A stretch of DNA of 63,330 nucleotides, the filler included, from Collodictyon triciliatum (lineage: Eukaryota): the NCBI GenBank assembly GCA_043381765.1. It is 8 parts of 8 records of this genome, joined end to end, with 100 filler letters (N's around TTAATTAATTAA, not from the genome) between each part and the next. Parts side by side here need not be neighbours in the genome. Positions count along the whole stretch, not along the records: positions 1 to 8,408 come from JBHJMP010003440.1; 7 more parts are not named here. The stretch is one strand, 5' to 3'. The translations under genes and the position numbers were made by a program. Shown here in pieces: positions 1 through 63,330 of the stretch (position 1 is the first letter of the stretch; each line of letters opens with the position of its first letter). The notes under the pieces were generated by a model. That model ran no database searches. It saw only the letters and a list, made by a program, of their open reading frames with translations, and had not been told where the DNA came from.

Positions 1-27
1 GAAACACAAGCCACTTCAAAGACATAC

Positions 28-2413
28 TTGTTCACCAGGTAATAATTGTTGCATAGGAAGATGCTCACTACCCCTTGGATGAAACGGATGGCTGGATGAG
101 CTTGACTCTTAGTAACAGCAACATAATAAAGAAAAGAAAAGAAAAGAAAAGAAAAGAAAAGAAAAGAAAAGAAAAGAAAAGAAAAGAAAAGAAAAGAAAA
201 GAAAAGAAAAGAAAAGAAAAGAAAAGAAAAGAAACTGACACCCTAAATAAAAAAAACATATATAATAGATGGCTACATGAGACATTATGAAGAGAGACAG
301 GTCAATTAAGCAAGGTAGTGACAGTCGAAGAAATTGTACAAATATGATTGGTAAAGAATGGCAATTGAAAAATACCTCTCGTCTTGGAAACCATCCTCTT
401 CTTCGGTGGCGTCTTCATCCTCATCTTCGTCCTCGTCACTTTCGTCTTCTGTTTGGTCGTGCTTGGATTTTGGTGGGATGATGAATCGGTCATGAGGTAG
501 GCGATAGATAACGGAGAGTGTGTTAAACTCCTCAAAGAGGCGGTCCTAACGAGGAAGAAAACAGTTCTCAGAATTATATATGCATTCATATTCCACGGTG
601 GAATACCATCACATTCTTGAATTTTGAATTAGAACGATGGTCCACATAGTGCAAACCCTGAATTCAAAGGTGTCCTCTTCGGCAAATGATGCCACAATTT
701 CAGTAGATGAGTTGACGATTTCTTCTGCCTGAACATAAGTTTGATTTCACACGGTGCCATGTTTTTTATGTATTAAATTAGGATGGATAATGAGTCCTTG
801 TTTTTTTTTTTAAAATAAAAACTAAAAACAGTAAAAAAGGGAAGATTATGGTCATCTTTCGCACTTCAAATATGGATGAGATATCGCAATATGCACCCAT
901 ATTCTTCTACTTTTTTCTATTATTGTACGTGAGATAATACCTTTTGAATGTCTGTAGAAAGTAAGCGGTAATAAAATAGGGCACGATCGTGGACATCGTG
1001 GTGGGTGGCACTCTAACGAAGAAAGAAAAAGAAATTATGGAGTGATGAGGCTACTGCACAGGGAATACCACCGAATAATAAAATAATTAAATAAATAAAT
1101 TCAATTTTTATTAATTTTTTTGTATAATCTCGAACTTGAATTGCCTCGCGGAGTATCTTTCCTAGCATCGCGCGGCACTCAGGCGGTCTTTTGAAGAATA
1201 ATTTCATAACAGAAGATAACAACTTGTATGCATTTGAAATTAGTGAATGATATATGTGAATATTAAAACATCGAGTATATAGTAAATTAGGGGATTAATC
1301 AGAATTCTGGACACTTTTAATAAAAAAAATCTCATGAGCGCACATATTTCATTAACTATTTTTGAGATTGACTGTCATTCTAAAAGTGTTTTTTTTCTGG
1401 CTTACCTGAAGTTGCACAGCACTAGATTCTTCGTCCAAGAACTTATCAGTGAGCGACTCAAGCAGATATGGGCTTTCCGGGATTAGATCGCCAAACTCAG
1501 CCACCATCCAAATGATTGCAGACTAGGAGAAATGAACAAAGTTAGACATTTTTTTTTGTTGGCCAACATTTACCTCTTTATTTATTTTCTCTTCTATTCA
1601 ATAACTTTTCCTTCAGGGTCTTTGAAACCAATAAAGATAAAAAAAACCTTTCCTTCAGGGTCGGTGACCCGATTAAGACATCCCTTCACATCGTTGATAA
1701 TTGACATGGAGCTCTTCGGATATTTTCTAAAAAGGTCTACATTTTTTTTTCTTGGTTATCCTCATATGCTTTATTGAATTTGGAGGATTTCTTAAAATTG
1801 CATGAAATCATGCAATTAATCAAATAAATAAACATCCAAGTTATCTTTTTAAATGGGAGAATAAATCGACCTTTCATAACGATAAGCGTTTCGGTAGTCA
1901 CGTAATCAATATCGAGGGAAAAGAAACTGAAAAGCCTTTTGATGATTTCATCGGCAGCGTTAGCGTGCTTCACTATATTCAGAAGAATGTGTAAGAATAT
2001 TCAGCTAAGATAGCAATTTTTTCATTTATTCGATTAAAAACATAGCGAACTAAATAATGTGAATGTGATGGCAAATTGTTTTTGTTTATCGATTTTTTTT
2101 TATCGAAATAGGAAAAAAAAATCATAGAAATGAAATTGGAAAGCATACATGCGATTTTTCCTATAGAATGGATTGATTGGCGAGCAGTTTGGATATCGAC
2201 ATCGGTAACATATTCTCTTCAGAAATGACATAGAAAGATAAAAGGAGTTACGTAGGCTTTATTTTTTGCAAGTGTAATCATGACGACAGAGGATAATAAT
2301 ATGATGAAAGGTCAAACCCAAGTTCAGAGACGATTTGCAAGAAGTTGCGCTCAGTGCTGATGTTGGTCAAAATGTCTAGCTTCAATATTTTGATATGCGA
2401 TGGGTCGCTGTAC

Positions 2414-2486
<73 letters not shown>

Positions 2487-4524
2487 ATGTCAAAATAAAA
2501 AAATTTGAAATGCGAAGGGTCGCGGAAAAAAAAAAAAAAAAAAAAAAGCTGAAAGAATCATACGAGAAAATGCATGATACTGATAGAGAAGAAAAGGAAA
2601 AAGAGGCAAAACTCAAGAATGAGAATAAAATGCCCTACAGTAGAAAGTTAACATAGATATGTTGCGCATAAATTGCTTCATACTGAATAAAAAAGCTTTT
2701 ATAGTCATTTTGGAACTGGCCCTCGGAACGAGAGACAATCAAAGAGATGTGGTGCAGACATGAGAACATGACCTCGGGGCTCGATGATGTAGACATGATT
2801 GTGATAAGGGGGTCTATTATTTATTTACAAGCACATATTTAAAATGGAGATTGCGACAATTTATCTCGTATTCTACAACACTGATTATTATTTTTTCTTT
2901 AAAAAAAATTCCGAAATAATACCAGAATCAATACGTGTTTGTAAATGTGTGATGGTCTTGATAAAAAAAAACCTCGAATTCGCTGATACACAGATTGGTG
3001 AACTTCGGGTATGTTCATGGTTATCTTCAAAAACAGATTGGTCACAGCCAATACAACAGCACTGTTGTTATGCTTGAACTTATCATCCAACAGATTCTGT
3101 AAATTATGTTAGGTGACGAATTATACGACGAGCCAAACCAGTAGCTACATCAATAGCAATGTGAAATCTTTTTCCAACATATTTATTCAAAAGAAATCAG
3201 TTTCACCATAATCTCAAAGATATCGTCCTCGTTGGCCGGACGATATTTGCTCAAAACTTCCAAAATCACAGCCTGGTTCCATTCGTTGAACTCTTTCATT
3301 TTGCCCAATAGTGCGACCACCTCATTGGGCTCCAAAATTAGCCCGCCTTCTGGAGCCATGATTTCCTCCAAGGCGCAGACACAATTGGCGACCACCTTTA
3401 TTTCATGGAAAGGATGATTTATGTGTGATGGAGTGAAGAGATAGATAATATTACATAGGTGAGCGACATGCTTTCGTATATAATAATGATTTCATACTTG
3501 GTATCTATTCATATTTTTATAAACTCATTCTTTATTTACTTTTTTTTTTCAAGGGAACGTCACAAAAAGGAGAGAAAAAGAAAAGCAACCTGGGCATCTC
3601 TATCACGTATCATGGAGCGCAAAGAGATGAGAAGCTCCGATTCAGCGCCTGCAGGTGAAAAGAAATGTAATGTATCTATATATCAGTAAGTCAAAGAATG
3701 TACAAATAATTATAGAGAAAAGGAAAAATGATAAAGAAGAGCCATGATCAAAAAAGAAGGCCAACCTTTAGCATGACTAAGTGGAGACAGCTGATGAAGC
3801 TTAGCCACACCAAGAACAGCAGTCTTTCTCACGTAGCCACTCGAATCACCAAGCCCTTTTCTCACCACTTCCACAATATACTCAAGAATGTTTGGAAGGC
3901 GCAGAGAACAAATGCTTCGAAGCGCAAGCGCACGAACCATTGGGTTTTCATCACGGCAGTCTTTTTGAAGCGTGTTGATCGCGAGAAGTGCAAGGTCAGC
4001 CTTAGACTCGGCATAGTTGCAGAGATACAGATATATCATTTTCTTTTGCACGATATCACGAGTGTTTGTAGCCTTCGTATGTATGTGAAATAGTAAGTCG
4101 TCTAGACTCGCAGCAGACTTTTCGATACAGTATGATCAAAAGAATCATGCTTAGAAGGCGAGCGGCTTGAAGGAAAATATAGAAATAAATGATAAAAATG
4201 AAGACATAATACATATGCAAATACTAATACAAATGAATTAAAAAATAAAGAAATATGTAATTAATAAAGAAATATATGGATTCTTTTGTCTTGATTGAAG
4301 GAAAGATGAGAAAGATTAGGTTAGACTCTGGACAGTACCATAACCATGTCCGTGAAGAGTCGAGAGACGTCGATTCCCATGGTCATGAAGGCCACAACCC
4401 TCTTGATCACCTCTCGGCGCTTCCCAAGCTCCTTTTCATTCAACACGGACTTCAGAAGCGCTTGCAACTGGGCAACTTCGCCACGATTTCTTTCCACAAA
4501 GTAGGTGACATCTCGGGCGGCCAT
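28..4524 (-). CDS. AP4B1: AP-4 adaptor complex beta subunit, multi-exon, 3' end runs off the window start
   Basis: GT-AG spliced exons give [102 protein letters not shown] and [12 protein letters not shown]. These are beta-adaptin trunk motifs with AP-4-type wording. Confidence 0.9.
130..233. repeat. (GAAAA)n microsatellite, representative of many simple repeats (e.g. 7510-7750, 8509-8627, 13427-13659, 25281-25406, 28778-29000, 33000-33158, 39012-39110, 58019-58089)
   Basis: Directly visible tandem units, mostly intronic or at contig ends. Confidence 0.95.
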
Positions 4525-4723
4525 TCTCACGGATCAACTATGATAACCGGACAGCGTTTTTGTTTCAATGAGCCGCTCTGGTCACTTTGATCAAGCCTCC
4601 CACAACAGGAAGAACCCTCGCGCTCAACTTGCGGCATGAAGCAGCGCTTTTAGGCACTTGTTGTCTCTGATTTTCTCTTGCGCTTTTGATTTATTCGTTT
4701 GGCGTGATAGTTTGGTGTTTCTT

Positions 4724-4880
4724 ACGTTTTAAAATTGGCGTTTTAATTTTCTGGCATTATAAATCCTGAAAGAGAATACCAGTCTTTCGAATGGTAAACT
4801 CGGTGCGCAAGTATCCAAGGTCTCACCACTTTTTTCACTATGGTCGTGTAGTGGTGAAGGCTGCCTGGAAAGACTCAACA
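4724..4880 (-). ncRNA. Putative Fanzor omega-RNA scaffold / element right end
   Basis: Directly 3' of the Fanzor ORF. Inverted repeats TCACCACT (4823-4830)/AGTGGTGA (4850-4857) and TACCA (4777-4781)/TGGTA (4792-4796), the latter closing a GAAA loop on the minus strand. Exact ends not determined. Confidence 0.55.
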
Positions 4881-6760
4881 ACTTTTTTTTTTTTTTTTTA
4901 GAGGAAGGTGCATGTTGCATATTTTGAAGAATGGAAAGAACTTTCTTGAGTATATTATTAGCGCTGTTAAAGTCCCTTGTCAAGAAAACACTTTGTTTGC
5001 TTTCTGACCGATTGCATTCTTTACACATGAGAGATCTAAACACGTTTTTTGTATTTCCTTTCAGTTTCGTTTATTCCAGTTCTTTTTCGCTGTTGCAGCA
5101 CATCTTGGAGGTTTTAATTCATTCACACTGTTTCGAAGCGTTTGGATTGTGTTTTTCGTAATCCTCTTCCGATTGTTGGCATAAAAAGTTTCATCTGACA
5201 TTTTCTGCTCCAGTCTCCACACGCCAGTATAACATCCTTGCCAAATGTCTTTCCGATTCGGTCCATAGATAATGGTTCACTCATTTTTGTATTAACATAC
5301 TATCTCCATCTCATCTTTCGAAAAGCACGTGTTCATAAAATATGAAAATTTTACTGGTATCTTGATTTCATAGATACATATTTTGAAATTTATCATAATT
5401 GACCACGCATAAATTATGTTTAATCAGCTCTGTCTCTAAATCGATTAAAGATACTCTTAATGTCTCAAACTGCCGATTCTCTTCAAAAGTCATGTGACAA
5501 AAGAAATAGCGCTTTGTAAATCTGTTTCCATGCATATCCCTGAAGCCTTGTACTTTTTTTTTTCTCGTGCAAAAGTATTTTGTGATTTTTAAGAGTTTGC
5601 GATCATGTCTTCTTTCGTGTGCCGTGTAAAGTAATTTCTTACCTGTCTCGCCCACCATGTAAACCATATTAAACTTGCCTGCGTCCACTCCAAGTATTTT
5701 TTTTTGTCGCTAATAAAGATAGCTGCTCTTCGGAATGTTCATCTATATAAATACATTCTTGGGTCTTTTGATGAAATTGGATTTTGGATTTGAAATACCT
5801 TTCTTTTCTAACAATCATGACACCGCCAAGCCGTATGTTTGTGTCATGTATTTAAAATTGTAATCCATTTGATGAAAGACCATCTTCTTCATTTCAAAAA
5901 ACTTATCCCATAGTATCTCTTTGCATCCTGATATATTCTTCAGTAATACTGTTTCCAGACAATACTAATAGATCTATCAAACATGCCGTACCTAGAGTAA
6001 TATGACATGGTATATTGGTAGTTCTTAAAGCGATTGGTTAAAACAGTTTGGCTCCAACGCCCCAAAAATGCGATTCATGTAAATCAGACATGGTATTGTA
6101 CTTATTTGAATTGACTTTGGCGTCATATTCGATAGCTTTTACAATATCGCTGGGAATGATATGATGCAAATGCGTTATAGCCCATCCTTTACATTGTTCC
6201 GGCATTTCGAGTTTCTTGAAGATGGCTTTTTTTTTAATTTCGTAACTCTGCCTTTTTTTAATATCTTCCGTAATATTCTCATCTTTAGGAGCTGTTTGAT
6301 TTATAAAGCGCAGTAGCCTCTTTACAAGATGTTCCTTAGTGTTATTATGATAAACTGTTAACATTTGCTTCGCCAAGTACGGTAATACATGAGACAGTCC
6401 AACCAACGGAATGCGTTCTTCTTGGGACAAAAGGAATCGAAAATCATTGAGATAAAAAGCCACCATGCCATCCCTCATTTCTGGTTTTTTTTTTTTTAAT
6501 CTTGCGGGTCTATCTTGTGAAACGATTCCGACTGTCTTTAGAGCGTACGAAAAAAACTTTTCATCGATTATTGGGACTTGTGATTTCAATATGTAGCATC
6601 TTGCAAACAGATAAGTGTTGGTAACCAAATTATGACACAATAAAACTGTATCGTTGATTTCGTAATAGTCATCGCATTCTTTACAATCGACTTTAGAGAT
6701 GTTTTTCACATTTCGATAGTCCGGTTTTACAGAATTTATATTCTCAGACTCAAGACATTT
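4880..6760 (-). pseudogene. Fanzor1-like (TnpB-derived) RNA-guided nuclease, intronless, disrupted by frameshifts and stops
   Basis: Joining frames gives YRNVKTSLKSIV..INDTVLLCHNLVTNTYLFARCYIL, KLF*PIALRTTNIPCHITL, LWDKFF..FKYMTQTYG, RuvC-I ILGVDAGKFNMVYM, LAYGDWS..FMPTIGRGLRK, RuvC-II NE(frameshift)KTSKMCC, Zn finger CKEC and RuvC-III TRDFNSANNIL. Confidence 0.88.
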
Positions 6761-8408
6761 TCTTTACCTGAAATTCTTTGTTTTACTTTTTCCTTTAGAA
6801 AACTACCGAGTTTTCAATTTTAATAAAACTTTAGTCAATCAGCCAATTGGTCGATTTAATAAAAACAACTGCACAAAATCAATTATGTAAAATTAAGCAT
6901 CTACCAAGACTCTCAAAATGTTGCATTGTGGCAAACAAACACACAAAGTTTTTTTTTTTACAAGTGATTTGAAACAAAACGCTGAGAGCCGATTCGACAA
7001 GTTCGAAATGATAGCCGTATAGCCATTGCGACTGAAAGTCAATATATCGGCCCCAAACAACATGATTACCGCCACAAGTGTGGATAGTATGCTTTTTTGA
7101 TATGCATGTTTGGTGGCAGGTTTACAGGCTGATTTCTGTCTGGGCCAAGACAAGGGCTTGTTTGTAATTTTTGAATTTTAATTTTAATAATGCATAAATG
7201 GGAAATATAATATAAATTAATTACAGGAATAGAATGAGATTATTATGTATTTTTAACCTTAGTATATATACTAGTCATTCTACTATTATATTATTCAGGT
7301 TATTCCATGGATTCATCAAAGCTCCTGCTTTCGTCAATCCAGATTTAATTCGATAGTTGTATGTGCAATAAATTGTTATCTGTAGGTACACTTTCGCTGT
7401 ATAAAAAGTGTTGTGCCTTGAAAGGGATAAAACCTACTTCGTCACAACTTCTGCCATGAATTTTATCCATTTACAGGCTGAATGAAACCAAAGAGAAATG
7501 AAAGGACAGAGGAAAAAGAAAAGAGAAAGAGAAAGAGAAAAGAGAAGAAAAAGAAAAAGAAAAAGAAAAAGAAAAAGAAAAAGAAAAGAGAAAAAGAAAA
7601 AAGAAAAGAGAAAAAGAAAAGAGAAAAAGAAAAGAGAAAAAGAAAAGAGAAAAAAGAGAAAAAAAAGAGAAAAAAAGAGAAAAAAAGAGAAAAAAAGAGA
7701 AAAAAGAGAAAAAAGAAAATAAAAGAAAATAAAAGAAAATAAAAGAAAATAAGAAAGATAAAAGACAGGATGAATGAATTATAGCAACGAATACTGAGCA
7801 TTATAATCATACTTATCTTGTCACCCGTGGGTCGCTGGCTTGAACCCAATAGGTCATTTTTTTTATTCCCCTTCATTATTATTATTGTTTGTTTGAAAGA
7901 GCTCGCTCCGTCTTCTTAGTAGGTTGTCGTACTCACAGGTCGGTGGCAGCCGGCGTCTTGATCGTCGGTGTGTCTCGGTGCATAACCTGTGTTGTAAGAG
8001 ATGTGGTAAAGTGTCCTTTTCGCTCTCTGCGTTGGCTGCGTCGGCTGCGTCGGCCTTCTCGTTTTGTGCACAATCAGTAGGCATTCATTGGCGCAAGGTT
8101 GTGGCGCCGGTCTCGTCCTTCACGGGATCCCTCTTTCCGGTCGCTTGCTTGTTTGTTTTTTCGGCTTCAGAATATGGCGGGTTGAAAGAAGAAGGAAAGA
8201 ACCTCAGTTTAATACTATTATTTTCTGGAGAATGTCTCCTTTTTTTTTCTCTCAGTTTGTTTATCGTTCTTCAGCCAAACTGACTTTTTCTTATTTTTGG
8301 TATTATTTTTTTTTTTTTTTTTGTTCCTCTCAACTCTGTCTCTCATTGTGTGATCGCTACATCTATTCACATTGTGAGATATATCGGCCTTTGGGAAAAT
8401 TCTTAACT

Positions 8409-8508
8409 NNNNNNNNNNNNNNNNNNNNNNNNNNNNNNNNNNNNNNNNNNNNTTAATTAATTAANNNNNNNNNNNNNNNNNNNNNNNNNNNNNNNNNNNN
8501 NNNNNNNN
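8409..8508. other. Artificial contig spacer; identical spacers at 16901-17000, 25407-25506, 33902-34001, 42390-42489, 50877-50976 and 59281-59380
   Basis: Each is exactly 44 N + TTAATTAATTAA (stops in all six frames) + 44 N. Most flanking contig ends are simple repeats and several genes are truncated there. Confidence 0.97.
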
Positions 8509-8654
8509 CAAATACAAATACAAATACAAATACAAATACAAATACAAATACAAATACAAATACAAATACAAATACAAATACAAATACAAATACAAATACA
8601 AATACAAATACAAATACAAATACAAATATATTTGTTCTTCTTTGTTGCAACAAC

Positions 8655-14048
<5,394 letters not shown>

Positions 14049-14641
14049 CTCCTGCAAAACCAACTGCGATATTCACTCCTCTTCTCGTTCTCTTTCCCCA
14101 GTCCGGGTTCCTTCTCTGCGGCCAATACTGCTCCAAAGTCTGGCATTTTATAGTGATCGTCAGTTTGGATGAGTTGCTGACTTGAGGGAATTAGCATGCG
14201 GAATAAAAATCTGGATTCTGTTCACCCCGTAATATACACATGTCACTTGTGGCTATAACGCCTGTCATTGCGCAGAGGAAGACTCCGTGAAAGAGGCTTC
14301 TGTTGTGACGGGGCTTTGATGTCGAGTGCGCGGGTTTGACTCGAGCAAAGAATGGTTTTGTGCAGCAAGTAAGATGGGTGGTGTGGTGATGTGGTTGTTT
14401 GGTATTGCTGGGTGCGAGTCAAGTCTTTTTCTTTACAGTGATGGTGATGATGATGATGATGATGGTGATGATGATATCACAATCAAACTCCTTGCAGTAT
14501 TTGGATGTCATTTTATGACTGTAAACTGAAAAGGAAACGACACACAGCAACCAAGTATCATGCTTTTGCTCTTTAGTTAATTGATTTTATTTTTGAAATA
14601 GTCAAGTCGTTAATCCTTTGTGCGTCATCAAGCGAGGCAGC

Positions 14642-16803
14642 TTAGTCATCTTCCACAAGAGCAGAAGAGCGAGCAGCTGACTTTCGGTCTCTTCCTTTGT
14701 GGCGATTCAAATCTCGGGCCTTGCTTAAGGTTGAATTTGAAGACAAAAACAGCCTCTGTAATTGCTTTATGCTTAGTATACAAGATGGAAAAAAAATATG
14801 CGGTGGATGCAGTTTGCGAAGGTGGAAAAGCAACCTTATCAAGTCCACTCATTTGTGGACGCGGAGCGATGATATCCATATCGAAAATCTGCCGAAGAAT
14901 TTCATTCTCCTATAATCATGTATTGTTACAATTATTACAAAAAGAAGAAAAAAGATAATGAAACAAAGTTACGATAGAAACGGTTCTATGTAATTGATTT
15001 TCGGATTCTATATTCTTGAAAAGTTATATAAACCAAACCTGCATATGCACAGAAAATCCGGACGAGGACATGTCTCGAATGTATTGAATCTGCAGAATCT
15101 CCCTCCATGTTTCATAAGTAAACTTCGTTTTGTTAATCGTGAACGATTCGGATGGTTGCTCGTTTGCCTATGAATGAAGAATCACATAATAACTTCGAAG
15201 GAAAAAACATCTTATTTTGAGAAGCCCTGATTCATGCCGGCCCATTTCCTAATTTTATATAATTGTAGAATCTCCAAACACCAGGAACCATATTTCAGCG
15301 TGTTGTAATTATAAAAGTCAATAGATACAAGTGTGCAGAGACGAATAAATAAAGACAGTCATGTGCTCTTCTCATACTTCAATCGATTGAATCAGGTCGC
15401 GCAGACCAGACCGAAGACGCGAGCGCTCTTGTTTTGACTAGTGGACAGAAATACTTGTTTTCAGTCCTTTTTACCACTAACTCTCAAATAGTTTGATAGC
15501 CACCTGCGATCGGTCACTAGTAGCAGAGATTTCATGCAAGTTGCCGACTATTTGGCCGATGAGACTAGCGTCATCAATTTCTCCAGATATCTGAAGAAAA
15601 ATATTCAATGAAATCAGAAAAGTGAAATTCATGAGAAACAAAACGCATCTGTACATATGAAATGCCAAATAGGGTCTATGGTTTGTATTGCTACTTCCTC
15701 TGGTACGTCTCTTCTTGATTCAATTAGAAAAGCGGCCTGCTCTGCTGCAGCCAAGCGAACATCAACGTGGTCATCGGAAAAGAATTGTGCAATACGCTTC
15801 AGTTTACTACGAACGAGAATGGTTAGAATATAATGTCATCAATAAAGAAAGGACATATATAGCAAGCTTCACTACCATTTTGGTTTAGTATCACCTTTCC
15901 GTTTATCACATTTTGAAAAGAAAAACATTTGTAAATACGTCAAATATGTATTAAGAGATTATTTTTTTTCAATTACTCCATGTAAAGTGATTTCACTATG
16001 GCGGTGGGAGTGTATGAGCACATAATAAATGTTTCAGCGCGAATAGCAGCAGCAATAAAGTCAGGTGAATTTTTTTCTGAAAAAAAAGAAGGGAAAACAA
16101 ACAAAGGTTGATTTCAAATATAATATTAAAGTAACCTTTCTTCATTCGAAATGCACTGGCTCGTGTCACACTTTAACGAAATGGGATAAATAACAATAAA
16201 TGGAGACTTTCTTTTTTATATTTGACTTACTTGAAGACATTTTTGTGCAAAATTCGACCGCCTCCTTAGTAGCAGAATCCTCGTTGCTGCAAAAGAAAGT
16301 CACAACCCCAAGGACACTCAAAGCCTGAATGAAAAGAGATATAAAATCTAGAGACAACATGAAAACATGAATTCAAGTGAATCACTGAATTTGCATTTTA
16401 TTTAACGAGATTAAGGACCCACAAGTGGAGACACGGTATCTTCAGCTTCAGAATCGTTGGCATATTGTCGCAGAATAGGATAAATATCTCTAATATAAGG
16501 AATAATATGAAGTTAAACCTAGTGCCATGGGAGAGGAGGAATAGTGTCACACCTATCGTGGAAAACATGATAAGGTATATAAAGATATATTTCTTTGTGT
16601 ATTTTATTTTAAAATGGATTATTTGGCCTTTTTTGAATATTTGAATGTCGATTTTGTTTGTTTGTTTCAATCACTTAAAAATATTCGGGGATTCTCCAAT
16701 TGTGATGAAGAGCATCGACATGCAACGAAGTGCAAGAGTCTTTTCTTCGGCTCTGCCTTTTTTGAAACTACGCTTCAGAGAATCTGCAAACGTTTCGGAT
16801 ATT
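14642..16803 (-). CDS. IFRD1: Interferon-related developmental regulator (IFRD1/2-family) protein, 5'-truncated at contig edge
   Basis: Exons give ETFADSLKRSFKKGRAEEKTLA, KQERSRLRSGLRDLIQSIE, TYETWREILQIQYIRDMSSSGFSVHMQ, NEILRQIF and terminal LSKARDLNRHKGRDRK, all IFRD motifs. Confidence 0.85.
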
Positions 16804-17000
16804 CTAATGATATGTTGTGTTCATGGCAAAAAACAAAAAAACAAAAACAAAAAAACAAAAACAAAAAAACAAAAACAAAAAAACAAAAACAAAAACAAAA
16901 NNNNNNNNNNNNNNNNNNNNNNNNNNNNNNNNNNNNNNNNNNNNTTAATTAATTAANNNNNNNNNNNNNNNNNNNNNNNNNNNNNNNNNNNNNNNNNNNN

Positions 17001-17085
<85 letters not shown>

Positions 17086-17288
17086 TTAGTTTGTTCTTTC
17101 GTTCTTTCGTTCTTTGCTTTTTTTATCTTTGAAAAAAAAAGTTTGGCATATTATTCGACCGATTTATTCCATACTCTGTTGGACGCCTTTGAATCGAGCA
17201 AGAGAAAAATTCTGTTCGGTGTGCTTTTTTTTTTTTATTCTGATCAATCCTCTGTTATTCAGTCCACCTTTTCAATCATAAGTTGATG

Positions 17289-19088
17289 TCAACTTAATGT
17301 GCAGTTTTCTTTTAGAGCAGTCCCCTGGTTAAAGGGATTTGAAGCCTCTGTGACTCTCCATCTGCTCCATGCGTTAGCAAATCCCATGTGGAAGATGGGT
17401 AATTCAGTTATCTATTTAGTTCGGCATCAAAAGTGTAAGATATGACTTATTCTTGGCTGTTATTTATATTGAAGAAAAAAAACGGGGGGAACCCCGAAAG
17501 AGAAGAAAATAAAAAAAATTGTGCTTAAAAATATCATGTGATGGGATATTTCTTGTCTGGTACATAAGCATTACAACTCACCTTGTTGTCTGTAATATCT
17601 AACGTTTCGAGGTTGCTTAGTTGGTTTATTGTTTCGGGGAGTTGGCTTAGCTTATTTATTTAGTGAATGTCTAGTTGAGTAGTCCATTCAAATGTGATAT
17701 CGGCAAAATAATGCATCGTTACATGTTTGTTTACTTTATGACATAGGTTACCTCGTTTTCTGATATATCCAGATGTGCTATAGAAGGGATCGAGCATAGA
17801 GATTCAGGGAACTGTATAAGCTGCTTAATTTTAATTAAGAACTGCCTGCAGAATTACGCAGTATGTATTATCAAAATAATCACCCTGTTTCTCCTTAAGC
17901 ACAAGTATGTCAAATTCTCCAAGAGTGTGAGATTCTTTGGCAGAGAAGTGAGTCCCATATCATACAAACTCAAGGATTTCAATCGGATATGGGTCGTAGT
18001 TGGTATCCACTCAGCCCTCGGCGATGAGTCAATCTGTTAATAAAATTTTGAATGTGTCATCTATAAGAATCAGGTGGTTTATACTTTTCCATCCATGGTG
18101 TAATTCAATTTTAGGTGTGTATTGAATACCGCTCCACAGAGGCGCAGCTTTCGAAGAGTTTGAAAGTCTTTGTGTTTTTTATTTCTCCAACATGGGAGAT
18201 TTGTGATACCACTTGGAGCCCTTTTGATGGTATGTACCTCCGAGCCTCCAATCAAGAAATCTTTCAGATTCTTTAGCGTTGTGAATTGTTGAGGGAGCTC
18301 TTCTATCTGCATTTTGAATGAACAATAAACCGACTTTTCAAACAAGAACATATGGTCAATAAAAAAAATAAAAAAAAAAACGAAAGTGAAAATCAACATA
18401 AACTAACCGGATTATTATGGATACTAATTGACGACAGATTTGTCAAGAACAGTATTTCTGTAGGGAACAATGAGAAAAGATTCGCAGAAACATCCAAACT
18501 TAAAAGATTTATCAAAATAGATATTCCTGACGGCAGCGATGATAACTGATTAGCCTCAACATAAAAACCTAAGAGGTTTGTTAGGCAGGATATTTCTAGT
18601 GGCAGGAATGACAGCTCGTTACGATTAACACTAAGACCCTGAAGATTCGTTAAGCAGGATATTTCTGGAGGCAAGAATGACAAATGATTTGCAGAGATAT
18701 CCAGATCTTCTAAACGTGTCAAGTGCAGTATTTCTAGAGGAAATGACGATAACTGATTGGCTCCAACATAAAAACTTAAGAGATTCGTTAAGCATGATAT
18801 TCCTGGTGGCAAGAATGACAACTGGTTGTAATCAACACCAAGACTCTGGAGATTCGTTAAGCAGGATATTTCAGGCGGTAGGAATGACAGACGACTTATG
18901 CGAACATACAATTTCTCTAGACGTGTCAGGAACGATATTTCTGGCGGAAGGGACGACAACTGACTTTCTATTAGGCACAATTTTACCAAACAAGTCGACG
19001 CCAAGATCGATGGAGGAAAACACCTCAACCGCTCCGTAAAACACAGAATCGAAGAATTTAGGAAGATCGTCCTAGCTCCGCTCTGCAT
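17289..19088 (-). CDS. LRR-only protein, paralogue of the N-terminal region of the Roco gene
   Basis: Exons 19088(start uncertain)-18408, 18306-18130, 18033-17884, 17820-17752, 17650-17582 and 17411-17289; all introns GT-AG, phase 0; 23-aa LRRs throughout. Confidence 0.88.
18408..18959 (-). repeat. Coding tandem array of eight 69-bp LRR units with a 207-bp higher-order period
   Basis: 552 bp = 8x69. GATAACTGATT..CAACATAAAAAC recurs at 18541 and 18748, 207 bp apart. Confidence 0.92.
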
Positions 19089-19527
19089 ATTGCTTCGTGC
19101 GCCGAGTAGTACGAGTTTGTTCGACACTCGGACGAGGTTATTGGGATGATACTTTTGTACTTTGATCTATTCCACTTTCAATTAGTGCAGAGCATGAGAT
19201 TAGATGAATGTTTGGTGAATGGGTGGTATTCGACCGACTTTGACGGCCGGCTCCCAACATAATTACTAAAGATTATGCTTGTTACGCGAAGAACGAAAGA
19301 GAAGAAAAAAAGAAAGACAATGCAAAACTCATGCAGCTGTGCCTATTTGTATTTCAACCTGTGTTCACAGCTATCTGTCTGCTACGTTAGCCAGTTCGCC
19401 AGGAATGAGACACATGTTCGAAGAAAGTGTCCAGATTTCCAAGAAACGAAAAGGCATTATCTGCGAATGCGCCCAGCAAAAAGTAATATTTCGCGTGCGG
19501 TTCTGTCAAAAAAAAAAATTTTTTTTT

Positions 19528-19800
19528 TCACAAAATAGATAATGAATATCGCTCTGGTCGCCTGAACTTCGCAGAAAATACAAAGTTGTTGCTTGCGTGC
19601 TCGAGTAGAAAGGAGCATCACGATTTCTGGGGGAACCGTGGGATTTGATTGTAGTTTTCGTAGTTGATAAATGGGTGTGATAGAAGGTTGTTTAGCCATT
19701 ATGCATTTTATGGTAGAACCGGTGATCATGGTGGTGATGATGGGGCGGCAATTTCGGAAACTTTTGGGGGTTGTGTCCATCGGCGTAGGTCTTTACCTTT
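19528..19800 (-). mobile_element. Possible decayed LINE ORF2 C-terminal (zf-RVT-like) fragment
   Basis: Broken frames read WTQPPKV .. LCIFCEVQ/DQSDIHYLFC, resembling the W-xxx-PPKV .. CxxC .. HxxxC motif. No intact ORF. Confidence 0.3.
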
Positions 19801-20364
19801 GATCAACGATACGATAGGTATTATCAGCGAGTTGCAACGGGATAAACTTATACTCTATATTTTTTGTTTTGCGCTTAGATTAACGATTTTCTGGAGACGT
19901 TATGGGTGCTCATTTAAAAGCTAGGTGAACACCCTTGGCAAATCCAAATCTATTATCCGGCATCATACGTGCAACCAAGAGAGAAACAATATATATAGAA
20001 ATCACATACCTCATCAGATAAACTCTATCATGAAGCTGCAAATACACTTCTAGAAGTCAAAACAAAAAAAGCCAATCAAAGGAATAGTACCTATTTATGT
20101 GAGCCCAATCAACGTTTCATCAGCAGATCCATTATTAGTTTAATTTTCTCCCAAAAGAAAAAAACAAAATAAAAACAAATAAAAACAAATAAAAAACACA
20201 TAAACAAATAAAAGGAAGGATGGACGGAAGACCTGAGTATGAGACATTTGGACTCCACTAGATAATAGGCAGAAAATGTCACAGGATGGAAGAGAGGAGA
20301 GGAGGAAGAGTTGAGCGCTGTTGAACAGACGAATTGCGCATTACCTTAGCAGACCAAAGCACGC

Positions 20365-20938
20365 TCACTCGCCCGGAGAGTCAGAGACAAAGTCTGCCGG
20401 GGCGCCCAAAGCCGAATGCACGAGACCCTCTGCAACACACACAGCGTGGACACAGTCGCCCTCGTGCGAGATGCTCAGAAGAACCCGGTCGATCCCGTGT
20501 CGCTGAAGATGCCCACGAGCAAACTCCCCGCTGAACCACACCACGGGGCGCAGCGGCCGCTCTGCCTCTGACTCCGATTCCATCTGCTGCGGCCTGTGCG
20601 GAATGCAGATTGCCGGGAACAGCAGGCCACACCCGCGGCGTCCGTGGCACGCCTTGAACACAGCCTCCTTGCTGGCCCACCTACCGCGCCCAAGGTCAAT
20701 AGCCACCCCACATGCGCCCAGACAGCCGCGAGAGAGGCAAAGCGCCCGGGGAACCGTACCTGGTGGCCAGAAAGCGGGCGGCTGGGGGCGGGCTCGGATC
20801 CGCAAGGAACTCGCGCAGCTCTGCGGGGTGCAGAATCCGGCCTGCCAGCCGCGAGTCCTGCAGCGCGCTGTTGCCCAGGAGGCGCGAGAAGCGCGAGATC
20901 AGCGTCACGTCCGTCCCGAGGCCGATGATTCCGCGCAT
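20365..20938 (-). CDS. Holo-[acyl-carrier-protein] synthase (AcpS/Ppt2-type phosphopantetheinyl transferase), one intron
   Basis: MRGIIGLGTDVTLISRF..RILHPAE..RFLATR|WASKEAVFKA..VLLSISHEGDCVHAVCVAE; GT-AG intron at about 20681-20759. Confidence 0.92.
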
Positions 20939-21143
20939 GGCCCTTTGTATCTTTTTTTTTTGTATTTCGTGGGGATTCGTTGCTGCTTCTGACAAAGGAG
21001 AGGGGCTTAGGTCGGTGGCTGTGTGGCCTTGAAAAAGGGAAGGGGCGTTCTAGTGATGCCAGATTGGGGATGAGAGCTCGGCAGGTACAGGGGGTGTTTT
21101 ATTGATACCAGATTGGGGATGAGGGCGGAAGACAAAGGGTGGC

Positions 21144-22205
21144 TCAGTTGAGCAGGGATTCGATGCGGAGCATATGAGCGCGGGAGGAGACGACGTGCGG
21201 GCTGCGTGAGTTGTGGTCGTGGCTGTGGCTGTGGCTGTGGCTGTGGTCGGAGGGTGTGTGGGGGCGGCGGGCGCGCTTTGCCAGGCGGCGCAGGTGGAAG
21301 AAGCGGTGTCTGCATGCGGCGTGGTCGGGCTGGGCAATGCGCGCGGCGAGGGCGGGCCAGTCGATGCGGTCGAGCAGGGCGGCCGGGGCGGCGGCGGGGT
21401 CGCCCGAGGAGCCCAGTGCGGCGTGCAGCAGCTGCGAGTCGCGGCGCGGGGTCCAGCGGAGGCGGGCCAGGCGTGGGGCCAGGACGCGGGTCCAGCGCTG
21501 GCAGCACTGGTCGGCCGTGCGGGGGGTCCTGTCGTCTGCGCGGGGGGTCCTGTCGTCTGCGTCTGCGGCGGCCGCCAGTAGCTGGTGCACGCGCTGCGCT
21601 ATCCGCTTCCACTGCCGCGCCCCGTACTGCCCCGCCGCCTGCGCCAGGCACTCGTCCTCCCGCGGCTGCCACACCCGGCTGCGCTTGCGCGAACGCCCGT
21701 CCTCCCACTCCATCAGCGCCGTCGGCGGCCGGGGCGGCGTCGCCTGAGGGGCCTCCGGTGCGCTCTGGTGCGGCGCAAAGTGCAGCACGCAGGAGGCTGC
21801 TGTTGCTGCCGCCGCAAACATGCCATTTGGGGATGCCCCGCCGCTCGCAATCTGCTCCTGCAGCTGCAGCGTCTGGAAGAGCGCCGTGCGCCGGTGCTGC
21901 TCGAATGCGCGGCAGAGCTCCGGCTGGTACTGCGTCCCTGTGGGCGGCCACGAGGTCAGTCGAGGCGAGGCAAGGCGAGGCGAGGTGCAGGGAGGTCCCA
22001 CACGAGGGGGCGGTGGGCGTGTTTGTTTGGCATGTTTGTTTGGCATGTTTGTGGGGCGGCTTCTGAGTCATGGGAGCGGCTCGATACCTTGGAAGACGAG
22101 GCGCTCCGGTGCTGCTGGGCCGTGGGCCGTGAAGGGCATCGGCTTGTTGCGGACGGGATCCCAGACAAAGACGCCTGATGGGAGGAGTGTGCTTGCGCAG
22201 GACAT
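21144..22205 (-). CDS. Myb-domain protein with two Myb/SANT repeats, one intron, GC-rich
   Basis: WQPREDECLAQAAGQYGARQWKRIA..RTADQCCQRWTRVLAPRL and WTPRRDSQLL..IDWPALA..CRHRFF. Probable first exon MSCASTLLPSG..RLVFQ; a 21-bp tandem duplication (DDRTPRA) lies inside repeat 1. Confidence 0.8.
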
Positions 22206-22711
22206 GCTGGGTGTGCGCCGTGGGGTGTGTCGACAACGGGGTTCTGAGGTCGGGTGGATGTCTGAGTGTGTCTTCTGGATGCGCGGGCTATGCAGCAGCC
22301 AGCAAAGTTATGTCGCTCTTTCGCCATGTCTCTTTTTTCTTATTTTTTTCTTTCTTGTGTTGCTACTGTCGAGATGGTGTTTCGAAGCGGGAATTGATTC
22401 GATGCGGTCTGAATGGTTCTTCGTCGTCTCTGTGTCTCTTTCTCGCTCGCTGCGCCAACAAGCCAAGCCTCATCCGATACAGCCCCATGCATCGCACACG
22501 CCTGTTCCACAGGGGGTTGGGCGGTTGGTGGATTTCTGGCGTGGGGTTGGTGAAGGAACTGGTGTCTGTGTGATGAAGCGTGCTGTTGTGATGGATTCTG
22601 GCCAGGCACCAATAAATAGGGGAAAAAATCCTAGTCTATTCGGGCTGCGTCGTTTATATACGTGCACAACGGGGGATAGAAGGCTCCTTGTATGGTAAAA
22701 GGGCTGTTGTT

Positions 22712-22870
22712 CGTCACGACACGTCACGACACGCACAGTTTTTTCGGAAATGACACAGAAGGTCGTGTGATGAGGTCACGTGACGACCACTTGTCGCATT
22801 TTGTTCTGTTTCTGGGGCGAGAATAGGAAGCCGGGCACGTGATTTCAGCCCCTTTGACGTCATGTGACGA
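22712..22870. promoter_or_regulatory. Cluster of E-box/CRE-like palindromes in a divergent intergenic region
   Basis: GTCACGTGAC 22775-22784, CACGTG 22836-22841, TGACGTCA 22855-22862 and repeated GTCACG half-sites; function inferred only. Confidence 0.35.
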
Positions 22871-23719
22871 CCTAGGTTGGAACTTTGCTACATATATAGA
22901 CCAATTCTTTGAAGAATGCGGCGCGTGCGCAGATAACGAATTTACCATAAATAGATAAGCCTGCTGCTTTTTTGCCAAAATAGGATGCTTAGACCGTGCA
23001 TGGAAATTGTTGGTGGCAGCTTTTTTCGGTTCAGCTTCCACTTACAGCAGAATGCTTGACCGTGTTACTTATTAAGTAACATCGTACCTTGGCTTTCCTA
23101 TATGCGAAAACCTCAACCACTTAAGGCTACTTACTCCATCCAAGCCATTGAAATGATTCTGGAAAATAAGCATAATTCACCCTAAGAATCACTGGTAGCT
23201 TTGAAAACACCTAAGTAATACATCTGCATCAATTGTATGTCCTATGTAATTAAAAATTAAAGTTAGAAGCCAGACGGGTGATTATTTTTCAAGAAATTCA
23301 TCAATTGCACAATATCCGTGTGTTTCCTCAGCGTCAATAGAACTTTTTTCCCTTAAATATGTTAAAGGTAGTTTCAGTGGTACTAAATACTATTATATAA
23401 TATAATATATCAAAAAATATAATAATTATATGCTTTAGATCGATATATATATTAGTTTTATTATTTCATACATAAAATCCAAAAATATAATAACATTTTG
23501 GTTCAAAATTCAAACATTCGAAAATACTAGATTGTGCAATTTGCCAGCACCAACCCGCTTGTGACACACCCAGACCATCCAAACAGCGCGAACCCAAGGC
23601 ATATAAGTGGCATATTTTTGCTTCCGTCCTTCCCTGCCAGGTACACAACAATAATATACCCGCTGTCACTCGCGCTCAAGAATCTTCAGGCAACCGTCCA
23701 CCAGCACAAGCAAAACACC

Positions 23720-24522
23720 ATGAGCACTCGCACGTTCAGCGGAATCGACCATCTCGACCGCCCATCCTCCCGCGTCCATGCCCCACCAGGTAAACCAGCG
23801 TCCAGTATCCACACATCCATCGATTCCAAACGTCTCAGGTTCCCCACTCTCTCTCGTCCTCATACTTATGACACACTTCACTGGAACGGCCATAATCCAA
23901 TATTCTTTCTCATCCTACAACCTAAGGTGGCCGCTCCTCCAATATATTCGGCACAGACCCAACGCCCTCTACGTCTGCCAACTCTGGCGCAACTTACACA
24001 CGGACAGTAGGCCGTGCTGCCAGCCCATACTCGTCCAACGCCTTCGGCTCAGACTCTGTTCCCACCCAAGCCCCAGCTCAGACATACGGCCGCCCCAGCA
24101 ACCGCAATGCGCAGTCTTCCTCTGCGAATATCTTTGGCACAGACGACACTTCGTCAGCAGCCACCGGGGCCCGCTCGTACTCTCGAACAGCTGCTGTGAA
24201 CGCTGCGTCCTCCAACATCTTTGGAGATTCTCAGGACTATGCACAGCCCCGCCTTTCCTCTCGAAATGCGCCATCCCAATCGGCTCCATTTGCCACGACA
24301 GAGAACTCGTCACTCGCTGCTTACAGCACTTCGTCATCATCCCAGTACCAGCGCGATGGACCTGCACAATCGCGACAGAATGGTTCCTCATTTGGCTCGG
24401 CGAAGGCGGATGAACCATACACGAGTTCGAAGGGTCCGGACTCGGCCAATGAGCCAAGACACGCCCGCACTAGTGTGCGCTGCCACCACCCACCCGGTGG
24501 TCGCTCACAAATCACCTTCTAG
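23720..24522 (+). CDS. Jupiter/HN1/SPIRAL1-like PGG-motif protein, one intron
   Basis: MSTRTFSGIDHLDRPSSRVHAPPG|GRSSNIFG, internal SSNIFG-type repeats and C-terminal RTSVRCHHPPGGRSQITF*; intron 23790-23926. Confidence 0.75.
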
Positions 24523-25506
24523 TTTGTGCATATCCTGGCTGTCCGCCCAGTTCTTCCACTCTCGTTTCTTCTTCTGCTGCATTCAAACCTCTCGACTGCT
24601 CATATTATGATGACTTTTTCCATCTAACTCCCTGTTACTCCATCTCACACATGGCCTTTCACTGGGGTTGTGACTCTCGCAAGCCCAAACCCTGATGAAC
24701 TAATCGGCGCATCCGGGGCCAATCGAACCACGAGTCCACAGCCGCGTGGGTAGGCGCCAGTAGCGTCCGCCCAGATGCTGTAGCCGGGTTCGAGCCACAG
24801 TGCTTGTTTGTACCATAGTGTTGAGAAGTGAAGTTCTTCCCTGAATAGGAGCGCCTATCTTCACGCTACCCAATCGACGAGTACGACAATATAAACCAAT
24901 CTTCAACCATACCAGCCTCGTTGCGCATAGTCGGTTGAAGACAAGCAAAGAAACACACTGCCAGAATCTGCGCTGCTGCTGTTACGCCCTTACCTACCGG
25001 ATTCTGAAATATTCCAAATAAGGTGTATTCAACTAAAACGGATTCTTTTTTGACTTTCACAACCACATTCAGTTGTTGACGCTCAACACTTTTTTTCCAT
25101 CATGCTTTCGTGTTTAAAATCTTTTTGCTGTTTATTCTCTTTTTTTTTTTTTTCGGTTTTGCTTTTTTTTTTATACTTTTTGCCGCACACGTCGACCTTC
25201 GGCGAGCCGGCTCAGCGGATCGCAAGAGAAACAACTTTCTGAAGGCTGTCGTGGGCCATGGGCGCTCTGTTCGGTTATATAATAAATGAAAATAAATGAA
25301 AATAAATGAAAATAAATGAAAATAAATGAAAATAAATGAAAATAAATGAAAATAAATGAAAATAAATGAAAATAAATGAAAATAAATGAAAATAAATGAA
25401 AATGAANNNNNNNNNNNNNNNNNNNNNNNNNNNNNNNNNNNNNNNNNNNNTTAATTAATTAANNNNNNNNNNNNNNNNNNNNNNNNNNNNNNNNNNNNNN
25501 NNNNNN

Positions 25507-25523
25507 TTTATTTATTTATGTAT

Positions 25524-25598
<75 letters not shown>

Positions 25599-26340
25599 TT
25601 TTTCGTTTCCCTCGTTTATTCTTCGGGGCCATCACCCTCGGGTTTTCGGGAGGGGTGAAGCGGCCACGGGTTTGCCCCAGGCCCGGACTCTTGCGCTGAT
25701 CAAGCCACAACAGCAAGCCGATTGATCAAAAACAAGAAAATTGTTGATTACACCAGGCTGTGACCAAATTCGATGTGTCTTGGAATTACCCTATGATGGC
25801 GGAGGCTTTTGGCGCCCCATCCCCATCGGCATCCCTCCCTGATAAGAACTGAACCCTTAAAAGGACGCCCCAAGCAAAGCGTTTGGGCTCTACCAACAAT
25901 TACACGCGATGGCGCATTCCGACTCGGCAGGAGGCAGCCCCATGGCTTTAGTTCGGCTCCAGATAGTAGTCGATCCAGAGGGATATAACTCACCCAACAT
26001 ACATGCGCCAATATTCTAATTACACCCTTGGATTTTCTCTCATAATCCCGGGGGCCTTGTGAGGGTTGCGCGCTTCTCTTGCGAGGGTGACAACCCCATT
26101 GATGAGGACATTCAAGTGATGTGTACAAAGCAATCACCCAAGAACTTGTAGATACCTAAGCAAATACTTCCTGATGAATACCAGAGGCCAAATCTCAGCG
26201 GCTCAAACATTCCAGAAATGTACGCTCCTATTGTATGAAGAGCTTGGAGGAGGCTACAATGTCGGGTAAAATGGGAATGGCATTCTTTCGCTCGCCATCG
26301 GCTGCGAGCGGTCTGTGGAGAGTAAAGCCATTGAGATATT
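25507..26340 (-). mobile_element. Probable decayed 3' end of an RLE-type (CRE-like) non-LTR retrotransposon with structured 3' UTR and (TAAA)n tail
   Basis: Broken frames in the expected order: TFLECL/LRFGL..C..LGD, HHLNVLINGVVTLAREA, YERK..YIPL..GA. Then three hairpins (25627-25728), AATAAA and (TAAA)n. Motifs are degenerate. Confidence 0.4.
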
Positions 26341-26547
26341 TTTTTCTTCAGAACATAATGCTTCATTACCCTTTTTATTGATGGTATTAACTACTCGCAA
26401 ATGCCATTAGCAAGAATTTATAATATCTATTTCACGCACTAACCAGCCACGTGTGAGTTTTTTTTTTTTTTCCGAGCTGCTTGGTTCACAACACCTCAAT
26501 GCACTTTGTGCGCCCCAAATATCTTTTTGTCACTTTTTTTTTCTTTT

Positions 26548-26580
<33 letters not shown>

Positions 26581-26581
26581 C

Positions 26582-26617
<36 letters not shown>

Positions 26618-26836
26618 GTATCAGTTTTTCTCATACAAGAAAGTAATCTACTTGCCGAAGCCCATTATCATGTGTTTCAGTCGCCCGCCCGCCACCTCTC
26701 CCTCGAATCTTCATACTCTACTTTTCCTATGACTTTTATCCAGCAGATCCTCAAAACCAAAGGACAGCACCAACTTGCTCACTCGTGGACAAAGCCCATA
26801 GCCCGTCCAAACCGCCTGCGTCCTACTTCTGCTGTA

Positions 26837-29800
26837 ATGTCCGATCGGACTGCTCTTTTGGAAGAGCTGCGAAAAATTACTGGCGATCCTGATAACGAGA
26901 CTCTACGAAGCCGGTCAGCGCTGCACTTTGGATCCAAGGAGTTGACATCTGTTCCCCTAGGAGTATTTGAATTGGATCACTTAGTCGAATTATACCTCCA
27001 TTATAATCAGTTGTCGTCACTTCCACCAGAGATATCCCACTCAACAGGTCTCACAGAGCTCCGTGTATATGGCAATCCTGTAAGTGTATTCATATATTCA
27101 TTCTTTTTCCTCTTCATATCGCAATTATTGGCTGATAACGATTTTCGAAGATGGAAGAACTTCCCCCGCAGATCACAAAGCTCAAGAGTCTGCAGAAGCT
27201 GGACGTTGTTGACGGCAGTGGGAAGGTCAGCATAAGAAGAGCACCTCGCGACATCACAAACCTCCCATGTTGGACTAACAAATCCCACAACGAGAACGAA
27301 TATGTCAGAAAGCTGCAGTTGTACGAAGTTCCAGTATGTTTCCTTTTAAATATAATCAGGGAACCCTGCTTGCAATTTTGACTTTCATTCTGACTTTTCT
27401 TATATCTAAGGAGGACGATATGATGATTCCTGAATGGGTGCCTAGTGCGAGGCAAATAGACCTCCAATCACTCAATTTTTACGGCTTGAGCATATCAGTT
27501 CTTCCAACAATAATATCAAACCTTTCAAATCTAACTTTTCTCAGCATTAGTCGGAATAGGGTATATATTAAATCGCAAAGTAATTACATAAAGTTCACTT
27601 TGGAATGTACGGAAACTGACAAATTCATTTCTTTAGTTTGAAGTATTTCCCACTGTTATCTGCACAATAACAGCCATGGTTAAACTCGATATTTCTAATA
27701 ATCAGGTTAGCAAATAATGGTAATCACAATTATAATTTATTTTGTGTATAAAATTAGGCATAAATTTTAATAATTCATATTCCTATATTAAAATATAGAT
27801 ACTTTCTCTGCCAAAAAGCATATCAAACTTGACAAATCTCACATATCTCAGTGTTAGCCACAACAAGGTATATTATTATGACACAATAATTCAGAGAATA
27901 CTATATTTAAACTGTAAAATGTTTGCCTCATGTATGCACTTGCAGGTCATTAACATCCCTCTCTCCATATTGGATTTCACTTTGGTATATAGTTTTCTAC
28001 CATGCCTGACCTACGAGAGATGACACACCTCAAGAAACTTAACATGAAATACAACGCATATCCCCCACAAGTCCAACGATTCTTAGACTCTATCAATCTC
28101 TCTAATAGTGGTGAAATAAGCTTGTATGGTGGAGAAATTAGAGATATCCCAGAAGATCTGATATTGCTACCAACCAACTCTAAACTTGACGTTTCCAAAA
28201 ATCAGGTTTGTAAAATTATTATGAATAAATTTACGTGTGTAGAGACATAACCAACGTTCAGTCATACTAGAAACACTTTAGACGTAGATTTTTAACTTTT
28301 TGTTTGTTTTTCTTTTTAAAAAAAAAAGGTGTCTTCACTGCCAACAAACATATCAAACCTCACAAACCTCACATCCATAACTATAAGTCGTAGTAAGGTA
28401 TATAAATTTTCAAAAGACAGATAGTTAAAAAAAGTATACACAACTCCCTATTTCATAAATTTCTACGGATTGATCTACACGCACAATATAGTTTGATATT
28501 TTTCCGACAGCTGTGTGCGCATTGACTCTTGTAGCGTCCCTTGATGCTTCCAATAATCAGGTCCGCGACTGAATATTGTAGACCGCCAAACAAACAGACA
28601 AAAAGGAAGTTATACGGCGAATGAATTAAATGTTCTTTATTTATTTCGACTGAATTAAACTTCAAATCCAGATTTCATACATTCCTGATGCCATCGCAAA
28701 TCTTGTGAACCTGCAAAGGCTGGATTTATCGAACAACAAAGTCAGTTTCTACATTTTTTTCTTTTGTTTTGTTTTTTTTATTGGATTTTTATTGGGTTTT
28801 TTATTGGGTTTTTTTATTGGGTTTTTTTATTGGGGTTTTTATTGGGTTTTTTTATTGGGTTTTTTTATTGGGTTTTTTTATTGGGTTTTTTTATTGGGTT
28901 TTTTTATTGGGTTTTTTATTGGGTTTTTTATTGGGTTTTTTATTGGGTTTTTTATTGGGTTTTTTATTGGGTTTTTTATTGGGTTTTTTATTGGGTTTTT
29001 GCGAATCTAAGCTATGTGGAAATATTTACTAAAAAAAAAAAAAAATGAACTCACCTAATCATTCATAATCTAGATTGCCAACATTCCCGGAATAATTGGT
29101 ACGATTAAAAGCTTGCGAAGCGGACTCAATATTCAAGGAAATCCCATCAGAAATGTACCAGAAAATGTTATCCGAATCGGGTCTGAGGCAGTTTTCGACT
29201 TCTTAACTAGTTCCATGAGTGGTGTTGTGAAATGGACTCAAGGCAGACTCCTGCTGTTGGGCGAAGGAGAGGCAGGAAAAACAACCCTCACGAGGTCAAT
29301 AACACAAAAATATATCTTCTTCAAGAGCACAACAGATCTTGAAAGAAAGCGCACTGATGGTATTGCCCATGTTGATATCGATGAGTCAATGATGGGTGGA
29401 TTTTTCAGGACAAAGATATCGATGCGAATCTGGGATTTTGGAGGGCAAGATGAGTTCCAAGTAACACACCCGTTCTTTTTGTCATCAGGCGCTCTCGTTT
29501 TAATCTTATACAGACTCGACCAAACCAAGGAAAAGAATAACATAAGTCGTTGGGTAAAAATGCTGGATGATTTTGCGCCTGGCTCAAATATCATAATTGC
29601 TGGGACCCATAAAGATTGTCAAAACCCAGTATACAAGCAAGATATGCAAAAAGAAATCGAACGAATCAAGAAGCAAAACGAACAGAAAGCTAATGAAAAA
29701 GCTCGTCACATCTTCATCAACACGGAATTAAGAGTGAGCAGCAAGAGCGGGAAAAAAATACCCAAGTTGAAAAACGAGATATACGATGGAATGATGAAGC

Positions 29801-32800
29801 TTGATAACATGAACAAGGATGTTCCAAAAACGTATATTCATCTTAAAGATTACTTAGATTCAAAAAGCCAATCTACAAAGTACGAACGGATCCAAGACAC
29901 ATACAGCTTCGCCGAGAAGCAATTGGGTATGGACAGAAATGGATGCGAAAGTGCTCTAAAATTCCTCCATGACCTTGGCTCGGTCGTTTGGTATTCGTCT
30001 CTTGAAAATATCAAGGATATAATATTTTTAGACCCGCTCTTTCTCATCAACATATTTCGTTGTGTCTTTAGCTTCAAAGGCATCGGGAAGGAGGCGAGTG
30101 GTATCATTTTGTTGAGCAAGCTGAAAGACAAAATCAAACAAGAACTTTTCACTGAAATAGACGAACAAGTCTTTAACACAATCATCAAAATCTTTGACCA
30201 TTTCGGACTCGGGATTCAATTCAACAGAGAATGCATCGCCTTTCCCTCACTTATGGATGATTGCCACAATCTAAAGGCGTTGTGGAGTATAAAGCCAGAG
30301 TCGAACTGTATTGCAGAAACCTCTGTAGAAATAGTGACCAGTGGTCAAGTCCAGCTCTCTGATAAAAGCAACGTCATCATACAAGCACTTCGTTTGACAA
30401 AAGAGGCACAAACAGGCATCATGTATGACGACCAATTTTTCAGAGATGTGGCATTCATACACCTGAATGCTTCCTACAAAATTGGAACGGATGAAATTCA
30501 ACTGCTTCCTGGAAACGATTTGATTATTTTGTATCAAATCTATCAAAACAATATTTCAGTAAAGATTAGAAAATATGAAAATGAGGTAAATGAGAGTGAT
30601 AAAGTTGTGAGGATTTTCGATATCCTTTCAACCTTCATCAAAGAAATATCGTCAATCCGGCCAAATTTTGTTGAAGCGTATCGATTTGAATGCCCTGAAT
30701 GCAAGCATCACGACATATGTGGTTATATAGGAACTTCAGTAAAGATAGGCGATGCAGAATTGAAGGCATGTACCAATGGTCATCAACTAGAAGTAAGCAC
30801 AGTAAAGCAAGGGCGTGTTTACTTGGAGCAAGGTTTCCTTGTATCTTTTTTTAAAAAAAATAAATATAAAAAAAGAAGTTACATGACCACTATTCACAAT
30901 GTGTTTTCATGAATAATTACCTTTATGCGTTTTGCACTAAAGTTAAATAATTGCACAAATAATGTTGGTATATTTTTTTCATTCATTTACTTAGGAATTT
31001 CGAAGAGATTCGCCTCAGTGATGAGGGCAAAAAGAACAAAAAGATTACAATCTGTTGAAACGATTCTTGAGCTTAATTCAATCAATCAAGAGTTAAGGGA
31101 ACAATTCGTCGATGAAAAGATAGAACTGTCAGAGTATCTTGCCAAGGGAGCATATGGCCGAGTATACACAACGACACATTTGGGAAAGGTTGCTGTGGTA
31201 AAGATTCAAACCGTCCAGAAAACAAAGGAACAAACCATCAGTGAAGTAATACAATCGATCATTTTTGAAAGCAAGTATCTTTACGAATGCAAAGAATGTG
31301 AATATATAGTGAAGCTATTCGGTGTGTATCGCGAAGAGGACGACTTTTATATGATTATGGAGAATGCAGGTATTTCGTTGAAAACTATGTTAGAGAAGAA
31401 AAATATCAAGCCTGAATTACCCTACATAATTTCTTACTCAAGACAACTCTGCCAAGGTCTCATTTTCATGCATTCTAAAAATCTATACCATGAAGATTTG
31501 AAAGCCGATAATATTATGATTGTCGCTCAAACAGTTAAGATTGTAGATTTCGGAATAGTAAGCCGTCGTGGTGTTGATAAAGTCGGGTCCAGCTTACCCA
31601 CGAGATTTGGTGAATGGAAGCAAGGCGGAACTTCTAACTGGCAAGCACCAGAAATCCATGAAGTTTCTTGCAAACCATTTTATGATGGTGACCCCGGTAT
31701 GTATGGTGAGGATGAAATAAATATTGGTCATCGAGGAGAACCCAGCAATGTGTATGCGTTAGGGATGCTCGTTTGGTACATGTTTTCTGGTATAGAGCCT
31801 TTCCAAAACGAAGTACAACCGCAAAGTTTTGTCATAGCAGGCTTACGACCTGAAATACCGAATGAAACAACACGTGAGCTCAACCATCTTATTAAAGCAT
31901 GTTGGAAGCAAAACTACATGCTTCGGCCTTCTCTGAATCGAGTTTGTATATACCTAGATGAATTGAACTTGAATGAATTTAAAATATGTCAAAACAGAAT
32001 GGAAGAGTTACTTCCAATTAATTACGCTCCTCTAACTATCATGCACAAGGGAGAATTTGTGGAGTGGCTTCGAGAACATAAGTTTTCTCAATTGAGTGAT
32101 AAAATATCACAGCAACAATGGGGCATATTTGAAGAAATTCAAGACAAAATCAGTGAACAAAGTATGTTTGATATGTATCTTGTAACGCCGAGAGACATTT
32201 TAGCATTTGTTGAGCTATCAATGCAGGACATTGCGGAAGAAGGCGACTCCAATACCCTCAAAAAGAAAGTCAAGGAACTTAGTCATTATCAACTGGTATC
32301 TCATTTGCAGAAAAAGAAAGATGAAGTATCAAAAAGATTACTTGACAAAGTTAAAACCTTGAAGCTTGATGGGGCTTCAATATCTAAGATTGACCAACCA
32401 GATGTTCTCGCACTCTGCTCCCTTTCTGTCCAAGAAATTTCATTTGCATCTCAATTCATAAACGAGCACTTAGTGTCAGATGAAATTGAAACTCCCAAAT
32501 ATTCATGGAACTATGATGTAACTCAAGAATTGGATGAAATTGAGCATATGAATTTGCGATACATCCCTTATAATAATGGAATCCAATATGCAACCACGTT
32601 GTGGATGGGTGATATGAAGCTCTCTAAGATCCCTAGTTCCCTCAAGCATTTAAACCTCTTGAAGAAGCTTTACATTCATTCGAACGATGTATTGTTTTTT
32701 TCTTGTTTTTTTTTTGTTTCTTTTGTTTCTTTGGTTTTGTTTCTTTTGTTTTGTTTCTTTTGTTTTGTTTCTTTTGTTTTGTTTCTTTTGTTTTGTTTCT

Positions 32801-33715
32801 TTTGTTTTGTTTCTTTTGTTTTGTTTCTTTTGTTTTTGTGAGGTTTCTTCTAAATCTCACGTCAATATCATCTTTCTATCGGTTCTAACCCATCACTCAT
32901 TTACAGTTGACATCATTTCCAGAGCCATGCCTCGTTCTCACGAACTTGGTATTCTTAGACTTATCAAACAACAACGTATGTTTCTTCTTTTCCCTTCTTT
33001 GTATTGTTGTATTGTTGTATTGTTGTATTGTTGTATTGTTGTATTGTTGTATTGTTGTATTGTTGTATTGTTGTATTGTTGTATTGTTGTATTGTTGTAT
33101 TGTTGTATTGTTGTATTGTTGTATTGTTGTATTGTTGTATTGTTGTATTGTTGTATTGCTTTAAATAAATGGCAATTATAATTTCTCCCAGTTTAGCACG
33201 AATAGAATGTGTTAATAAGTAAATGAAAGGAATTAAATTACATTATCAGGCTTGAATTAACTTTATTCATCATTTCACCCTTTTCTCATGTGATGATGAG
33301 CAGGTGCCATCGATACCTGCTCAAATATCATGTTTGGTGGGTCTCACGGGCCTTAATATTTCTCAAAATCAGCTTTCATCAATTCCTCCGGAAGTGTCAC
33401 ACTTGACCAGTCTCGAAGTTTTTTGGATTTTCAAAAACCCGGTGAGTAAAATTTTATTTACTCTTTTTTCTTTTTCTTTTCTTAAGGCAAAGAAAAACTC
33501 ATAAAGACTAAGAAATGGTTTGATTATCATATGTGTAGGCTCGAGACCTTCCTGTTGAGATCACTTCCCTCACTCGACTCAGCCATTTGCGTATCCAAGA
33601 CCAAACAGGACAATCTACTACAAGGAGGGTGCCTCGTGGTATCACAGTTCTCCCTTGTTGGAGTGACTCAAGTAATCCAGATTATGAGCTTATTCGTGAA
33701 TTGGAGCTTTACTAG
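26837..33715 (+). CDS. Roco-family protein: LRR-Roc GTPase-COR-kinase-two SAM-like helical domains-LRR, 14 exons
   Basis: Exons 26837-27079, 27151-27333, 27411-27560, 27637-27705, 27799-27867, 27993-28205, 28329-28397, 28492-28560, 28672-28740, 29074-30832, 30995-32688, 32907-32975, 33304-33441 and 33539-33715. Roc: GEGEAGKTT, RTDGI, WDFGGQDEFQVTHPFFL, GTHKD. COR: LHDLGSVVWY..IFLDP. Kinase: AKGAYG, VVK, HEDLKADN, DFG, WQAPE. Confidence 0.93.
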
Positions 33716-33811
33716 CATGTAATATAACATTTTTTTAAAAAGTTATTCTCGTGTTAATTAAGTATAAATTACTTGACTTATTTTTTCTGACATGAAATAT
33801 TTAGCAATTCA

Positions 33812-33901
<90 letters not shown>

Positions 33902-34129
33902 NNNNNNNNNNNNNNNNNNNNNNNNNNNNNNNNNNNNNNNNNNNNTTAATTAATTAANNNNNNNNNNNNNNNNNNNNNNNNNNNNNNNNNNNNNNNNNNN
34001 NTTTATTTTTTTTTTTTTTTTTTTATTATATTTTTTTTTTTTTTTTTGTTTTTTTTTTTTTTTTTTGGAAAAAAATAAATATGGTGCGCTTTATGAATCA
34101 GTTACTCAAGCAACTTGGTAACACTTTAG

Positions 34130-34383
34130 GTTGAAGTGGATTTTACCGACCAATCAAGACCAGGCACAGGGTCTTCCAATCCCCAAAGACATTCGATTCA
34201 CAATATACCTGCCCAGCAAATTGCCGAAGCTACAGCTGCCGCTTCGATGATCGACGGAGCAAAATCCACAAGGTATTGATGTTTTCACATTTTTTTCCAA
34301 TTAATTCCTTTTTCTGTTGATTTTATCCTATTGTTTTGTTTTGGTCTTTAGTAGAGGTTTTTCATTCTTATTTCCTTCCTATA

Positions 34384-34421
<38 letters not shown>

Positions 34422-34424
34422 TTT

Positions 34425-34482
<58 letters not shown>

Positions 34483-37400
34483 TTTGTTTGTTTTTTTTTT
34501 TTTTTTTACTTTCGTAACATTCTTAAATCCTCTATAATTATAGGGACTCTGCAGTGACTTACAAAATGCCCATCACACCAAAGACAAAATCAACTTTCCA
34601 GGGGGCTTTTGATGTCTCCGGACCAGGAGCAACTGGCTCAGATGCCAATGATTCTCCTTTAGCTATTCTGCTCAGCCTACGGCAGAACCCCAACGAAGAT
34701 GAGATAGACAAGCTGTTTGTACTTCTCGAGAAACCGAACGGGCTCAGTGAATTCTTATCCGACGACGGTATCGACACATTGGCGGAAACAATGTCCATCT
34801 CGTTGGAAATGTAACACTCAAGCTTCCCTCAAAAATATTTTCTTTTCTATTTTCCACCGATCTATTCAATATTGCTTGATTCGTCTCTTTAAATAAATTT
34901 TCTAAAAAACAGAGCAAATCTTTTTTTATCTTATTTTGTTTTATTTTAATTAGTAATTCAAAGCGTCTTCAAGAGTGTTGTATCAAATGTACTCGCATTC
35001 TTGTTGCAGAGGAGGTATGATCGTAAAAAATTTTTTTTTCCTATCATTACCGATATTTATTGTTAACAGGGGAAATCCCCAACAAATAGACTCAGAATTG
35101 ACTTATTCCTTGTCATTTCATACTTTTTTGACTATTGCACATATAATTGCCTCTTTATTGACTTATTGGACTCCAGAAATCTTTTCCATTTATCGCGAGC
35201 CAGCGAAACCTCATTCGCATGATTGTCAGTTGTCTTGGAACTCTATCAGAGGAACTGAATAATCTCATCATGGAAGTTGTCATCATCGTTGCCTCTGGAG
35301 ATTCACCACACGGATATGGGTTTGGGTCCAATACATCCTATTGCAATTCAGAGTTCTATGCATTTGATGCAATAGTATAGTTGTATATATATATTCCTCC
35401 TTTCAATTTACGCAAGATGGTGGAGGTTATGGCCTACAATAGTATTCCTGTATTGAAGCCCAACATCTCTTGAAACAAAACATTAATCACCAGAGCTGTC
35501 ATCGACGCATTTACTCAGTATCGAAAGACAAAGAACGAAAAAAGATTCAAGTGTATCTGTGACATCCTGCAAAACAACTCTGTGAATGAACAGGTTATTC
35601 CCCTTATCTATATGTTAACTTAGAAGGAGCTGATCTAAAATCAATTCATAATTCCGATATGAAAGACACTCTTGCAGAATATCTTGCTTAATATGCAGTA
35701 TTCATTTTACGATCGATGATTTTAATTATGTACGCTCTCTTGCATTCAATTCTTAATTAGAAACTAGCGATGTCTTTGATAAACACAATCATCCGCATCG
35801 AAAAGAATGTCCGAAATCGCATTTCTCTGCGAGAAGAATTTGAGAGACTAGACTTGTGGAGCATAATCCCAGTGAGCCTTTAAGAGTCGAACAACAAAAG
35901 AATTAGAAAATGAATAGATTAACCCTCCTCCTGTTAAGATAAGATTAAAATATTTTATAACAAACCAATACCGCATGCTTAGTCCATCCGCGGGAAAGAT
36001 TCTCAAATTGACGACGATATTGATGTTTTCCTCGTCCAAGAAAGTCAAGACAAAGAAGTATCCAAGGCGGAGGATGCACAGGAAAATCAAGACTTAGATT
36101 CAGAGTGCATTTTCGAACACATTACTATTCTATACTATTATATTCAATTCAATTTTTCTGTTTAAAATGTAGCCAATAAATCTTCTTTGTTAACTTTCTT
36201 CCGAAAATATGCGAAGGGACCCAAAATCTCTTCTCGAAGCAACCTTACTTAAGGTTGAGTCACCCGAGGTGCGAGACAACATCGTGGAATTGCTTCGGTT
36301 GACGACCAAAATCCCATACGACAAACCCAATCTAGCGTATGAATCATTCTGGAATAATTTATAGTATTTATAAATTCTAAAATAGGATGTTTGCCCATTT
36401 CAGAGTGAAATATATATATGTCCTTCTTTTCTTCTTGGAGCATAGTTACCAAAGAATCTAAATTGATATCAATTCTGATCATTCAGAGCGAAAATCATTC
36501 TTGAGACGAATAAAATCCTCGACCGGGCAATCAACGTTCTTCAAGAGGACTCTGATGCCGACGATGGTCTGAGCGATTCACATATTAACTATTACTCTAT
36601 CAAGATTACATATCACTTCCCAGGAGTAATTTCATGAAACATTTGTGTGGTCCATCCCAGGTCAAGAAATTCAATTAGTTTTGCTAACCTTTACATATTT
36701 CAGTCCTTGGACTTGGTATTTCCATGAGGGAGCACAACGAAACGCTTGATAATCTGCGCCGCATTCAGTCACGGTCTGTGGAAAACCTGGAGGCAAAGGT
36801 TATACAACACCCCTATTGCTGATAGAAACCCCTCTTTAAGTCTATCAACATCTTCATCTTCTTGGATACTTGTGTTCTGCCCTGGAAAATATATGAATCA
36901 TTTTAATTTGTTTTGACCTAGATTTCCAGCTTGGAGAAAGAGCTAGTGTCTGCAAAGCAAACCGGTTTGGAGGATTACTCAATCCAATTGTAGCATCTAA
37001 CTATGGATACATTCATGAATGCAACACATTCATTTATTATGGACACATGTTCAATTACGCATCCACTCCAACTTCACCAGTTTCCGAAAATGCACAAGCA
37101 CCATCTGCGCCTCCACCCCCAACACCGCCTGCAGATTCTTTACCACCAACATCGAGCGATATAGGTCTGTGTTCATGAATATTACTTTTATTATTATTAC
37201 TGTTAGAATTCCTATTATTGTTGCGATTGTTAATATTAGTACCATTGCCATAACCATCGCCATCAACAAACAAAGCAGGTTTCTCTCCACCTCCACCTCC
37301 GCCGCCTCCACCGATGCTTCCCGGCCCGCCAATTGCAGGTGGAATGCCACCACCACCACCGCCACCGCCACCACCTGGAATGATGGGTTCTGCAACCATT

Positions 37401-40400
37401 TCTCCTGGTGGACCGCCACCGCCACCTCCCATGGCACCTGGATTTGCTGGCCCTCCGCGGATGAACAGTAAATCCTTATTGTATTCACTGCCCATTCGTT
37501 CTTTTTTTTTTTAATAAAAAAAATAGTACTAATTAAAAATGATAATATTGGCTCTTCTCAATCATGCCAAATAAATTGAAAAGGAAACCGGTTTTTTTTT
37601 GATAATAATATAAAAAAATTTTTTGTTGTTTCTTTCCGTCCTCTTTATCTGTCCTTTTTTTTTTCTCAAAATTTTGTATCAACATCTATTCACGTATTAT
37701 AAAATAATAGCAAAGCCTCCGAAAAAGCCCATCAAGCCTGGCGTCCCGATGAAACAAGTACGATTGTGCTTTTTCTATATTTCTCTCCCTTTTGATATTT
37801 ATTTCATAATGAAAAACTACATGTGGCGATGTAACAGTTGATGTGCACATTTTATTTATTTATGAAGAATTTTACTTTGCACAAAAAGCAGTCTCTTTTT
37901 GATATGTTTGTGTGATTCAGATATTTTGGAGCAAAGTGCCTCCAATGAAGCTAGACAACTCTATGTGGGAAACCGTAAACGATGAGAAAGTTATCACAGA
38001 GTTTAATACTTCTGAGTTAGAAAGCCTCTTCTGCACGAAGCAATCCTCGACTGCATCTTCGAAAGGTATTTATCAAATGAAAAAAAAAATAAATCATAGT
38101 AATTCTAACAATTGGTCGCAAATCTTAAAAGCAAAAAGCTAATTTTACGTTATTGTTTTTCTTAAAAGCTCCATCGGAAGAAAAGCAACCAAAGAAGACA
38201 GGTCCTACCTCACTATTAGACAATCAACGCTCCCAAAATATTGGTAAGACTTTCCTTTTAAAGGTAATAATTGGAGACGAAGATTCAAACTAATATCAAG
38301 TTAATTAATAGCTACTCAAACTCTGTAGAATTATATAAGGTGTCGTAGTTTATTAACACGTGCATAAATTCAAGTGATCGTTATTTCCCGAGCCAAAGTT
38401 CCCATCCCTGAACTCAAGGAGGCCATCCTTTCGTTGGATGATAAAGTTATAACACAAGACCTTCATAAAGGGCTATTACAATGCATTCCAAAAACAGAAG
38501 AGGTTAATAATTAAATGATAATATTTCAATATTTAAATTGTTTTTTCTTTTTACACGGTTTCATGCATTTCTTTAAAAAAAAAAAAAAAAACGTTGCGAC
38601 TCATCCCTTTTCTTTTTCTTCGCCTTTTATTTTCCTTTTTATCTCACAATATTCTTTTAATAACGTCATCAAAAAATTGCTCCATATATTGCTCTGTTCA
38701 TAGGTCGAGCTACTGAAAGAGAATAAGGATCAATATTCTACACTGGGAAAAGCAGAACAATTCTTACTTGATGTACGAAAATATGCCATCTTATATCTAT
38801 TAATTCTATTTCAGCATTGAAGACCATGTATGCTTTCTCTATCTATGCCAACCTAGCTAGCATGTAAGATTTTGCCTTGTTATCCTCCTATCTATATAAA
38901 TTTTAGATGATGAGTATCAGTCGATTCGACACACGTTTGAAGGCTTGGGATATCTCCAGAAAATTCCATGTTCAACTGGAAGATATTAGCATGGTATTAA
39001 CATATAAACATATCTCTATCTCTATCTCTATCTCTATCTCTATCTCTATCTCTATCTCTATCTCTATCTCTATCTCTATCTCTATCTCTATCTCTATCTC
39101 TATCTCTATCTATAGTATTGCCACCATCACCATCATCATAGCCACAAAAGACCATAAAAAGAGCGCTTTTTTTTAAGAAAAGAAAAAGAAAAAGAAAAAA
39201 AGAAATAACCCCACTCACCAATGGCTACAGACCATGGCTGCCATGTTAAGCACCTTAGAGCAACTCCAAACTAGCACACGGTTGAAATCAGTTTTCGAGG
39301 TACAATCACTAAAGTTGGAAAAAATTACCCTCTCTCTCTATATCCTTCCGGACAAATGGATACATTTACAAGTACCTAAGTATCTATCGATAAGGTGATT
39401 TTGGCATTTGGTAACTATCTTAACGGGGGTACGAACAAAGGCGGGGCTTACGGTTTCAAGTTGGATTGTCTGAGCAAGGTTTCCTGATTTATAATTGTTG
39501 TTTTTATCTTTAACTACCCGCGTTTTTCTTTTGTTCATGTAAATCCTTTGTCGTTTTGAATTATTTTTTTCCAAAAAAAAAAAAAAACTAAATTGCAACA
39601 CCCATTCTTTTATTTCGTAGTTGAAAGACACCAAATCAGTTGACCAGAAAGTTACTCTACTGCATCACATCGTGTTGTTTTTGGAAAAGCACAGAAACGA
39701 TGACCTCACACTCCCCAAGGACTTTCCTCTTCTTCCAGAGGCTGCGAAAGGTTTTATTACCTACTTCCCTATCGACGAGACTACCTGAGTTGATTTATTT
39801 TCTTCCCTCTATTCGAATGAAATTTGAGGCTACCTGAATGAATAGATAATTATAAATATCCAATTTTATACATAGCCAAGATTGATGCACTCAAGAGTGA
39901 TCTGAATGAGCTTGGTAAGAGTGTGGACGAGGTTGAGAGAGAAGTTAAAGCTGTGACCGAAGAAGCAGCAGAGAATTCCAGCTCGACTCAAGACCGATTC
40001 GTCACAGTCTTATCCATATCCACCACAAATATCGCACAGGCCATATAATTATCTTTTCTCTTTTTCTTTTTTCTTATTCTTATTATTATTATTATAATAT
40101 AATCGGTCGCAATGAAGATAGCTTTCCTTGACAGGATTGCACGAATTCTTGACAGAGGCGCGTGAAAAGATTGCCGAACTGAGTTCGCGGGTGAATGGGT
40201 TTGATAAAGCTTACAAGGACGCTCTCAGATATTTTGGCGAAGAATCGGATTCACTTCGCCCAGAGGAGTTCTTTAAAACTGTCAATGATTTCATGAATGA
40301 CTTCCAGGTTATTTCTCTTTTCTCTTTTCTCTTTTCTCTTTTTGTCATTATGGAAATTAATGTAAGTGTGGTCAGTATGAGCCGAATCTGCAAACATCCC

Positions 40401-41140
40401 CCATTCCCCATGAGCAAACCATCCTTTGTCCCTAGGATGTACGAACCAAGATCGAAAAGGAGCGAACAGCCGAAGAAATCAAAAGACAGAGAATGGTCAA
40501 CACACATATTCATTCATCAGCCTATATCTGGGATGTATCTCCAAACCATGCATTCAAGCGGGCAATATCCCTTAAACGACATTATCATTTCATTCAATCT
40601 ACTTTATTCTTCTTCTTCTTCTTCTTCTTCTTCTTCTTCTTCGTCTTCTTTCATTGGTGCATACCTCCCTTTTTGCTCCTATCTTCACGTTGCTGCCCTG
40701 CCAACCGTCCCCACCGGACCGTCCATGTCCACAAACAACAGGCGCAGCCCCGCCCTTCGGTCGCAAAGTCCGTGTCAGAGGAGGACCTCAAGAGCCCCGG
40801 CCCCAGCCTCGGCCCCGGCCCCGGCAGGCAGCCCGGCTTCATGGGCCTCATATCCAACCGCGTGAACGTCGTCCGCAAAGGCTTCCGCATGACCCGCACC
40901 GACGCCACTCGCAAGACACCGCCAAAGGATAGCCGGATGGGGCTCGGCTCGTCTGTCCATCCGGTCCAGCAAGGCACCGTGCCTCCGCTTCTTGGGCGGG
41001 TCCCGTCAAACCCGAACGCCCAGGGCGGGCTTGTCGCAGGCCAAGGAAGACCCGTGTCAGGCCGCGCGGCCCCAATTGGAAGCGGCAACAGCGACGCCAT
41101 GTCGCAGCTTTCGTTCCTCAGGGCACGACCTCCACAATAA
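34130..41140 (+). CDS. Diaphanous-related formin (GBD/FH3, FH1, FH2, DAD-like tail), 5'-truncated at contig edge
   Basis: Polyproline FH1 at about 37285-37460. FH2 motifs PMKQ|IFWSKV, LLDNQRSQNI, ILAFGNYLNG..AYGFKLDCLSK|LKDTKS and YFGE..PEEFF; stop at 41140. Confidence 0.93.
40016..40142 (+). other. U12-type AT-AC intron in the formin FH2 domain
   Basis: 5' ATATCCAC; branch site TTCCTTGAC 40124-40132; 3' AC at 40141-40142. Removal gives DRFVTVLS|EFLTEAREK in frame. Confidence 0.85.
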
Positions 41141-41616
41141 GCGCAGGTGACCCAGGCTGAGTCCACTCCCCATTCTCTTTTTTTTTTTTTTTCCCCCTCT
41201 CTGTCGCATCTTTGTCATCTCTCCTCATCTTTCCCCCATTTTTCTTTCTTTCCTTTTTTTTTTTTTTTTTCCTTTTCTCCTTTTTTCTATGCTGATTGGG
41301 AGATGTGCCAGAATGATGTTTTTTTTTTTTTTTGTTGTTGTTCCGAGCACTTGTTCTTTGGGCATCCGGCGAATTGCGTGGCATGAATTGCGCACTTTCT
41401 GCCCGCTTTTGCCTGCTTTGTTGTGGGGTCCTACATGAACACAAGCATTTATCTCGATGGCCTCAAGTCACTGAAAGGCTGCAAGTCCGGGTGATTCTCG
41501 CTCGCTTCGCCCTGTTCTTCCTTGCCGGAAAATCGTGATAAACAGCTGAAGAAGAGTAAGGAGCGAGACTACACTTGCAAATGCATTTAGCTTGAGCTTG
41601 ATTCAAACCTTGAGTA

Positions 41617-41655
<39 letters not shown>

Positions 41656-42673
41656 GGACTCGTCCATGCGAGCGGCGGATAGAGCATGCACGGCTGAGGG
41701 CAGATGTAAGCAAGGGACTAGCAGGAGGAAATCAGTGCGCTCTCATGTTGCGTCTGGCTGTGGAGAAGAGCAGTAGCGCGTATCGACTGAGGCAGTCAAG
41801 AAAACTTTGTTTTTATTTTTTTATTTTTTTTTGTTTTTTTTTTGTTTTTATTTTTTTTATTTTTTTTATTTTTTTTTATTTTTTTGTTTTTATTTTTTGA
41901 CAAAGAAGGAAAAGAAAAAAGGGAATTTTTACTGTATGCTCGAACGGAGAGTGGGAAAGTCGCCTTTTATGGTTTAGAGTCTCTGCACAACCCAACGCCA
42001 CCTATGTGTTCCTTATAAGATCAAAATTTAAAACATTGTTGGCAAGAGCGTGATAGGCTGTGAAACAATCCGCAAAGTATTACTCCTGAGTCCTTCATTC
42101 CTTTCTTTTGTTCTCTCTTTTTTGTTTCTTTTTTGTTTCTTTTTTTGTTTCTTTTTTTGTTTCTTTTTTGTTTCTTTTTTTGTTTCTTTTTTTGTTTCTT
42201 TTTTTGTTTCTTTTTTGTTCTCTCTTTTTTGTTCTCTCTTTTTTGTTCTCTCTTTTTTGTTTCTTTTTTGTTTCTTTTTTGTTTCTTTTTTTGTTTCTTT
42301 TTTTGTTTCTTTTTTTTTGTTTCTTTTTTGTTTCTTTTTTTCTTTCTTTTTCACTTCTCACTCACTCACTCACTCACTCACTCACTCACNNNNNNNNNNN
42401 NNNNNNNNNNNNNNNNNNNNNNNNNNNNNNNNNTTAATTAATTAANNNNNNNNNNNNNNNNNNNNNNNNNNNNNNNNNNNNNNNNNNNNCACAAAAAAAC
42501 ACAAAAAAACACAAAAAAACACAAAAAACACAAAAAACACAAAAAAACACAAAAAAACACAAAAAACACAAAAAAAACACAAAAAAAAAACACACACACA
42601 AATATCTAAAGGGGTCACCATCCCCTTGGATATTTAATGAAGAGATTATACACACATATTAGCCGGAATGTAG

Positions 42674-45600
42674 GAATTTGAGGAAGATACAAGCACGATG
42701 GATGCCAAGGAGCGATTAGTTATGCAGCAAAAGCAACTTCGACAAAAACTTGGCCTGGATGTCCTAGGAGGTTTTATTTTTCCTTCCTTCATACTTTTTT
42801 TAAACATCACATAGAAAATATCTAAATACACAGTTGTAATTGCCTCGATTTATCGCACTCTGATACCATCTTACATTTTTCTGTTGCAAATTTTTTTTTT
42901 TAAAATAAAAAGAGGCAACCTCATTCATGGGCGATCTTGTCTGTGATGCCGATTTGATATCAGAGCATGAACTTAAATATAGGGATGAGTCAACTAGGCA
43001 TGATTCAAATTGTTGTTGTATCAAAACGTGTATAACAAACTATTTAATCATCCTATTATGTGTTATTATCTGATGTCCAACGATAATCAAATGTAGGAGA
43101 CCTGGTGACGAACCAAAAAGAAAACTATCAGATATGGTATACGAAATCGAAGGTGCTCAAGGAATCAGTCACCGGGAAAAAAATCGACTGAAGCGGAAAG
43201 CAAGACAGGAGTTAAAAGACAAAGAAGCGTATGATATATAATTACAGATGTCATGAGACAACAAATTAAGGCAGTATGGAGCTACAGTTTTTATGATAGC
43301 ATGTTTTTTTTTTTTAAATCGTGGCCAATTTACTTGAAAACTTGCCTTAGCCCTGATTATTTTAATTTTTCTTACTTTAAACCGTAGACGGCGTTATACC
43401 ACCCTGAAGGAGCAAATATCGCCCACCCCGGCTTCAGTTCCAGCATCAGTTATGCACACACCAATACCCAGGAACAATAGCAACTCAAACATTCATCAAC
43501 AAGGGGGAGATTTGGTCAGGAACCATTCCACCTCCAGTCTCTTCAATTGTATAGACACACCCGACTCAAAAGAGTTCTACCCGAACCCTCTTCAAATCAG
43601 ACCCATCAGCCAACAGCCCAACATGCAACGTGACAATTCGTATGACAATCTCATGGGATTGGCCCGTGTAAGTTCCTCCCACGACTTTGATGCCCTCCGC
43701 AGGAACCATTCAAGCTCCAGTCTTAGTGAAATAGAGTCTGAGCCCTTGTTTGGAGGTGGGTCAAGTCTTTATTGTCCTTGTGCTTTTGATTTTATTATCA
43801 TTGTAAATTGGAGATGTCCAAACCCGTAAATGATGAGGCCATTTCATTCACTTCATTTTCTTTGAATGATGTTGTAGATGAATCACTATCTTTGCAGTCG
43901 AAACGGATGAAAACAGTTATCACTGAGCAACCACAAACAGACAAGGTTCTTACCAATATACCGAAATAACGCTGACTGTCATATATGATATCATTATACA
44001 TCACTTTGAATCGAATAAAGGAAAAAAATTGATATCATTATACATGTACATAAAACTCAAAATACAATATCATAAAATAACAAAGTAGAAAAAAAAGCAT
44101 AATGTAATAAAGAAACATGAATCATTAGATTGTCCTGGAGCACATCCCACAGACAGACCCATCGTCTTTGGAGGAATCATACTTTGTGTGGCCGTTTGAA
44201 ACCATGTGTCAAGACTTACTGCATGATTTATTCCAGTTTGTTCTTAATTGAATAATAAAAATCTATGTTTCCTTTCAATTAATCATCGACGGAAATAAAT
44301 TGAATAACACACGAAGGAAGAAAAAGGGGAATAGTTCCTCAAGAAGAATATATTTCTAATCACGGGATATATATGCAGACCTAATTGGGAGATACGACAC
44401 GGCGCTGCCATTGGGTTAAGGGAAATTCTTAGCATACATGCCGTGGGAGCTGGAAAAATTGGTACGCAACCTACTTGGATAAACTATCACATATTATTGG
44501 GGGGTTTCCCCCTGCAGTCTGTCATTCATAAAAAGCCAAATCTAAATCTAAATCTAAATCTAAATCTGAATCTAAATCTAAATCTAAATCTAAATAAAAC
44601 AAAAGGGAATTATTTCCTCCCAGTTTGGTGATTTATTTGCTTATGAGCCACATTTATTACTTATAGCTGGAAACTTTAATAAAGAAACTTGGGCGCGTCA
44701 AAACGACCTCTGGCTGGAAGACTGTGCCATTCGATTGCTATGCATTTTCGCATTAGATCGCTTTGGTGATTATGTGTCTGACCAAGTAGTTAGCCCGGTC
44801 CGAGAAACCTGCGCAATGGCCCTTGCTTCGATTCTCAAGCATGTTAAACCACTTCTTGGTCACCAGATTCTCCTATGTCTATGGAGACTATATGCAAGCA
44901 AAATATGGGAGGTAAATATGCTTCTGTCATTATTCAATGAGGACTATCCATATTCCACAATTTCATAGATGATTATGCATACATAATCGAAATACGAGTT
45001 TTTTTACTATAAAAAAAACCTCAATCAATAAATGTCCAGGTGAGACATGGAGGTCTTCTTGGTCTAAAATATTTTGTTGCTATTCGGAGGGATATTGTAA
45101 ATGATAACTTGGAAGACATTCTCACACACATAACTAGAGGGTATATACTGTACATTCTTTCCTTATTTACTTACCCGTATTCATATACTTATATTGCTCA
45201 CAATAAAAAGGATCGGAGGGTGTACTATGTAATTCCGTTTGACATAAATGACTTTAGCAACAGTGAGACCGAACAAGCATAGTTGTATATTATACATACA
45301 TTCACTTATATATAACTCAAGATTACTGGATGGGGATGACGATGTCAGGGCAGTCTCGGCCGACACACTTCTACCGATTGTTGACGTGATTATTCAACGG
45401 TCGTTTGGGAGGCTCTCAACAATCATATCAATACTATGGGATGCCCTGACCGAGTTAGATGAATTGACAGCATCGACTGCGAGCATTATGTCATTGTTGT
45501 GTAAGTTTTTTTTTTCCGTTTTAGAATACAAATATTAACTTCAACAATGATAACATCTTTCTTGAAAGCTGTATAGCAATTAAGTAGCCAATACCGTTGA

Positions 45601-48600
45601 TATTATCTCAAAGGATGACTGCTTAATACGCATTATTCATATCGAATCAGCTGAGTTCTACTCGTATGGTGCACTTCCAAATGTAACAAGCTTGGTCATT
45701 TCTGAGATTGATCGCGACATGATATTGTACTCACAGGATGCAAGGTTAGTAGACCGTTCGTACTTTCGCTTTATGCACTCGCTTCCTCTCATATAAATGT
45801 TTATTTTTCCGCATTGCTCCTATAGTTATTAATGAATATAATCGGGTGACATTATATCTCGTTCACTTAACACAACAGATATTCTTTTGGACCAGGCAGT
45901 CAACCTCAATCTTACAACCTTCTTGTAAAATTTGTACCACGTCTATGGCCTTTCTTAAGACACACTATTACAATCGTCCGAGAGGCCGTTTTGAAAACGT
46001 TGAATAGGTTGCTCTCTGCTTCATCCGAAGAATTAATGAGTTGGCTACCACACATCTTAGCCCCGGCTATGCAGCATGTGTTCCAGAATATATTCTTGGA
46101 GACGAAGCCTGTGAGATATTTATACCTCATTTATCCCTTCCTATCCAGTTTACTTGACTCATTCACCCTTTTATATTACCTCTTTCTTTTAAAATAAAGA
46201 ATAATTGCAAAGGCTAATTCTACCTGTGACTTTTTTTTTTTTTTAAAAAAAAACACGAACTAAAGCATTTGGTTGAGATGACTCTCAATGTTTGGAATTT
46301 ACTTGTATCTGCATGTCCTACTCACATTCTCGTACATCAAGCACAACCATCATTGCACCTTTGGTTCCAGCTTTTCGTAACACCACCAGTAATATTAAAT
46401 TTGCAGCAACATATATTTCATTGCAACCGATATCTCCGCACAAAGGGCAGGAGACCAGGGTACGATTTCTCCTTAATAAACCATGATTTTTTTTTATCAG
46501 GGAACAACTATTGATGAAAAATTGATTCTTAAAGCACAATCATCTGAGCTCGGAGAAGGTTTTTCTCATTATACTTCCTTTTAAAATCTTGGAATGCTAA
46601 TAGTGATGATGAAGTCTCACACAAACACACACAAATGGTATACGCTATATTGCAGACTCTTTAAAGAGGAAGCGTGGACGCCCTAGAAAGGACAGTGTTA
46701 GCGATGATGTCGATGAGACAACGAAGGAAAGCACCTCTGTTGGACTCACAAAGGACGAAATTGAACGATCTATCTCGAATCGCATCGCCGGCGCCATGGC
46801 ACTAGGTACCCTGGGTAGATATTGGGACCCACAGGTTATATATCCTCCGAGAGAATACACATTTTATAGCTCTGTGGGATTAATCTCTTTTGATGTTTCA
46901 TCTGTTTTAATACTCACATGTCATGAACCCCTCTTCAACCAAGTGCCACATTTCCCAGAATTTAATTATACATCTCAATATAATTTAGTTATTGAGAAAT
47001 ATACACTTAATTATTAGGCTCTCAATATGTTCTTGCCGATAATATACAGTATGTTGCAATCCAATTGGCAGACACAGCGACAAGCAGCTGCTCTTCTGAT
47101 TTCAGAGTGGGCATCCGTGAAATTCGCGGTAGGATTCTACCATGTTACCGTATCGCCGGGGTGCATGACCCACACCATTTAAAAATCAAAATATCTGTTC
47201 TTTCGCAGATAATACCGCGGACAAGCCGTTTTGACTCTGAATAGAATCACTTTCGAGCAGCATTTTAATAGTATACGCTAATATCATATTAAAAAAAATT
47301 GACTCCGTAATAGGCAGCCGACCCGCTTGACTTTTCTCCTCACTTGCTTTCACAGCTCATCTCTATGTTGGAAGATGAGAGCAGGATTGCGATATACGGA
47401 GAAATTGAAAGATTTTTGAAGAGGATGAGACATGAATGTCAAGTCCTCCTATTATCCATGGAGTCTGCCATTACACCGGAAGTGATGGAGATGGTTTGTA
47501 TTAAAACTAGATTAGATATACATTTGATATTTTTTCTCCATTCCTGGCGTAGCGAATGTATTTTTCTTTAATTAGTAAGGAATCAAAGCGATTATGTAGT
47601 GTGTCTTTAAGCTATTGTTTAAATTCCAATGTGAATCAGATCGGGCCATTTGAATCCATGACATGTGCCGCAGCTTCGAAATTCGTATGCAGATTTTAAT
47701 AAATAGAATGGATACATATTTACACTTCATTGATTTCTGTACCTTCATGTGGGCGCATTTCACACATGTAGGCTGTAGAGTTATACCCTGCTCTAGTACA
47801 ACAACTTTCTCAGATACCATATCGCAAGCAACGGGTCAGTAGGCAAGAAGGAGACAATCCCGAGGAGATTCGAGATTCACGACGAAGACGCTTATTGGCC
47901 ACAATAGGGTACATCCAGTCATATGAAGGTGATTGCGCCTGAGCGTATCGATTGCGTTCGTATATAATTTTTGTACAAACAATTCAAATAAAAATTTAAA
48001 TAAAACTATTACAGATACCTTGGAGATAAGCACGCAAGCATCTATCGCTTCTGCCATTATTGCCCTAGGAAAGTTGCCTCAGAAACTTAACCCCATAATC
48101 AAATGCTTAATGGGGTCTATAAGGGTCGGTAATTATATCATTTTGTAGATCATATTTAACCATAATAAACATATCGTTTCGTCGGAAAAAAGACAAATGG
48201 AAAGTAATAGACTTGCCCTAATTTTTTTTAATTGATTGAGCAATATAAAGCCAACATCCCCACCATCCTGCACAAAATTGAAAGGAAGAATAAAAAAAAA
48301 TTGATTGAGCAATATGGCTTGTATATCAACTTTATGGAATGGTTAGAGTGGTGTCATACTTATCAACACTACTACCGTCATAGAAAGAGGAAAATTCTAA
48401 GCTACAACAGCGATCGGCTAAATCTTTGGCTGAATTGATTGCTATGTGTGCTGGTAGGCAGGTTTCACCAAATGACAAGGTTAGACACTGCAAATATGTT
48501 TTACAGGAATAAAACAAATATACATATAAACATGCATCACTATCACAAATTATCTGATATAAGAATGTTATCTGAATGATAAATACACATAAAATCTATC

Positions 48601-50675
48601 TACATGTTAAACAGATTATCAAAAATGTATGCACGTATGTTTCCTCCAATAAATCAATCACACCACAAGCTGCAACTGCGGAAAATCACATTGATGGGGC
48701 GAAGAAAGCGAGGAATTTGTATTCTTTATCGTTCTAATGACCATAATTATGATATTTTTTTGAAATATTAACTTACATTTCCAATAAATGCATAAATCAT
48801 CACGAGCACTGACTATGAAGCTCAACACAGGGCCACAGACGAAGAAGTAACCGCGCCGAAAGTGGACGGAGAAGAAGTATTAGAGGGAAGAATAGCAAGT
48901 CGTGGAGCAGCTTTTGTAATTGAATCTCTTTGTAATATCTTTGAGGAGAGAATCTTTATGTCTCTACCAAAATTATGGGAATATTCTACTTCGGCGATAT
49001 TCGCATATTCCAAAATACATGAAAGCCCAGGTACGCCGTGATAAATACTGATAGTTGATTTTTTCTTCTAATTTTGAAAATGCGTTCTGTAAGGTGCACT
49101 AGTATATGTAGAATATGGTATTATTTCTCATGAATCACATCTGCCAACTTTTCAATTTAACGATTATTTTTTAAAAATTTTTTCTACAAAGTCGCAGCTG
49201 ATCAAACTAGAGAATTCTTGGATATAAGTCAGAACATAATTGATCACATGCAAATCTTGCAATGCGTGGCCAGCAAAGTTAGCATGAGGCTAAGCGAGGA
49301 GGTTTAAACTGTTTTGTTTAAATATGTACAGTCTCCCTTGCCTCATAGTTTAGGGATAATTTAGCTTTGTGAGTAATACGCAATACACAACACTATTCCT
49401 ATTTCTGCATCTCTTTAGTTTTCAAAGCTTCTGCCGTGCCTTTTTGGCTATATACCGCATCCCAATTTTGCCGTTCAGACAATGACGGCTGCCTTGATAA
49501 GCACCATTACAAAAAGAAACACGCTTCTCTGCATGCAGCAAATCATCAGAGGAGTGCTTTTGATGATTGGTGACGCAAGCAGCATCCAGTCTAGACTTGG
49601 GTCGGCCATAGTATTGCACCAGATTATCCATGAGCTTGGCATATCTATTCTCCCCTACATCGTGTTTCTGATTGTTCCAATCCTCGGTCGCATGAGCGAT
49701 CAAAATTGGAAAATCCGAGAAACCGTGACTGGATGCTTCGCAACACTCATTAAGATTATGCCTCTGGAGCGTGGTACATCAGATCCTGAGGGAATGGACC
49801 CTAGCCTTGTAGAACAGAAGAACAAAGAACGCGATTTTCTTGACCAGTTATTGGACTCAAGGTGTGTTATTTAATATGCGGCGCTGTTTGTTACACCAAG
49901 GCCTTTGATGTGGAAAAGTTTGCTTTGAATTTCACTAATAGTACTCCATGATGACGTGCATATGTCTGCATAATCCATGCGTACCATATCTTTGTAGTAA
50001 ACTGCAGAACTACGTTCTTCCTATGAAAATAAATACCGAGCTTCGAAAATACCAACAGGATGGTATCAACTGGCTCGCATTCTTGCACAAATACAAATTA
50101 CACGGGATTCTATGTGATGGTTTGGGCTGATAGTTGCTTCTTTTTTTTTTTTTTTTGAGCCGAATAATAGTTGAAGATTTTATGAATTATAATAATACGC
50201 CATGTATTGCAATGTCATTCAATATGTAGTTTAAATTCATATTACATACTTTTTTTTATCTGAACAGATATGGGCCTTGGAAAGACACTTCAGTCTATGT
50301 GCATTATGATTGGTACAAACATCGAGAGAAAGATTGCATATGCCAGCAATCCGTCCCCAGACAATATACCACTGCCTTCATTAGTTGTATGCCCTCCAAC
50401 AATTGTAGCTCACTGGTAAAATAGACTGATTGTTAATTTCAATTACCTTTTATGTCTACTTATGACATGCTGGTTCAGAGGGACAGATACATAATAGCTA
50501 AATATCAACTTTTCATGAAGAAATGAAATCAGCTGAGAAACGAAACGAGCTGCCGCTTTTTTCTTTATTTTTATTTTTTAAATGATTTCATGCTAAATAG
50601 GTACCACGAGATCAAAAAATTTTCTGAAGAGACCAAGGTTATCCAATATAACGGACCTCCATCTGAAAGACAGGC
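42674..50675 (+). CDS. BTAF1: TBP-associated Swi2/Snf2 ATPase Mot1/BTAF1, truncated at both contig edges
   Basis: WEIRHGAAIGLREIL, ALDRFGDYVSDQVVSPVRETCA, RHGGLLGLKY, DDDVRAVSA, LIVPILGRMSDQ, LRKYQQDGINWLAFLHKYKLHGILCD|DMGLGKTLQ. Confidence 0.96.
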
Positions 50676-51145
50676 GTTTGTATTTATATCAACTGTAGAT
50701 GAAGTAACCAATCAATGAAAAACAAATGTTGTCCGTTTTTCTTTTCCAAAAATAAAAGAAAAAATAAAAGAAAAAAGAAAAATAAAAAGAAAAATAAAAA
50801 GAAAAATAAAAAGAAAAATAAAAAGAAAAATAAAAAGAAAAATAAAAAGAAAAATAAAAAGAAAAATAAAAAGAAANNNNNNNNNNNNNNNNNNNNNNNN
50901 NNNNNNNNNNNNNNNNNNNNTTAATTAATTAANNNNNNNNNNNNNNNNNNNNNNNNNNNNNNNNNNNNNNNNNNNNAGGAAATCCGAATAATAAGAATAA
51001 GCGAGTGTTTTACAGACACAAAATCGAGGAGTTTTTGTGGCACGCGTATCAGAGAATCAATGGTTTCGGGTGTGTGGCAGGGTGTGAACTCAACGCAGAC
51101 TGAAGAAAAAGAAAAAGGATGGGAGGGTTTCAGGCAAAACGTGAA

Positions 51146-51229
51146 TCCGCTCAACCGGAATCGAACCAGTGACCTTAGGATGACATGCAACGCTACAGTC
51201 CTCCGCTCTACCAACTGAGCTATGAGCGG
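51146..51229 (-). tRNA. tRNA-Tyr(GTA) with an 11-nt intron at the canonical 37/38 position
   Basis: CCGCTCA-TAGCTCAGTTGGTAGAGC-GGAGGACTGTAG[CGTTGCATGTC]ATCCTAAGGTC-ACTGGTTCGATTCCGGT-TGAGCGGA; 73+11 nt. Confidence 0.95.
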
Positions 51230-51938
51230 CTTCTTGCTGTTTTAGAAGAATGTAAGGTATCTAAATAAATGTTCACTCTTTTCAGAACAAGGTTCCCTGT
51301 GCTCCGTGTCCTCATAACACCTTACCTGCTGGTCGCGTGGGGTTCTTCGATCATTTCTTGTTCTTGACTCCTTATTACCGCCTCTAATACTGCCTGTCTA
51401 TTTTCTCTGGCCAAATTATGATGGGGCGGGTTAGTATAAAAATGTCTTGAATCTGAGGAGGCTAGAAGGAGGATGTCTTCTCTCGTCATGTTGGGTGGAG
51501 CAGATCCAACGAATCCACGTTATTACACCAAATTACAGCGGCCTGCTGCAAAGGGAGTTTTGGGAGAGGAGGGCCGTTTTCTATTTCTTGCCATGAAGGG
51601 AGACAGATGTCTGTGTAAGCATGCGAACCATTTGGCTGCTAAGAGGGAAAGACCCATGTGGTGGGGGCTGCTACGAAACCCTAATCTTTCCCGCGAGTGT
51701 GTTTTTTCTCTTGGATTTTTGTCTTGTTTGTTTTCTTTATCTTTTTCTTTTGTTCTTATCTCAGGATACTGTCGCTCGTTGACTTCTCTCAGGAATGTGT
51801 GTAGTCCTTTCTTTCTCTTTCTTTTTTTTTTTTTTTTTTTTTTTTNNNNNNNNNNNNNNNNNNNNNNNNNNNNNNNNNNNNNNNTTTTTTATTTATTGCT
51901 TTATTCTTTCTTTTTATCGTCTCCCCTTATTCTTCTGA

Positions 51939-54900
51939 TCAAAGGTCTGAAGGTGGCTGATTGCTGCACAACAACAACGGCTGGTGAGTGATGCGTAGGG
52001 TGGGAACTATTCCGTTTCTTGTCGCAAGAGCATACTTGATGGTAGTGGCGTCGGAGTAGACCAGAACGGGTAGCTCGCCTTTCACCGCAAACAGTGCTTG
52101 TTGTGTCCCGGATGCAGAACAGACAAATGACCTGGGGTCGGTGGTTCCTTTCTTCAACTCCCAGCAGTGTATGTTCTCTACATTGTCGAAACCATACAAA
52201 AACCCTCTCTGGTATGCAATTTTTGTGATTTTCAGCTTGGTGGGCACCTTGAACTCCTGGAAAATATCTAGAGGGTTTGATGAGGAGACCACGAGGACGG
52301 TTGGGTCCACAGAGCGATTGGAACACGCCATTGCAACAAGCCTGGTCTGGCCATCGCTAATGACGCACAGGTCGTCTATACTCTTGTTTGTTTCATAGAA
52401 AGGGCTTATCTTCATCTCCGACTCTTCTATGTGGAGTTTGTGGACTCCCTTGGACGATCCTTGTGTATTTGTTGTGGCAACCAGGGCTGTGTCTTCGGAT
52501 AAAGAAACAACAACGCTGATTCGACTGGTAAACTGGGATTTCGTTGTGACGGTGGCTCTGGTTTTCACATCGTAAAGCAAGACAGTTTTCCCCCACAGGA
52601 AAACTTTGTTTGAATTGGATTGGGCATCAAACCAAGACATCTCATTGATTCCGTCGATATCCTTGGGTAGTTCATCGCATGTGCTGCCGCCGTTTGTATC
52701 CACACAGTGAATTTTTCTATCTTTAGTCACCACTACAACAATACTATAAGGTGTACCTGGTCGTATGATGCACATAGCCATAGGAGAGTCAGATAGTTCG
52801 TATAACTCATGAACCTTTCCAGTCCACCTGGGCTCCGCTATCACATGGGTTGTACGTTCTCTTGCGTTTGAAGTAGCCTTTTTATAGCACACCATCAAAG
52901 GAACCTCCATACCTTGAAAGTCATAGTCACTTTTATGTTCTCCAAAAGTTAGACGAGGGTCGGGCATTCTACTGTTACTATGAATCTGAGCTTCAAGTTG
53001 TTGAATTTGTCCTTTTAGTTGATCGATAAGAGCTAATTGTTTTTGGCTTTCATGAGGATCTACATTGCGCGATTGAGGGACACTTTTTAAGTGAGGTATA
53101 GTGGTGTTGATTTCAGGTTGATTGTAATGACTAGCCGGGCTAGGTTGTTGATACAATTGTTGTGCAGCTGGTTGACCCCATGGCTGTGCAGTTGGTTGTC
53201 CCCATGGCTGTGCATTTGGTTGTCCATATTGTTCCAATTGTTGCGGAGCTGGCTGCCCCCATGGCTGTGCAGTTGGTTGTCCATATTGTTCCAATTGTTG
53301 CGGAGCTGGCTGCCCCCATGGCTGTGCAGTTGGTTGTCCCCATGGCTGTGCAGTTGGCTGCCCCCATGGCTGTGCATTTGGTTGTACCCATGGTTGTGCA
53401 GTTGGCTGCCCCCATGGCTGTGCATTTGGTTGTCCATATTGTTCCAATTGTTGCGGAGCTGGCTGTCCCCATGGCTGTGCAGTCGGTTGTACCCATGCTT
53501 GTGGCGCTGAGTTTCGGAATTGTTCCAATTGATGTGGGTCAGGCTGTCTGTATTGGTGCGCAACTGGGTTTGCATCTTGTGGTGTACTTGATGGTCCTTG
53601 TGGTAATTGCGAATGCCGTTGTATTTGTGATTTTGTTTGTTTATGTGATTTTGGCTCTAGCTTTTCATGTTTGTGTCTTTGGGTTGTCACGCCCTGTAGG
53701 AGTGTATCGATTTTCATATGCTGTGATAAAGTATTAGGTTTGTTGAGTTAATAGGTTTAAAGGTAGCTGAATAGATATGTTTTTGTCAACAATAGTCATG
53801 AAGCAGGTCGTATTTTCATGTATGAGATGAAAAATTCAACCTTAAATTGTTCCATTTTTCCTAGCTCTTCTCCAAACTGATATAATTTTGTTTTTTCATC
53901 TTCATCGTCCTCAAGGCTCTTCTGAAGGGACCAAATATGCTCAATCAACTCAGGAATTTTGCACCTTTCTTGGGGCTTCCCCTTGGCGCACCGTGTTATA
54001 ACACCTGCAAAATTATGAGGCAAAGCGACTTTATATAGATCAGTATATGCATGCGCACCCCCAGTTACCATCAGAGCTATGAGAAGGCCGATCGAGAATA
54101 CATCAGATACTTGTCCTCGGTACTCGCATGCCCTTGATTCAGGGGGGGAGTATGGTGGTGAGGCCACACAGTCAATTCCAAAGAAATCGTCGGTGGAGTT
54201 TTTAGTATCAGCTCCCCCAAAATCCCCCAACCTTACGGACATATCATGAAGAAAAATGTTTCGAGGACTTAAATCACGGTGCGCTATGGGCGAAGGCAAT
54301 GAATACAGGTATCGGACTGCTTCGGATATTTGAAGACTCCACTTGCATGCCAACAAGTGAGGTAGCCCTTGAGGTGCGAATTTACGAATGAAACTATCCA
54401 AATCACCTTGGTTACAGTAGTCCAGAACGATGAATATATTGTTCTCATGGATAGTGTATCCGTACATCGTGACGATGAATTTGTGGTTAAGTCGAGAGTG
54501 CAACCTGATTTCCTTGTTTAGCATAATAGCTTTCTCGTCTTCAGAATTTTCGAGTTGGTTGGGAGCTTTCTGGGCACTATTCAGGGTTTGTTTGATGACA
54601 ACAGAGGTTCCGACCCATTTGGCCAAAAATACTTCCCCAAATCCACCTTTGCCGACAGCTATATTTGAGTGCTCCAGCTCACTGAAGTTGATCTTGCGAA
54701 CTCCGTCTCGGGCAAAATGGGTGTCCATCGACGCTCTGCAACTCTGCTCATATACGTAATCCTTGTCTGTTGACTTTCCGCTCTTTTTCCTATCGCTGAA
54801 CCACTCCAGCATATCTTCATAGTCATTCTTTAGTGAAGATTTGTCAGATCGACTCCCCTGCATCTTCTCCAGGAGAGAAGAGTCTAATTGCAGCGTGATG

Positions 54901-55424
54901 TCGTAGAGCCCCTCGATGCAAGGATGAAAAAAGCCGTTCTTGATCACCACCTCGAGCTGATTCTTTTCGTCATCGACAATGTCCTTCATGCAGAGCAGTG
55001 AGGAAGTGTCCTTCGTGCTTGCCACAAACTCGTCCACGATGTCTCGGAACTTTTGAGGAAACGGCAACTTGGTGCCTTTAAACATGTCCTCCACTGTCAC
55101 AAGGTTATCGTTTAGCGAAGCCCAGGTAGCCTTCCCCCAGGTAGGGGCCTGTAGCTGTCTCAGCTGCGACAACATGTTCCCAATGTCTTTCCCGTGCACA
55201 CTGCCCTCAGAAGCCCCTTGGTCGACCTCTGCTCTTGAGATGGTCACTTCCCTCTCCAGACTCAGGTCTTCCGTCTGGAAGGACGTTGCGTTGAACGAAA
55301 GGCTGCCCGAAAGGAGTCCAGGGCTGGATGTCTGGTGCAAAAGCTGCCGTCTGATCGGTACTGATTCGTCGCTGCTCTGCGGGGCTCTGTGCATAACATG
55401 CACCGTGTCGCGGAGTTGGCTCAT
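51939..55424 (-). CDS. TKL-like protein kinase with Q/P/W-rich repeat and beta-rich (propeller-like) C-terminus
   Basis: GKGGFGEV, VVIK, HRDLSPRN, DFG, PYSPPE, SDVFSIG. A phase-0 intron (about 53721-53841) joins EQFK|HMKIDT. Start uncertain; a possible extra exon lies at 55556-55741. Confidence 0.82.
53160..53500 (-). repeat. Coding mosaic repeat of 24-bp (QPTAQPWG) and 33-bp (QPAPQQLEQYG) units
   Basis: Near-identical DNA units CCCATGGCTGTGCA.. and CCATATTGTTCCAATTGTTGCGGAGCTGGCTG are interspersed. Confidence 0.92.
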
Positions 55425-55985
55425 TCTTTGGCCTGGGGAGGTCGAGTTGTTGAGGACAAAGGGGCAGAAAGACACGGGTCTTTGGAGTAGGTGGGACGTA
55501 ATTTTATCCTGTCGTGGACTTTTGTATTGGATTTTCTTCCTTTCTAATTGTTAACCTCATTTTTTTGTTTTTGTTTTTTTTGTTTTAGTTCATCGTGTTC
55601 TTTTCTTATGCGTCTGTGCGAAATTATTTGGCCCGAAGAACGGGAAAGTGGATGAGTGTCTGGTGTGGGTGGATTTGTGGAAGGGCGTAAAAGTGGTGTC
55701 GTGTCACTTCGTCTTGAATTCGTGTTAGCCGCGCCACACATAGGGAATGTGACGTCACATCCATGGTTGCAAATATGACCAGTGCAAATATCATTATATA
55801 TTCATGACATAAATAATATCGTACTTTTCTTTTTCCTTTTTCCTTTTTTTTTTCTCTTTTTTTCTTTTTTTTTCTTTTTTTTTCTTTTTTTCTTTTTTTC
55901 TTTTTTCTTTGGGGGCTCCTATGAATAATATACGTTGGGTAGTGTTTTTTTTTTTCGATTTTGGGCAGGATTTAACCTTTCGCTT

Positions 55986-57066
55986 TTATTTCTCGTTAGT
56001 GAAGGACTGGGGGTATCTGTCCTGGAGCCTTGTCCTCAGAACCCTTGGATACGATTCGATTAGTGTGGGATAATGAAAGCCCTGTGTGAATTAACTGTAG
56101 GTCGCCGAAGTGATGAAAAGCTGGTAAATTTCAGTGGTTTGCCTTGTTTCTTATTTAGATGGGGAGGGGAGGGGTGAAAAGTGGGCTACAGAACACATCT
56201 TCCTTTAAAATAAAAATAAGTGTATGAAGCTTTTAGATTATATATATAATCATTCGGGAATTACCGAAGGCGTCTGTGGATATTGTCCAAGTCCCCTTTC
56301 ATCTCTTTCAACGTTTTTGTGTGTTTTTCAAAGTGCCTAAACACGCTCTCATAATTTCTTGAAGAAAGTGCATTAAAGTTTGCCAGCATCATATTCGATT
56401 GCTTCACTTCGTGCAACCTTGAAATGGATCGATAATGTTAGAGAACCTCAACATTGCATACCCATTTTGTTTTTAATTTTCCCATCATTTATTTGATAAT
56501 ATCGGTGACTTTTTGATTTCATGATTCGATGGATTGATTTTAGATAGTATTTCTCTTGATGTGTATTTCGTATCGTAAGTAACAATATGGTGAAGAGTCA
56601 CGTAGCAAACATATTATAAACAACAATTTCCAATAACATACGCTCGTATCTGAGATTCCTGGATTTCTGATATCTCGCCATGATTGATGAGGTGATAAAC
56701 TTGGCTCGAGAATCCCATAGACGCAGTTACAGCCCGAACACCCAGAGAATCCTCCTGAGAATTCTCATCCAACCTTTCATCTTGTATAGCCTCGAACATT
56801 GAGGTTGTCTGTTGTGAATCGGCCTCGGTGGCTTTGTCTTCCGCTTCTGCTCCCTGCTTTGCCGGCGCCTCGTATCCATCTTGATCTGCACTCTCTTTTT
56901 CCATATGGGCAGACGATCCTCCAATCTCACCAAATCCTTGCACGCCCTCCTCATTTACTTGTTCTGTGGGGGGTCTTTCAATCCCTGATTTCTGAGAAAC
57001 GAACAGTTCGTCGAGACTCTCCGCCAGAGATTCTGGCGCGACCGCTGCCCCGTTGCTGATGTCCAT
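55986..57066 (-). CDS. KXD1: KxDL-motif protein (BORC subunit KXD1), three exons
   Basis: IQESQIRA|LHEVKQSNMMLANFNALS..HTKTLKEMKGDLDNIHRRLR|VLRTRLQDRYPQSF; acidic N-terminal extension; start lies next to an N gap. Confidence 0.85.
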
Positions 57067-57713
57067 CGAAAGGGTTTTCTATTGATGGAGATCGGTTCTN
57101 NNNNNNNNNNNNNNNNNNNNNNNNNNNNNNNNNNNNNNNNNNNNNNNNNNNNNNNNNNNNNNNNNNNNNNNNNNNNNNNNNNNNNNNNNNNNNNNNNNNN
57201 NNNNNNNNNNNNNNNNNNNNNNNNNNNNNNNNNNNNNNNNNNNNNNNNNNNTTTTTTTATTTTGTTACTTTTTTGTTACTTTTGTTATTATAGTGATATA
57301 ATAAATCATAGATCAAACCCGACTGGTTGTGCTTCACCAATCAACCATCACACAAATATTGACTGCTATAATCACTTCCTGTGCACTTATTACTTCATCA
57401 GTTGTAACACTATATTTTTTTCCATGTTTTTAAATTATACAGCGACACATTTGAGGATTAGATAGAGTTTATATTTAAATTCCGCAATAGAAAATGCCCC
57501 AGATTTGAACATTTGAGCACTTGAACACGTCGGCAACATCATTTCTTCCACGCAGCAAACGAAACCCTCCTTCCGCAACCAATGCATTCCTGATCGCGAA
57601 ACAGTTCCCCAAAGCCACACAGCAAAGCCGCCGTTATCGGCGCCGACAAAGACCTCGGACGATCACAAGCCAGTGGGACTTAACGCGCACTAAATCACAA
57701 AAGCCCCATAGGA

Positions 57714-58015
57714 ATGTGTGCTCAACGCAGCCGCGCAGACGAGTCTGCTCGAGAGGAGGAGGGAGAGGATCAGGAAGAGGCCGGACCGCTTTCAGTCCAG
57801 AAGCTCGAGGTTTGCAGTTTAGTCCCGACCCCTGTGGCACAGGATGACTCGAATAATTTTTCATTTTATCCTTGGTTTCTGTTCTTTTATTTTCCTTCAA
57901 AAACATGATGCTTGAGCCATAAGTAAATCTTCTTTTATCCACCATTTCGAAAGGGATAATACATAAATAACAACTCTCATGCGAGTCAGTGGCGAGTTGA
58001 TTACTATTAATATCA

Positions 58016-58089
<74 letters not shown>

Positions 58090-59128
58090 ACTTTAAGCTT
58101 TAGTCATAGTTTGACTTTGACTCTTACATTTTTATATTTACTCTGATTTGTTAAAATACTTACATTAAAAAAAAAAAAGAAGTCAACTGCGTATAACAAA
58201 TAAAATATAGTATCAATTGGCAACTACATTTTACAGAGCTGAAGGCTTTTGACCAACCATCTCGTCCTTCTCTAAGATTTTCTACTCCTTGAACCAAAGT
58301 GTCATCGACAAAGTCCTTACTCCTAATGCATGAAAGCCAGATACTACAATATCCTAACAATACCACATCACATTGCCGCTTCCATATAGCAAGTTGGCAT
58401 CAGCGCCGTAGATGTTAAAAAACTGCAAGAAGCTGGGTTTCACACAGTAGAAAGTGTCGCCTATTCCACGAAACGAACTCTTCAGAATGTGAAAGGAATT
58501 AGCGAAGCCAAGGCAGATAAGATCATGGCTGAGGCAGCAAAGCTTGTTCCGATGGGATTTATTACTGCCACTGCTTTCCATCAGAAAAGATCTGAAATCA
58601 TCTACATCACCACCGGCTCAAAGGAATTAGACAAGTTATTGGGCGGAGGGATGGAAACAGGCTCCATCACAGAGTTATTCGGAGAGTTTCGCACTGGGAA
58701 GACTCAAATATGTCATACTTTATGCGTCACTTGTCAGGTGACTAAGCCATATGAATGAATGGTAGAAAGAACAGATAGCCTTTGGGTGATTTGTAAACCT
58801 GTAAATCTACACCATATGTACATATACATATATAGCTTTATTCGATTGATGATGACCGAACAAAGAACTCAATATCGTATTTTGATTCTTATTAATCATT
58901 TTTACTTGTACCTTCAAAGTTACCTCTTGACCGCGGTGGAGCCGAGGGGAAAGCCATGTATATAGACACAGAAGGAACATTCCGGCCTGAGAGGCTCATC
59001 TCCATTGCAGAGCATTACGAACTCAATGGCCAAGATGTCCTTGATAATGTAGCGTATGCGAGGGCATACAACTCCGACCATCAAAATTCACTCCTGGTTC
59101 AAGCAAGCGCTCTTATGTCAGAATCTAG
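57714..59128 (+). CDS. RAD51: RAD51 recombinase, 3'-truncated at contig edge
   Basis: [88 protein letters not shown]. Confidence 0.97.
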
Positions 59129-59176
59129 GTTCCTTTTCTTTTCTTTTCTCTTTTTTTTTTTTTTTTGAAAAAAAAA

Positions 59177-59215
<39 letters not shown>

Positions 59216-59226
59216 TTTTTTTTTTT

Positions 59227-59280
<54 letters not shown>

Positions 59281-59391
59281 NNNNNNNNNNNNNNNNNNNN
59301 NNNNNNNNNNNNNNNNNNNNNNNNTTAATTAATTAANNNNNNNNNNNNNNNNNNNNNNNNNNNNNNNNNNNNNNNNNNNNCCCCTTTTCTG

Positions 59392-59426
<35 letters not shown>

Positions 59427-59555
59427 AGCAAAGGATCAGAAGCAAAGCAGAAATCGATTTTCGCGTCTCCGAACCAAGTCAGACATCACCGATCTGCATA
59501 TCATCCTTTCTGAAAATCTAAATCAAAATCAAAGCAACGACAGGAAAGGCCTTCG

Positions 59556-62500
59556 ATGTCGAACGTGTAAGTTTTCTGTTTTCATAGAAGACAGCTCAAT
59601 GCTATTGATGTTTATTTATTCAATTATCTCTTATATACTACAGCCAACCACGCACTGCCACACTACGCAATAACAGTCACTCAATTAATGATAACTTGCA
59701 CAGGACTTACAATCAGTTATGGAAGGAAACAATGATCGACCTTGCGGATCAGTTGGAGGCCGACGCCGCTGCAGAGACAGAAATATCCCTTCGTGGACCT
59801 GTTTGTTCTTTCGATTCATTTCTCTTGCAGTTGCTCTCGATGTAACTTCACAGAACTTTGGATCCCAAATGACTCATAGCCTGATATTTCCTTCACTTTC
59901 TATTTGCATATGATTGTCTATAGTTTGATCACATTTTACTTGGGGTATTATGAAATACAAGCCGTATTTTTTATCTCAGTATTATTTAACGTAGTGCCTT
60001 ATATCCAAATAATTTTGTCCTCATGGCTACTTAATCAGTGCATGTGATCAAATTACGAAAATATTGTCATGATAAAATTAATTACTGCAGGAAAGCCAAG
60101 TTGCGCGCAACATGGAGGAGATATACAAGAAGCATGCGTTGAATTATGTCAAGTATATTGAAGTCTACAGGCGCATGGAAGATGTATACGACCAGATGGT
60201 GCATCCACAAAAGAAGAGGGACATTAAGCTCACACTAGAATCAGTGATTGGTCGTATACTCGAGTTACATGATGTTTGTTATTGAGTCTACATACTTTCC
60301 TCGAAACACCACAATATCTAAAAGCGACTATCAGCAATTTATAGAGTCATATTTATTCGTGATTAGCAAGCAGAAGATGGAATCTCTGATTAAGAAAATA
60401 TTATCGTTACTATCACACCACAGATTCTTGTTCAGTATCAGAAAACCGATTTTTTGGATCTGGAAGACATTCTGCTTGACCTGAAACTTAACAATGTTTT
60501 TATTATATTTATTTATTATCACAGCAAATCAATTTCCCCACTTTCAGGAAATTGTCACAACTCTGTCAAAAAAGAAGGGACTATTTACTCATAATGAATA
60601 ACAGAATGCACTTGAAATCCCTGTTCCTCGCTTCTTTGTGGATGACAGAAAAATCGACCTTGAAGAACGGGAGAAGATGCTTGTAAGTATAAGAATGCAT
60701 TATCCAAGATAGCTAATGATCAGTTTTCTTTCGATGATTCGGAGCTCGTCGATGTGAGCGATTTAATGAAACTAGCCTTAGTGTTCTATTTTGATTCCTC
60801 AAATACGCCGATTACGGTTCTATAAAATCATGTCACATCAACTTTTACAGAACGCACTGATTGAACAATACCACGGAACCAAAGAAGAGCAAGACGATGG
60901 AGAGGGAGACGAGTTCGCCATGACATTGGTACGCACTGTACATTTGGGCAACGACCCACTTCTTAACGATGCAATGTTTTATTCATCCGATTACCTACAT
61001 TTATGAAGGATGAGGCTATTCAAATAATCCAAGCAAATGAGAGGGGCAAACAAGCTAGACAGAAGGCTCGTCTCCTCCGCGAAATCAAGTATCATAAAAG
61101 ACTTTTGCATTTTCATTTTTCTTATTCTTAGTGAGCCCGTGACGCACAAAAAATAATAATAATTAAATCTCAACACTATATGAAAGTCTTAATCAAATTA
61201 AACTGTAGACAAAGAGAAATTAAGCAGAGACAGGCCTTGGAGTACGGAGAGGAAGAGGCTGATTTAGAAGCTGCGGCAGTCACTATCCAAAGAATGTAAA
61301 CACAAAAGTCAAACCAAACATGGAAAAAAAAAGAAGGAAAAATAGCTTTGATACATTTTTTATTTCTTAAAACTTATTTGTGTCCTTTTATTTCCTTTAC
61401 CAGCATATAGTAGCGATCAATTTCTTCTTACCGACACTGATGTAATTTCAATCTTATATATCGTAGTTATCGTGGATTTGCCGCTCGGCTAACGGTTAAT
61501 CATATGAGAGATCAAGAAGCCGAATTTATTGGTTGATTTAAGATTTACTCTTACTAAACCTAAACATGATTTCTTATGCATTCATAAAATACCAATCATT
61601 TCATTCATTTATTTACGTACTTCTCATTTCTATGTTCGATTAAAGTTCATATTCTTACTATAATATCATCCCCCCCTTTATTCGATCCAAAGATCTTATT
61701 ATACTATCATAAAATAGGGATGGCACCATCTTTTGATTCATATGAAAGCAACAAAACCAAGCTATTGAATACCCGAAAGCTGCACAAAAAAATTCAGAAT
61801 CAAAACGAGCAGGAATACCAACAGGCTCTTGTTTCAATCAAACAAAAGTAATAAGAATATCCAGTACTTTTTTTCTGCTCATATTCTTATTCTAAAATGA
61901 CTAGATTAAAATCGAAGCTTCCATCTAATGAATGCATGTGTAACCATACTCCAGACTATTCGAAAACGAAGGACCTGATATGCGAGACCAAATGGAGGAA
62001 GAGATTCGACAATGGATTCTAACCTATCGTGAAGAAAACGGAAAATATCCTTTGAAAACATATATCTTCATTTCCCCTCACAATTACTAGTCCTATGTTC
62101 TAAATCCGTGGAATACCTTTCTAATGAAGTGAGTCCGGTAAACCACAGAAATCCCCATATTCCTTAACAAGACTACGTTTCCTGATTATCCAACAGAAGA
62201 GCAAGGTGGTTCCGCGATTCTAAAAAATCCACCACCTGTTGAAGTTATCGAGGAAGGTAATGCAAATCCGTCTGTCATGAACAGAATAAACGAAGAGTAT
62301 ATTGTAAAGCGTTTACGTATCATGCCGTATTTGAACAAGTAGCACTCATTCCATACTTGAATGAAAACCTGTCCTCAAATCAACCAGATAAAGAAAAGAA
62401 AAAGGGTAGTGGAAAAGGAGGCAAGTCTGGTTCTGGCCCACCGAAAAGCGCCGGGTCTGCACCTCCAAAAAGTGCTGGGTCATCTCCACCAAAAAATGGG

Positions 62501-63062
62501 AAAGGCGGCAAAGGAAAAGGAGGCAAAGGAAAAGGAAAGGTAAGCTTCCTTTATTCTTCCATGACACCGCATTTTCTTAATTCACTACCTCCTATGGTCT
62601 AGTTGGTTCATTTTACTATTTTATATGAATAATTATCTTCAAGTCATTTGAATTTGAATCTAATAGTATAAAAATATTAAAAGCATTTGTGCTCCCCATT
62701 CAACCATTATTTTTCAATATCCTGTGGGTTTATCTTATTATTCCAAGATAAATATCTTCATCTGTGTGTGTATCTTATGGATGTCATATCGACTTTATAG
62801 GACGAGGCTTTGCCTCAGAAAATGAAATTACCAGACTCTCAGCATACACAACTTATTAAAGAAGGGTAAATTAAATACATTGAAAGGGAAAAACCTCTAC
62901 TATACGATATATCTGTTTGCTTTATTCACAGAAATATGACAACACCTCAGGCACTCACAATATGCGAATGTATGGAAGGACCGCGATGAAGTTACTAACT
63001 TTGCCCAAAAGTACGATGGCGAATTAGTGAAAGAGATGCTCCGACCTGACGTTGAAGTTGAG
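59556..63062 (+). CDS. IQCA1: IQ and AAA domain protein IQCA1/DRC11-like, N-terminal part; continues beyond the window
   Basis: MSNVTYNQLW, EDVYDQMVHPQKKRDI..VIGRILEL, LEDILLDLKL..LEIPVPRFF, IQANERGKQAR, IQRI/YRGF, EGPDM..IRQWI..GKFPDYP..GGS. Confidence 0.88.
62045..62176 (+). other. U12-type AT-AC intron in IQCA1
   Basis: Consensus 5' ATATCCTTT, branch site TTCCTTAAC 62160-62168 and 3' AC. Removal restores ENGK-FPDYP. Confidence 0.95.
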
Positions 63063-63330
63063 GTATATTTTGTCTTTGAACAGCTCTGATTTTTGCTGAA
63101 TAATATTTGCTACATCGCTCCTGTTTATAAGAGAAATTCTTGCGTCTTAAACCATGACCAAATCATGCCTCACGAGTGTCAAATATTTTCAAAAAATTGT
63201 ATATTTTGAATGATTTTACATTGGTTGGGATACTTTGTTTGCATTTGCAGTTGCACTTGCATCCCCCCCCCCCCCCCCCCCCCCCCTCTTTTTTCTTTTT
63301 TTCTTATGCTAACAATATTTTTTTTTTTTT

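Follow-up and report, generated by a model that had tools for sequence, protein, structure and literature searches.

What is the broken reading frame on the minus strand upstream of an adaptin-like gene in Collodictyon triciliatum? The window, meaning the whole stretch of DNA that was analysed (63,330 nucleotides, filler included), had been read as holding a decayed, intronless copy of the RNA-guided endonuclease gene Fanzor1, horizontally acquired, non-autonomous and possibly of giant-virus descent. We conclude, with a probability of roughly 85%, that 4847–6763 on the minus strand is an old inactive Fanzor1 copy of a repeated mobile-element family in the host genome, apparently transposase-less judging from this single copy in the window. 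The features discussed below are collected in Table 1.

Table 1. Features at and around the Fanzor1 relic, in window coordinates
Feature	Position	Strand	Basis or remark
Likely first coding exon of host AP-4-beta-like adaptin gene	4321..4524	-	ORF
Second zinc-ribbon pair (CKEC), RuvC-III (RDFNSA) and C-terminal tail	4729..5070	-	ORF and alignment
3' tail of element, to approximate edge of repeat family	4783..4846	-	contig depth, loose ends
Small hairpin opposite the covarying 3' stem of giant-virus elements	4826..4859	-	alignment A3; weak
Fanzor1 pseudogene	4847..6763	-	tblastn; frameshift-aware alignment; collinear with P0001 residues 4-642
RuvC-I (GVDAG) and invariant family Glu (LETEL) piece	5368..5709	-	middle frame-shifted relative to P0001
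Longest open piece, 241 aa, N-terminal half of protein	6038..6763	-	E 1.7e-65 to P0001
Upstream DNA common to other family copies, no recognisable coding content	6764..7256	.	contig bridges

As the reference for the relic we used P0001, an intact metagenomic protein of 648 aa. In tblastn, P0001 found a single place in the window (E 1.4e-118, frame -3, 6763–5066; 4e-61, frame -1, 6096–4867), the next-best match being to low-complexity DNA at E 0.012. The frameshift-aware alignment is collinear throughout with no intron-sized gap, which bears out the claim that the copy lacks introns, and 377 of 622 aligned codons (61%) are identical; by blastp, with the breaks read through as X, the identity is 56.7%. 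P0001 and a second intact protein of the same length, P0153, are 57% (blastp) to 61% (aligned codons) identical to the relic. The homology ends near 4847 (around 4800 with the C-terminal tail included) and does not reach the proposed limit of 4724. Relative to P0001, at least 15 frameshifts interrupt the frame, and there are six in-frame stops, at 6040, 5817, 5302, 5125, 5073, and 4900. Even the longest open piece retains two mutually compensating frameshifts, near 6706 and 6666; it has 173 database relatives at E≤1e-3 and matches GtFz1, the Fanzor1 of Guillardia theta (9cer), at E 7.8e-4. A Pfam search with eight pieces of the relic returned no relevant family. With some 21 breaks in the frame and one zinc ligand lost, the window copy contains no intact ORF able to yield an active nuclease and therefore cannot make one; it is a pseudogene of the Fanzor1 family and not itself a working member.

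Its sequence, its family profile and its predicted fold all assign P0001 to Fanzor1. Against the PDB, its sequence matched GtFz1 (2.1e-28), PpFz1 (2.7e-24), and SpuFz1 (3.7e-23) and nothing else of substance. A profile built from 52 family sequences matched PpFz1 at 9.3e-108, SpuFz1 at 2.1e-107, and GtFz1 at 2.3e-75, and the next match after the Fanzor1 proteins was LaTranC at 5.5e-4. The AlphaFold model of P0001 (pLDDT 86.3) aligned in Foldseek with SpuFz1 at E 2.3e-27 (TM 0.73/0.78; overall range 0.73–0.79), compared with at most 0.33 for Fanzor2, TnpB, and Cas12. The solved Fanzor1 structures (SpuFz1, 8gkh and 9ceu; GtFz1, 9cer; PpFz1, 9cf0) thus resemble P0001 over its full length by all three measures, and the D..E..D RuvC triad and zinc ribbon are conserved in the P0001 family, although the identity in structural alignments is just 18–20%, and these proteins are nucleases with solved structures whereas the window copy is dead. 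Another difference is a loop of some 34 residues that P0001 and the relic have behind RuvC-I; it is absent from the nine other sequences of family alignment A2 and modelled at low confidence in P0001 (residues 426–437). The Fanzor2/IS607-type TnpB group, represented by ApmFz2 (9b0l), has the RuvC and zinc-ribbon core in common with the relic's family. We rejected a Fanzor2 assignment, as neither P0001 nor the family profile gave a match to that group at E≤1 and the fold match was weak, with ApmFz2 at rank 18 (TM 0.22/0.29) and TnpB at rank 37. Pfam returned for P0001 just a sub-threshold match to the Cas12f1-like TNB family (E 0.11).

The catalytic residues D364, E555, and D604 of P0001 are conserved across the family; D364 and E447 are invariant in family alignments A1 and A2, and R603/D604 in A2. 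Bao and Jurka describe a Fanzor1 motif of the form D-X(125,275)-[TS][TS]-X-X-C4 zinc finger-X(5,50)-RD (PMC3627910), which is present in P0001 as D364 ... T558 S559 K L C562 x x C565 ... C587 x x C590 ... R603 D604. The relic carries the codons of this motif scattered over shifted frames, with one of the four cysteines replaced. The Zn finger claimed for it thus survives in three of the four cysteines that the family conserves. Of the three claimed RuvC motifs, GVDAG (RuvC-I) and RDFNSA (RuvC-III) were located in open frames, while the RuvC-II Glu codon ("NE") is readable only in a third frame, over the short interval that two frameshifts delimit, directly after a stop, a placement made by direct reading of the window sequence. 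At the N-terminus, KTSLKSI was confirmed in the ORF 6586–6705, and KLF*PIALR is interrupted by a stop. The reading as a decayed, intronless Fanzor1 is one on which tblastn, the frameshift-aware alignment, the PDB sequence matches, the profile, and Foldseek all agree.

The copy does not stand alone. When contigs from four public runs, covered by shares of 0.05–0.12, were placed on 4300–7300 at a minimum likeness of 80%, we obtained 151, 79, 406, and 10 contigs, whose likeness ranged from below 90% to above 99%; the 406 came from one small run and covered a 3-kb stretch with the relic at 80–99%. Because the runs are partly metagenomic and the minimum likeness was 80%, some contigs may come from other organisms. 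The relic element belongs to a multi-copy repeat family, and an isolated acquisition, as the earlier reading implied, is not supported. Judged from the contigs on the window, the repeated unit is about 2.5 kb or slightly longer. At the 3' side the contig depth drops below ~4805, and two contigs of run X1 have loose ends that start at 4783; upstream of the relic ORF, contigs spanning 6682–7098, 6795–7156, and 7108–7256 show that the shared DNA extends to at least 7256, and two ORFs within it matched no Pfam family. Repeats of the stretch 4500–9000 were not found elsewhere in the window, nor was a second relic copy. Other copies are free of at least 7 of the 15 frameshift sites of the relic and of the stop at 6040 (best 12 of 182 indel rows), so several of its lesions are private to the window copy. 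Intact relatives do exist, as the metagenomic P0001 and P0153, and in public runs there are less broken copies.

As had been reported, neither a transposase nor terminal inverted repeats (TIRs) accompany the window copy. HMM and tblastn searches for transposases found nothing near the relic; the sole match, at 5156–5323 (E 5e-8), lies inside the Fanzor relic, and its source is one odd ORF of locus L057. The inverted repeats of the window included no convincing pair flanking the relic, and a mariner-type TIR or TA duplication was not seen. The sole flanking pair, 4790–4804/6805–6819, is 15 nt long and 87% matched, is one of 36 such pairs, and is passed by other copies, which continue beyond it. 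Comparison of viral 3'-end and TIR DNA with the relic flanks gave no match longer than 12 nt, and a plus-strand 10-mer at ~4738–4747 resembling the viral TIR core was read as chance; its orientation is wrong and it falls beyond the edge of the repeat. In the viral relatives the 3' stem covaries: all of its cells (100%) are paired, and in 9 of 11 pairs both sides have changed. The hairpin at the corresponding place of the relic has a fold z-score of -1.82 and scored a weak 9.1 bits in a stem-only covariance model (R2), with E 3.9 window-wide and rank 18 of 33, behind AT-rich chance matches. A second covariance model (R1), of the viral guide-RNA-like 3' end with the TIR, had no minus-strand match at the relic, and its best match (E 0.33) falls in another part of the window.

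Where, then, does the family belong? In the tree, the relic and P0001 pair on a long stem of 0.62, inside a 20-row clade (SH-aLRT 97) that includes all four clusters from IMG/VR, that is, from giant-virus contigs. The nearest labelled relatives of the relic lie on giant-virus MAG contigs at 37–38% identity to it, and P0011, a member of the clade, matches a GVMAG ORF at 100% identity. Of the 484 candidate stretches from IMG/VR, 427 code for relatives; many of these lie on GVMAG contigs, which reach 289 kb in length. At loci L001 and L004 the gene is situated within 3.3-kb elements with TIRs of 32–33 bp, beside a DDE_3+HTH transposase of IS630/Tc1-mariner type, and neighbouring genes encode an mRNA capping enzyme, the ribonucleotide reductase small subunit, HSP70, and SNF2 helicases. 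Because the clade of the relic holds all four giant-virus-contig clusters, with the gene in TIR/transposase elements there, a giant-virus link of the family, in either direction, is plausible, and the labelled members in giant-virus IS630/Tc1-mariner-type elements make exchange with such viruses likely. The tree supports membership of the clade and not a direction of transfer, since it is midpoint-rooted, most rows are unlabelled (a viral label is attached to 4 of the other 66), and no labelled eukaryotic Fanzor1 is among them.

According to Bao and Jurka 2013 (PMC3627910), giant viruses and protists harbour Tc1/mariner elements with Fanzor1, such as PGv-1, PUl-1, and the Fanzor-only PUl-4, and Fanzor-only derivatives are described. 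Compared with that description, L001 and L004 match the architecture of the PGv-1/PUl-1 type (TIRs, DDE_3/HTH transposase, and Fanzor1), whereas the relic differs from it in that neither a TIR of mariner type nor a TA duplication nor the remains of a transposase were seen. The same description portrays CMe-1A of Cyanidioschyzon merolae as an old family with Fanzor1 only, and the relic's family shares with it age, multiple copies about 80% like the consensus, some intact members if metagenomic relatives are counted, and the apparent lack of a transposase, but differs in host and lineage.

Of the explanations that go beyond the old repeat copy, the strongest is that the family derives from a giant-virus IS630/Tc1-mariner-Fanzor1 element that came into the host lineage; the transposase and the ends of the viral element would have been lost, and the family would have multiplied afterwards. 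The position in the clade, the abundance of relatives in IMG/VR, the elements at L001 and L004, and the identity of P0011 to a viral-bin ORF all point this way, as does the viral spread of Fanzors proposed by Bao and Jurka (PMC3627910). However, the relic/P0001 pair has its long private stem, a P0001 scan of IMG/VR did not recover the protein's own lineage (not one of 36 pattern hits was confirmed), and the closest IMG/VR relative of P0001 did not exceed 47%. IMG/VR scans with P0087 and P0030 returned nothing, and a scan of metagenome_contigs turned up a single distant locus, L081 (21% identity). Few tree rows carry labels, the relic flanks bear no DNA likeness to viral ends and no transposase trace, the GC content of the relic (34.9%) is the same as the host background, and giant-virus MAG bins can contain host DNA. 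We regard viral entry as possible but less likely than not; the predicted giant-virus origin has support from the clade and is weakened by the long stem and the IMG/VR result. Both the mode of spread in the host and any viral origin of the family are matters that we infer.

The neighbourhood of the relic is that of the host. We take the ORF immediately downstream to be the first adaptin exon from its likeness to adaptin N-termini, and the next exon, at 3710–4135, matches Adaptin_N in Pfam (E 3e-28). Since the likely start codon is ~260–320 bp downstream of the relic 3' end on the same strand, the relic could have been co-opted as promoter or 5' leader DNA of the adjoining adaptin gene, but this is a single case and we consider it improbable. 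Slightly less credible still is that the relic belongs to an endogenous viral element, a stretch of giant-virus genome that became integrated, and is not a transposon copy. The giant-virus contigs on which its closest labelled relatives lie speak for this, but host exons flank it, the adaptin exon beginning ~300 bp away, the repeated unit is just ~2.5 kb or slightly more, and no viral-type gene block was met at the locus: when the whole window was compared by blastx with 2471 ORFs from 81 loci, the relic alone matched, apart from two short generic matches far from it, at 18.6 kb and 53.2 kb. The remark that every recognised host gene is spliced went too far, as kinase/ROCO-type genes in the window are uninterrupted ORFs of 1.7–1.9 kb. 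Least credible of all is an intact gene broken by assembly or sequencing errors: the window does contain N gaps and long homopolymer runs, and 2–3 of the 15 frameshifts are at runs of at least five identical bases, but the other 12–13 are away from homopolymers, six stop codons come in addition, the relic has a terminal branch of 0.60 versus 0.18 for P0001, and a metagenome contig, from a run that may be related to the source sample, matches 5537–5688 over two frameshift sites with no mismatches and one gap.

With the old, inactive repeat copy as the preferred reading, some expectations can be formed about its intact relatives by analogy. Guide (omega) RNA-directed cutting of double-stranded DNA has been shown for other Fanzor1 proteins (PMC10432273, PMC10530073), and SpuFz1 and GtFz1 are known to cleave DNA in an RNA-guided, TAM-dependent manner (PMC10432273). 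We infer a similar mechanism for the relic's family: an intact member would be a TnpB-like nuclease of ~650 aa, which would bind an omega RNA that the 3' end of the element encodes and would cut double-stranded DNA beside a short transposon-adjacent motif. Taken together, the long stem and the private loop of ~34 residues would fit a bolder and rather doubtful scenario, in which the relic and P0001 represent an unsampled Fanzor1 lineage that left giant-virus Tc1/mariner elements, gained new ends, and multiplied without its own transposase in a freshwater eukaryote whose Rad51 and AP-4 genes may point to an animal or a near relation of animals, and in which less-decayed copies may encode a working, uncharacterised RNA-guided nuclease.

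The relic itself is an ordinary remnant of an already known kind of element. Alone it is of little importance, as Fanzors have been catalogued by the thousand (3655 unique ones in PMC10530073) and dead copies are common. It points, though, to a distinct Fanzor1 lineage, that of P0001 and its kin, with intact members in freshwater samples, and it adds a further case of a host repeat family whose nearest labelled relatives are in giant-virus transposons, which fits the published idea of viruses ferrying Fanzors between eukaryotes.

Stop-to-stop open reading frames in three frames of the minus strand, from about 6763 to 4847, carry the motifs listed in the original prediction of a decayed Fanzor1 element. 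The longest open piece of this relic gave one match from 822 candidates in a collection of 5.8 billion proteins, the intact 648-residue metagenomic protein P0001 (E 1.7e-65, 55% identity), and in a representative library of 1.84 billion it had 173 relatives at E ≤ 1e-3, 30 at ≤ 1e-10 and 2 at ≤ 1e-30. When P0001 was searched by tblastn against the whole window, the relic alone was matched, in two frames (E 1.4e-118 and 4e-61), the runner-up being low-complexity DNA at E 0.012; tblastn with 271 family proteins gave 846 HSPs, none of them beyond 4600–6900. With its breaks replaced by X, the relic shares 56.7% identity with P0001 and 36–39% with all other relatives, ORFs from giant-virus contigs included.

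In a purpose-written frameshift-aware alignment, residues 4–642 of P0001 pair with window 6763–4847 without any intron-sized gap, in agreement with the description of the element as intronless, and 377 of the 622 aligned codons are identical. The alignment places 15 frameshifts and six in-frame stops (6040, 5817, 5302, 5125, 5073 and 4900) in the relic, a tally that is a lower bound because direct reading at 5100–5125 calls for two shifts against the single one in the alignment. Just 2–3 of the 15 frameshifts coincide with runs of at least five identical bases, which rules out homopolymer sequencing error as an explanation of the lesion pattern. The family motifs survive in part: GVDAG (RuvC-I), the LETEL glutamate and RDFNSA (RuvC-III) are still encoded in the DNA, as are three of the four cysteines conserved in the zinc ribbon. 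The RuvC-II Glu codon is readable solely in a short third frame around 5100–5125. An insertion of approximately 34 residues after RuvC-I is common to P0001 (~407–440) and the relic (window ~5480–5580); it is absent from the other nine sequences of the protein alignment and has low confidence in the P0001 model.

Pfam matched no family on the relic pieces and gave only a sub-threshold Cas12f1-like TNB match for P0001 (E 0.11); PF26935.1 is the precomputed accession on all 120 relatives listed from a later search. Against solved structures, P0001 matched the Fanzor1 proteins of Guillardia theta (GtFz1, E 2.1e-28), Parasitella parasitica (PpFz1, 2.7e-24) and Spizellomyces punctatus (SpuFz1, 3.7e-23), with no real match beyond these three. 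A profile of 52 full-length members reached 9.3e-108 for PpFz1, 2.1e-107 for SpuFz1 and 2.3e-75 for GtFz1, the next family being LaTranC at E 5.5e-4. The AlphaFold model of P0001 (pLDDT 86.3, pTM 0.85) matched SpuFz1 with a TM of 0.73–0.79 (E 2.3e-27), while the top non-Fanzor1 chain had a TM of 0.33, mimivirus Fanzor2 ranked 18th (TM 0.22/0.29) and TnpB 37th. These matches by sequence, profile and predicted fold, together with the family-wide conservation of D364, E555 and D604, identify P0001 as a Fanzor1. According to PMC10432273 and PMC10530073, it is established that intact Fanzor1 performs omega-RNA-guided, TAM-dependent double-strand cleavage with a single RuvC site, and the Mg ligands of SpuFz1 are D383, N385, E541 and D606. 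The window copy is a pseudogene of the Fanzor1 family, as had been predicted, and omega-RNA-guided DNA cleavage by it is impossible.

Features located in the window and in viral loci
Feature	Position	Strand	Details
Longest open piece of relic	6038-6763	minus	241 aa
Relic hairpin	4826-4859	minus	5 bp; position homologous to viral stem
Two-tier stem	L010:9459-9518 (giant-virus locus) and 17 other viral loci		viral 3'-end alignment A5; compensatory change in 9/11 pairs
Adaptin exon	3710-4135	minus	Adaptin_N, E 3e-28
Myb-domain ORF in GC-rich block	21144-22067	minus	Myb_DNA-bind_6, E 3.6e-9
ROCO-type gene	26411-32841		LRR, Roc/COR, kinase; two adjoining open stretches, 612 + 642 aa
tRNA-Thr (TGT)	51146-51229	minus	sole Rfam/ARAGORN match in window

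A host adaptin gene adjoins the relic downstream on the same strand, and we infer the ATG of its exon 1 at ~4524. The 3' end of the relic lies ~260–320 bp upstream of the likely AP-4-beta-like start codon (4524–4847). The GC content of the relic (34.9%) equals the background. No transposase remnant was found with an HMM of 32 viral-locus transposases or by tblastn, and an inverted-repeat search around the relic gave no convincing terminal repeat; the element was rightly called non-autonomous as far as the window copy is concerned. The claim that every recognised host gene is spliced was too strong, since uninterrupted stretches 1.7–1.9 kb long occur in kinase and ROCO-type genes. Elsewhere, 20–23 kb and 24–25 kb (within 20000–25000) form a GC-rich block, 54–71% GC per kb against ~37% for the window; it may represent inserted foreign DNA, a compositional island or an assembly error.

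No sequence within 4500–9000 recurs in the rest of the window. Contigs, partly metagenomic, of four public runs, one possibly connected with the source sample, reveal many diverged versions of the element: at a minimum likeness of 80%, 151, 79, 406 and 10 contigs were placed on 4300–7300. In the richest run, 32, 74, 150 and 150 contigs fall at ≥99, 95–99, 90–95 and <90% likeness. Contig depth is near zero left of ~4805, and two contigs end abruptly at 4783; to the right, cover extends past the ORF, reaching 7256 or further, and the 5' edge of the repeat was therefore not found. Upstream of the repeat, a long purine-rich microsatellite, two N gaps and a (CAAATA)n array (7482–7760, 8410–8510, 8510–8628) limit any search for this edge. 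Among the 12 listed of 182 indel rows, eight lie within 11 bases of seven of the 15 frameshift sites, and at position 6040, where the window has a stop, most contigs read differently, indicating that many lesions are private to the window copy. The element is present as predicted, but the relic should be described as a single dead copy within a resident family of repeats, not as an acquired copy.

At the 3' end of the ORF, the viral elements carry a two-tier stem, followed by a second hairpin and then the TIR. All 188 cells of the stem are paired (82.3% in shuffles), 9 of its 11 pairs have changed on both sides, and none of 500 shuffles did as well; it is probably the guide-RNA scaffold. The relic hairpin scored 9.1 bits with a stem-only model (window-wide E 3.9, rank 18 of 33) and folded with z = -1.82; a longer model of the viral 3' end plus TIR missed it. 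We regard a guide-RNA stem remnant in the relic as a hint, not a finding.

P0001 alone as a query found no relatives in IMG/VR. A 10-sequence profile found them in 427 of 484 candidate stretches, many on contigs of giant-virus MAGs (GVMAGs) of up to 289 kb. In two of the fetched loci, L001 and L004, the Fanzor1 gene lies within a 3.3-kb unit with 32–33-bp inverted repeats at its ends, adjoined by a divergent DDE_3/HTH transposase; their neighbours include mRNA capping enzyme, ribonucleotide reductase small subunit, HSP70 and SNF2-type helicases. An ORF of this transposase type is present in 30 of 81 loci, with which the surroundings of the relic have no gene in common other than the relic itself. 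The Fanzor ORFs are GC-richer than their loci in L001 (8001–9860, 48% vs 34%) and L004 (8001–9788, 42% vs 32%), which suggests that the element entered these viruses recently. In a third locus, an ORF recruited as a transposase relative (L057:6351–7190) also matches the relic (5156–5323, E 5e-8) and may be fused or mis-framed.

The 271 pooled proteins were clustered at 62% identity into 66 representatives (205 near-duplicates dropped), which with the relic gave 67 rows for a quick, midpoint-rooted IQ-TREE. The relic pairs with P0001 (SH-aLRT 100, stem 0.62) inside a 20-row clade (SH-aLRT 97) that contains all four IMG/VR-labelled clusters. Further clades also have links to giant viruses: P0011 matches a GVMAG ORF at 100% identity, and a relative of P0143 was found at 44%. 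P0087 and P0030 found no relatives in IMG/VR. Most rows are unlabelled, labelled eukaryotic Fanzor1 proteins are absent and the relic lineage is missing from IMG/VR, so transfer may have run in either direction. The giant-virus origin raised in the original prediction is plausible but unproven. The tree and the giant-virus relatives fit the view, expressed in PMC3627910 and PMC10432273, that viruses spread Fanzors.
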